Below are positions 1 to 64,000 of a DNA stretch of 64,000 nucleotides, in pieces. Source of the DNA: Blepharisma stoltei ATCC 30299 (lineage: Eukaryota > Protista > Ciliophora); the NCBI GenBank assembly GCA_965603825.1, contig CBFDEM010000005.1, forward strand, positions 186,001-250,000. Direction: 5' to 3'. The notes under the pieces were generated by a model, which was not told the DNA's origin, did not search any database, and worked only from the letters and a program-made list of their open reading frames with translations. The position numbers and the translations under genes are program-made. Position 1 is the first letter of the stretch; each line of letters begins with the position of its first letter.

Positions 1-2637
1 TGAAAGGATGGCAAACTTGTATGGGAAGGCACTGTAACCCGTGGCTGTGGAAATCGATATGACGACTATTATACTGATATCCCTCTAATTCCGAATTTTT
101 CTATAAAAAACGAAGAAGAAATCCCTGAAGATGTAAAACAAGAAAATTTCGAAGAAAAACCTACGTCAGCTCCAATGTGACTACCAGGAAAACCAATGAT
201 TAAAGAAGAAAAAAAAGAAGATGACAAGCTGCGGCCTGTTGCAAGTGTCCCTAGAGTCAGGCATAACCAGCCATTTGAAATAGTCCAAGAAGAAAACAAA
301 AAAATAGAAACAAGCGACTATCATTTGTCGCCAGCTGTATTAAATTTCAAAAAATCTAGTGTGACGACTAGAGAGAAAAAACAAATCCAAAACGATTTTA
401 CAGACCCTGCACTAATTCCTGAGCCAACTTTAAAGCTACTTGGACTTAACACGAAAAAAAAACATGTGGCTGCTGAGCCTTTAAAAGAGAGCTTGGACTC
501 TTTGGAATATTTTAAAATTACTAATGAAAGCAGAATAAAAAGAGACACTCAGGTAAAATCGAAGCCACTAGAAGAAATATTAGAAGTTAAAATAGAAAAA
601 CCAAGGGAAAAGCCACATGATCCGCTTGATGATGCACTTGATAGGTTTATTGTAGAACAAGCAGCACCAAAGCCACAAAATTATGAAGAGCAGAAAATCC
701 CAAGCTACCCAAAAGGACAAATGTTGAAATTCAAAATTTTGTCTACGTGGGGAGATACTCATTATGTAGGGCTCTGTGGGATTGAGCTGTTTGATCAGCT
801 TGGAAATCCTATTAAGTTTAAAGACCCAGCTAAGCAGATTTCAGCTGAGCCTGCAGATGTAAACGTCCTGCCTGGGTATGGCACTGATCCTCGCACAGTC
901 GACAAACTTCTTGACGGCACAAACTGGACTTGTGACGATTTACATGTATGGCTAGCTCCTTTTACCCAAGGGCAGTTTAATTTAATATACATAAATCTGC
1001 TAAGCCCAGTCGCCCTTTCTATGATCCGTATATGGAATTACAACAAATCCCGTATCCACTCCTACAGAGGTGTAAAAAACCTAGAAATCAGCTTTGACAA
1101 CAAAAATATTATTTTTTCAGGAGAAATTTCTATTGCCCCTGGCAGAATGAAGGACGCAGACCAGTACTGTGAGTATATCATGTTTACCAAAGATGACGGG
1201 ATTTTAAAAAGAATAGAAAAAAATGACTGGGTGAAGGATTTTGACCATAATGAAGTTGACCAAGAACTAATGTCAACAATAAGGCTACAAATGAGGCCAG
1301 GAACTGCAAGTAGAGAACAAGGAAAAATAGAACTCCAGCCAAGAAGGATTGGGGAAGATGGGAGGCCTTTGACTTCAGCAATTGTAGCACCGCCTCCTCC
1401 TGTGTCTTCAAAAACTTCTGTGGTAGGGCGAAAAATCAGGATTTTAATATTAGAAACTTGGGGTGATTCTTTTTATGTAGGCTTGACTGGTTTGCAGATT
1501 TTTGGACGAGATGGTCCAATTGAGATCCAGAGGAACTGAATTGATGCGACTCCAAGAGATATGAACGTAATTCCTGGCTACTCTGGAGACTACCGAACCC
1601 TTGATAAGCTTATCAACAGCCGAAACCGTACCACAGATGACCACAATATGTGGCTTATCCCATACTCTCAAGGAAAATACCATTTTATTGACATTGATTT
1701 ACAAGATATGACCCACATCTCAGGAATTAATTTTTGGAATTATAACAAAAACCCTGAAGACACTGCAAGAGGGGTAAAACGAATTTTACTATACATTGAT
1801 GGGAAATGCATTACCTCAGACGCAGGAATTGCATTAAGAAAAGCTCCTGGACATGCAGAATATGACTTCGGGCAGCTAATTAGTTTGCCTTATAGTGATG
1901 GCTGGAATGATGATTTAATTACTCCTTTATCCCGACCTATATTTGCAAGCCAATTAGTTCTACAAGACTATGAGACACCATATCTGCCATGCGGGTTTAT
2001 ACTGAAATTAAGGCTATTTTCTACATGGGGAGATATGCATTATATTGGAATGAATGGAATTGAGTTATATGACCAAAAAGGAAGACCTATCCTGTTTAAC
2101 CAAACAATTGGCTGCTCAATCTCAGCAAATCCTTCTTCTATTAGAGAGCTCCCAGACAACTCAAACGATGTAAGGACCCCTGATAAGTTAATTGATGGGA
2201 TAAATAACACAGCTGACGATAAACATATGTGGCTTGCTCCGTTTCGTAATGCGTCTTCTTATTATTCAGCTTTAGAAGGGCCTAGTAAGCCTAATGAAAT
2301 CACAATAACTTTTGATAAGCAAATTTGTATTGGATATATTCGGCTGTGGAATTATTCAAAGACCCCGACTAGAGGTGCAAAGGATTTTGAGATTTTGTTA
2401 GATGATATTTTACTTTATAAGGGGGTTATGAGGCAAGCTGGGGGAGCGAGGGATTGGAGCTGTGTCGTGCTGTTTACAGGGGATCAAGGGGTTATTGGAA
2501 GATCGACTGAGCTGATTTATAGAGATCAGACGGAAGGGAAAGGGAGTGTATTATTATATAATGAAGGGAGACTGGTAGGAGGAGTGGAAGAAACCAAAGT
2601 GGTAGCAGCGAGGCCACAAACAAGTGTTGCGTTTTAG
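1..2637 (+). CDS. KATNIP: KATNIP/KIAA0556 (katanin-interacting protein, DUF4457 repeats) homolog, 5'-truncated by the window edge
   Basis: Frame 1 is open from base 1 to TAG 2635-2637 when TGA (1, 178, 1537) is read as Trp; this joins ORFs 196..1539 and 1561..2637. Three repeat units carry [ST]WGD..Y[VI]G[LM].G[IL][EQ], D.RT.DKL..., H.WL.P[FY] and IR.WNYNK motifs typical of KIAA0556. Confidence 0.85.
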
Positions 2638-3184
2638 AGTAATTAACTTATCTTCATATTTATATCTTTATAATCAATGCTAATTGTTTATTATCCTTAC
2701 TAGGTTCTATATCTAGATTACTATATATATAATATTAACTTTATTAATAGCGAAGCTTAATAGCTATTAAGCGCGTCAATTTGAGGTAAAGGATTGATCA
2801 TTCGCTTTGTTTCTTTTCTGATTCTGATTTTCACAGACCTTCTCATTTCAGACTAAAAATCATAATCTGTAGTTCTGACTTTTACAAGGGAATGATAACG
2901 ACGCTTTTTAATAATTGTAAAGTCTGATAAAAATCTGTCTTTTATCTCTAGATTCTGCTAATCATTTTTAAGTAGAGCTGTAAGACTTTAGTTGTTTCAA
3001 TTTAATTTTATCATTTTCTATATAAATAGCTTGTTTATCATTAAACTTAATAATTCGAGTTTTTTAAAAAGTGTTAGATAAGACGCAGCAAGCAATGATG
3101 CACCTCTATCTTATATTTATTCAATAACCCTTCTTTTGAATTAAAGATTAATAGAAAATTATATCTAATTTCTCTTAATTAAGT

Positions 3185-3898
3185 TTATTTAGCCTCAGGG
3201 TTCTTCGGCTTGTTAAGCGAAACATTCGGCAGCGCGTTTTGAATTTCCACCAAATCTCTCTCTTTGACATCATCAAAATAAAACTCTTCCAATGTTTTTA
3301 CTTCGCTCAGCGTCTTCGCAAGTTTCTTAATTCCCCTCGAACTTATATTATTTCCCTTGAGATTTATAACCTTCAACCCTTCAAATTCGCTTAAATTTTC
3401 CAAAATTTCCCCAAGGCTATCACTTCCAAATCCATTCCCTTCCAAATTCAATACTTTTAAGCTCTTCATATAAGAAATTGGCCCTGCAATTGCTGCCATT
3501 CCTTCATCCCCAAGCTGATTATCAGCAATAGTCAGCACTTTTAAGCCTGTAAGCCTTGCAAGCTCATTGGCCAATTTTTGTGCTCCAACGGTCCCTATTT
3601 GGTTATTTCTCAAGGCCAATTCTTGTAGCTCTGAAAGCTCAGGTATTAAAAGGGCGACTAATTTTGAGCCTTTGTCAGATAGTTCTCTATTTTCTATTCT
3701 GATTTGTTTTATTTTTTTGGCATTGCCTCTCAGAAATTGGATGTAGTATTCTTTAAGCTCAGCTAGCATTGTGGATTCATGCTTGGTGAAGGCCACACCT
3801 ACTGGGGAGTCTGACATTTCAGCTTTGAAGGCGAGATTTTCTTCTCCTTTGTCATAAACACCCTTAAGGCAGGTACATTGAGACAGAACGTTTCCCAT
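3185..3898 (-). CDS. Ribonuclease-inhibitor-type leucine-rich repeat protein (237 aa), probably N-myristoylated/palmitoylated
   Basis: 28-aa LRRs (LxxLxLxxNxIGxxGxxxLA); N-terminus MGNVLSQCTC; ATG to TAA. Confidence 0.85.
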   Translation of the reverse strand: MGNVLSQCTCLKGVYDKGEENLAFKAEMSDSPVGVAFTKHESTMLAELKEYYIQFLRGNAKKIKQIRIENRELSDKGSKLVALLIPELSELQELALRNNQIGTVGAQKLANELARLTGLKVLTIADNQLGDEGMAAIAGPISYMKSLKVLNLEGNGFGSDSLGEILENLSEFEGLKVINLKGNNISSRGIKKLAKTLSEVKTLEEFYFDDVKERDLVEIQNALPNVSLNKPKNPEAK

Positions 3899-4118
3899 TA
3901 TTTAAAAAACCACGGATAATATGGTGATTTTGTTGGGATACTGATTTTATAAGAAACTTTGATTTTTTGGAAATTTTTAAGTCTAGTGAATTAATATAAA
4001 ATTATATACAATGATTAAGGGGTTTTGTGTAAGATTGGGATTATTTTAATAATAAATTTAGTTGAATTTTGATTAAAAATATATATGTTAGAATTAAACA
4101 GACTAAATCTGTATAAAA

Positions 4119-4829
4119 TTATTTAGCTACTGCCTTTCTATGCTTCAGCGCTTTTCTCGCCCTTACATATATTTTACACCTAACAAATGGTTTAATAGCT
4201 AAATTCTCGATGCATACAACGATCAATGAAAAACAGCCGCTCGTATAGTGTGAAGAGACTTCATTGATCACAACATTATTAAACTCAATAAATCCTTCTT
4301 CGTTCTGCTTTGATTCTGTGGTCCCTCTAATTATCTTTTTTCCTGAAATGTTTGAGTATAATATTGTTGGTGGCTCATCAGCGCTGGCCAAAATGATTCT
4401 GAAAGTTTTGTTTCCTTGCAGCTTTTCTATGGAGTTTTCAACAGTTTTGACTGAAAACTTGAGCTGAAACCCCCTTTCCTTATAAACCCGGGCTGGGAAA
4501 GGCTTTTCCAGTTGCAAGGTTAGAGGAAAAGGCTCACCTTTTTGGATCCTCCAGAGTTGTTCAAAAACCAAGTCTTTGTGCTCATCTGTAAGGTACTGAT
4601 TTTTATCGTTGGACGAAATTGTCTTTGCTAGTGCAGAGACTGAATCAATCTCCTTCTGAATCTTTTGGTAATTTAATAACAATTGGTACAAGAAGGCATT
4701 GCTTTGGTTTAGGATGGCTTCTGATAGCTGTAAATCAGCAGATGACGGACAATTTTGAGATTGCCAACTATTGTAAACGTAGCACTCTGCATGCGAGCAA
4801 GGCGAGTTATTAGAAAATAGCAAGCACAT
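4119..4829 (-). CDS. Hypothetical protein with a C-terminal beta-rich domain (possible Ig-fold DNA-binding domain)
   Basis: 236-aa ORF from ATG to TAA, flanked by AT-rich intergenic DNA; basic C-terminus VRARKALKHRK. Confidence 0.7.
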   Translation of the reverse strand: MCLLFSNNSPCSHAECYVYNSWQSQNCPSSADLQLSEAILNQSNAFLYQLLLNYQKIQKEIDSVSALAKTISSNDKNQYLTDEHKDLVFEQLWRIQKGEPFPLTLQLEKPFPARVYKERGFQLKFSVKTVENSIEKLQGNKTFRIILASADEPPTILYSNISGKKIIRGTTESKQNEEGFIEFNNVVINEVSSHYTSGCFSLIVVCIENLAIKPFVRCKIYVRARKALKHRKAVAK

Positions 4830-5144
4830 ATTGATTAATAGGAATCATTAAAATATGAATAGTATTATACAAATTTTCCAGCTAGAAAATAATTATACAA
4901 ATTATTTTAAATATTATAAACATCATCATCTTAAAGGTTTATAATGTTAAATATTATATTTTATTATTTATTGATAAACAACAGTTTTTATTTTTTTAAT
5001 TAGTTTATCTGATTCATATAACAATTTGCTTAATTAAATTTATTTCATTTTTTATTATTGTAAGCTTATAATAAAAAATTTATATTTGAAAGCTTGAATT
5101 TCCATTTTCTTTAATTTCTTATTTTATATATTTTGTAATTTCAC

Positions 5145-7391
5145 ATGGCAAAAGTTGTCCCTTATGAGAGTTCTGCTTCAAATGGAATTCGCTTGCAAGA
5201 TAGAAGGAAATCAGCTGCTTTAATAGTCGACGATCGTCGAAGTTCAAATGCTGTAAGTCAAGTTAGGCCGAACATTGACAGACGAAAATCCGAGGTCCTA
5301 AGCAGATACTCATTTCACAGAAATTCATTTGAGCATAGTATAGAAGAGTCAATAAAGCCTGACACCACCAGAGGGTATCATAGAGACTTAAATTCCTCTG
5401 ATGAAGAAATCAGAGAAAACATACACAATTTAATTCAAAATAAAGACTTGCATGACCATGAAGACAAAGAAAATCGATCAGAAGTTTTAAGTTTAATTAA
5501 TATCAACCAGCGATTTCACTCAAAATCAGAAGCAGCACTGCTTGCAAGTGAAAGTGAGCTTATGACCCCTTCAATTTCTGTTCATAGAGCCTCAGTTGAA
5601 TGTACTCCAAATACTCCTATGAATCTTAAGCCAATTCCTAAATGTTTATTTGTTCCTGATTCTTTATTTGGAAATCTTTGAAATACTGTAATTATTCTAG
5701 CACTTATTTATACTGCGACCTTTATGCCTTTTCTTGTAGCTTTTTATGACTCAGAAAATGAAATTTGGCAGGGATTTGACATAGCGATTGACTCGATATT
5801 TATTATAGATTTGCTGGTCAACTTTAATATGGCTTTTTATAGTGAGGATGGAGAATTGGTGACTGATAGAAAAATTATTGTCAAAACTTATCTGAAAACG
5901 TGATTTATACTTGATTTAACCGCATCATTCCCTTTTTCATTTATATCTGTATCAAACGGCTCGAATGGTTCAGATAAACTTGTAAAACTAGCAAAAATCC
6001 CAAGAATTTATAGGATTATCAGATTTCTTCGAGTAATTAAAATCGCTAAGGCAGCTCGGTTTACCCAGACATATCAAGAGGTGCTAGAACGATTAAATAT
6101 TACTGCTACAGCAGTCAGAGGGTTTAAATTCTTTTTCATAATCGCTTTGCTTCTTCACCTAATAAGCTGCTTATGATATTTTGATGCAAGAATCGAAGAT
6201 TTCAATTGGGAAACTTGGGTAATGAGATATGACCTCATGGACACAACTGAAGACGACAAATATTTATGATGCATTTACTGAGCAATTACTGTAATGGATA
6301 CTATTGGCTATGGAGATATAGTCCCTGTAATGCTGAGTGAAAAAATAATCTGCCTTATTTGGCTGTTTTTCGGAGTTTCCTTCTACTCCTACACAATCAG
6401 TAACCTCTCCGTCATTTTCTACAACATGAACACCAGAAACAACTATATTCAAAGAAAAGAAGAATTTCTCAAAGAATTTGCCAAAAACGTAAAACTTCCA
6501 AAATCATTATTAAACCAAGTCAAATATTACGTCAGGTACAACTACAAGCACAACGTTTTTTCTTGGTCAGATATGAATAATTTTTTAAAAGAATTACCAT
6601 CAAAATTGTATACAAAAGTCTATAAGCATATTTTCAAAGATGTGCTGGACAATGTAAATTTTTTTAAAAATAAACCTCCAGCGTTCATATCAGAAATAAT
6701 GCCACTTATGAAATCTGTTGTGGTCCATGAAGGATATGAGCTTTATCCGTATGGATCTACACCAAGAGATATTTTTTTTCTGCTTAAAGGGAGAGTTAGG
6801 GCAAAAGATAAACATGATTCTATTTTATTTTCGTATGTAAGGGGCTCGTATTTTGGAGAAACTGAGCTTTTATTTAAAACTGACAGAAAATCAACTACAC
6901 AAGTAGAAGAAACTGCGAATTTATTGAAAATTGATGGGCAAGACTTTTTAGCTGTATTAGAAAGATTCCCTGAAATAAAGTCAGAAGTCTACGAACTCGC
7001 CGAGAAGCGTTTAGCGTACTATGAAGAGCGCAAAAGTGAATTAAAAAAACTAAGAGAAGAGTGCGACTCAATTGAAATCTTGCCACAGGCTTCAATGCAA
7101 TTATCAGACATAAAACCAATTGTAGAGGATATAATGAAAATACAAGACGAAAAACCAGAAGACCCAAGCATAAAAATAGAAGATAATAATATAGATGAAG
7201 AGCAAGCTTGTCAAGAAATGATTGCAAAAATCAAAAAAACTGTAGTGGATATTAAAAAGAAAACGTCTGAAGTCAGTGATTTTTATTATGAAGTTTTTAA
7301 ATTAAAAAGAGAGCAGGAGAAGACACTTCAAATGCTGAATGAAGTGATTGAGTTAATCCGGAAGAAAAAACTCAAAAAAGCAGAAATATAA
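5145..7391 (+). CDS. Voltage-gated, cyclic-nucleotide-binding-domain K+ channel (KCNH/HCN-like ciliate family), 748 aa
   Basis: One frame when TGA=Trp (e.g. 5679, 5901, 6174, 6267, 6279). S1 WNTVIILALIYTATFMPF, KTYLKTWFILDL, S4 KIPRIYRIIRFLRVIK, pore YWAITVMDTIGYGD, C-linker, CNBD GSYFGE...R. Confidence 0.93.
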
Positions 7392-7736
7392 AGAGTTTTG
7401 GTATATTAATAATTAATCCTTTGTAAATTGGAAATTTGGTATATGGATTTTGAATAACACGAAATTTCAAGCTAAAAGCATTATTGATTAAGAATTTGTT
7501 GCATTTTCTGTAAAAAATTGATGATTGAATCAAAATCTCAATTTTTATTTTACATTTCATAATTTTTTTACATAAAATAAGCCAGTAATCTCTTTATCTT
7601 TTCCCGCTCACCAGCAGCTTCAATTTGACAGTAACATAATGCCCATCCTGAATACTTTGAAAACTATTTATTTCATGGATTTATAAGCCATGAGAAATTT
7701 AAGGTGACACTTAAGAATATGGCATAAATTAGGAAG

Positions 7737-8060
7737 ATGGAAGAAAAGCTTATCAAAGTCAGCCTCAAAAGAAAATACACATCTTTCGTCTACCAAGCCA
7801 AGGAAATCTTAAAAGAACAGAGTCAAGTTGAACTCCATGGCTTGGGTGAGGCTACTGCTAACACTATCAGGGCCGCTGAAATGTTATGCTCATTAGGATA
7901 TGCAACTTTGGAAAAATTCGAGACTGTAAGCGTATCTGAAGAAGATCACGGTGGAGTCAGCAGAAGCAGAGCTAAAGCCATTATTGTCTTAAACAAAGCA
8001 CCAACTTTCGATAAGGCATATGCGGAGTTTGAAAGCAATAAGACCACCAAGAAAGAATAA
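7737..8060 (+). CDS. Alba-domain DNA/RNA-binding protein
   Basis: 107 aa; VELHGLGEATANTIRAAEML and AKAIIVLNK match the Alba fold pattern. Confidence 0.85.
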   Translation: MEEKLIKVSLKRKYTSFVYQAKEILKEQSQVELHGLGEATANTIRAAEMLCSLGYATLEKFETVSVSEEDHGGVSRSRAKAIIVLNKAPTFDKAYAEFESNKTTKKE

Positions 8061-8699
8061 TTTTAGTGCTTAACTAGTCATTCTACTCAGTTTTGTGGTA
8101 AAATAAATAATAAATATTGAGAATGCTGAAATGAATGAGAAATAAATTCCTAAATTGCATTTTGATAAAATAGATGGACAATTTATTATTAAATAGCTAG
8201 GAAATAGGAATTTAGATTCATAATATTAAGTAATTATTGATAATTATTTTGAGAGCACGAAATTTATAATTGAGCTTTCTTAATATCTAATAATAAATAG
8301 ATTATTAATTTTTCAAAATATATTTGCAAAATTTTTGAAGAGAAGTTTGTACGATGAAATAATAAATCCCTACTGTCTATTAGCTATCCAATAGAAGGTA
8401 TATTCAAGCCGTTATATCCAGGAATTAAATATTTTCATCATTTTTACTTTCTAATTTTCAAGCATAATTGCCAATTTTTAATATTTCTTTTGAGAGTTAA
8501 AATTATTACTCAAGCTGACCTACCTTCAATTTTTTTATTGTTTTACTACAGCTAAATTAGCCTAAGAATACGTAAATATGTCATATATTAATAGGATAAA
8601 TCTAGGTATAGCAAAAAAACGAATACTGAATTTAATTAAATTCTTCTTTCAAGTCTAATATCAAGGTTTGGTGTTTATTTTTAATTAATCTTATGATGA

Positions 8700-8900
8700 T
8701 TAGCTTGCAGTGTTATCTTCTGCGCCTACATTTGCTTCATTATCCATACCTTTCACAAGTGGGCTGCTTTCTGAAATATTCCCTTGATCTTTTTGAGAAG
8801 TAACCATTTCTTGACCAGTTGGGCAACAAATTAGATTGAGGATTCTTTCTATATAGTCGATTTCTGAAGAATTTGCTGAGTATTTTTGAGTATGATCCAT
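8700..8900 (-). CDS. Possible small hypothetical protein (66 aa)
   Basis: ATG to TAA ORF with coding-like composition inside an AT-rich intergenic region; no recognisable motif. Confidence 0.35.
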   Translation of the reverse strand: MDHTQKYSANSSEIDYIERILNLICCPTGQEMVTSQKDQGNISESSPLVKGMDNEANVGAEDNTAS

Positions 8901-9211
8901 ATTCGGTATGTCAAATTTTTATAATCATATTTATTTCATGCTAATAGAGCATGTTGAAATCATTCACTATAATATCTATAATCTAATAGCGTTTTCATTT
9001 TCTAATGCTTTATTTATAATTTCTTGACTTAATTATTCTAGTTTTATATTATTTTAATCTACTTATCAACTAAAAAAAATTTTTTATTTAAAGCTTGCTA
9101 CTTTAGACTACCTAAATATATGCTATCTATTTAAAATTAAATGGAATTTTATTATTTCCTTCAACAAAAAATATTAAAATATTTTTCAAAATCTTACATT
9201 TTAGAATATTT

Positions 9212-9910
9212 TTAAACTTTTGACTTTTTATTTGCACTGCCTCCTTTTTTCTTTTTGCCATCTTCATCTTCCTCTTCACTTTCCTCCCCAAACTCCTTTT
9301 CAAGCCTTTCGATTTCATCAAGATCTTCTTGTGCTATCCATCTCCCATTCTTTCCTCTTACATTATTCGTTTGTACATTAGGATTATTCTCTACTTCACT
9401 TGGCTTAGGTTTAATTGTAAACGACGTCGTCCTATCTGTTATAGGCAGCTTTAGCAAAATTTTGGCGAATTCACCACAAATGGTAATCATCAAATCTTTT
9501 CGTCTAAGCAGGCCTTTGGCTCTTACTTTGGCCGCTGATACTTCTTTTAGCTTATTAAATGTATCTCTATCAAGGGCAGCAAGGATTTTTATTACATAAT
9601 CTCTATTAGTTGGTCCTTCTGGAACATAAAATTTAAGTTTTGGATTGTTTAAACAGTGCTGATGCAGTTTATTGCTTGATACAAGGATATTTTCCTCAAT
9701 TTTAATCAAATCAGACTCTGCTTGGGAAATTGTCTTCTTTTCTCCAGATAAAAGCTGAATTAAGTAGTTTAAATCGATCAGTGAATAGTCAGGGAGGTAT
9801 CTTTTCATATGATCTTCAAAAAATTCGTAAAGATTTTTCTTGTTGCTAAGAATTCGAGCTAGTTCTGGGGCGCATTGCTGGACTTCGTGAGGAAGGGTCG
9901 AATTATCCAT
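9212..9910 (-). CDS. Hypothetical nuclear protein (232 aa) with an acidic then basic (NLS-like) tail
   Basis: First ATG at 9910 (the track start at 9949 is not an ATG); tail EESEEEDEDGKKKKGGSANKKSKV; TAA stop. Confidence 0.75.
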   Translation of the reverse strand: MDNSTLPHEVQQCAPELARILSNKKNLYEFFEDHMKRYLPDYSLIDLNYLIQLLSGEKKTISQAESDLIKIEENILVSSNKLHQHCLNNPKLKFYVPEGPTNRDYVIKILAALDRDTFNKLKEVSAAKVRAKGLLRRKDLMITICGEFAKILLKLPITDRTTSFTIKPKPSEVENNPNVQTNNVRGKNGRWIAQEDLDEIERLEKEFGEESEEEDEDGKKKKGGSANKKSKV

Positions 9911-10404
9911 TATATGGGGGCTATATTCGAAGAGGTAATAAAAACCCAAATCATTAAATAAAGCTCCATTTTATAATACACTAATAAATATAGTGTAAAA
10001 AATTGTGAAAAATATTTTCAGAATTTCATTAGAAAACAAATAAATATTTAAATAAAATTTCTTTTAAGTAATTAATAATTTGACAAATTTCGGGAAATGA
10101 AGGCATCAAGGATTTTTGATATTTAGGTTGTGTGCTGCTTTTAGACTTACATAAATATATAATTTAAATTTATCTATTCAGTTTTATATTTTATTAAAAA
10201 AAGTACTAAATCAATGTGACAGTTTTAATTTTTATATTGGGATTATGTGGATTCATAATATTAAATTATCCATACTTATTGAAAGCAATTATTTTGCATG
10301 TTCAATATCTCTACTTGACTTTTAAATTTGTGGTTCTATTTCATTCAAATTCTCCAAAATAGATATTATCATCCAGATTTATTTCAACTAATATAATAAT
10401 TACA

Positions 10405-13400
10405 ATGAGTCTTCCCATAAAACAAACAGGCGATAAACTCAAACCTGAAAACTGACGAGTGATGTACTTATTAAGTCATAATGGAAATTCATTTCAGTCC
10501 ATTAGCAACGAAGTTCGATCTGCAAATTACACCTTGTGGAATCTTCTCCCAAAAAATATTTTTACTCAGTTTTGTGATATTTGATATTTCTGGTTCCTTT
10601 TTATCTCAATTTTACAGCTGAGTTTATCTACTTCCAGTGTAGGTACATCAGCTGTAATTATTCCTTTTATTGTCCTACTTTTTATTACTTTAATTTCAGA
10701 CGCTTACCATGACTTGCCAAAGCACCGGCACGACCAGACTGTTAACAATAAAGAATATTTAGTTTGTGATGGATTTAATTTTGTATTAAAGAAGAGCAAG
10801 GACATTAAAATTGGAGACGTCATTCAAATTAGAGAAAAAGAGACTTGTCCAGCTGATATTTTGATGCTCTGTGTAAAAGGTGGGGAATCTGAAATATTTG
10901 TTGATATGTCTGGGGTAAATGGAGAGCCTACTTTTGAATCGAAAAAGCCTATAAAAGAGACAATGGAATTTACGAGTGAAGCTAATGAGTTTGAAGCGAT
11001 TACACTTATCAGTAGAATAAATGCTATTATAAAAGTCCCAGAAAATAGAATTAGTGGAGAATTTAAAGGTTCCATAAGGCTGGAATCAAATCCTAAATCT
11101 AGTGTAATTTCAAGCTTAAACTATATAAAAAGAGGTGCAAAACCTATAGATGCACAATGGATTTTAGGATTGGTAATATATGCTGGTGAAGATACACCTT
11201 ATAAGCAAAAATTAACAGAGAGGCTTTCTGCGTCTAAGAAAAGGCTAAATAAAGTGGTTTTGATAATGATGATTTTTGCTGGGGTATTTGTTTTGCTTAC
11301 AGTAGTAAATACAATTGAGAATCATCATTATTCAGACAATGAAGGAAACTTGAATTTTATATTGTCTGTTATCGTATTGTATAGCTATCTTGTACCTATT
11401 TCTTTATTTATTGCTTTGAGAGTTACTAAGCTCATTATTTCATTTTCTTTGAGAAAAAGTTACAATATTCGAATAAATGATCTGTCTGCAATAGAAGATG
11501 GAGGCCAAATTGAGTATATTCTTGCAGATAAAACAGGTACTATTACAAATGGAAATTTTCAGCTGCAAGTGTGTATTGTAGCTGGAGATATTTATATGAA
11601 AGATGATTTCGAGTTTTGTCAGTCTCCATATGAATTTTTGACAAGCCCAAAAACTGAAGCTCGGGCACCATTAATAATCCATGACCTTGTAAAGCATAAT
11701 TCAAAAACTTTCAAAACATTCCATGATCTGAGAAGCGACTTTGCCTTAGTCGGACCAAACTCAGTTTTTTACCATTTTACACTATGCATGGCTATCTGCA
11801 ATAGCACATACATGAGAGCTGATCGAGCAATCAGTCCTATTTCAATTGAAGAAAAAGTCATGATAGAAACAAGCAAAGAACTCGGCATTAAATTAAGGAA
11901 AAAAACAAGCCAAATTTACGATGCCATCATTTTCGATGAAGAACTCAAACTCAAAGTAATCGGCTACCAGAGAAAATCCCACAATGCCAAAAAATCACGA
12001 ATCATCGTAAAAAATACCATAACTGGCCATACATTTTTATATGTAAGTGGCTCAAGAGAGCCAATGATGAAACATTTTTACTATTCTTCAGAAGACTCTG
12101 CATATATTGAAGAACTTATTAGCAGATCCGAAATGGTTGATAAAAAAGTTATCATATTCGGCTACAAAGAGCTATCCAAAGAAGAAGTCGAAAAATTTGA
12201 AGTGGATTATTTAAATTTTAAGCTTCTTCCTGTCATAAGTGAAGGAAAAATCGAAGATTTATTCATAAAGCTAGAAGATGAGGTCAGATTTTTAGGAGCA
12301 GTTGGGCTAGAAGAAACTGTTTTAGAAGAAACAAAAGAAGCCATTGCTTCTTTAACACAAGCTGGAATCAAGATATGGGTTCTTAGTGGGGATAATGAAG
12401 AAAATACTTTATGCACAGGCATTGCATCTGGTCTTTTTAAGCCTGGAGCTAATATTTCAAAAATTTCGAATATCACTTCTCCTTGGGATTGCACAGTAGA
12501 GCTGCTTGATCAGATCAAGACAAACCTTTTTCATGTCAATACAAATACGTATATAACACCAGTGCTTGGAAGAGAAAATTCATCTTTTGAAAAATCAGGC
12601 AATAGAAGTCCTCACCATGTACAGTCTAATTTTGAAATGCTTTACCAAAATAGCATACAACACCCTCAAGGATTCACGCCAAGCAATGCAGCTTTTAGAG
12701 TCCGAAGAAAAAGCAAAATGAGGAGAAGATCAGTGAACCCTGTCCTGATCTCTAATCTTTCTAAAGGAAGCAAACTAAGATCTCCTCTTTCAGACACAAT
12801 TATCCCTGAGTCGATTCATTTTGTATTATCAATTGATAGAAGTATCGTTGAATTTGGGTTAAAATCTGAAGAAAACAGAAAATATTTAGCAGCTTTGTTA
12901 TGTGCAGCTGATAGTGTATGTTTCCACTCATTGCTGCCTGATGATAAAACAAAAATTACTAGGTTTTTAAGATACAGATTCTCTTATGATCCAATAATTC
13001 TTGCTATTGGAGACGAAACAAGTGATATTGGAATGATAAAGCATGCAAATATCGGCGTCGGGATCATAAAGGCAAAAACTGAACACATTGGTAAAGCAGC
13101 CATAAGGAAATTTTCGCAGCTTAGGGAGCTGATTTTGTATCAAGGTCATACAAAATTCCTTATATTATCAAAAGTCTTGATGCTTTCATTTTTCATGAAC
13201 TATTTGATTACATTTGTTTTGCTATTCTATTGCAATTCTTCGTTTACTAGTTGCCAATCAATGCTAGATGAAGATTTCATAGTTTTTTATTTATTTTTAC
13301 TAGTATTTGTCCCTATTGTAGGGTCTGGACTTTTTGATGAAGATTTAACTAAAGAGCAGGTTTATAAGTATCCTCAGGTTTATAATGCACGCAACCATTT

Positions 13401-16400
13401 AGCAGTTATAAAGCCTTGGAAATTTTTAGCATCTATGGGTACAGCGTTTATATATGCAATGATTATTTACTTTCCAGTTTATTCTGTATATATAATGAAT
13501 GATAAAGGATTTACCCTTGATTTATACACAATGGAGATCATTATTTATTTATCTTTATATATTATGTCGATGCTTTATATAATAATCCAAACGACTGCAT
13601 TTAATATATGGACTGGATTAGCATATTTAGTTTCCTTGGTTGCTTTGATAATATTTTTGAATGTTGAACATAATGACCCTGACGATGAGCACTATGGAGT
13701 TTTAGACATTTTATACGAAAGTCCACTTCTATGGTGCTATATCATTATTTTACCAGTCATATGTATATGTATAAGCCTTGCTTTTAAGCTTTATATGATA
13801 TTGCTTCATCCTAGTCTCAGCTACTTGATAAAAGTTAAAGGGAAAAAGCTGCTAAATATCAATATTTCTTCAAGACTAGAGGAATTTAAAAGCAAAATGG
13901 AATCAATATATAAAAAATCCAATTCCTTAAAGCATGATCACGATTCTTTTGAAATAAATCCATGGACCTTAAAATTCAGCTCAAAACTAATTGAGAACGA
14001 GTTTCAAATCTATTCAAGCCACAATGTAAACAATTACCGGATCTTTTTAGGGATTTCTTATTTTTCATTCGCAGCGCTTGGAATTTATGAAATTTGTACT
14101 TCAGAAACGACGGAATCTTATGGTATTTTTATTATTGTGACTTTCACACTTTATGCTATTTTATTGATTTCTTCACTTACTTCTATTTTCAACACATATC
14201 ATAAAGAAATGTCAATTTTGGCAGCAGTTTTTAACATTGTTATTTCTATAGTCAATATTTTTATATTTAGTATTCAGCCAACTCAGCTTTATTTATATTG
14301 GTCTCCTCTTTTTCTATTCGCTGAAAGTGGCCTATGGATGGAAATGGGAATAATAACGATCATAACATTCATTATATGTGGTATGTGCAGCATTTATTTC
14401 AATGGAAGAACTGATTGGGACACTTCAAACAAATTAGTGTATTTTTTAGAAATTCTTACCCTTTATATGGCAATGTCCTTAATAGTTGCAGCGAGATTAT
14501 ATGTCGCTTCCAAATCCAAAAGAAATCGTTGGAAATTTTTAAAGAATGTCGACAATGAAATGGAGAAATCAGAGCAAGTCTTAAATTTCGTGCTTCCAGC
14601 CTTTGTAAGAAAAAGAGTAAAAGATGGAATAAGATATATCGCTGAAGACCAAGGGGTCGTATCTGTTCTATTTTGCGATATTGATAATTTTGATGAAATT
14701 CTTTCAAACTATCCCAGCAGTGAAATCACTCAATTTCTCGACGAAATTTATAGGAAGTTTGATAATATTTGTGACACAACTGGAGTAACTAAAATAGAAA
14801 CAGTCGGAAATGTTTACATGGCTTGTGCAGGGCTAAAAGACAGCGAAATGGAGCTGCCTTCTTATTTCAGGTCAATCTCCCATTCTAGAAGATGCATTGA
14901 AATGGGTTTGAAAATTTTAAGCACAGTTGATAAAATTTATTTGAATAAAGGAGAGTCTCTGAAGGTCAAGATTGGTATTCACACAGGCCCGGTGACTGCT
15001 GGAGTTGTAGGATACCATAAGCCTCAGTTTTCCCTTGTTGGTGATACTGTAAATACAGCTAGTAGGATGGCTTCTACCCTTAATGACCCTCTAATGATAC
15101 AGATTTCAGAAGACACTTACTCACATCTCGATGACTTATCAGGACTGTCTTTTACCAAAAGAACAGTCAGCGTTAAAGGTAAAGGGAACATGAATACAGT
15201 ACTAGTAAGCTTCAACCAATCTTCAGATATCAGTCTCAAAGATATGGAGCCACTTCTACCTACTCTTCAATATGGGAATAACAGCTCCATGATAAGAGCT
15301 AATTTTAGAAGCACCATGAGATTAGACTCAGTTGCTTTTAATAACCATTCAGCCAAGTCATCCACTGTATTTACAGACCGAAGATCATCTGATTTATCAA
15401 ATTCTAATATAAAGCTCCCAACACAAGATTTCAGTATATGAGAACTTTGTCCTTTCAATACTAGTGAAACCCACCAAGATAGAATGGTCAGGCATCAAAT
15501 GCTTGATAATTATTCAAATGCTTTATTTTTTGGAACTCTTGTTGGGTTTTTCTGTAATTTTATTATGATGGCTACAAATTTAGCAACTATGATTACTGAG
15601 GATCAAAATGCTTATAGTATAGCTGATTTTTGTTTTTATATTACGAAAACTATCCTTTTTGGATTAATTTTACTTACTATAAGGAGATTCTATCGGAAAA
15701 AATATTTTTCAATTATGCTTGAAGCCACTTATACAATGTCAATAATTGCAAAATTAATTATAGGATTCTATCAAACTGAAATATCAGAAGAGCTTTCAAC
15801 AGAAGCTTATTTATTTTTAATGTACTTTATTCTACTACAATGCACAGGATTATTTTTCAAAAATATTTTCGTGGTATCATTATTAGTAGTTATTTTTTGG
15901 ATTATTTCACTATTTTTCTCAGGCCACGAGTTCCCAGTAGAAGAAGCTATTATAGTATTTGGGTTCACTTCAGTTGTGCAATTTGTGACATTTTACAGAG
16001 AAAGAAACCTCAGGATTTTTTTGGATATTGAAAACACATCACATAAAGAGCTTGAAAAAATTGAAGCTTTATTGACTCAGATGATGCCTCCTCATGTGTT
16101 TCAAAACCTAAGAGAAGAAATCGCGATTACAGATAGCTTTAATAATGTAACTGTCCTATATGCTGATATTGCTGGGTTTACAGCTTGGTCTTCTAATAAA
16201 GAAGCTATAGAAGTCGTTGGGATGCTTTCAAACTTTTTCACACGGTTCGACAAGCTTTGTGTAGAGCACAACGTATATAAAGTCCACACAATTGGAGATT
16301 GCTATGTCGCAATGGGTCTTAACGGCACTGATTTTGAAAGAAACCCATCCCAAGAGTGCTTAAATATCATAAACTTCGCACACGCTCTATTAGAGACTAT

Positions 16401-16713
16401 AGAAATCGTAAATGCCGATTCCTTTTTGAGCTTGAAAATGAGGATTGGGATCCATACAGGCAGTATAATCGGAGGGATTGCAGGAGCTACCATTATAAGA
16501 TATGATATTTTTGGCTCTGATGTGATAATTGCGAATAAGATGGAAAGCAATGGAGTTCCAGGGTCAATTTGTGTGAGTGAAGATACCATGACGATTATTG
16601 AAAGCTATAAGCCAGGGATGTTCAAGTTTAATCGTCATCAGGATGTCCAGATACCCACAGCCGATAGAACAATAAAGACTTATCTTTTAGAAAAGGACGA
16701 AAATGTAGTTTAA
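10405..16713 (+). CDS. P4-ATPase-guanylyl cyclase fusion (alveolate-type bifunctional GC), copy A, 2102 aa
   Basis: ATG 10405; TGA=Trp at 10453, 10582 and 15439; TAA 16711. P4-ATPase motifs NYTLWNLLPKNIFTQF, VPISL, DKTGT, SGD, AIGDETSD. Then two TM blocks and two cyclase domains (FCDI..KIETVGNVY..GDTVNTASRM; YADI..HTIGDCY..RYDIFG). Confidence 0.93.
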
Positions 16714-17302
16714 ACTTGCGCTGTTGTAAACTAATAAGTTATTTTTATATAATCAGTAATAAGTAATCGTGAAGAATTAAAATGAATAAAGTTTTATGAG
16801 CACTCAGCTTATTGCTATAAGTCAAGTTTTAATGTTTTGTAAAGTATGCGAAATATTTTAAGTGAATTTAGCAATGGAGTCTAATAATTGTAAATTTTTG
16901 ATTGCAAAAATACTGTATGGGCCATTTTGGACTTTTTCTCATAAAATTTCCATCAATTTACCAATTGGGTATTCAGGTAGATCACTATAATATAGGATCA
17001 TACTTTTTTGGTAAATTGTCACTTTACTGACAATCCAGGAGAAGCTGACTATGGCAGCAGCTTTCAGGAAAAAATTATTTGGAAAAGATATTTAATGACT
17101 TCTCCTATAAAAAATATTAAACATCCATCACAGATCTTAAAATCGAGAAAATCGTTTCTTTAAATTAATTCACATAATAATCATTCTCAGCTTTTATCTC
17201 TAATTGCTATCACCGCCTCACCAGTAACCAGCCAGACCCTACAGAAGCTATCCCACTTCATTAATTTGATTTTGAATAAAATAGGTTTCACATAATAAAA
17301 TA

Positions 17303-20300
17303 ATGAGCTTAACCTTAAGACAGCCACTTGGAAGCATTAAAGCTGAAAACTGACGTGTTATACATTTGCTATCAAATAAGACAAATTCATTTCGCTCCAT
17401 TAGCAATGAGTATAATACAGCTAGATATACTCTTTGAAACCTAATTCCCAAGAACATCTTTAATCAATTTCAAAATGCATGATATCTTTGGTTTCTCTTT
17501 ATTTCCATTCTGCAGCTTTATGTATCACCTAATAGCGCTTGAAGTTCGGGAATCGTTGTCCCATTCTTAGTTTTGATTTTTTTGATTCTTGTCACAGATG
17601 GTTATTACGACCTGCACAAACACAAGTACGATTATATGGTAAACAATAAAATTTATCATGTATGAGATGGAAGTAATTTTTCTATTAAAAAAAGCAAGGA
17701 CATAAGAATTGGCGAAATCATAAAGCTCAGAGAAAATGAGTATTGCCCAGTTAATATTTTGCTGCTTTGTGCTAAAGATGGGGAATCTGAAATTTATGTC
17801 GATGTCGCAAAAGTCATAGGAGAAGCAAGCTTTGACTCAAAAAAGCCAGTCAAAGAGACCATGGAGTTTTCAAAAGAAACAGACGAAATTGGAACAATTC
17901 CTTTGATGAGCAGAATCAATGCGACAATCAAAATTCCAGAACGAATGAGTCACAGCGAGTTTAAAGGGTCTATAAGGCTGGAATCAAACCCGAAGTCGAC
18001 GTCACTTTCCTTGTCCAACTGCATATTTAAAGGCTCAAAATTAATCGGCGTGGAATGAGTATTAGGGGTTGTCATGTACGTTAACGAAAACCCTATCTAC
18101 AAGCAGCAGTTTTTTGAAAGTATGTCAGTTTATCGAAGCAAAGCTAACAAAATTGTGGTCTTTAGCGTTATTTTTGCATTTGTAATTATAGCTATAAGCC
18201 TTATTTACAATTCAGAGAAATCATATGATTTCGATAGTGGTCATACTGAATTTTGTCTGAGTACAATAACTTTGTATAGCTATATGCTGCCGATCTCTTT
18301 ATTTATACTGCTAAGATCAATAAAAGCAATACAGTCTACAAGATTGAGAAAAAATCATAACATTATGCTGACTTCTTTAAAAGGCAGCGAAGACCTAGGA
18401 CAAATTGAATATATCCTTACTGATAAAACTGGGACTGTCACTAATGGGGATATACAGCTTAAAACTTGTGTAGTCGATAACGAAACTTATACGAGGGACG
18501 ACGATTTTAATCAGCCGTTCTCTATTGAAGCAGGAGTTATGAGTCTTGGGTCTGATTATGGGGACCAGCTAGTTATACCTGATGGTGCTCCTGTAAATAC
18601 TTCAAGGGTGTTTAAAAATTTTATTGACTTAAAGCACGAGTTCAGCTCCCATGGAGTCACGAACTCAATATACTACCATTTCGTAATGTGTATGGTAATG
18701 TGCAACAGCGGCTACATGAGAAGTGACAAATCCTTCAGTCCTGTCTCAATTGAAGAAAAAGCCATCATTGAAACCTGCAAAGAGCTTGGGATTGAGCTCA
18801 TCAAAAGAACTAAGCGTGGCTACAAATTAATTGTCCTTGACGAAGAAGTTAAGCTAAAAGTCATCGGCTTTCAAAGGCGTTCTCATATAGTAACAAAATC
18901 CAGGATAGTCGTAAAAAATCCTCAGACTGGAAAGTCAGTCCTTTATGTGAGCGGGTCCAGAGAAAGTATGCTGAAAATGTTCTCGTCGTCTGCTGATGAA
19001 GACACTGATTATATCACTGAGTCCATAAATAACGCAGACACCGCAAATAAAAAAATTATTTTACTTGGGTATAGAGATTTGACTGAAAAAGAATGCGAGG
19101 ATTTTGAAATCAGCTACCATAATTCTAGACTGCTGCCTGTTATTAGTGAAGAAAAGATTGAAGACTTGTTTACTCAGCTTGAAAAAGAAGTGAAGTATTT
19201 AGGAGCGATTGGGCTTGAAGAAACGGTTCTGGAAGAAACAAAAGACGCGATTTCTGCACTGCAGAAAGCAGAGATTAAGCTGTGAATGCTGAGCGGGGAT
19301 AATGAAGAAAATACGATATGTGCAGCATTTGCGTCAGGGATTTTAGATCCTAATGTAAATGTGGCACAGCTGACTAACATAACCTCTTCATTTGACTGTA
19401 CTATTGAAATGATCGACCTTATCAAGCTGCATTTTTATCAAAAAACTACTACAACTGCAAACGACAACACTTCTATGTGTATCCCTTCAGACGAAGAAGA
19501 TCCAGACACTAAATCTCCTCCTCCTATTTTTCCAGCTCGCCGTAAGCGAACTGGTGCTGGCACTTTTATTTCGAAAATGTCACAAATAAACTTGTCAGTC
19601 CCTCCTCACCGTTCTTTTAAGCGAAGAAGCAAATCAAGCCGGCGGTCGATGAACCCTGCTGTTTTATCAAATATGCCCAAAACTCAGCTAGAGTCGCCTT
19701 TATCAAGCCCAATAGATGCAGATACCGTTCATTTTGTGCTTTCTATTGATAGAAGTGGGGTGCTGTTCGGAATGAGCACTGAGGAAAACCGTAAATATTT
19801 TGCAACCATTATATGTGCAGCCGAGTGCATTGTTTTCCATTCTCTGCTGCCTGAAGATAAAGTCAGGATCGTGAAGTTCTTAAGGGAAAGAGTCTCATAT
19901 AAGCCAATTATTTTAGCAATTGGAGATGGGGCTAGTGACTGAGGAATGATACAGCAAGCCCACGTAGGAGTTGGGATTGTAGGCTGTGCAAGTGAGTATT
20001 CAGGAAATGTATCACTGAGAAGGTTTTCTCAGTTAAAAGAGCTCCTGCTTTGCCAAGGACATACAATGATGGTAAACATTTCTAAAGTGTTGTGTATGAC
20101 ATATTTCATGGGCTATTTGGCTTCTTTTGTGATGTTTTTCTATTGTAACGCAGAAGGATCTTGATGTAGAGAATTTTTTGATAGAAAGCTGATCCACTAT
20201 TATTTTTTTATGATCACTTTTCTTCCTATACTGGCAAATGGGGTTTTTGATGAAGAGTTATCAAGACATCAGATTGATAAAAATCCAAAAATTTATAGGG

Positions 20301-23300
20301 CAACTTTTTTCCACTCAGCATCTTGGATCAGCTACTTTAAAACTGTGATAACTGCGTTTATATATGCAGTCATTATTTATTTCCCAACGTATTCGATACA
20401 GACTGCTATTAATGATAGAGGGTTTACTGACAATGCGGCTGTTATTGAAATCACTGTCTATTTTGCAACTGTGGGAGCTTCGTGGCTTTATATCATTATA
20501 GAAACAAAATCTGTGAGTAAGTGGACTGTTGGATCTTTAATACTGTCATTAGTATCTCTTATTATTTATGTAAATACAGCCTTTGAAGATGATGGAAATT
20601 ACCATTATGGGGTTCTAGACATGCTTTATAGCAGCCCTATGTTGATTCTCTATATGTTTATGGCTCCTCTTGTCTGTTTTGCGTTTAATCTCTCATTCAA
20701 ACTTGCTAAAACTTTATTCAGTCCTGATATTTTTAGCATTATAAGAGCTAAAAAAGAGTTTAAACTCAGCATGAGTATACTTCCAAGGCTTCATCAATTC
20801 AAAAATAAGCTTGAATCTATTTACAGACGATCAGGAATAATCCACCACTCCTATGACTCTTTTGAAATTAATCCATTTACTTTAAGATTCAGATCTCAGC
20901 AGGTCGAAAAAGAGTTCCAAGTGTATTCTTCTCATAACTCAAATAATATCAGAGCTCTGCTTGTCTTTGTGTTTATTTCCTATCTGATTTCTTGCATATA
21001 TGAATACTTCGACGTTGACCATTCTGATGCTTATTTAATTTATCTTACAATTACCCTTAGCTCTTATTTGATTTTTGTATCGATTTCGTTGACTCATTTA
21101 TTTCCGATGTATTGTAAGGAATTAATATTGACGACCCTTGTATTTAATATTGGCATTATTTACGTAAATGCTTTTGCGTTCCATAAGTATCAAATGACTA
21201 TTTATTTATACTGGTCACCTATATATCTGCTTGGGGCAAGTGGAGGAATTTGAATAGAAATGACTACCATTTGCTTGATCAGCTGGGGGTGCTTATTCGG
21301 GCTTGTTTTGTCAGATAACTGCACTTTATATTCAGGCTCTGACAATCGAGCCATTTTTGCAATAGAAACAATTTCTATTTATTTAGCAATGTGTATAATC
21401 TCAGCTATACGAGGCTACTCCGCTTCAAAAACCAAAAGAATCCGATGGACACTCATCAAAAAAGTTGAAGGCGAAATAGAAAAATCTGAACAGGTTTTAA
21501 GCTTTGTCCTGCCTGCATTCGTAAGGAAAAGGGTAAAAGATGGGATCAGATACATTACTGAGGACCAAGGGGTGGTATCTGTGCTTTTTTGTGATATAGA
21601 CGACTTTGAAAATATCATCACAAACTACCCGAGCAGCGAAACTGCCCAGTTTCTTGATGAGGTTTATAAAAAATTCGATACCATTTGTGAACAAACTGGC
21701 GTCACCAAAATAGAAACCGTAGGAAACGTGTATATGGCCTGTGCAGGCCTTAAAGATAGCGAGGCAGAGCTTCCTTCGTATTTTCGAAACATATCTCACG
21801 CAAGACGTACAATAGAAATGGGATTAAAAATTCTCAGTACAGTAGAAAAAATTTATCTGGGCAAAGGAGAGCCGCTAAGAGTAAACATCGGGATTCACAC
21901 AGGGCCAGTGACAGCTGGGGTTGTCGGCTACCACAAGCCTCAGTTTTCGCTTGTGGGGGATACAGTCAATACTGCAAGCAGAATGGCTTCGACATTAAAA
22001 GACCCAAGCATGATTCAAATTTCAGAAAGCACCCTGAAGGACCTTGACGATAAGTCAGGGTTGAATTTTATTAAGCAATCTGTGGATATCAAAGGAAAAG
22101 GAAACATGAATACCATTCTTGTCAGCCTAAATAAGTCTCCAGAAACCACTACGAGGGAAAACGAGCCTCTGCTGCCCGCAATTCATTCAAATGTAAGCAG
22201 TCCTGAGCTGAAAGCGATCAGAGTCCGAAACAGCTTGCAAATTGAAATGAATGACGCCCCGACTTATTCTCCATTATCGTCAACGATCTATACTGAGTGC
22301 AAGTCAACTGATTTTCAAGCGTTTAATCCTCACAAGCAAGGCCGGAAATTCAACTTTATGCAGATTTGTCCGTTTAATTACCATGAAAGTTTGCAAGATA
22401 AAGAGCTGAGGACTCAAATGTTGAAAAATTATTCTTTTACGATCTTTGGAGGGTTCATTATTTGTTGCTGTATAAACTGGATCCTATTTGGGACAAATCT
22501 GGCTGCAATGCTTGCAAATAAAGATGATTTTTATAAGCAGCTGGATTTTGGCACTTATACGTTTGAGGCGATATTTTTTACTATTCCATTGGTGGTTATT
22601 AAGAAGCTGTATAAAAATAAATCATTTGGAGTTATATTAGAAATCACCTGTGTCCAAGCAATCATCATTATATTGATTATGGAGTTTTGGGACCCTTTTA
22701 AAAGTGACCAAATCTCGGCGAATGAATATTTATACCTTATGTATTTTATCCTACTTCAATGCACTGGTCTTTTTTTCAAAAATTTAGTGATGGTTTCTTT
22801 ATCTTTAGCTGTCTTCTGGATAATTGCAATCAATCTAAACGGCTCCTCTTACCCATTTGAGTTAACTGTATTTGCCATATTTTATACATTTATAATCCAA
22901 TTTATAGCTCATTACCGTGAAAAAAACCTTAAAAAATTCTTAGAAATAGAAGAAAGCTCCAACAAAGAGCTCGAAAAAATTGAAGCTTTACTGACCCAAA
23001 TGATGCCATCTCATGTATTTGAAAACCTTCGCGAAGAAAAAGCTACAGCAGACACATTCTCCAATGTAACTATTTTATATGCAGACATCGTCGGCTTTAC
23101 AGCTTGGTCTTCCAATAAAGACTCCAAAGAAGTTGTAGGCATGCTATCTGAGTTTTTTACTAGATTTGACAAACTATGTGTAGAGAACAACATCTATAAA
23201 GTCCACACCATTGGAGACTGCTACGTCGCAATGAGTTTAAATGGGATTGATTTCGAAAGAAATCCTTCCCAAGAGTGCTTAAACGTCATAAATTTCGCCC

Positions 23301-23626
23301 AGTCTTTACTTGATACTATTGATATGGTAAATACCGAGCTCATGCTGAATTTGTCAATGAGGATTGGGATTCATACAGGCAGCATTATTGGAGGAATTGC
23401 TGGTGCCACAATAGTGAGATATGACATATATGGAGCTGATGTGCTTATTGCGAATAAAATGGAAAGCAATGGGGTTCCTGGATCTATTGCAGTGAGCGAA
23501 GACACGATGACTTTAATTGAAAGCTACAAGCCTGGGATGTTTGACTTTGAATTCCATAAAGAAGTAGCTATTCCTTCTATCAATAGGACAATAAATGCAT
23601 ATATTTTGCAAGCAAATGTGAAATAA
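17303..23626 (+). CDS. P4-ATPase-guanylyl cyclase fusion, copy B (tandem paralog), 2107 aa
   Basis: One continuous frame through 10 in-frame TGA (17351, 17435, 17480, 17540, 17663, 18056, 19283, 19940, 20162, 21251). Colinear with copy A, with the same domain motifs (DKTGTVT, GDGASD, KIETVGNVY, HTIGDCY); TAA stop. Confidence 0.93.
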
Positions 23627-23693
23627 TAAATTAACTTGAAAAATTCAAGCATAATTTAGATAAAAAGACTTTTAAGAGCATTTTATTTAAAAA

Positions 23694-25592
23694 ATGGAAA
23701 TAAAGGTGCTGGCTGGGGTATTAGTTTTGACAGTGCTAGTTATATGTAGGATGTTCTCCTATGTGAGGCCATCTATAATTATGCAAACTCTTGAAATTGT
23801 GGCTTATGCTATTTGTGCGTTTATTTTGTTGTATTCAAAATTTACTAGAGTAAAGGTGATTAAAATCAAGCCCAAGTCTGAAAAAATTTTTATGAATCAT
23901 GAAATTTGTGAAGAAAATGAGCCTAGAAGAGTAGTGAAATCTAGTTCGCCAAGAAAAATTGAAAAACAAGAAATAACACAACATTCTAAGCAGGAAGAGT
24001 TAAAGAACTTTAAAGTTTTTCCTGAATATGATCCAATTCGTGTTCCATCTCTTATAAATGGCTTTAGCTCTGAAATGGGGCATAAAGACATGTCAAAATA
24101 TTCAGAAAAATATAGAGAATTAAAAAGCGAGCTTACTAATCAATTTGAGTCAATTGATTATGTGACCAAAGCTGAGTATAATGGATTAGCTGAATATTTA
24201 AAGAATTCAATGAGATATGACAGCAGTATAGAAGAGCGATTGCCTGTGCAAAATAATATTGTGGAGTCTTATAATTCAATTATTGAAGGAATCACTCAAG
24301 AATTAAATAAAAGAATTGCAGAGGAGGAAGAATTTAAGCTTGCTGAAAAATTGCAAATTGAGGAAGCTGAAAAATTGAAAGCAGAGGAAGAAAATAGAAT
24401 AATGGCTCAAAAACAACAAATCTATGGAGAGAAAATGAAAATTGAGGAAGAAAAACAAAAAATTGCTAAAGAAAGACAAATTCATGAAGAAAAAATGCAA
24501 AAAGATCAGCAAGAAAAAGCTCCAGCTAAAATTTTATCTGTATCTGAGCCTTTAGATAATCCCAAGCCAGCTGCTCAAGTACCTCCAGTCCAAATAAAGC
24601 CTGAAGAAAAGCCCGAAAATGCTAAACAGGCAAGCATTCCTTTAATTCCACCAAAACAAAGCCAGCCAGAACCCATTAAACCAGTCTCAAATAATTCTCA
24701 AATTCCTGCAAAATCTTTGTCAATTTATTCCCAAGAGAGAGAAGTTCCTTTTATAACTCCAGAATCTCCAACCTACAGAGACCGCATGGAAAAATTAATC
24801 GCTGGATATGATTCATCAAGACTTAAAGCAGAAAAGAATTGTCCTTCAAATATAAGAGACGATATAAACGCAACAGTAAACCAAATAACCTCAAGCCGGA
24901 CAGATATTGAGCATTTAAATCGTAGAATAGAAATTGCTATCAACGTGCTTAAAGAATTAAATTCAGAACAAAGAGAAGACGCGCTGTACTTATTATGTGA
25001 AAGGGTAACTTCAGCTGTACAAGATAAATGTGATAGCATAGTTTATGGACCAGAATATACGCTGAATTTCATAGACTTTATCTTGACTATTGGGAAAACT
25101 TATCATGAAATCAGAAAAAATTTCTTTTTATCTATAATAAATAGAAGGAAAATTTTGGTGCCAATATATGGAACTGCTGATCCTGAAAGGATAATGAAGA
25201 GAGTCCTGCTTAATGATTTGAATGAAGGTTTTAATAATGATATGTGCGTTGCCGAAATGAATTTATCTAGGTCATATGGGATCTTGCTTGCTTCTTTTTA
25301 CACACATAAAGAATCCCCTTGCAATGTTGGTGATTGCTGAAGGTGGCTTTCATTTTTCTTAAATATCCCTGAAGAATATATCGATAGGAATTACATTCCT
25401 ACACTTGAAGGATTCTTAAAAGTAAGTGGCCCATTCATGAAGCAATACTATTCATCGCAATTTTCAAAAATAGCTTCACTTCTAAGCGATGCCTATCTTC
25501 CTATGGTTAAGCAAAGATTTTCGGTGAGATACCAACATAAAACTTTTATAGCACAGTTACAAAAAGTTATAAATGAGCTTTTAAATAATTAA
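23694..25592 (+). CDS. GLE1: GLE1-like mRNA export factor with N-terminal hydrophobic segments, 632 aa
   Basis: Reading TGA 25338 as Trp extends the ORF to TAA 25590 and gives DCWRWLSFFLN...TLEGFLKVSGPFMKQYYSSQFSKIASLLSDAYLP. This matches the GLE1 C-terminal pattern GWRWLA.ILN...FLEV.G..L...Y..QF.K...I...Y.P. A central E/K/Q coiled coil precedes it. Confidence 0.72.
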
Positions 25593-25745
25593 TATTACCA
25601 ATATAAATCTATAGTAGGCATCGAAATTAAAAAATAATTAATGATTCTAAGTCTGAAAAAATTATATTAAAAATCCCATGTCCTTTTTCAAATCATTTAT
25701 CTGCTACTTCAATCCATAGTTATTTATATTATTTAAAAGAGCACA

Positions 25746-27469
25746 ATGGGTATTCCCTAATACAGAGCCAAACCCCCTAGATTTACTTCGCGAAGAGATA
25801 GGTACAGATGAAGTCTACGTTAAAGTCAACGCAATTCATCGCTTACAAATAATTGCAACTATCCTCGGCCCAGATAAAGTTCAGAGCCAATTGTTGCCTT
25901 ATTTATCAAGTAATTTTTTACTCAGCCTTGACAAACGAAGAAGATGAAGTTCTTTTTGCTTTGGCCCAAGAGCTCGGTAATATATCCTCATTTTTGCCGA
26001 ACCCCAGTGTTTTGCTTCCATTATTAGAAACCCTTGCAATGATGGATGAGACTGTAGTCCGAGAACAAGCCGTAAAATCCTTAATATCAATCTCCAACGT
26101 CCTCCCAGACAGCGACATTATCAATCTCCTCGTCCCTTGTGTTTTGAAGCTTTCTGCTGCTGAAAATTTTTCCTCAAGGATCTCTGCTGTCACTCTATTT
26201 GGAGCTGCTTACCCAAGGAGTGGGAATTTCAAAGAAAAACTGAGACAAAAGTTTTTAGAACTGAGCCATGAAGATACTCCTATGGTAAGGAGAGCTGCAG
26301 TTATTGAAATGGGCATTTTTGCAAAAGTCGTAGAAAAACAGTTTTTGATTTCTGAATTAATCCCAGATATAAGGCAGCTTGCACAAGATGAACAAGACCA
26401 GGTCAGAACTTTGTGTGTAGACTCTATGATTGAGGTAGCAAGGCTGCTAAATAAAGAAGAAAACAAGCTGCACACCTTACCAATCATCCTTTTAGTAGGT
26501 GAAGACAAGTCGTGGAGGGTCAGGTACCATTTCGCTCAAAAATTCCCACAGCTTGCTGAAGCATTAGGAAAAGAAATCACAGAAAATTCCCTCATACAAA
26601 CTTTTGTGCAGCTGCTGAGAGATATAGAAGCAGACGTCAAATCTATAGCTTTGCATTCATTGAAAAGTACAATGAACTTGATAAACAGAGAAAAAATACA
26701 AAATTTAGTGTTTCCTACTGTAGAAGCTATATCTTCTGACGTCTCTTTAAATCCTAAGGTGAGGAAAAACTGTGCAGAGGTGATTGCTGAGATGGTCCAA
26801 TATGTAGGCAGAGAGTTCGCTTCGTCAAAAATTGCTCCAATTGCCCTTGTTCTGATGAGTGACGAGAGCTTTGAAGTCAAAATGAAAATGGTAGAAGGCC
26901 TAGGCAACCTAGCATCTGTGATTGGGACTGAGCTGCTTTCACCACCTATTATAAATCAAATGGTATCTTTAGTTAAAGAGTCCCCACAGTGGAGACTGAG
27001 GAAAACCGTCATTAAAAGCTGTGTTGACATCACAAGACATCTAGGAGAAGAGGCCTTTATTAGACACTTGCAGCCTATCTATATGTCATTTTTAACTGAT
27101 CCAGTAAACGATGTCAGAGAAGCTGGCATCGAAGAACTAAACATATTAGCCACAGTAATGACACCAGAGTGGACAGTTGCTGAATTTTTGACGAAATTAG
27201 AAGAAATCTACCACAGCCAAGCCAACTGTATTGCAAGAATTACAATCCTTAGAGCTATGGGCAGCATCTATGTAAACCCAGACCAGTACGTCCCAATCTT
27301 CAATGAAGCTGCCAGAGATAAGGTCGCCAATGTTAGGCTGATTTTGTGCAAGGTCATAAAGAAACTTTCTAGCAAAATTGATGTCTCGCAATTTAGGAAT
27401 CTCTTGCAAGATCTATCCAGAGATGCTGATAAAGATGTCAAGTATTACGCTCAGCAAGCTTTAAGATAG
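25746..27469 (+). CDS. PPP2R1A: Protein phosphatase 2A scaffold (A/PR65) subunit, 563 aa; exons 25746-25749, 25766-25909, 25926-27469
   Basis: HEAT repeats; removing two 16-nt introns restores MEPNPLDLLREEI...VKVNAIHRLQIIATILGPDKVQSQLLPYLSTLTNEEDEVLFALAQELG. Also EDTPMVRRAA, EDKSWRVRY, DKVANVR and DVKYYAQQAL. Confidence 0.93.
25750..25765 (+). other. 16-nt spliceosomal intron (PP2A-A intron 1)
   Basis: GTATTCCCTAATACAG; removal deletes an in-frame TAA and restores the frame; A at -6. Confidence 0.85.
25910..25925 (+). other. 16-nt spliceosomal intron (PP2A-A intron 2)
   Basis: GTAATTTTTTACTCAG; removal corrects the frameshift between LLPYLS and LTNEEDEVL; A at -6. Confidence 0.9.
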
Positions 27470-27506
27470 GATAATTAAATTCGTCTATAAATTGGTTATT
27501 TAAATA

Positions 27507-28292
27507 ATGGGAAAATATGATGAAATTGTTGAAGAATCAGTCGAAAGCCAACAGCCTATGTCAATTCTGTCAGCACCTGGAGAACCAAATGAAGCAGCAG
27601 TTAGTCAAAGCCTTATCACGATTTTAGTAAAAGTCTCTGACACTGACACTCGTTCAATTTTGGTAGACCCTGCAGCAGAAATCGTAGGAAATTTGAAAAT
27701 TAAGCTTTTTCCAAAAGAAATGCAGGAAAATAAATACGTAAGACTTATTTTTGGAGGGAGAGTTTTGGTTGATTCACATTTAATTTCGCTTTATAAATTG
27801 AGCGATAAATGTGTAATTCATGGATTTGTGACTGATGTAGTGGATGAACAGCCTGGGTCATCAAGAACGATGCTGAGGAGACAACAAGCAAGAGGACTTG
27901 ATAAGCTTGAAGAGTCTGGGTTCACTGTTGACGACATTCATGGGATGAAATTCCATTTCCATGCTATGTGTGTATATAGTGGTATTAATAAAGACACTGA
28001 AGAAGAAAAAGTGGCTTTGGAGGAAAAATGGCTGGAAGGGAAGCTGCCTATTATTAACGCGAGTCCTGATGAAAGAACCAGGATTCAGCTGAATTCTTTG
28101 CATGAACGAGGAGATGGGCTGAATTTCATTTTGGGGTTTTTGATTGGAGTCTTGTTAAGTTTTTTGAGCTTATTCGTTTTAAAGTACTTTAAATTAAACG
28201 AATTCCAGAAATTTGGCACACAGGTTGGCTTGGTTTTATCTTTGCCTATTTTTATTTTGACCCTCGTCATTATTTTTACAGGAGAATTTTAG
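27507..28292 (+). CDS. DSC3-like ubiquitin-like domain membrane protein (DUF2407 family)
   Basis: UBL domain (VRLIFGGRVL...VIHGFV), RGLDKLEESGFTVDDI motif and two C-terminal TM helices. Confidence 0.75.
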   Translation: MGKYDEIVEESVESQQPMSILSAPGEPNEAAVSQSLITILVKVSDTDTRSILVDPAAEIVGNLKIKLFPKEMQENKYVRLIFGGRVLVDSHLISLYKLSDKCVIHGFVTDVVDEQPGSSRTMLRRQQARGLDKLEESGFTVDDIHGMKFHFHAMCVYSGINKDTEEEKVALEEKWLEGKLPIINASPDERTRIQLNSLHERGDGLNFILGFLIGVLLSFLSLFVLKYFKLNEFQKFGTQVGLVLSLPIFILTLVIIFTGEF

Positions 28293-28348
28293 AAAGTCTG
28301 CTTATAAATTGTCTAATATATTAAATTTATATAACATGTCAGTCTTAT

Positions 28349-30007
28349 CTAAGAAAACTCATGACTGAGTTTAGCGAGCATATGTGTAAAGCTGACTCTT
28401 CTTGTGTAATCTGGATTAAGCATCTCCCGCAGCATATCAGATATCCATTTAATCTTGAACCTTGAAACATAATCTTGCAGCTGAGGCTGAGCGTCGCGTT
28501 CATTTAGCCCTTTTACTTCCGCTAATGTATACATTTGTAGGAATACCATGCCTAAAGAGTAGACATCAGATTTCTTTGGCTTATAATTGATTCTTTTAGG
28601 AGTGTTTGGATTAGTTCTAAACTCTCAATAAGCACTATAAAGCTCTGGCGACATAAAGTCTTTTCTTCCTTGAATATATTTCAGGTCAGTAGCCATGCTA
28701 AACTCAGCGATTTTTGGTTTTCCATCTCTTGTCAGAAAAATGTGTTCAGGCCTGATATCTTTGTGATAAATTTTATTTTTCTCAAGAAAACTGAACCCTT
28801 CTAGTAAATTTAAAACGATATTTTTATACTCTTCTATAGTATAAGCTATATGTCCTCTGTTTCTTCTTGTAATATCAATAAATAAACTAGACTCACAGAA
28901 TTCCATAACCATAGAAAATTCATACATTTTTCGGCCATGATCACTTGTTTCTTCTATATAAGAGCCATAATATTTTAAAAATGTAGGGTGTTTTTCTGAG
29001 ATTTTTTCGAGGATTTCTCTTTCTTTTTGATAGATATTCAGCTGTTCAAGCTTTCAGTGGCTATAGGTTTTTATAGAAACTTCTTGTGAGCCATCAAGAA
29101 CTCCTTTTGAGATTTTCTTGCGTAGCTGAGTAAGCTCATCTGTGCTAAGATGCAAGGGAAGGTATTCAAACTTTAGCCTATCTTTAGACAAAGCAGGAAA
29201 AGATGAAGCAGAATATATAACCCCGAATCGATTGCTATATGAGTTGATTGCATTTGAAAGCTCTTCATCTTTAATTTGGAGAGATTTTAATAATTCCAGT
29301 ATTTCTCTTGTTCCTGCTTCATCTTTTAGTGCAGGCTCTCCAGTGATTTTTGAAATATCTAAAATATCATTTGTTTCCTCAATTCAATTAATTGCATTAT
29401 TTATAACAACTCTCTTTACAAAAGAAACGTCATATCCAGCTTCTTCAGCTAATTTAATCTCTTGAATGCTTAATTTGATCTCTTTTTGATCAATACACAA
29501 TGCGTTTTTTAGTAGGCACCTTTTTATTTGTTCAAGGACTCATGCTTCTTCATCTTCTAAATCTCTATAATTTAGCTCTTCTTTTATTTGTTTTATTTTT
29601 CCAGCCCATTCTAGCACACTTGCTATATCTTCACATGAAGAGGAGGCTAAAACAACTTTTTCAAGCATCAGGCGCACTGAGTCTTTTATATCAAAATCTG
29701 GGCAATTTACTTTGAAATAGGAAATAATGTTAAATGTGAAGCTAAAATAAGTTAAATCAAACGGCTTGTGGTCTATAACAGCAACAAAGTAGCAAGCGTA
29801 ATAGAGGATTTGGGCAGTTGGAGCAATTTGAGGGTTTATGGTAAATAAGTTGTTAATTTCTTTTTCCATAGCTTGGAGATCTTCTAAACTGAGGGTATAA
29901 TTAAAGGTCATTAATGTTTTGAGAGTGTTTGATTTTGTTTGACCAATTTTAGGGATCAATCGCTCGTGAATGTATTGAATCATGTCTTCAATAGGATCTG
30001 AATCCAT
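28349..30007 (-). CDS. Protein-kinase-fold protein, probable pseudokinase, 552 aa
   Basis: Three track ORFs join in one frame with TGA=Trp; I found no TAA/TAG in between. VSIK, FLKYYGSY, MVMEFCE, YHKDIRPEHIF, KIAEFS, FMSPE, KSDVYSLG. Confidence 0.85.
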
Positions 30008-30369
30008 TTCTATAATTATAAAATATTTTATAAATATTAAGTAAAGGGTAGATTTAGCAGCATAGCAGTCGACTTACTTTTTGGTTAGCTTTATCTTTTT
30101 TTTTTTTAGGAGGCTCTTATAATGATTATTCTCTCTTATTTTAGTAGCTCTTCGTTTGGTGGCTCATCTTTAGGTTCCTTTTGCTGCCATTCAGCCTCTC
30201 CCTTACCTCTCCTGCAGTCTTCAATACAAATAAATTGATAGTAAATATTGACTAGCTTTTCTAAGAGTTATATATTTGTTCTAATTTTATTTTTCATTGA
30301 ATCTCAATAAATTCACTAATAAATTTTTAAAATTGCTTAAATCAGGAGTAAATTAAGGCAGAAATAATT

Positions 30370-31203
30370 ATGGAAATTTCCCCTAAGCTGACAAATTCCT
30401 TAGAATTTGCTGAATCAATACTCCTACCGAACTACAAAAAATACGCCAAGCATTGGCTTGCTAATGCCACAAAGAATGAAATCAAAGGGCTGAAGATAAT
30501 CAGCTACATCATCAAATGTGAAGGGAAAAAACGTTTTAAACGTCCCTCTATGAAACCTCGCATTTCTGACCTAAGAGCTGCTGAAAACGACATAAGAAAA
30601 GAATCTATGAGGTCTCATTATGATATAGAGTTTGGAGTCGAGCAGCTAAAGCATATTTCAGGCAGCGCAATTCTGAGATATCGCAAGTTATCTGAATTAT
30701 CTTTTAGCACCATCTTAACGAAAGAAGCTTTAATCTATTTGGAGCGCTGGATACAGCTTAGAGATAGCGAAGAATATCAGACGCTGCTTTTAAACTGCCT
30801 GAGAGGGATTTATTCTTGTATTAAAATTCAGCAAAATCTGCCTGTGACTCAAACCCAAGAATCGTTTTATTGGTACTCAGCAGAAGACCAAGAGAGAGTC
30901 AAACAGAGCAATCGGAATTTTGTCCAAACGGCGCCTACATTTTATAAGAGATCGAGAAGAGCATTGAGCTCAATTAACCCAGGAGACATCACTTTTGAAA
31001 TTCCAGCTTATGATAGATCAATGTCTAAAGAAAGAAAACTTAGTGGACTGAGAGGGAATGGAGATTTTACAAGCTGGATTTCTAATTTAAATACTGGGAA
31101 AGTTAGCTTGTATCAAGACTCATTTTCAACTCATTTTTCACCTATTAGATCGGGAAGAAAAAGTGACTTTAATACATCAGTGATTATAAAGGTTGTCCCT
31201 TAA
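30370..31203 (+). CDS. Hypothetical protein, 277 aa
   Basis: Long ATG to TAA ORF flanked by AT-rich spacers. Confidence 0.75.
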   Translation: MEISPKLTNSLEFAESILLPNYKKYAKHWLANATKNEIKGLKIISYIIKCEGKKRFKRPSMKPRISDLRAAENDIRKESMRSHYDIEFGVEQLKHISGSAILRYRKLSELSFSTILTKEALIYLERWIQLRDSEEYQTLLLNCLRGIYSCIKIQQNLPVTQTQESFYWYSAEDQERVKQSNRNFVQTAPTFYKRSRRALSSINPGDITFEIPAYDRSMSKERKLSGLRGNGDFTSWISNLNTGKVSLYQDSFSTHFSPIRSGRKSDFNTSVIIKVVP

Positions 31204-31888
31204 AATAAATTTTATGGCATCTTTTAAAAATATATTAGCCTTAATTGGTTTAATGATGATATGCTACGAGAATTTTTACTTTTAAAAATAATTAGATTAA
31301 TTGATAAGACGATTGGAGATCAATTGAAAAGGCATTGATTCAAATGAGTAAATGCTTTATTATAATTAAAATTTCTCTTTATATCAATATCTTGTTTAAA
31401 TTAAAAATAATTTTTATGCAGACTATGGCTCCTATGATTGCTCAACTAGTGATATTAGGATAAGTCCACCTCTTTATGCAAAATTTTTAATTTAGAACAA
31501 TTTTTTTATCCTTCATTTTTTTAAGGGTTTTTACAGGCTAAAATTATTACTATAATTAAGTTTAACTTTTTCGCTTTTTGAATGTTCCCACAACTCAGCA
31601 TCTTCATTTACTCTTTTAATAAATCTTAAATTCAAAATAATTAGTTCATTTTTATCTTCATTATAAAATCATCGCTTTCATTAATTTTAATACAATCTTA
31701 AAATATCATTAGTAGCGTTTTTAACTTTCTCAATATCTATATTTTATCTTTTCTATTTAAACTTTTCCCTCTGACGTCTATTTTTAATTTTAATTATTTT
31801 CAGCTTCATCTCAGCAAACGAAAAAGTTCCATGCAGAGAAGCTCAATCCAATCAATCTCCCTCCTGATAAGAGAGTCCAGTTATTAAA

Positions 31889-33196
31889 ATGAAAATGTCT
31901 CGTGGGACTAAGCGAACAGTTTATAAGCTAACAGATACCTCGCATCACACACCGTTTAAAGAGAGAGCGCCAAGCGTTACATCTTTAGTTATTTCCCATC
32001 CAAAGCAAGGCTCATTTGCAACGAACCCATCACCTCCAAGGTATCCTTTACTAAACCAAAAACTATCTGCTTGTGTTAATTTACATAACACACGTTCACA
32101 AGCTGATTTAAAAGGAAGAGAAGACCAGCCGAATCCTGGGCCAAAAAAAATCAGAGATGGATCTCCTGCCACAACAAATAAAATTTTGAATAATTCTCTG
32201 AAAAAGCAAGCATCATCAGGCAATCTATCAATGATCTCTTCTAATGGAAACTCTTTTTCATTAAGTCAATTGGATTCTTCATTCCATTTAAAATCAATTT
32301 CAAACAAACAAGAAGCCTTTACTCACTCTTGCACTGAATGCCTTGACCCAAAATCTCACATTAAGCAAAAATCGCTCAATTGCACAGAAAGCGATTACTC
32401 TCTGAATGAAAAAATAAAGGTTTTGGAGCTAAATGAAGAAAAAATCCCTCTGAAATACAAACTTTCAGTTATTAAGCAAGCTTTAGAAGAAATTTCGAAT
32501 AAGGATCAGCAATATGGGCCAATTTTAAAAAAAATAAAGCTGAGCTTGGATCAGTATGTGCGCGAGATGAAAACTATTGAAAAATTAAACGAAATTTTAA
32601 AGGAAACTAAAGAGGAGCTTGAAAGGGTAAAATCAGACAATAAAAATCTGCTTGCAAAGGTTGAGATTCTAAGTAATAAAAAACCGTTGAGAACAAATTC
32701 ACAAGATTCTTCAAGCTCTAAAGGAGAAAATAGCGAAGTTGTTTTAAAGCTAATAGAAGAAAATAAAGAATTAACACAAAATCTGTTATGTGCGCAAAAA
32801 GAGCTAAAAAAATTTCAGATTAGAGACAAAAAATATATGATGTTGATTACAGAAATGAAGAACAGAGGATATCCAGTTGATGAAATTTATGATTCTGCAA
32901 TTAAAAGCTCAAAAAGATCAAATTCAAGAGGAAAAAAGGTACCCACATTGCCATTAGCAGATGTTAAAAATTGTATATCAATTAGCACTGGGGACTCTGA
33001 TCTAACAGGTATAGAGTCTCAAGCTACCACAGGGCACAATATCACATCTATTCAAAGCCCACCCGAAGACAGGCATGATGTCCCAAAGCTTAAAATTCCT
33101 ATGAAAAAGTCTACAGAATTTCATCAAGAATTTATGTCAAAATTTGATGAGTTTTCTGAGTCTTGGAGGCATCAAATGGATGTGCAAAAAAGGTAA
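31889..33196 (+). CDS. Coiled-coil protein, possibly with a TSNAXIP1-N-like segment, 435 aa
   Basis: Ser-rich N-terminus, LSVIKQALEEISNKDQQYGPILKKIK segment, coiled coil, and C-terminal FHQEFMSKFDEFSESWR. Confidence 0.75.
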   Translation: MKMSRGTKRTVYKLTDTSHHTPFKERAPSVTSLVISHPKQGSFATNPSPPRYPLLNQKLSACVNLHNTRSQADLKGREDQPNPGPKKIRDGSPATTNKILNNSLKKQASSGNLSMISSNGNSFSLSQLDSSFHLKSISNKQEAFTHSCTECLDPKSHIKQKSLNCTESDYSLNEKIKVLELNEEKIPLKYKLSVIKQALEEISNKDQQYGPILKKIKLSLDQYVREMKTIEKLNEILKETKEELERVKSDNKNLLAKVEILSNKKPLRTNSQDSSSSKGENSEVVLKLIEENKELTQNLLCAQKELKKFQIRDKKYMMLITEMKNRGYPVDEIYDSAIKSSKRSNSRGKKVPTLPLADVKNCISISTGDSDLTGIESQATTGHNITSIQSPPEDRHDVPKLKIPMKKSTEFHQEFMSKFDEFSESWRHQMDVQKR

Positions 33197-33566
33197 TCCT
33201 CGATCTTGTGTATCAAGTAATATTCATAAGTTAAATTTTGCAATTTTTAGGATTTAGTAAAAAATAAGTTCAGTAAGTGCCTCATTCAAGCACAAAATAC
33301 TTGTGAAAATCAATATATATATTATAATTAATATAATATATTTTTTATGAAGAAAGTATGCTGTTTATTAGACTAGCTAAAATTTTAATAGTAATTTTTT
33401 TTCATTTTTAAATTTTTATAATTCGCCAATAATTTCTGAAAGAATTTTCTTTAATGAATCTAAGTTGGTTTTTTTAATAAATAATTTAATTTAACGTTGC
33501 TTTTAATGTTTCATGACATAAATATTGGATATTAAGCCTAATATATATTATTTTACCAATTTTAAA

Positions 33567-36338
33567 ATGAGACGCTCTACTAGACCCAGAATTTCGATAA
33601 AAGAAAGAGAAGAAACAAGCAAAAATATAAAAGTGATTGCAAGATTTAGACCTTTAATTGATATAGAATTACAGCTTCCAGAAACAAAGCTTGATCAATA
33701 TGCCTTTCCAACGGATACAAGTGTATCAATTAAACAAGGTGTCGAGTCAGAATTGCTTATATATGACAGGATTTTCCCACCAGACGCTACACAAGCACAA
33801 ATTTTTGAATTTATTGGAAAGCCTATTATAGAAGACGTCCTTACTGGATACAATGGCACAGTTTTCGCATATGGCCAAACAGGCTCAGGTAAGTCATTTA
33901 CTATGATGGGGCTTGATATCTATGACAAAGATTCTCAGGGTATCATCCCAAGAGCTAGCAAACTCGTTTTTGAGTCTTTATCAAATATCAAAAATGAGGC
34001 AGAAATTACATTAAAATGCTCCATGCTTGAAATATATAAGGAAAAATTAAAAGACTTATTGGGAAATAATAGTGCAAATTTAAAGATTAAAGAAGATGTA
34101 AGAAAAGGAATTTATGTGCATGGGCTGACTGAAATGTATGTGGTTTGTGAAGAAGAAATCATGGAAGTTTTGTCTTTAGGTGAAAGCAATAGAACTGTAG
34201 CATCCACGAAAATGAATAATGTCAGCTCGAGAAGTCATCAGTTATTTATGCTCGAAATTAATCAGAAACTCGCTAATGATTCTGAAAAACGAGGAATTTT
34301 GAATTTGGTGGATTTGGCTGGTAGTGAAAAAGTGAACCAAACTGGAGTGACAGGAAATAAGCTTGAAGAAGCCAAAAAAATAAATTTATCACTAAGCGCT
34401 CTTGGAAATGTGATTCATGCGCTAACTAATGGTTCTGAGCATATCCCATATAGAGATTCAAAGCTGACAAGGCTCTTGCAAGAATCACTAGGTGGAAACT
34501 ATAAAACTACTTTAATAGTCTGCTGCTCTCCTCATCCCAGAAATCTTGATGATACACTTAATACTCTTAAATTCGGCCAAAGAGCCAAAACGATAAAAAA
34601 CCAATTCAAACTTAACATTAAGAGGTCTCCAGAAGAATACATTAGAATAATTAATCAGCTCAAGCAGCAATTAGCTGAGGCAAAAGATGAAATATGTAGA
34701 ATGAGAGGATACTGCCCAGGAGAAATGACATCCCCTGTAAGTGGTGTAAGAAGTTTAACTAACATATCTACAACCATCACAGAGGATATTTTATCTCCTC
34801 TCACCCCTATGTCTGGGGAAGATCTAGGAATTTCTTTTGGCCAGGTTAGGGTTAAAAGTTTTCTTGATGATTTTGGACCAATTGACCAAATTGTTGAAGA
34901 AATAACAAATTTAAAGCAAGAAAAAGAATCCTCAAATGAAAGAATTGCAGAGCTAGAAAAAGAATTGAATCATGAAATGATTAAAAGGCTGAAAGCTGAA
35001 ACATCTGCAATGGAGTATTTTCAAATGTATAAAAAATTGTCTATTCTCAATTCAAATGATGAAGATTCAATAAGAATGATAAAGGGCGAAAATGAAGTGC
35101 TAAAGCGGCAAGTTGGGATTTTGCAGCACCATTTGTATCAAATAAGTGAAAGATTTAATATTATGCTGGGGAAATTAAAAGCTGGGGAAAATGTGGCTGA
35201 GTGAGAATTTGTTGATCCAAAAATAGACCAATTATTAGCTGCTGAGTTAAATGTAAAAACTGAAGAGTCATTTTTGAAAACATATAAGCAGTCTGAAGTT
35301 GGAATTGATATCCCAATAGATACTGAGTATATACAATCCCAAGATGAATACGCACAAGAAATCAGTTTAGCTTTAGAAACTGACGCCAAGCTGAGCAGTG
35401 ATGTAATTATTTTCCAGTTGAAAAAACAAATAATACAATCTGGGCTTGCGAATAGTGAATTACTTAGGTGTTATTATGATATTCAGTGGAAATATAATCT
35501 CCTTAAAGAAAAATTTAATTTGAAGCTTTTATTTGGGAGAAATCAAGAAAAGAAAATTGCAGGCTATGAAGAAATGGTAAATCATCTTCACGAATCTTAT
35601 AATAAACTCATCAGTATTATTGAAAAGCTAGAAACAGAGCACTGAAATAAAGAGCATATATTAGAGATGGGCACATTAAAAGGGAAGATTATAAGGCCTA
35701 TAAATATAATCCCTCGCAACAAATCAGAATCTCCGAGAAGAGAAGGAAAGCTAAGAACTTCTGTTTCTCTTAAGCATCACCGTATTAAAGATTCTCCACA
35801 GCCAAAATCATTTGTAGAGCACGAAGAAGGCTATAAGCTTAGAAGCTTAGAAACTAACTTAAAAGTGCAAACAATGTTCAGCCAGAATCTACGTAACAGT
35901 TATGAATCAGTAAAAAATGAATGCAGCATCTTTAAATCACTTCTTGAAGCCTACCAAAAACAAAATTTAGACAATTACATGAAAGAAAAATTAAGGTGGA
36001 AAAAATATCTTGAGCAGTTGAAGAAAACTTGTGATAAGGAATTATTGAGAAAACAATTAGAAATCAATAAACTGCACGAAGTTCTTGGAGATTGAATTAA
36101 AAAATATATGGAACTTCAAGAAATTGTGGCAATCCCACAAATGAAGACAAAAGATTTTGAGGCCACTAAAAGTTTTATAAATAAGTTTGATATGCTTCTA
36201 AAGGAAACAGACTTGGCTATTAAACCATCACAATTAAGTTTGGTAAATTCGCCTTTGCATAGCCAATTTAAAAAGCCAAACTTCTTGTCTATAAACTGCC
36301 AAAGTGGAGATATATCACCCCCACCCTTAGACGACTAA
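33567..36338 (+). CDS. Kinesin (kinesin-1-like N-terminal motor plus coiled-coil stalk), 923 aa
   Basis: GYNGTVFAYGQTGSGKS, SSRSH, LVDLAGSE and HIPYRDSKLTRLLQESLGGN. Four track ORFs fuse through TGA at 35202, 35643 and 36093; TAA 36336. Confidence 0.93.
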
Positions 36339-36399
36339 TTAAATTTATTTTTGACTAATTATCAAAATTTTAAAAAAAAGTTGTCAAATAAGCATAATC

Positions 36400-37257
36400 T
36401 TATATTGATTGACCAGGAATCGCATTTTTAAAGACACCTCCAGAAAACGTAGCATTATAATACTTCGTGATATCTGTTGCTTTTCTATTAAAATGCTGCT
36501 GCTTATCAGAGTTTTTTGTTTTAACTTGATCATAAAGTTTCGCAGGATCACTATTAGAAGATGCTAAAATATTTCTTGCAATTTTTTTATACCCACTGTT
36601 TTTGCTGAGAAGTGGGTTTTGTTTAGGCTCCAGAAATTTTGATGCTGAGTTTGGCTTAGCCTCAATAATTTTGGTTTCCATACTTTTGTCAGCTGGGTTT
36701 TGTTTTGTATCTGGCCTCTTTGGTGTTGCTGGCTTACTATGTGCTCTTGAAGCTGGTTTCTTTTCTTCTTCAATGGTAACTTCTGCATTTGCTTGTATTT
36801 TAGGTGCAGAAGGAGCCCTAACTTTGCTTCTTTTTGACACAATGCTAAATATATTTTACTCTGCATAACAATTCAGACAAATCAGGGTAATTTCATCAAA
36901 ATTAATTTCTTCTATTTTACACATTGGATTCCCATCTGCATCCATTGGAATACACAAAGCAATGACTTCTTCAAAAGAAAGCCTTGATTGACAAGTCCTG
37001 CACAGTTTGTCAGTGAATCCATATTCGTCTATTACGAGTAGATTCTCTAGAACTTCACTTAAATGGGAGCTGAGTTTAGATGCATGAGATGATTTCAATG
37101 AAGATAATGCTGAGGCCTGTGAACGAGTCAGAGAAGCATATGAGGATTTGGAAAGGTGGGATACTGATGTCACTGCAGATGCTTGTGATTTTCCTGCATG
37201 AAGCTGGGCTCGGGCACTGTTAAGTCTTGAAGTCCTAACTGAACTTAACTCACTCAT
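36400..37257 (-). CDS. Hypothetical protein with a CxxC...CxxC zinc-ribbon-like segment, 280 aa; exons 37257-36860 and 36844-36400
   Basis: Two track ORFs are joined by a 15-nt intron to give ...LICLNCYADIVSKRSK...; the downstream ORF lacks its own ATG. Cys pairs CRTC and CLNC. Confidence 0.75.
36845..36859 (-). other. 15-nt spliceosomal intron
   Basis: GTAAAATATATTTAG on the minus strand; contains the in-frame TAA; A at -6. Confidence 0.82.
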
Positions 37258-37379
37258 TTTTTACATGAAAAGTTAAATAAAAGTTGTGAAAGAAATGCTG
37301 GTGGGCTAATGAGATTTGGGAATGAAGGGAAATAATTGGGAAAATAGAAACTTTAATTATGTGATATAGAGGTAAATAC

Positions 37380-37386
37380 AAAAAAA
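37380..37386 (-). terminator. RNA polymerase III terminator (T7)
   Basis: Run of 7 T on the minus strand immediately 3' of the tRNA. Confidence 0.85.
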
Positions 37387-37459
37387 CTCCGAGACCGGGA
37401 ATTGAACCCGGGTCCCCTGCGTGACAGGCAGGGATACTTGACCACTATACTATCTCGGA
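37387..37459 (-). tRNA. tRNA-Asp (GTC)
   Basis: TCCGAGA acceptor stem pairing with TCTCGGA plus discriminator G; D loop TAGTGGTCAAG; anticodon arm CCTGC-CTGTCAC-GCAGG; T arm CCGGG-TTCAATT-CCCGG. Confidence 0.96.
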
Positions 37460-37734
37460 TTGAAAATCTGCCATTTATTAACTTTAAATATCAAATCTCA
37501 AGCAATTATGAGATTTTGATATGAAAGAACCTCAGTCAAAATCATTTTTTTATAATGATTTTTCTAAAATTAAAAGTAGTTTTAATATTATCCTAAGATA
37601 TGAATTTTAGTCTCACAATTTTGATAAGATTGATTTAATTTTGGACGCATTTTGAGGTTTGCTAGCATAAAACCCTCATTATTAAGATTTTAAATTAAAA
37701 AGTGTGAAAATTTAAATAAAAGCAATATAGCTAT

Positions 37735-39039
37735 TTATATCTTGAACTTTTTTTGTGGCTTACTTTTTGATATTTTTTCCCTTTTTACAGGTCCAAGGCT
37801 AAGAAGCATTTTTGCAGTTTCTTCTAAGTCATCATCTTCCTTTATTTCATTTTGTTCACTCCTTCTAGATGGATTGCGATTTTGTACTTTTGAAGAACAA
37901 AATCTTCAAAGCTCTATAAATGCTGCTGCTTGAACCATAGCAGGATTATTCGCTTGTAAACCAATTTGTGGAATTGGAATAGGCATCGGCACTTGGCTTT
38001 TATTTTGAATTCTATTTTCATTCAAGCTCTTAGGATTCACAGCTTGTGGTCTTACTAAGCTTTCAGACTCTTGAATAGGGTTTTTGAGAATATCTGTGCT
38101 GGGATTTATGGAATTTGTGGGTTTGGCAGCCACTGCTTTAGGTCGCTTCTTTACAAAAGGTTTCTTTGATTCAGATTCTTTTGAAATTTCTTTAGCAGAA
38201 TCATCATTATAGCTATTTCTAAATGGAAGCTTTTCAGGATCAATTTCAGGCTGCACAAACTCCGCTATGCCAGAATTTCGGTTTTTAAAGACCTTTTCAA
38301 TGCTTTTATTACTTATTTTTTCACTTGTATGAATTTTGTGAGCCATCTCAAATGCAGAATTTGCTTCTGCTGTTTGCCCACATATTTCATACACCGTTCC
38401 AATATTAATCCATGCTTCAATTGATCTCCTCCACAGGACAGTTGCCTTCAGAAAACATTGGAAAGCTTCATAATTTTTTTTTCACTGCCCAAAGACCGCA
38501 CCTAGGCCGATTCAGTAAAAAATCTCATTTGGATTGTACTCAATAAGCTGTTGAAATACACTGAACGCAGAATCCAAGTTGTAGTGCAAATAGCATCGAC
38601 CTATCAAGTATGAAATATTAAAACATACCAAGCTCCCAGGCTCAGATCTTTGTAAAGCATCGTTCAAAATTTCGACAGCCTCAGAAAATCTTAATTCATG
38701 GTATTTTTCTCAACCAGAGCAGATGCGGGATAAGATTAAGGGCGGGATTTCTTCTTTTTCCTGCCTACTAGCTAATAAGGACCTTATTTTTTCTTTATCG
38801 GCATGAGGAATGAGTTGAAAGTCACTGGTTTCTATATTATTTTTAAACTGATCTAGCACAAAGTTTTCTTCAAATTGGCCAGTTGAAGGTGTTTCAGGGT
38901 TGTCAAATGTTAATTCTTTTTCATTTGTTTTTATTTTTGGTGAGAAAGATTCATCTGTGTGATTGATGAATTTCTCTGATTCTGAAAATTTCCTAGTTTC
39001 CAGTTTATTCTTTATGGTTCCAAGATCAAATGCTGACAT
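37735..39039 (-). CDS. TPR protein (Cyc8/Ssn6-like repeats), 434 aa
   Basis: One frame with TGA=Trp: YLIGRCYL, YWIGLGAVFGQWKKNYEAFQCFLKA, EAWINIGTVYEICGQTAEANSAFEMA; basic C-terminus; TAA at 37735-37737. Confidence 0.8.
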
Positions 39040-39692
39040 ATTATGGTAAATTTAATAAAATTTGCTTAAAGGAGGACATTAAACCTTTTTTTTTATAGGA
39101 ATAGAAATTTATGAAATTATTGATAAATTGTAAGAGCGAAGCAATTATAGCCACGGCCATCTTTTCTTCAAATTATTCAAAATGTATTTCAAAGTTTCAG
39201 CAATATCAAATAAGTTGAAGAACGATTTAAATATAAAAGCTCAATAAATTAAAGTATTTGCAACTAATCTTCTTTATTTTAAATTAATTTTCTGTAATTA
39301 TGAATATTTATTTTTTGCTCAGAATTTCAACTTTTGAGTGAAATTTTAAGGCGGAATTACAAAAAATTAAATGAATAAGTTTATTTATTTCTATACGCAA
39401 TTTTCTGCTAATGATAACTAATATCTAAAGAAGCAAATAAAAATGCATTAAAAAGAATAGCGTAGTACAGATATTTAGAGCTTATATTTTTCTAGTCATC
39501 TATCAGATACATCACAAAGCATTAAGATTTGCAATAATTGATGTTTTTATGCTTAAAAATTGATTTTGAAAAAAATATTTGAAATTATAAGTAGAATTAT
39601 TAGTTAAATTAATGACATATTTTTCACTTTATAAGTCAAATATAGCCATCTTATTTCATCCAAACATATCACTATATATCAAATCATAATAA

Positions 39693-42600
39693 ATGAAATT
39701 TATTGTTCTAGCGCTCATACCGCTCTGCGTTGTGAGTGATTTGGTTGCTGATTTCATTCTGTCATCTTCAAATCTCAAAAACGGAAATCTTTTCATCAGC
39801 ACAGATGGGAATTTTTCAATTTACTCGCCACAAAGTATCTACAGCGATGATGCTTACGTTCCAAAACCTACTGCAATTGGTACATACTTTCATGGCTCAA
39901 CATATTTGTATAGAGAAAATTTCCCATCAGCTTTTAAGGTGACTCATAACTTCTCAATCAAACTTTGGGTTTATTTTATTAACAATTTAGAATCCTCTGG
40001 AACTGTTTTTGCTTTGAGTTCACCAACAAATACAGAAACTCCTTATCCACTTTCTATATATCAGCAGCAGGGAAGCCTCTATCTTTCAACTACTTTAATT
40101 GAAACTTCTTCATTTCCTGTAGATTTAGGTATTTTTTATATAGGCATATGGAAACTAATAATCCTTACTTCAAGTGAAGGCACAGATAACAGTGGAGAAG
40201 TTAATATTTATGCTCCTGACGGAACTGAAAACTATCCTAGCCTTCATGCTACTGCTCCATACCAATTCCCTCTTAACGCTACTCAATTGAACTTTGGATT
40301 CAGAAAATCATCATTTATAGGGTTTCTATTTGAGGCTGCAATTTATAACTCAGAGCTTCTGTCTGCAGATTTCTCACAGTTTTATACAAGCAGCTGTGAA
40401 GGCTGTTCATTTTGTGATCCTTCTTATAACTGTCTAGATACCAGCAAGCTATATCCAGCTGAGAAAGGAGAATACCCAGGGTTTGAGCTTTGTGACAAGT
40501 CTTGCAACTATTATTGTGAAAACAGCAAGGCAGAGGATTGCTTTTGTGATAATGAACTGATAAATATAAAAAACTCAATCAATTATGATGAAGAAGAAAA
40601 TAAATGCTGCAGCAATCAGCTGTCTTTGAGCCAAAAAATTAACAAAGAAGAAACTATCGAATGCTGTGGAGAATTGCTTGAAATAATAGGATCTTTTGAT
40701 TCTGAAAACAATTTAAGTGAATCTGGCCTTATTATAGTAAATCAAGTAATAAATACTGATGATGAAGACTGTGGAGATATAAATGAACTTATTACAATCA
40801 GACATGTAATTTCTGAAGACTATGAAGAAGAATGCGAAGGATGCTTGAAATTGATAACTATCACTCATACCATCAATCAAGATAAAGAAGATGAGGATTG
40901 CTTAAATTGTGGAGATACCATCTCAGTTAATGCAATTATTTCTGAGTCTGAAGAAGATTGCCAAACCTGCGACTCTTTGTTTACCCTTACAAATTCTATT
41001 ATTGATGACTTTTCAGATTGCCTATGCGAAGATTTCATAACTTTATCCCAAGTTATCAGAGAAGAAAGTGACTGTGAATTTTGTGATTTTTTAACGTTTT
41101 CAGGAGAATTATTTGAAGAAGACTGTGAATTTTGTTCAAGCTTATTTACGATTTCTCAGGTTATTTCAGAAGAAATAGAAGAAAACTGCTCGTGTAATGA
41201 TTGAGTAACCACAAGATGAATACTTTTAGAAGAGAGTGACTGTGATTATTGCTCTAATCATATAGCATTATTTGGATGATTGGATAATGAAGATAATACA
41301 AATTGCTCTTGTGATAATAACTTTATATCAATTAATGGGACCTTTGACTACTCTGAATTATGCTGCGATTCCCAAAAATTTGAGATAGAGGGCATTATCT
41401 TTGATGATAGTGAAGAGGGATGCTGCTCCAATGAGCTTGTAGAAATCCGAGGAATTTTAGAGACAGAAGAAAAATGCTGTAAAAATGATTTAATCGAAAT
41501 TCATGGGAGTCTTCTTGATGATGGGGAGTGCTGCAGCAGTAATTTATTTACAATTTCAGGAATTATACTTGAAGATGAAGAATGCTGCCTGAGTGATTTA
41601 ATAACAATAGGAGGGATGCTTATTGATGAAATAGAATGCTGCGATACTGGCTTCATCAATGTAAAAGCTATGATTTTTGATGAAAGTGACTGCTGCACTA
41701 CTGACCTGCTTGCAATCGAAGTGACGATATTTGATGAAGAGGATGATCAAAATTATTGCTGCTCTGATAATTTGATGCTAATAAATGGATACATCTATGA
41801 AGAAGACTGCTGCACTCAAGATATGATATCTTTGACAGGAACTATATATGATGAATGTTGCAGCAGCGATTTAATAACTATTAGCAGCATAGTTTATGAT
41901 GAAGATGATGATAACAATTGCTGCATTAGTGATTTCATTAAATTAAACGGTTTTATGATAGATTATGGCTGCTGTGATGGTGATTTGATTGCTCTCAGCG
42001 CAATAATTTCAGAAGAGGAGTTTTGCTGTGAAAGTGATTTAATAAAAATAAGTAGCGCTATTTTTGATGAAGAATCATGCTGTGAAGATAATTTGGTAAC
42101 ACTTCAAGGCGAGCTTTATGATTCTGAAGACTGCTGCTCTGACTCTTATATATCTCTTCATGGAGCCATTTGGAATAATGAAGAAACATGCTGTGATGGC
42201 CAAAATTTTATAGCTTTAAACGCAACAATCTATGATGAAGAAGAGTGCTCAGACTGCAGTTCCTATATCAAAATAAACTCTAATATCTATGACGTCGAAG
42301 ACTGTGGCTCTTGTTCAGACCATATCACAATTAACTGGAAAATTGACAATGAGTGTCCATCATGCTCTGAAAGTCAAACAATTACTCTTAAAGCTTTTCT
42401 ATATGATGAGGAAGATTGCAATAGCTGTTTGTCTTCTATAGCTTTAAATGCTACTATTGATTCTGAGTGCTCATCATGCTCAGACCTTATTAGTTTTAAG
42501 TTTATAATTTCATATGACGAAGATGACTGTATTCCTTCATGCAATTCTGGAGAATTTTATAATGGAACTCAATGTGAAGCCTGTGGAGAACTTTGTGCAA

Positions 42601-45600
42601 GCTGTATAAGCAAAGAAAACTGCACAGTTTGTGAAGATCCAATAAATATGAAAATTGATAGTGAAAATCCTGGTAATTGCTTTTGTAAAGATGGAACTTT
42701 TTATAATGGAGCAACTTGTGAATCATGTAAGCCTTTATGCGAAGTTTGTGCAGAGGATGGGAGTTGTTTGAAATGTAATGGGCTGCATTTGATTTTAAAA
42801 GATGGGATGTGCGAATGCGAGAGTGGATATTATTTGGCAAATGGAATATGCACTCAGTGTGGCCTTTTTTGTAAAGAATGCTCCAACAATGGCACTTGTA
42901 TAACTTGCAATGATAAAAATACCATGAAATTTAGTGTATTAAATCCAGAAGAGTGTGAATGCATATCTGGGACTTATAGTGATGGAGAAACATGCCATAG
43001 CTGCGGCTCATTTTGTGCTGAATGTACAGACAGCATCACTTGCCTTTCTTGCACAGTTCCATCAAAAATGAAAATCAGCACCTCAACCCCAGGAACCTGT
43101 GAATGCTCTTCAGGCTTCTTCAAGTCCTCTAATTCTTGTTCTGCCTGCACAAACTTGTGCTCAACTTGCAGCTCTGAAACTTCCTGCACAACCTGTGTTG
43201 CCAATACAAACCCAATTTCCAGCAATACTTGTACCTGCAAAGACGGCTACTTCAAGTCTTCTAATTCCTGTAAATCATGCCCTTCATTATGCACAACTTG
43301 CAGTAATAGCACTATTTGTTCTTCTTGTGTAGCCAATGCTGCTTTAAATGTAAACTCTATGTGTGCTTGTAGCTCAGACTTTTCAGTATCGGACGATTCC
43401 TTATCTTGCTTAGCCCAATGCAATTACCTCTGCACATCTTGTGATAAAAATGATGGGAAAAAATGCTCAGCTTGTGTCAGTAATGCTGAATTGTTAGGAA
43501 ATACTTGCTCTTGCACTGAAAACTCAGTTTATGATTCTGGGACGAAGTCTTGTGTTTGTAATAGTGGGTATACTCTTGTGAACAGTAAGTGCGTTACTTG
43601 TAAAAATTATTTTTCATCATCTGATGTGGTTTCGATTAGTTTTACATCGACATATACAGCTATTTTGATAGAATTTAAATATTATTTAGATACAAGTGTT
43701 GACTCTTCCTGCTCTAAAACTGTAGCTTCTACGAGCCTTGCAAAACTAGGCACCAATCCAAGCTGCTCTTGAACTGATAATAAATATTTGAAAATCACAT
43801 TGGGGACAGATTATTTAATTAGGAGTGAAATACTTTATTTGGATGGAACAAATATTCTTAGAAAATATGGGACATGCTCAGTGAATTATCAAGCACTGAG
43901 TGGAACTGTCCAACTGAGCACTACAGCTTCAATTTCTGCCGTTATTTCAGGGCAAACAAGTCTATCTCTTACATGTGGCAGTGATCCTTTAGTTTACTCA
44001 GGTGAAAAATCATACGGATCTGCAGGTCTTGGGCTAACTTATTCATGGAGCTCCACAATTTCTCCTCAGATCTCTACTCTTTCCACTTATATTTCTTCTC
44101 AATCTTCCTCAAAAATTAGTATTTCTAGAAGTTACTTCAGCACCTCAGTTACCACAACTTTAACTGTTTCACTCACAGTGACTAATAAATTTGGAAATAA
44201 AAGCACTTCTTCAATTACCACTATAATTGAGCCTTCTGAAGCACTCACAGTTGCTTTCGATCAAGGAAATTCTATATCTATTTTAGCTTCTGACAGCAAA
44301 ACAATTAAAGCTTCAGTAAAAACGCAATGTGGCTCTACTTCTGAGTCAATCAGCTGGGAATGGGACTCAATAGCTGTTGATGGGTCTCCTACATATGATT
44401 CTGCATCTATTTTGTCAAAATCTAAATCCCCCAATAAGCTTGAAATCGCCCCAAATTCTTTGCCAGCTGGAGGAACTTATAAATTCAGAGCTATTGCAAC
44501 ACAAACAGTTTCAGGGGTAACATATACAGGCAACTCAACTATAACGATAGCGACTAGTCATTCTCCTTTGGTTATTGCACTGTCAAGAAGCAGTGGCAGT
44601 ATTTCTCCAAGCCAAGATTTTGTAGTGAGCGGGGCTGGTTCTTATGATCCTGATGATGCTACTGGGTCACTTAATTATACATGAAGCTGCGTGACTACTG
44701 ATTCAGATTCCACGTGTGTTGGAGCTGATAATAGCGCTTTAGTTATTAATGAGATTGGGGCTAGCTTAACTATTCCATCAAGTAAGCTAGTAAAAGGAGC
44801 TAGTTATGATCTTACTCTTAAAATTAGCAAAGATACGAGATCTTCAAGTTCTGCTATTACGATTTCTGTACTCAATGCAAATACTGATGCATCAATATCT
44901 ATTGCACTCAGTTCTCAAAAGGTGAACCCTCAAGCTGTGGTAAGTCTAAAAGCTGCTGTTGAAGTATCTTCAGAAGTTTCTATCACATGGAGTGAAATTA
45001 GTGGCTCATCAATATCAATCTCTCCAAACAACCTTCCTACAGTTTCTTTCAAAGTTGGAACCTTATCTGAAGGATCATCTTATACATTTCAGCTATCTGT
45101 GTTCGACACCTCCATAAACTTATCCTTAACAATTGAGATGCCTGTAACAACAAATTCAGGAGGAAGCTGCACAGGCTCAGTATCAATTTCTCCAGACTCA
45201 GGTCAAGCATTAATTACCTCTTTTTCCATATCAATCAGCGGCTGTGTTGACAAAGACGAAGAAGACTACCCAATCCTTTATAAATACACTGATACATGAA
45301 ATTCAAAAACCTACAAGCTTTCATCAACTACAGAGTCAAATAGCGTGACTGCTAATATGTACCCAGGCGATAATACTGTTGTAGTCTATGTGTGTGACCA
45401 ATTAAATACTTGCTCTTCGTATTCTAAATCAATCACAGTAGAAAACTATTCTGCGAGATTTCTGCAGACTACCTCACTATTAAGCTTATATAAGCAAGCT
45501 ATAATTGACCCTGACCAAATTCCTTCAGCAATTACACTATTCTGCAGCTCTGCTACAATTGACTCAACTCTATTCAGTACAATGTGGTCTGACTTGCAGT

Positions 45601-47429
45601 TATATGTAAGTGAAAATACAGCTAGCTCTGATTTATTGAACGATGCAATGTCATCTATTTTTGCCTTGACAGGACAAACTTCTATAATGTCGTCTGGTAT
45701 GTTTGATATATTTATTGAATACCTTGAAAACTATGAAACTACAAATAACATTATGCCGACTTCTGATACTATAAAATATGCTGTGGATATCACAAATAAT
45801 TACTTGACCTTTGGAGAAACAGTCAGCTTTAATGGTAGCTCAATAGAATCTTATATTGTCAAAACCAATACATTTATACAGCTGTTCGTCAAAAAGTTTA
45901 CATCAAATGATTTAGTATCTCAGCAATCTCTTGGCTCTGATGTAAATACCGACACAATTAGCCTTTATAAGCTTCGAGATTTCCCTACATCATTTTCAAA
46001 CAGCACCTTGAATTTTACTGATCACCGATCCATTAGTTTTCCAAGCTCTCTCCCGTTTAAAGACACAGATATCACTAATCTACGGGCAAATTATTATACA
46101 TATTCAGACGACTATTCAGATGTCGCTGAAATTAGTTTCGGGCTAAGTGGGAATTATTCAAATTACACTCTTATAGTTTCTGATGAAAACGATTATGACT
46201 ATAAAGCTGCTATGAATCCTATTTCAATTGAGCTGCCATTTTATAAAAATGTGTCTATTGCATGGAGGTGTCTTTATTATAACCAAACCACTTCAGCTTG
46301 GCAGTCAGATTCAACCTGCAAAATAAAAGAAGTGAAAAACTCGTCAGTTGTAGTAGAAACCACTCATTTATCTATGTATAAACTTGGAGACACCCCAAAT
46401 GTCCCACCTGATCCATTTATTCCTCCATCTTATAGCTGTGAAGATAACAATTATCCAGCAATTTACATTTTATCAGTGGTTGTTTTTATTGGGATTATTT
46501 TTATTCCTGTAGCAGTTATTGCAGATAGAGCTCAAAATACCCCAGAAATAGCGAAAAAGGGGCAGGAATCTAGCTTAACCCAAAGATACTTAATAAACGA
46601 AACATGCATGACTTCAATGGTCCCTCCAAATTCTCCAAAAGAAATTACCAGTGATCAGAGCTTTGGATCGCCAAGTCAGCTGGTAGAACCTGATGAAGAA
46701 GAAGTAAAAGAAGACAGCCCTCCCAGCAGTGATGATGACGTAGTTAGTATGGGAGACATTGGAATTGATGAGCCGCAATACACTGAAAAATCCCACGCAA
46801 GCGAAATTGAGCCAACAGTAATTCCTGAAGAAATGGCTTCTGCAACTAAAACAGAAAAAAGTCAAGAGCTCAAAAGAAAAGCACTTATTATGATTGAAGG
46901 GCACTTAGCATTTGGACTGGTTTTCTATAGATCAGAATTCAGCAGGGTTTTAAGGCTGCTAACCTTAACTGCTATCATTATATTTGAGCTGTTATTAGAA
47001 GGCCTATTCCTTTATGGATTTGAAACTATTGATGAAGGCTCACAAAAATCATCGACTAAATCAGTTTTTGAGAATTATGAGCCAAATTATTTTGGATATA
47101 CCATTTTGTCAATAGCAATAGCGATGCTAATTGAAGTTTATTTGATTATTGCATTCAGCATAGATAAAAAGAAAACACCTTATATGGCAGCTTCTGGGAT
47201 TTTGGTTGCGGCAACTATTTTATTTGGCTCAATTATTGGGACTGTTTGGCTAAGCTATAAATTTTGCCATGATTGGAATGGATATTGGGCAGCAAGCTTT
47301 TTGTTTGGAATTTTAGTTGAGATTTTTGTCATGCAAACAATTTATATGCTGTTCAGATATCTATTTCTAGAAAATTTGCCGGAGAGTAAAAAGGAAATGA
47401 GCTTAACTAAATCGTTTACTTTAGCCTAA
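39693..47429 (+). CDS. Giant polycystin-1/REJ-like cell-surface receptor, 2578 aa: signal peptide, LamG-like domain, acidic CC repeats, furin-like Cys repeats, REJ, GPS, TM region
   Basis: Five track ORFs lie in one frame joined by TGA=Trp (e.g. LNYTWSC). N-terminal MKFIVLALIPLCVVS; SGAGSYDPD (REJ); ISPDSGQALITSFSI; GPS CLYYN....WQSDSTC.........THLSMY; TM helix; H...L.....FSRVLRL motif before further TMs. Confidence 0.88.
40581..42525 (+). repeat. Protein-level tandem repeat: ~34 units of 17-21 aa, [DE]n-C(x0-2)C-xx[DN]-hIxhxGxhx[DE]
   Basis: e.g. EEKCCKNDLIEIHGSLLD / DGECCSSNLFTISGIILE / DEECCLSDLITIGGMLID / EESCCEDNLVTLQGELYD; the units are diverged at DNA level. Confidence 0.9.
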
Positions 47430-48239
47430 TAAATGGTTTGCTTAATAAAATTGATTAAATATAATAAAAGAGGAGTTATTTGAATTGGATTCTTTTAAAT
47501 CTATAGAAATGTAATGGCAATCTTGTATTTTTTATAAAAAAGTCAACCATATGGCATACAAGTAAATTAAAATATTTAGATGTAGATATTTATTGGGTGA
47601 TTTTCCTATAGACAAAGATCTAATGCATGTCATTAGCATTTGAGATGTCATATTTTAATTTGCAAATTTAGAATTCATATAAAGCGATGCATGAAAAAGA
47701 ATTATTAATTAGATTGTCCATTTTTATATAGTAATTAGAAATTTATAGCTTAGATCGCTCTAAATAACCATTTAAACAATAAATTTACATTTCCATTAGC
47801 CTCCTGCAGAAATATATTTTCTATATTATTGACTTGAAACGTTTATTAAATCCGTAAAAAAATTCAATAAGTTTAATTTTTAATTTAGATCATTAAGTTA
47901 TGTATATTAGCGAACTAAATTAATGCTTAATAGCCTAAAGCACAAACTTTATTCTTAAATAATTATCTCATCTTTTATAATAATAATAATGGAATTCATG
48001 ACGTCAAGCATGAAGGCAATTTCTTCTCCCATATTTGGTTGATAATTCCTATTTTTCACCCATTTTTAGTAGAAAATTTGTCTTATGACAACTTTATCAA
48101 AATTTAGCAGGTATATCAAGCAGTTGCAAAAAAATTTCTTAAAGATGCCAGGAATCTGAATTAATAGATTTTGCTTGTTATAAACCATTAAGGCGTTAAT
48201 ATTATGTTATTAGATAGCATCGAAATAAACTAAAATCTT

Positions 48240-49517
48240 TTATATGACGGTATCCATTGAGTATATAAGTTTATCTTCCGAGATTTTTGGACTTCTCTTT
48301 TCAGATAAGACTTTTGATGAAAATAAAAAGACAGCAGTAAAAAACAAGACAAAAATAGACATGCAAGTTGAGCTTCAATCATAATCTAAAAATTCAACCA
48401 AAATCCCTGCCCCCAGGGATCCAGTAGCTTCTCCCAACAATGCAGCTAAATTCATTATAGAAGACAGCGAGTCTGACAAATGCAGAGAGTCTTCATACCC
48501 ATAAATCGCTAGTGATGATTCGTGCATATAAGGATAAGATGGAACTAAATAGATCTTACTATATGTCATAGAATTCGCAATCCCCAACAACGGGATCGAA
48601 ATTATTATCAAATCCACTTGATTTGGGAGAAATATAGCAGGACCCATCAAGCAAAACGAAACTCCTGTTAAAAATAATCCCACAATCATTAGGATTCTTT
48701 TGTCAAATTTTAATAATCTCGGAAAAATAATTCCGCCGATCGCATAGCACACTGAGTTTACTGAAAAAAGGACCCCAATTATCTCTTGGTCAATCCCGTT
48801 GTGGCTTAAATGCAATGCCATAGATGCAGCCATAAAGCACATTGTATCAAAAACTATAAATTGGATAATCGCGGTCAAACCAATTTGCTAAATAGACTTT
48901 ACTGGTTTTATAAATAGTCTCAAAGTGTCTACCTTTTCATGATGCTGTGCATAAGGCTTTAAATGCCCCAAAGTAAAAAACGTAACGAAGCCTGAGACAA
49001 AAACTACACCACCGACAGTAATAAAAATCGTGATAGCGCCACCAATCATATATAAGCATGTTCCGAATAGAGGCCCACTGACCATTCCTGCACCAATAAA
49101 AGCGTCCATTTCCCCCACAACTTCTCCGACATTGTCTTTGAACTCTGTTATTAAAATTGCGTAGCTTGATGCCCAAAATCCGCCAGCAGCAATCCCATAT
49201 AAAACTCTTGAAATAATGCTAATAATTAAAAATTCTGTTTGAGGGCATAGGAATATAAAGCAGAGTAATATCATGGAAATTCCACAGAGGAATAAGGAGC
49301 CTAAGCATATAAGCTTTCTTCCTATTTTCGACATATATCTTGTTACCAGAAACACTACAGGTATTGAGGTGATAGGAGCGATACTTAATATGACTCCTAT
49401 TGTTCATTGCGAAATGCCTTTGCTTTCAGCAATTCTAGGGTAAAAAGGCCCTAAAACCCCGTATGCAACACAGATTATAAAGCTTCCGAAATTCAGTGAA
49501 AACCTCAAAAAGTTCAT
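48240..49517 (-). CDS. MFS transporter (SLC18B1-like), paralog 1, 415 aa; exons 49517-48903, 48887-48560, 48544-48240
   Basis: GPFYP..AESKGISQW.IG, KIGRK (motif A), SRVLYG, GMVSGPLFG; TGA=Trp; two 15-nt introns. Confidence 0.88.
48545..48559 (-). other. 15-nt stop-less in-frame intron (MFS1 intron 2)
   Basis: GTAAGATCTATTTAG; matches the intron consensus and lies at the same position as GTAAATTTTATTTAG in paralog 2. Confidence 0.75.
48888..48902 (-). other. 15-nt intron (MFS1 intron 1)
   Basis: GTAAAGTCTATTTAG, ending in an in-frame TAG; same position as the intron in paralog 2. Confidence 0.9.
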
Positions 49518-49698
49518 TGTTGTAATAATTTAATTATTATATTCGTCATCTTTAAAATCCCTTTTTATGACGCTCATATTCTTTCCATAATGGCGATAAA
49601 TAATAAATTTTATTTACTAATAAATATCGTTAGATTTATTATATGAATTTTTAATAAATATCGGTTATTAATAAAGTAATATAAAAGCATTTAATCAG

Positions 49699-51015
49699 TT
49701 ATCTGCTTGTTTCCTCATTGATTATTGCAGTATTGTCAACTTCCATCGTCTTCAGTAAATACTCATCAGTATTTTTATTAATATTTTTTTTAACTAATGA
49801 CGCAATATCACATGAATAGGCAAAAATTGGTACAAGTATTAGCACAAGTGCCAATATAATGCCAGCGCTGTGTTGGTATGTGATAAAGTCTACCAAAATT
49901 CCAGAAACAACCGCTCCTAGAATTTCTCCAATAGACATCGAAAAATTCGAAATTGAAGAGAGGGTGTCGCTTAAAGGCAAATTATCTGTATAGCCATATT
50001 TTGATACTGCAACTTCCGCCATATAGGAATAAGAAGGGACTAAATAAAATTTACCAAAAGCTAGAGCACACATTATCCCTAATAAAGGAATACTAATAAT
50101 AACTATTTGCACATCATCTGGGAATATAATTGAAGGCCCCATCATGCTCATAGCAAACCCGATCCCAGATAATCCTACAAGCATGATAATTCTTTTGTCT
50201 ACTCTCGTGATTTTTGAAAAAACTATGCTTCCAACGCCATTACAAAAATAGAACGCTGTAAAAAGAAAGCCGATATTTTCTTGGCTTACGCCATATCCGT
50301 CTAAGTGGACTGAAATAGAAGCAGACATAAAATACATAGAAGCATAGACAAATAGTTGGATGTCTGCTGCAAGAAATATTTGCTATATAAACCTTACAGG
50401 TCTTTTTCATAATCTGAAAAGCTCTAATTTTTCGTGTTCTTCTATGGAACTATGAAGATTGCCCAAGGTAAAATAAGCTAAAGGGATATAAATTATAAAA
50501 ACAGCACCAGAAACTATGTAGGCTACTGAAACCCCCCCGATTAAGTACAAAACTGTTCCTAGTAAAGGGCCGATTACACTGCCAATTCCTGAGTGAGCGC
50601 TTATTTCACCAATCACTTCTTGTGCTTGATCTTTGAATTCAGAGGTAGCAATTGCTAGGCCAGATCCCCATAGAAACCCAACACCTACTCCATAAAAGAA
50701 TCTAGATAAAAAACTCAACGCAATAAATTCGTCCCTATTGCAGTCTGCAGCAAAAGGGAGAATGATCATTGAGATGCCTTGAATTAGAGAAGAAAAGAGA
50801 AAAATAAATTTTCTCCCCACTTTGTGTTGAATCTTATTGTTGAGCCAAATTGAAGGAACGCCTGTCATTGGAACAATGCTGAAAATAAGTCCGATTATTC
50901 ATAAGCTTACATGGTTATCTCTTGCTTGTAGGGGATAGAACGGTTGAAATACCCCATAAGCCACTGAAGAGAGGAAAAAACTGATGCCAAGCGATATTTT
51001 CTTTATATTCAACAT
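49699..51015 (-). CDS. MFS transporter (SLC18B1-like), paralog 2, 428 aa; exons 51015-50398, 50382-50055, 50039-49699
   Basis: QPFYP...SLWIIG, KVGRK, SRFFYG, GSVIGPLLG; colinear with paralog 1. Confidence 0.88.
50040..50054 (-). other. 15-nt stop-less in-frame intron (MFS2 intron 2)
   Basis: GTAAATTTTATTTAG; removal gives AF-VPSYSYM. Confidence 0.75.
50383..50397 (-). other. 15-nt intron (MFS2 intron 1)
   Basis: GTAAGGTTTATATAG with an in-frame TAG; removal gives RP|QIF. Confidence 0.9.
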
Positions 51016-51804
51016 TTTATATTATTCCCATATTGTGGCATATTTAATAAACTTTTAGCAATGAAATTAGATTTCATCATTAAGATTTTGAATTTGAGTC
51101 TACAACTTAAAATCGACAAAGCAATCTTAATAACAATTAAATCAACATGCTAATGGAGATAATAATTTATCTAAAATCTATTAAGCATCTTTCATCTCAT
51201 AAATATCAAAATATCAAGATTTAATCGAAAATGAACTGTCTGAAAGAGCAAGAATTATTTTTATGCCAACAGATGCTACTAATTTCTTATTGGAATAGTT
51301 TTGATTTTCTTTAAGAAATCTTAGGAGTATTTGTTCGCTTTTTAATCAATCAGATTTAGCGAATATTTGCATAAAGGCTTAAAGCTGATTTAAGCACTTA
51401 TCTTAAGGAAATTTTAGATATTTTTAAAATAATTTAATAAAAAGTTGGAAATTTTTGCATTTCTTATGATTTTAAGCGAATAGAAATTTCTAATAATAAT
51501 CAATTTTCCCATAATCTTATTTCATCTTTTAATTCTCAAAATCAGTGAAACAAGTAAATTTCTGGATTAACATTATGAAGGCACGCTTACAGATTAAATT
51601 CTGAATTCATAAATTTACTTTACTAATATAAATTTCCATTAAAGGATCATCTTTTATTTTAGTGACTTAATTTATAAAAGTTGAACTTGCTTCTTGTTCT
51701 TAAAAAATTACTGAATTTCATAAATTCTTTTTATTCTGCCCTGCTTTTTTTTTAGACTGACTAAATAAAAGTATTATAAGGATAACATATTGTTTAATAC
51801 CAGG

Positions 51805-53934
51805 ATGGTAGAATCTATAGATGAATGATGGCAAGAAGAATTTATGGAAAACTTAAATAACTTCAAATTAGTATGTGTCTTTATTTCAATAGTGGTGAAT
51901 ATATTGAAGTTCGGACTCATGCTATGATACGGTAAAGGTTTTGTTATAACACCGTCAAGCATGGCCTTATCAGGGGTTACAGTAGTATTTATCGCAGCGA
52001 TTTATCACATGAAGCTGAAGTATAATCGTATTACTGTTTTCTCAGCAACTATTTTCCTTGAGATATTGACTTTTATGATGTTCTATTCAGCCCATTATTT
52101 GGAAACAGAATCCTATAATATTTTGCTGATGGAATCGACATTTGCAACAGTTTTCTTCGAGTGTACTTTTTTTAGATCTTTATGAATAAACGTTTTTATT
52201 CTAATAAAGCATATCACGCTCTGACATGCATGGGAAATGATTTTTGAAGGACCTGGAATTACAGGGTCAGCTCAGATTATTTCCATAGTCACTATAATCA
52301 CTATGTTTATTTCACGGGAATTTCTGGCAAGAAAGATAAGCTATGGTAGATATTCGTATAGAAAGAAACTGGAAGTTACAGAAAAAAGACTGCAGATAAT
52401 ACTCCAAGCTTTTCCAGATGGACTCATTATATTAAATTCTAAACTAATCCCTGAGCTTGTAAATGAAAAAATGTTACAGTTTTTAGGATGCAACTTTGAA
52501 AATATAATGGAAACCTTATCAAAACTTGAATATGCCAAAGGCAAAAAACTACAAAATCTAAACACATTCTCTCACAATTTAATGGAAGACCTGAAATCTT
52601 ATGATTTACAAGAAAGCGGGGAGCTTAATTTAGGAATAATTGAGTTCAGAAATTATATCCTGCAGTGAAAAGTCAAAAAAATTAAATTTGATGGCAACCA
52701 TATTATATTAATTAGCGCTGCTAATTCAGAGCAGCTTATAAAACTTGAACAAACACAAGCTGAAAACAGATGCAAATCATATATGCTTAGAACAATTTCT
52801 CATGAACTAAGAACACCGATTTCGGCAATTATCACTTTTGCAGACCAAGCTAAAGAAGATATAGTGAATCCAGAGACCTTAGAAAAGTTATCACACATTC
52901 GCACTTCTGGGAATATTTTATTAAATTTTATTAACGATATTTTAGATTACATACAAATTACACAAGGAATGTTTGCACTAAACAAAACAAAATTCAATAT
53001 AAGGGACAAAATTAATGAGTGCTGTAATCAATTTGGATTCATGGCTAAGAGAAAAGGTATCAACTTTACTGTGAGGATCGATCCTTCTGTTCCGGATGAG
53101 ATTTTTACTGATCCTGAGCGATTGAACCAAGTCTTGATGAATTTTTTGAGCAATGCAATCAAATTCACAAGCAAAGGATCAATAGAACTCAGCGCTATTT
53201 TAGCAGAAGATGATAGGCTAAAATTCTGTATCAGCGATACAGGCATTGGGATTCCTGAGCAAAGATATAAGCAACTTTTTGAATTATTTAAAAATCATAA
53301 TTCTGAAGAAATTGCTTCCCATGGGTGCGGACTAGGGTTACATTTGTCTAGCTTGATCATCAAGGTTCTTGGTGGCGGGAAAATCTTTGTGACATCCTCT
53401 CTAGGAAAAGGGACTGTTTTTTCATTCAAAATTGATATTTTCCTTGAGAATTCAAAACAATTGATAAATTTAGATTTTATGGAGGATCTATTAGACCCAA
53501 TTAATCCTGTAAAAGTACTTGCCAAAAATTCTACTCATAACTATCCAAAAGTTCTTATAGTAGATGACAATGATTTTAACAGAGAAGTCTTAGCAAGCTT
53601 ACTACAGAGGAATAAAATTCAATACATAGAAGCAATTAATGGCAAAAAAGCTGTAAAAGCAGTCTTAAAGCAGGACAAAAAAAAGATCCCAATTAAATTG
53701 GTCATTATGGACTGCAGTATGCCAGTCATGGACGGCTGAGAAGCGACTAAAGAAATCAAAAGATTATGGGATACTGGAAAATTAAGTCATATGCCCGCTA
53801 TTGTAGGGCATACAGCTTATAACTCTGATAAAGATGTCACCATGTGCTACGCATCAGGAATGGTTTCGTTCATCGCAAAACCAGCAAGTCCAGATATAAT
53901 TTTGAAAACTGTTTCACAATATGTGCAATTTTAA
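51805..53934 (+). CDS. Hybrid sensor histidine kinase (TM region, PAS-like, HisKA, HATPase, receiver), 709 aa
   Basis: ISHELRTP (H box), NFLSNAIKFT (N), DTGIGI (G1), GCGLGL (G2); receiver VDDN...MDCSMPVMDGWEAT...HTAY...KP. One frame with TGA=Trp; the start ATG is less certain. Confidence 0.92.
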
Positions 53935-54035
53935 TATATATTATTTGTTTATAATTAAAAGAATTTTATTTAACTTTATTTTTAAACAATAATATGATAC
54001 ACAGAACAATTGTCATAAAATTTGCTAACTTTAAA

Positions 54036-54755
54036 CTAGTATTTAGTTGGGCTTGTTTCTCTTTCACAAAAAATTTGGTCAAAATTATCGTTATGTCAGG
54101 AAAGTTCAACGTCTTCTTTAGGATTATTTTCCACTACTGATCAAATATATGCATCAATAGGATCCCATATTGCTTTATTCCATCTCCCCGACTCGCATAT
54201 TTCTTCTACCATCAAGTTGTAGTTTTTTTTAGTTTTAGGGTAAGGCTGCGATATTAGTTGATTATGCTTAATATTTAGTTGAAGAATATCAGGCTCAATT
54301 GAATCAGACATAAGAGTCCAATAATCAAAATTTGAAGCAAATTCAGGAACCATCAGACTCAAAATGAATTCAATTGACTCAACGTCATCGTTTAGAGCTT
54401 TTTTGGAGTTTAATCCTGTGAAAAGAAGAACATAAATAGGGTTGTTATTTCTTTCAGTTAATGACGCAGTTTCTATCAAGAAGCTTCAGTATATTATTTC
54501 AACTTCATTAAGCAGCAAAATATCAGCTACTTGGTTGATAATAATATATGAATCTGAAAGCATTTCTCGTACTTCAGGTGTTCTTGAAAGAGCATGAAGT
54601 AAAAACTGCCTTTTATAAGTTACGCCTTCCTCAAGAAAGGTTTTTCTGATTGAAACATACTTATTATACAAACCATTATGGGAAAGTTCACTATCAAAGA
54701 TTTGGCTCAAATGGCTGATTAAAGCAGTTCCATATTTTTGGCTTTGGTTAATCAT
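54036..54755 (-). CDS. Hypothetical protein, 239 aa
   Basis: Two track ORFs join through TGA; the frame ends at TAG 54036-54038. Confidence 0.65.
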
Positions 54756-55324
54756 GATTTTAATTATTATAAGCCACCAAAATATGGTGAGTCCTGAAAA
54801 GGCAAATGATTAGTGAGTTGCCCAAGAGATTTTCCCTAGAAGTATTGTGTAAATTGAAAGGAGCTGCAACAAATAAAAAGCTTAGACCTTATCTTCGACT
54901 TTAAAGCAACAAAAAAAAATAATTAATTTTTTATAAAGTCTTGATTCCTGGGCTGTCTTCTTAATTTGTGAATTTCTTTCTTTATTTTGCTTTAATTTTA
55001 GCAACAAATGCTTCTTACATTTTCTGGGGTTACGCAATTAATTAATATTTGATTCAGTAAATGAAATCACTGCTTCAAATATTTTCAACAGTAGAAATAC
55101 AATTAATTTATCTCAAGCCTACGACATTTAAGGGAAGAGCTGTTCAATTTATTCACCTTAAAAAAATATAATAAAGTTATAAATAAGCAATATATTCGAG
55201 CATTTCTTAAACATTATTTAAAAAATTATTAAAAACATAAAACCTCACGTATTTTCAGATAAGGTTTACCCAATAACTATTATAATTTTTTTAGTCACAG
55301 CTTATATATAAACTCAGCATTAAT

Positions 55325-56200
55325 TTATTTTATTTCTGCTGGCATATTAAGAAACTCACTAAATTCTTGACTTTTTTCGTGGTATCGATACTTCAAAACA
55401 TAATTCAAAAACTTTTCCATGTCGATTTTTCTTTTCTGGAGGAGCTCTTCATTAAATTGACTTTTCAGTGAGACTAAATTAAATAGCGAAAAAGTCTTCC
55501 CAGGAAAGTACAATTTTTTTAATTCAGGAAATTGCAAGACTAAGCTTTTTCTGATATTGTCTAATTGAGAGTATCTGAATTTTATTTTCCAGGAAAACCC
55601 ATCTCTTCTTGTGACAGTCACTGTGTACTGGGTGAATAATTCGTTGTTTTTTACTGCTGACTCATAATCTGTGATTTCAGCATTATATTCCTTAAGACAT
55701 TCAAGGCCGTAATATGTCAATTTTAAGCATACAATTGGCTCTGAATAGTGATCTGGGTCCTCAACTTTTATTTCATTGCAAAATGGCTTGATAATTTGTG
55801 ATTCTTCAAAAGAATCTCCGCAATTTAAATCTTGCTCAAGCTTTATTCACAATGTGGTTTCTTCAATGAATTGCTTTATCAGCTCTCTAGGAATCGCAAA
55901 GCCAGCTAGCATTATGTCGCCATCAAATTCATCTCGATCCATAAGACAACATTTTAGTGGCTTTTGGCTGTCTCCTGAGATTTCAAAAGTTTCGTCCCAA
56001 TGCACTGTATTTGAAACATTTTTGGCAATTGTTGAGTAAGATCGAGACCCAGTTGAGATTTTTACATATGGTGTGAATTGTGAGCAATTCTCTGAGAAAG
56101 AGCCCAAGTTTCTAGCTTCAGACACTTTTACTAAGAGATAAGGGAACTTATTAAAGCCAATTTCAGATGAGAAATCCGTTGTAGTAACACTTGAAACCAT
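55325..56200 (-). CDS. C2-domain plus PX-domain lipid-binding protein, 291 aa
   Basis: C2 (LLVKVSEARNL, PYVKI, WDETFEI, DRDEFDGD), TGA=Trp at 55847, then PX (YTVTV...WKIKFRYSQL...FPGK...LQKRKIDMEKFL). Confidence 0.85.
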
Positions 56201-56324
56201 TGCTATACTTTTGTAATACTCTTTTAAGAGTATTTGAAAAAATTATCTTAGCTTAAATAACAAAAATCAATCATCAGAAAATTACAAGTAATATATAATA
56301 TATTAAAGCCACATCTTTAAAAGA

Positions 56325-56684
56325 ATGGGAAACAGAACAAGCAACATTCCAACCCAAGTTCCATACGGAAATGATCACATGAGGATGCAAAAGCCAAAAG
56401 ATCTGGAAATCAATAATGAGTTTGAATCTCCAAGGAAAGGCATGGCCCGGCCTCAGACCATGCCTTCCTCACCCAACTACCATCAGTCAGAGTTTGAAAG
56501 CCCAAGCAAGATTTATTCACCAAGGTTGCTTGGCAGAGTTTTTAGCCAGCTATCCCCACAAGCAATGACAAAAGCCTTTCATTTCCCTGACGAAGACCCA
56601 ATTGATGCTGCCGGATATCATCACCGACAAGTTTCGAAGCATCAACTATTCCAAGCTGAGGTTTACCATGAAACATTTAATTAG
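56325..56684 (+). CDS. Small hypothetical protein (119 aa) with an N-myristoylation motif
   Basis: MGNRTS N-terminus; repeated EFESP[RS]K; TAG stop. Confidence 0.65.
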   Translation: MGNRTSNIPTQVPYGNDHMRMQKPKDLEINNEFESPRKGMARPQTMPSSPNYHQSEFESPSKIYSPRLLGRVFSQLSPQAMTKAFHFPDEDPIDAAGYHHRQVSKHQLFQAEVYHETFN

Positions 56685-56991
56685 TTCTTTAAGTTAGAAA
56701 CTATTTGGCACTTCTGATTTAAATTTCTTCCCTTCCAAATAGCAGTTTCAGAAAATCTTTGAACCAAATTAATTTGTGGAATCATGCTAGAAAATCAACA
56801 TATTTAAAATGGAGGTGGAATTAATTATCCAAAAGAAAATAAATTTCTGCGCCAGATCTGCCACGAATTATTGAAAAATCAGTTATATTTTTACATTAAT
56901 TAAAAGTCTCATAAAATTAAGGAGATTACAATTTAAATAAATTTTGTCAACTAAATGGAGTTATAAATATAATTTAAGGAAGAGACTCATA

Positions 56992-57420
56992 ATGGCCAAC
57001 ATGATAATGAGGCATACGACTATTTCACCAGTGAAATCAAGAGTAAACGATTGCACCGATCTCCTGAGCTTAAATTATATTTCTTCGAATCCGGTCAGAA
57101 AGGGATTCGAATATTCGAGCGAAAACAATTTCCAGTATTTTTCAAGAGCTGGAAATTCTTCAAAACATTCTCATAAGAAATCTTTCGATTTTTCAGGCAA
57201 TAGCTTTGTTTCTGATGATCTAAAGAATAAAGTACTTTTTATTTAGATTTCAAGTCTTTTTGGTTCCCATAAACAAATTATGAATGAGCTATTAAATGAT
57301 AAATCGTCTTATAATCAGCTTGATATTCAAGAAAAGTTGAAAGAATTGAGCTTACAAAATTCCAAATTGGTATTGGAAAATATTGCATTGAAAAAGAAAT
57401 TAGCTAATCATCATTATTAA
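56992..57420 (+). CDS. Hypothetical protein with C-terminal coiled coil, 137 aa; exons 56992-57231 and 57247-57420
   Basis: ATG 56992; a 15-nt intron removes TAG 57244, and the frame continues as a leucine-zipper-like LKELSLQNSKLVLENIALKKKL to TAA. Confidence 0.7.
57232..57246 (+). other. 15-nt spliceosomal intron
   Basis: GTACTTTTTATTTAG; A at -6; coding-like frame continues after it. Confidence 0.8.
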
Positions 57421-57443
57421 AACATGTTTATAATTATATTTGA

Positions 57444-58649
57444 TTACATTATGCAACAAGAAGAAGGTTTATATCCCACACATCCATTGCAGAATCAGTC
57501 TGGCTCTATTTCATAATTTTCCAATGAAATTGTTCTTGGCTGTATAGGAGTTTTTAAAGACTCTCTTGTCATTTCTTGTGATGGACTTTTCATTTCTTTA
57601 TTACTTAGGGTAAAATTTTCAAAGTTTATCACATCCTGCTCTTCTTCCTTTATATTTTTCTCGTCATCTTGCATGAAGCTGAAAGCATTAGACTCGTTTT
57701 CGCACTTTTCCCATATTTCTTCTTTAAAATCCATGTTACTTGACAAAAAGCTGCTGCAGCCTTCAGGTCTGAATTCAGCATCAAAAGAATTATTTACTGT
57801 TTTATCAGGGGTAATTGCAATACTAGAGCAGCTTGACAAAGATTCTTCGCAATGGCTGTTTTTTAGTTGTGGAGGAGGCCAAAATCTTTTTAGATTATTA
57901 GCAGTTCCTCCGTATTTCATTTCCAGCTGATTTCTATTAAAATCTTTAATCAGAGCATTTTCAGTTTTGTCAACGATTTCAAATTTCTTATATGTATTAG
58001 ATGGCAAAATATTAATTAATAGTTTCCATAATCGAGTTGGGTTGACCACATAAGCTTTGGCAAGTCTGCATTGATAATGAGTATATAACTCTGTTGCTAG
58101 TTTTCTTACATGATTTTGATTGACTTCATTAAAACCTTCAAAGTCTAATAGCATCACCCAATTTTCAATTTGTCCTGGAAGCAGCATAGAGTCAATTACA
58201 AATTCTAGTAAAAAGTAAGCACAAGCTATAAACTCTTGGTATGTGTATTCTGCCAATTTAGACAGCTTAAGTACAATTAAAGGCCGATAATAAATATCTC
58301 TGCCATGTATATAGACTCCACCTGAATTCAAAATATTTTGTACCAATGGGTATACATTCATATAGTTCGGCCACTGTGATTTTCAGTCCAAATGGGCTTG
58401 GATTGCTTCTTCTGCTTTTTTTAAGTCCCATCCTTGGCCATATAAAAATCTTAGCAGTTCGTCTTTTGGGATTTTATTAAAATTCTTTTCAAGCTGCCGA
58501 AGTGGCTGTAATTCTCAATCTTTGTATTCTTGCTTATTAAAAATAAGCCTTTCTACATAGCTATCTGTTTCAATTAAAGCTTGCTCACCTTCAGGCCAAT
58601 ATAAATGTGAAGCTTTTGGAGGTGCATTTCTTGATTTGATTTTGTGCAT
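57444..58649 (-). CDS. CRAL-TRIO (Sec14-like) lipid-binding protein with C-terminal CaaX (CCIM), 401 aa
   Basis: ELLRFLYGQGWDLKKA...HLDWK (CRAL_TRIO_N), GRDIYYRPL, PGQIENW, HYQCRL, QLEMKYGG. TGA=Trp extends both ends of the track ORF. Confidence 0.88.
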
Positions 58650-58904
58650 GATCTTTTAGACTCTTAACTTTAAATTATTTATGCCATTAATTCGTAGCAA
58701 ATTTATTTATTTCGATAGCCCTAAATTTTATATATTTTTCTTCTTTTTTAACATAGGTAAGGAATCAGAATTCTTGTTTTTATTTTTAGCTTCTAACCGC
58801 TTACATTTTTTGTAAAGATTATTTTAAATAAGTTTCTCAAATTATTTGTTTTATATTTAGGATAATGATTTAATGATAATTAGTGATATAAAATTTCAAT
58901 TAAG

Positions 58905-59561
58905 CTAATTTTTTATGGAATAGCAGCCCCAGCCCTTTCCTTCTTCAATAATTCCGCTTGAAAGCATTCTTTGTAAATGATCAGGGAGGTTGTCAATTTT
59001 AGCATCAAGCTGGTCTTTTATTTGCTTATCTGTCACCCCTCTTGGGTTTTTCCCTGGATTCGCCTTTTGTATAGCCTGCAAAATTATATCATCAACATTT
59101 ACTTGAATTTTCTGCACTGGCGGCTGGTTCAGCTTTATATGCGCCCACACAACCCTAGCTAAAAATTCATCGACCTGTGTCCTTTTGTCCAATTTTTCAA
59201 TCGAAGTCAAAACAACACTCACATTATCATGAAATTTTCTCAAATTCCCTGTAATATGCACATACTCTCCTTCCTTAAAATCCTCATCTCTCATTATGCT
59301 CGGTTTCTCGTCCCCTTTTTTATAAATCACAGCTGAAAATTCCCCAAATGAGTCCTTCAGTTTAAATTCAAATCTTAATGCTGTTTCCTGGATCTCTGAA
59401 ATCCAGCCAACTGTTTCTATTGTATCCAAAGACCTGTCGTACCATTTAAATGTCTCGTCTTCACTTTTAGATATCTGAGTTAGCATAGACAAAGTGCAAG
59501 GCAGATACTGCTGAGATTTTCTTTCTGTTTGAAATCTTCCATATCCCGCGTTTGATTCCAT
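58905..59561 (-). CDS. RPA2: Replication protein A 32-kDa subunit-like (OB fold plus winged helix)
   Basis: YLPCTLSML, TVGWI, FKLKDSFG, GEYVHITGNLRKF (RPA32 OB); C-terminal wH with PRGV....I...L......LLSSGII. Confidence 0.8.
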   Translation of the reverse strand: MESNAGYGRFQTERKSQQYLPCTLSMLTQISKSEDETFKWYDRSLDTIETVGWISEIQETALRFEFKLKDSFGEFSAVIYKKGDEKPSIMRDEDFKEGEYVHITGNLRKFHDNVSVVLTSIEKLDKRTQVDEFLARVVWAHIKLNQPPVQKIQVNVDDIILQAIQKANPGKNPRGVTDKQIKDQLDAKIDNLPDHLQRMLSSGIIEEGKGWGCYSIKN

Positions 59562-59568
59562 TTATAAA

Positions 59569-60363
59569 TTAAGGGAACTTATAATTATTTACTAGATGAG
59601 AGTTAGCATGCTTATGCTTGGACTCAGGTGTATGGTCAGTTGTCCAAGAGCAAAGTGATAAATCTCGCTTAGACCTGCGAACTGGAGGAATTAATGATTT
59701 TTGATTGGAAGGGATAAGGGGTTCTTGAGTGAAAAGTTTGGTGGGGATTTTTTGAATTGAAGGCATTTTAATTTTGGTTTCGCTTAAGCTTTTTCTGTAC
59801 AGTGGCTGGGGATGAGTAATAAATGATTTACTTAAAAAATTCTTTTGCCTTTCTTTTGGTGGTTTTTGAGAGGTTTCAACACTTTTCCTAAGGTTTTTGA
59901 ACGCTTTTAAATATTGCTCTTTACTTTTATAGTGAGTCTTGTTGGAAATTGAAAAATTCAAATCACTCTTTATATGTGACTGAAAAACATTGATGTACTG
60001 ACGCATTACTTTTGGCTGATTTACGTCAGCGAGGCTAAAAGCAGGCTTTAGAATTGTGTGCTCTTTTGGTTGACGAGAATTATAAGCATGATTAAGTAGA
60101 CGAAAAAAATTTGATTCAGGGTCATTATTTACAAAAGTAATTTTACTGTATAGCTGAGGATCTCCATTGAAAGATATCGAATTGATATCTGTAAACCCCT
60201 TTTTAGGCTTCAGAGGTTTGATAGATTTGGTAGCAAGTGAAAATAAAGGATTTTGAACTTGACTGGCTTGGATTTCAAGTGCCAAACTTGACTTACTGTG
60301 TTCTAGTTCATCTTTTATAGTATTGTAGGTATTACTTTGTCTGGATTTTTGTGTTCTGTACAT
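59569..60363 (-). CDS. Hypothetical basic protein, 264 aa
   Basis: Long ATG to TAA ORF, K/S/P-rich and low in complexity. Confidence 0.65.
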   Translation of the reverse strand: MYRTQKSRQSNTYNTIKDELEHSKSSLALEIQASQVQNPLFSLATKSIKPLKPKKGFTDINSISFNGDPQLYSKITFVNNDPESNFFRLLNHAYNSRQPKEHTILKPAFSLADVNQPKVMRQYINVFQSHIKSDLNFSISNKTHYKSKEQYLKAFKNLRKSVETSQKPPKERQKNFLSKSFITHPQPLYRKSLSETKIKMPSIQKIPTKLFTQEPLIPSNQKSLIPPVRRSKRDLSLCSWTTDHTPESKHKHANSHLVNNYKFP

Positions 60364-60749
60364 GCTAATTTAATTATGTGCACTTGTAGTTGAAATTATT
60401 TACAAAATTTAGAAATGGAGTTTTCTCTATTTAGCTGAAATTAATAAATATTATATAGCCATTTCATTGAGTTTATCAATAATCCGGGTTTTGGCTAAAT
60501 ATTGTTTTATTTATAAATATAAATAGAAATGCTATTTATTTATAATTATTATTTTATTAACAAGAAATTTATATTCCAATGCATTTTTTGTTTCATTGAA
60601 AATACTCTGTATATAAAAAATCAATTAAGCCAAATTTAAGTTCTTTAAAACAAGAATTTAGCTTATTTTATTTCCATTTTTGAAAAACTTGTTCCACTAC
60701 AAAGAAAACTCATGAATTCAAGGTTTAAATATTGAATATTAATTATACT

Positions 60750-61067
60750 TTAGCCTCCAAATCCGTAAAGAGTTCTTCCTTGTCTCTTTAATGCGTAAAC
60801 AACGTCTAATGCAGTGACAGTCTTTCTTCTTGCATGCTCTGTATAAGTAACAGCGTCTCTTACGACACCTTCCAAGAATACTTTGAGAACGTTTCTTGTC
60901 TCGTCATAGACCAATCCGGAGAGTCTCTTAACACCTCCTCTTCTTGCGAGTCTTCTGATTGCAGGTTTGGTGATACCTTGGATGTTTTCTCTTATAACTC
61001 TTCTATGTCTTTTCTTTGCTCCGACTTTTCCTAAGCCTTTGCCTCCTTTTCCTCCTTTTCCTCCCAT
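60750..61067 (-). CDS. H4: Histone H4 (ciliate type)
   Basis: [17 protein letters not shown]...[21 protein letters not shown]...TLYGFGG. Confidence 0.99.
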
Positions 61068-61264
61068 TTATATATAATTATAATCTTTAATATAAGCGCT
61101 TAAATAGGTTGAAATTTATCTCATATTTATTCAATCTTATTTCTTATTGGCGGAATTTTTATAAATGTCTAATTTCTAAATTGCCCAATAAAATTCCAGA
61201 TTCCATTATAAGAGGATCTTTATTGAAGATATAGGTGCGAAAATTCAAATTAGGATAATATATA
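61068..61264. promoter_or_regulatory. Bidirectional H4/H3 promoter with two oppositely oriented CCAAT boxes
   Basis: 197-bp divergent spacer; ATTGG at 61146-61150 (CCAAT towards H4) and CCAAT at 61185-61189 (towards H3). Confidence 0.6.
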
Positions 61265-61681
61265 ATGGCAAGAACAAAACAAACCGCAAGAAAAACTACC
61301 TCAGCAGGAAAAACCCCAAAAAAGCACTTGGCAACTAAAGCCGCCAAGAAAGTCTCAGCTACCACCTCCTCAGGTGTGAAAAAGCCACATAGATTTAGAC
61401 CAGGAACAGTGGCCTTAAGAGAAATCAGGAAGTATCAAAAAAGCACCGAACTTCTTGTGAGGAAACTCCCATTCCAAAGATTAGTTAGAGAAATCGCTCA
61501 AGAATACAAGACCGACTTGAGATTCCAAAGCTCTGCTGTCCTTGCTTTACAAGAAGCTGCTGAAGCCTATTTAGTTGGACTTTTCGAGGACACCAACCTT
61601 TGTGCAATTCATGGAAAGAGAGTTACTATTATGCCTAGAGATATGCAGCTTGCAAGAAGAATCAGGGGAGAAAGATCTTAA
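61265..61681 (+). CDS. H3: Histone H3 with a divergent N-terminal tail
   Basis: ARTKQTARK...[26 protein letters not shown]...[10 protein letters not shown]. Confidence 0.99.
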
Positions 61682-61890
61682 TAAATCCAATTTGATAAAT
61701 AATTTACTTTTTCAAGCTTAAAATTTACTTTTATAATTTTTAATTTTTCCATTTCTTTATATTTGTTACAAAATTTTAAAAGAATAGTCATTCTTAATAT
61801 TGTAAGTCTTCAAAAAAGTTTAATTTATTTTAATCCATCAAAAAATCGTTAAATTAATTCTCAAAGTTATCCATAAAAATTCCAAATAAC

Positions 61891-62919
61891 ATGAGTTCAG
61901 AAGAAGACTTAAATTCTTTCTTAAAATCAAACCGCAGTCTGCCAGAAACAGATAAAATACTCCACGAGCTTTTTAAACAAGCGTTTATTACTAACTGCTC
62001 TCTAGATGATGCTAGCTGCACTCCAGAAGAGTTAAAAACACTTGAAGAGCTTGATACTCTTGAAATCTTAGAGAACTTAAAAGACTTACTAACTGATCTT
62101 CTTAAATTCAAAAAAGATTATAAAACGTCAGATAAAGCTGAACTCGCCAAAAGAAGTGAACAATTTGAAGCCATGCTTCAGAAACTTGAAGCAGAAGTTC
62201 GAAATCACATCCGCATTGAACACCAGTTGAAGCTTCACATAGAAACTTCACAAGGCAAAGTCGATGAACTGGAAAAACTTAAAGAAACTGCAAATAAGCA
62301 AATTAGGGACCTAGAAATTAGACTTCAAGAAAAACCTGCTGAAAATGAGAAAATTCGTCCAAGCTTGCATAGAGATGCAGATAGAGTTAGGAAAGATTAT
62401 GAAGAAAAATTAATAAAACTTGTTGACGCAGGAGAAAAAAGAGAAAAAATCATACATAAACTTGAGCATGAATGCGCAAAATTAAAAAATTTATTCGAAG
62501 AAAAATCAAAAGATTGCGAAAGATATAAAGAGGAATTAAATAAGTATAAAGAGAATACAATAAGTAAAGAAAAAAGATTAGAAGGGCGTGGAGGGAATAA
62601 CATCGACGATCTAAAGCGAAAAGTCGAAGAAAAAGCGATCGAACTAAACTGAATGCAGCAAAAAATTAAAGGAAGTGCGAAATCTCCCAGCCTGCAAGGC
62701 AAAGAAAGGAGAAGTGCCCGAAAATCCTTAGGCGAAATGGAATTAATAAAAAATTCAAGCCCTTATGGAATTCGAAGAGAATACACCGAACCTGCCCCCA
62801 AAAAAGATGAAAGACCTGGAACCTCTTTTAAAAAACCCCGAAGCTCTTCAAGAGGTCACATCCGAAGCCACTCAGAGCACGAGCGCCCAGCGAGCTCGAA
62901 ACGAATCCCGTTACACTAA
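61891..62919 (+). CDS. Coiled-coil protein, 342 aa
   Basis: Two track ORFs abut across TGA 62650; FEAMLQKLEAEVRNHIRIEHQLKLHIE coiled coil; TAA 62917. Confidence 0.8.
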
Positions 62920-62937
62920 TTGTTAATTTTAAAAAAT

Positions 62938-63720
62938 CTATCCAATTAATTCAGTTTTACTACGGTCAACTTTTTTAATGACTCTGATCCAGAGCCTCAA
63001 AATTTCTTCATCTTCATCATGCACCTTCACAAAATTTTTCAGCAAAACTTTATTATAACAGTTAAAATGAGGCTTCAAGCTTCTTTCTTCATAATCTGAT
63101 ATATGTGGGACAATTCCTTTGAACTTTGCTAAATACCCAGGTCCTTCTATTCTCATAGAAATCCTTATAGGATTTCTTGAAATTCTATACAAATACACAT
63201 GAAACATGTTCGCGAAACACTTGGCGAGGACAATAAAAGGGTCATGCCCAATCCTTCAAATCCCTTTGGGCCAATCTGTATTTCCATATCATGAATCAAT
63301 AGGTCCAGAGAACGACCGCAACCCTCCTTCCTCGTCCATGATGATTTCTTTATACTCATGTTTCCTTATTAAATGGTCAATGAGATCTTCTTCATTGCTT
63401 TTACATTCCAGGCATTTAATAAAGTTGTTATATGAACAAGTTTTACAGTGCTGAGGCATATTTAGCAGAGAAATCATTTCCCCACAGCCTTCGAATTTGC
63501 ACGGGACTAAAATTTGGTCTAGCATATTTTCAATCACAATATTCCTGGTCTTGTTTGATATTGAGCTATTGCAGAAAGGACAATTTTGTGTAATTGAGGA
63601 GCAAAGAGAACAGATGCTGTGGCCTGAGCTGCATAAATAGACTGGTGGCGTGTAAACACTCATGCACACCGGACATTCGAGTGTGTCAGCAAATTGCTTA
63701 GTCAAAGACATTTTGTCCAT
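62938..63720 (-). CDS. SINA/SIAH-like RING E3 ubiquitin ligase, 260 aa
   Basis: LECPVC...PPVYLCSSGHSICSLC....CPFC, RNIVIE, PCKFEGC...HCKTC, LIDHLIRKH; reads through TGA into a beta-rich substrate-binding domain; TAG stop. Confidence 0.88.
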
Positions 63721-63737
63721 TTTTAATTATATTAGGA

Positions 63738-64000
63738 TTAAAAGTCTTCATCCCAGTTATTAGCAACATTTTTGGGTTTTCTGGATTTCCCTGGAGGCAT
63801 TTCTTCGCTGGCTTCTTCTAAAGATATGATGTCGTTGATGCTTCGTTTGTTTTTCAGGGCTGCCTGGATTTCTCTAGAAAGGTCAGAAACCCTAGGCCTA
63901 TATGGCGAGTCTAGCTGCCGTGACAAAAGTTGGTCTCAATTGAAGCCGTTAAGCCATGGGTGGGCTTTTAAGTTATCTATGCTTCCTCCTGTTCTCATAG
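63738..64000 (-). CDS. 3' end of an AGC kinase, most likely cGMP-dependent protein kinase
   Basis: MRTGGSIDNLKAHPWLNGFNW(TGA)DQLLSRQLDSPYRP...NWDEDF*; the terminal WDxDF is characteristic of PKG. Confidence 0.78.

Follow-up and report, generated by a model that had tools for sequence, protein, structure and literature searches.

The window, a 64,000-nt stretch of the forward strand of Blepharisma stoltei ATCC 30299 contig CBFDEM010000005.1, holds at 39693..47429 (+) a gene of 2578 codons that runs without a frame break in the + frame translation from 39693. Its six internal in-frame stops are all TGA, read as Trp, its terminator is TAA TAA, and its product is identical to the public protein model P0001; B. 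stoltei has been published as a species in which UGA encodes Trp and introns are 15 or 16 bp long. Three of the TGA codons lie within the tandem array described here and, when read as Trp, sit at hydrophobic positions of the repeat, as can be seen by setting the TGA-bearing units CSCNDWVTTRWILLEESD and CDYCSNHIALFGWLDNE against the comparable unit CSDHITINWKIDNE. RNA contigs, for which coverage is absent upstream of ~39650, carry the array colinearly and in frame across 40612-42282. The array is genuine and is transcribed as part of a single multi-domain membrane receptor, from a heterotrich ciliate that reads UGA as Trp. The features of the gene are listed below; searches with its product were run using stop-free pieces or P0001, in which five intron codons are still present.

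39693..39761, + strand: hydrophobic stretch at the N-terminus, with its hydropathy peak at aa 4-22, probably a signal peptide
39927..40364, + strand: weak ConA/Laminin_G_3-like region (Pfam E 0.019, 15.5 bits, under the cut-off of 27.6)
40129..40143, + strand: intron of 15 nt, GT..AG, removed in contigs of runs X1 and X3, retained in X4 and in the public model
40392..40538, + strand: upstream Cys-rich module with CFC at its end, a furin-type Cys pattern read from the translation, without an HMM match
40539..40604, + strand: extra unit u0 of the array (CFC, finger and acid cluster; aa 283-304), CFC-DNELINIKNSINYDEEENK
40605..40832, + strand: zone 1 of the array, units 1-2 with CC and units 3-4 degenerate (0 and 1 Cys)
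40833..41360, + strand: zone 2, units 5-13 with CxxC or CxC, holding the TGA (Trp) codons at 41202, 41217 and 41277
41361..42245, + strand: zone 3, units 14-29, 16 consecutive vicinal CC units in a fixed 15-residue register, CC-x-x-D-L-I-x-I-x-G-x-I-F/Y-D
42246..42527, + strand: zone 4, units 30-34 with CxxC, followed by the canonical repeats
42528..43727, + strand: ~8 canonical furin/ephrin-receptor-type Cys repeats (CxC ... CxxC-x3-CxxC ... CxxC-finger), whose only match is the EphA2 Cys-rich region (PDB sequences, E 1e-4), with none in Pfam
44685..45296, + strand: REJ/PKD-like Ig region (Pfam REJ PF02010 at E 6.6e-19, 68.3 bits against a cut-off of 25; K319L-like PKD at E 2.6e-6)
46365..46373, + strand: HLS, a putative GPS-like cleavage motif (motif only), with W..C..W..C before it
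46467..47366, + strand: TM1 (46467-46523), a long acidic loop and ~4 more hydrophobic helices (46956-47366), from hydropathy

The original prediction had placed the array in the furin-repeat stalk of a surface receptor, and this setting is borne out by the REJ domain, the GPS-like HLS motif and the TM helices. Furin-type Cys modules border the array on both sides, and its last finger is followed by C-IPS-C-NSGEFYNGTQC, the usual start of a canonical repeat, with furin-type repeats from aa 946. The receptor shares with polycystin-1, sea-urchin REJ proteins and adhesion GPCRs the REJ domain, the PKD-like Ig, a large modular ectodomain and, immediately ahead of TM1, a GPS-like HLS motif; it differs from the polycystin-1/REJ family in having two GPS cysteines rather than four and about five hydrophobic helices in total at its C-terminus, and no Pfam family (PLAT, polycystin channel domain or 7TM/11TM core) was found on the last 709 aa. 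No paralogue of the ConA/Laminin_G_3-like region was found in the organism's own genome. The receptor belongs to a Blepharisma family of at least 15 giant REJ/GPS-type members with hypervariable ectodomains; in one paralogue, L033, REJ is found at E 1.9e-31. In each paralogue of the C-terminal module the ectodomain is composed of CxxC-[10-19 aa Cys-free finger]-CxC.

The array comprises 35 tandem units of 16-22 aa encoded at 40539-42527 (+), each made up of a Cys pair, a 9-residue amphipathic beta segment and an Asp/Glu cluster, with the consensus CC-x-x-D-L-I-x-I-x-G-x-I-F/Y-D-E-E-x, of which L-I-x-I-x-G-x-I-F/Y is the beta segment with a small residue or Gly at its centre. A tandem repeat of ~34 acidic Cys-pair units had been predicted; anchoring on the Cys motifs, 34 units were found at aa 305-945 (nt 40605-42527), with a mean length of 18.9 +/- 1.6 aa, plus u0 upstream of the start that had been assigned. 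The zones of Cys spacing are likewise as described from the sequence, passing from CC through degenerate, CxxC/CxC, 16 CC and 5 CxxC units into furin-type repeats, and CC dipeptides are in clear excess (18 observed vs 6.1 expected, with a maximum of 14 in 2000 shuffles). The modal finger is of 16 residues, with the conserved x-G exactly midway between the flanking Cys; its N-terminal arm is fixed and its C-terminal arm runs from 5 to 11 residues. A 6-residue period is kept only at C1, I7 and I13, with D, G or E at the i+4 positions, and no 2-unit super-period, such as a meander visible in the sequence might give, was found in the array, a bump at lag 6 resting on just 10 pairs. Residues 305-945 are 24% D+E, 10% Cys and 12% Ile, with one Pro and a net charge of -137; the array is also 8% Leu and 4% Phe, large hydrophobics making up ~30%, and in total it has 67 Cys and ~150 carboxylates in 663 aa. 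The Cys count being odd, at least one array Cys must be free or paired outside the array. The content of Ile, Leu and Phe lies far above that of canonical furin fingers, which suggests that the array units have a real hydrophobic core.

The array is old, and what has been kept is the protein sequence; it is neither newly expanded nor a product of misassembly, since it goes undetected as a DNA repeat by Tandem Repeats Finder (which reported only a 9-nt minor repeat), units are 37% identical in amino acids and 54% in nucleotides, and the conserved Ile, Leu and Gly positions are encoded by mixed synonymous codons. Across this divergence the Cys pair, I7, I9, I13 and D15 have been kept. The RNA contigs show 10 non-synonymous and 4 synonymous variants within the array, none of the 14 falling at Cys or a core Ile.

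Searches for relatives of the repeat returned next to nothing beyond the gene itself. No Pfam family reached E<=0.1 on either array-bearing piece, PDB sequences gave no match to the protein or to a 3-unit profile, and nothing usable came from the ESM Atlas features. A phmmer search of units 14-34 against 1.84 billion representative proteins found self and, as spurious matches, three repeat proteins (one TPR-like NB-ARC protein, one with YRQLCYSS repeats and one with GCCPSGLLSVGAVVRR repeats), whilst word-index searches for full-length relatives, made with region 295-945 of P0001, and for fragments of 214-680 aa returned self or nothing. A metagenome scan with the protein yielded one spurious 36-aa match, due to the word WNNEETCC in a small unrelated ORF. 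The 3-unit profile matched the organism's own 41-Mb genome 13 times, always within the array-bearing gene. So far, then, the array is confined to one gene of one species.

As regards Pfam, PDB and ESM Atlas, the claim that the array belongs to no known family stands; in setting it apart from furin repeats as well, the original prediction was probably just half correct. A furin-type domain is a ladder of beta-hairpins, each closed by a disulfide; the two cysteines of a pair bond in opposite directions, and the hairpins line up as a ladder-like rod (PMC3905715). The array resembles the furin-like (FU) and growth-factor-receptor Cys-rich repeats (R-spondin Fu1-Fu2, EGFR, insulin-receptor CR, Eph) in being extracellular, in having Cys-free fingers of 10-19 aa between Cys pairs and in being contiguous with such repeats. 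Furthermore, the paralogue L031 (contig 8) has 31 furin-type repeats with a long finger and a vicinal CC at the corresponding junction, C-SDLMKFRNIKVKVKKTS-CC as compared with C-SSDLITISSIVYDEDDDNN-CC in the array. The differences are that an array unit has 2 Cys per 18 aa as against 6-8 per 45-60 aa, lacks the CxxC-x3-CxxC core, and is hyper-acidic and rich in Ile, Leu and Phe; furin-like HMMs (PF00757, PF14843, PF07699) gave no array match at E<=0.1. No statistical link to furin repeats was obtained from Pfam or from hhalign, where the array-finger and furin-finger profiles were paired at a probability of 0.1-0.3%, a comparison in which the profiles are too short and true furin fingers (L031 as control) likewise stay under 1%. 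In position and architecture, the array unit looks like a finger and its Cys pair from the furin-type repeats next to it, from which it probably arose.

Other known systems resemble the array in part. Calcium-dependent beta-solenoids include the RTX beta-roll (GGxGxDxUx, 18 aa per turn) and region IV of the Marinomonas primoryensis antifreeze protein (PDB 3p4g, 19 aa per coil); the array has in common with them a period of 18-19 aa, short beta segments, Gly at the turn and one acidic site per coil, and differs in lacking a glycine-rich Ca-binding turn motif and in carrying a Cys pair in every unit. The RTX beta-roll (PF00353) was rejected as there is no Pfam match and GGxGxDxUx is missing from the unit alignment; the left-handed beta-helix hexapeptide (PF00132; [LIV]-[GAED]-x2-[STAV]-x, 18-aa triplets) likewise has no Pfam match. 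LRR and Receptor L domains (PF01030) gave no HMM match and have the wrong period; the Receptor L domain has coils of about 25-30 aa with an LxxIxGxL bend, against 18 aa in the array, and only the short motif L-x-x-I-x-G-x-I is common to the two. No motif was found for thrombospondin type-3 or LDLR-A readings, and metallothioneins, at ~20-30% Cys and with almost no aromatic or large hydrophobic residues, are unlike an array of 10% Cys, 12% Ile, 8% Leu and 4% Phe. The antifreeze protein of Tenebrio molitor (TCTxSxxCxxAx, a disulfide per 12-aa coil) illustrates how a narrow beta-solenoid can be stitched together by a single disulfide in each coil; its repeat, too, is short, highly regular and has two Cys, but its period is 12 rather than 18 aa, its ice-binding face is made of Thr, the protein is not acidic, and the two sequences are not similar. 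Calcium-binding EGF arrays (fibrillin, Notch), in which an acidic cluster binds Ca2+ at the junction to give a stiff rod, have their acids right before the first Cys (D-x-D-E-C, as against D-E-E-x-C-C in the array); the analogy is purely functional. A cbEGF module packs 6 Cys into about 40 aa in the EGF fold, and there is no homology.

The reading that we tentatively prefer, at slightly less than even odds, is that the array unit is a duplicated furin-type beta-finger with its junction Cys pair, disulfide-stapled, with acid clusters that bind Ca2+, so as to form a rigid polyanionic stalk. The finger and junction Cys pair of the flanking furin/ephrin-receptor-type repeats would have undergone ~35 duplications followed by divergence. 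Within a pair, the first Cys would close the preceding finger and the second open the next, as at the CxC/CxxC junctions of furin-type repeats, so each unit would be a strand-turn-strand stapled by a disulfide, and the units together a beta rod of 17-35 nm stitched by covalent bonds, built as a hairpin ladder or as a solenoid with one coil per unit. The carboxylates beside the junctions might bind Ca2+, by analogy with cbEGF junctions and Ca-dependent beta-solenoids, and stiffen the rod, which could then act as a rigid polyanionic spacer holding the N-terminal lectin-like domain off the furin/REJ/GPS/TM part. The odd Cys count and the richness in Ile, Leu and Phe speak against this reading, as does the lack of a statistical link to furin repeats.

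Structure prediction bears on this reading and on its rivals. A beta-meander or beta-solenoid had been proposed; the beta content is upheld, every unit being beta in both of two AlphaFold runs, whilst the choice between the two is split, as a 463-aa model is a parallel beta-helix and a 90-aa model an antiparallel meander, each at pLDDT 53. The turn falls at the Gly in neither. The 90-aa model covers 5 units and used a repeat-derived, non-overlapping 5-unit alignment (A2), which did not raise confidence; an overlapping pseudo-alignment of 6-unit blocks had collapsed to the identity register and was dropped in favour of A2. At that pLDDT of 53, the 463-aa model aligns to EtpA (Z 19.0, 258 residues at 3.3 A), VacA p55 (Z 15.9) and the Ca-dependent antifreeze protein 3p4g (Z 15.2). 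Its weak Foldseek rows are all beta-helices, with LpxA-type chains only at E>1, whereas the 90-aa model resembles antiparallel meanders. These right-handed beta-helix alignments argue for a beta-solenoid that arose de novo and has no kinship with furin repeats, in which the 18-aa unit is one coil, a Ca2+ carboxylate ladder is needed for folding and the Cys pairs form a seam of stacked thiols or inter-coil disulfides, comparable to RTX beta-rolls and the Marinomonas antifreeze solenoid. The array is rich in hydrophobic residues, coils of 18-19 aa have precedent in RTX, left-handed beta-helix, FHA-type and MpAFP solenoids, and an acidic loop of variable length beside a fixed 15-residue core is typical of solenoid corners; the fixed N-terminal and variable C-terminal finger arms fit such a corner loop better than a regular hairpin. 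We nevertheless consider this origin somewhat unlikely, given the low pLDDT, the meander of the 5-unit model, the lack of an RTX, hexapeptide or AFP motif or of any Pfam match, and the simpler origin offered by the furin-type flanks and the CC junctions of L031. A bolder version, which we rate as unlikely, would make the array a structural class not seen before: a beta-solenoid or beta-arcade that depends on Ca2+, with an 18-residue coil per unit, in which the seam of 16 consecutive vicinal pairs is either a continuous inter-coil disulfide zipper or a strained vicinal disulfide stack that could serve as a redox- or force-sensitive switch in a polycystin-like receptor stalk.

Three further readings carry less weight. 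CC, CxC and CxxC are classic metal-thiolate motifs, the Cys pair is kept while its spacing drifts, and the 67 Cys stand among ~150 carboxylates, all of which is consistent with a module of reduced or redox-active cysteines that, with the carboxylates, binds Zn, Cd or Cu or senses redox, a chemistry like that of metallothioneins set on a beta scaffold; such a module is improbable, as the region follows a signal peptide and is surrounded by disulfide-rich extracellular repeats, where cysteines would be expected to be oxidised, the balance of Cys to large hydrophobics is unlike that of metallothioneins, and there is no His or further ligand pattern. That the array is fast-evolving filler, a weakly constrained and partly disordered acidic spacer whose periodicity is a relic of duplication, would agree with its occurrence in just one gene of one genome, with the preponderance of non-synonymous variants and with the low AlphaFold confidence. 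We hold it to be slightly more improbable still, for the Cys pair, I7, I9, I13 and D15 are preserved through mixed synonymous codons, every variant spares the cysteines and the core Ile, and the strict hydrophobic alternation is unlike a disordered acidic linker. The long fingers of L031 are basic (~30 repeats with KVKVKKTS-CC), similar in length to the array fingers and opposite in charge, and an electrostatic, adhesive or "Velcro" pairing of the two, in cis or between mating cells, can be imagined from this charge complementarity, but is very improbable.

Two outcomes had been named as telling against the original prediction, a match to a known family and a failure of transcription in frame; no family match emerged, and the RNA contigs span the array. 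Confined as it so far is to one gene of one species, the array is of limited general importance. The 16 consecutive vicinal Cys-Cys pairs are nonetheless very unusual, and whether they form strained vicinal disulfides or inter-unit staples is directly testable. If the reading as stapled furin-type fingers is true, the array would be the most pared-down furin-type module so far known, consisting of a single finger with its Cys pair, and a natural case of a complex Cys-rich repeat trimmed to an 18-residue block and then polymerised, which would bear on the evolution of repeat proteins and on the design of disulfide-stitched rods.

The array sits in a receptor gene (39693-47429, +) whose frame is open for 2578 codons from 39693, with six TGA as its only internal stops and TAA TAA as terminator. 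Blepharisma stoltei has reassigned UGA to Trp and its introns are mostly 15/16-bp (PMC9942806), and the public protein P0001 (2578 aa), which has neither a name nor cluster mates, is identical to the gene translated with TGA=Trp. Three of the TGA lie within the array, at repeat positions that are hydrophobic and occupied by W, L or F in other units, in support of both frame and code. The genome assembly comprises 41.46 Mb in 64 contigs, the somatic genome of ATCC 30299 being described as 41 Mbp in 64 telomere-to-telomere sequences with 66% AT (PMC9942806); G+C in the window is 33.7%.

Order of features in the receptor, with the basis of each call
Start of protein, +: hydrophobic N-terminus, probably a signal peptide (hydropathy)
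Next after the N-terminus, +: weak ConA/LamG-like region (Pfam)
Immediately before the array, +: small Cys-rich module ending in CFC (translation)
40539-42527, between the CFC module and the canonical Cys repeats, +: 35 acid units (Cys anchoring)
After the array, +: about eight canonical Cys repeats (match to the EphA2 Cys-rich region)
After the canonical repeats, +: Ser/Thr-rich REJ/PKD region (REJ E 6.6e-19)
46290-46373, 32 residues N-terminal of the first TM helix, +: HLS, GPS-like motif (motif)
After the first TM helix, +: long acidic loop, then about four further hydrophobic helices (hydropathy)

W..C..W..C and HLS are retained in the GPS-like motif. The usual GPS, however, has four Cys and a CxC right before HL, whereas this one has two Cys and reads ETTHLS there, without a CxC, and its autoproteolysis is therefore uncertain.

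Anchoring on the Cys motifs yields 34 units, each 16-22 aa long, in aa 305-945; this is the approximate number originally noted, to which one more upstream (aa 283-304) has to be added, giving 35 in total. Unit length is 18.9 +/- 1.6 aa and the consensus is CC-x-x-D-L-I-x-I-x-G-x-I-F/Y-D-E-E-x. The zones of Cys spacing that had been proposed were reproduced exactly, with 16 CC units in succession at 41361-42245 and, directly before the canonical repeats, five CxxC units. Asp+Glu make up 24% of the array, Ile 12% and Cys 10%, there is a single Pro, and the net charge is -137; CC dipeptides occur 18 times against 6.1 expected, the maximum in 2000 shuffles being 14. A search of the array sequence for a 2-unit super-period found none. 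DNA identity between units is only 54%, Tandem Repeats Finder does not detect the array in the DNA, and the conserved Ile, Leu and Gly positions are encoded by mixed synonymous codons across units, from which it follows that the array is old and that it has been kept as a protein pattern. Within the CC zone Cys codons are TGC 26 : TGT 6, elsewhere in the gene near 1:1 (31:32 in the canonical repeats), which may reflect a shared origin of the CC units or a TGCTGC context effect.

Transcription of the gene is evident from four RNA runs of one study, library type not on record, which contain 60-93% of its sampled words. Contigs from runs X1 and X3 omit exactly 15 nt, the GT...AG segment at 40129-40143 (GTATTTTTTATATAG), which run X4 retains, and no run covers 39450-39648 directly upstream of the ATG; the runs thus contain spliced + strand RNA. 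P0001 still translates this intron as five residues within the ConA-like domain. A single contig spans 40612-42282 with one mismatch and zero gaps and other contigs tile the remaining array, so the concern that the region might not be transcribed in frame does not hold, the RNA contigs covering it colinearly and indicating presence of a transcript rather than its level. Fourteen single-contig differences lie within the array (10 non-synonymous, 4 synonymous), none at Cys or core Ile; since allelic variation, strain variation or error could account for them, they are given little weight.

The repeat is without detectable relative in the libraries searched, in keeping with its description as unrecognised, and its component parts are familiar: Cys-bounded beta fingers, acidic junctions and a rod-like Cys-rich stalk. 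Queries were stop-free pieces of the gene or P0001 with its intron codons included. Pfam places no family on the array at E<=0.1, PDB sequences match neither the protein nor a 3-unit profile, and ESM Atlas features gave no usable match. With units 14-34, phmmer against 1.84 billion representatives returned only self and three unrelated repeat proteins; a word-index search found only self among proteins of 1418-4511 aa and nothing among those of 214-680 aa. A metagenome scan yielded no relative, its single match being rejected as spurious. Other heterotrichs may be under-represented in these collections; in the organism's own genome, matches to the protein and the 3-unit profile are confined to the array's own gene.

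For the C-terminal 709 aa (GPS-like/TM module) the genome contains at least 15 paralogues (37-44% identity), which terminate open frames as long as 9202 aa, and the ConA-like N-terminus has none there. The giant frames (contigs C37, C25, C8, C60 and others; loci L017-L034) are made almost wholly of Cys-rich repeats, and several copies on C25, C35 and C38 resemble pseudogenes or fragments in containing TAA/TAG stops. In the 10 kb upstream of nine of the paralogues, the ectodomains consist of CxxC-(10-19-aa Cys-free finger)-CxC repeats in long arrays. REJ is present in L033, a search of L031 and L032 giving no match. In L032 and L033, in tandem on the minus strand of C60, the Cys repeats are 60 aa long and very regular, their fingers are almost the same (TDTTHTSAAPD / TDTTHMLGEPD), and Asp+Glu amount to 15-16%. 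These repeats differ among themselves much less than the acid units do, pointing to an expansion or homogenisation of recent date.

In paralogue L031 (C8:190300-200299, minus strand), about 30 furin-type repeats, 52 aa long, have a long basic finger and, where such repeats normally carry CxC, a vicinal CC junction, C-SDLMKFRNIKVKVKKTS-CC (KVKVKKTS-CC). L031 contains 31 CC in total. Its finger equals the acid unit in length and hydrophobic alternation but is opposite in charge. The array itself starts directly after a CxC (CFC), and its last finger precedes C-IPS-C-NSGEFYNGTQC, with which a canonical repeat normally opens. Judged by position and architecture, the array would most simply have arisen from a furin-type repeat whose 'finger + Cys pair' segment was duplicated many times; hhalign is unable to test this, as even genuine furin fingers align to one another at <1% probability.

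Furin-type domains consist of beta-hairpins in a ladder, with one disulfide closing each, and close junction Cys bond in opposite directions (PMC3905715). Were that pattern transferred to the array, disulfides would run from the second Cys of one pair to the first of the next and staple a beta rod of roughly 17-35 nm, the length assumed for 35 units being about 5 to 10 A apiece. Acid clusters near the junctions would bind Ca2+ and make the rod a stiff and strongly anionic spacer in the receptor stalk. This is the reading that we tentatively favour, at somewhat below an even chance. The modal 16-residue finger has a conserved x-G exactly midway between the flanking Cys; the arm before Gly is fixed and that after it varies from 5 to 11 residues, which, together with the unusual hydrophobicity of the units, counts against a regular hairpin.

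The main rival, a Ca-dependent beta-solenoid unrelated to furin-type repeats, we consider unlikely, if not remotely so. AlphaFold2 on residues 538-1000 without an alignment (pLDDT 53) places one 9-13-residue strand in every unit, in keeping with the predicted beta structure, and the shape resembles right-handed beta-helices (EtpA Z 19.0, VacA Z 15.9, Ca-dependent AFP 3p4g Z 15.2), Foldseek with the same model giving no match below E 0.9. In contrast, a model of five units with a non-overlapping alignment of other units, also at pLDDT 53, resembles antiparallel meanders (Z<=5.6). Neither model is reliable, and given their conflict the candidate topologies are a hairpin ladder, a one-coil-per-unit solenoid and a meander. 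Minor rivals are thiol or metal chemistry at the Cys pairs, weakly constrained filler, and charge-complementary adhesion to the basic-finger paralogue L031, the array's charge-opposite counterpart and a candidate binding partner. The array would be of higher interest if its vicinal Cys seam were a new structural or sensing device.
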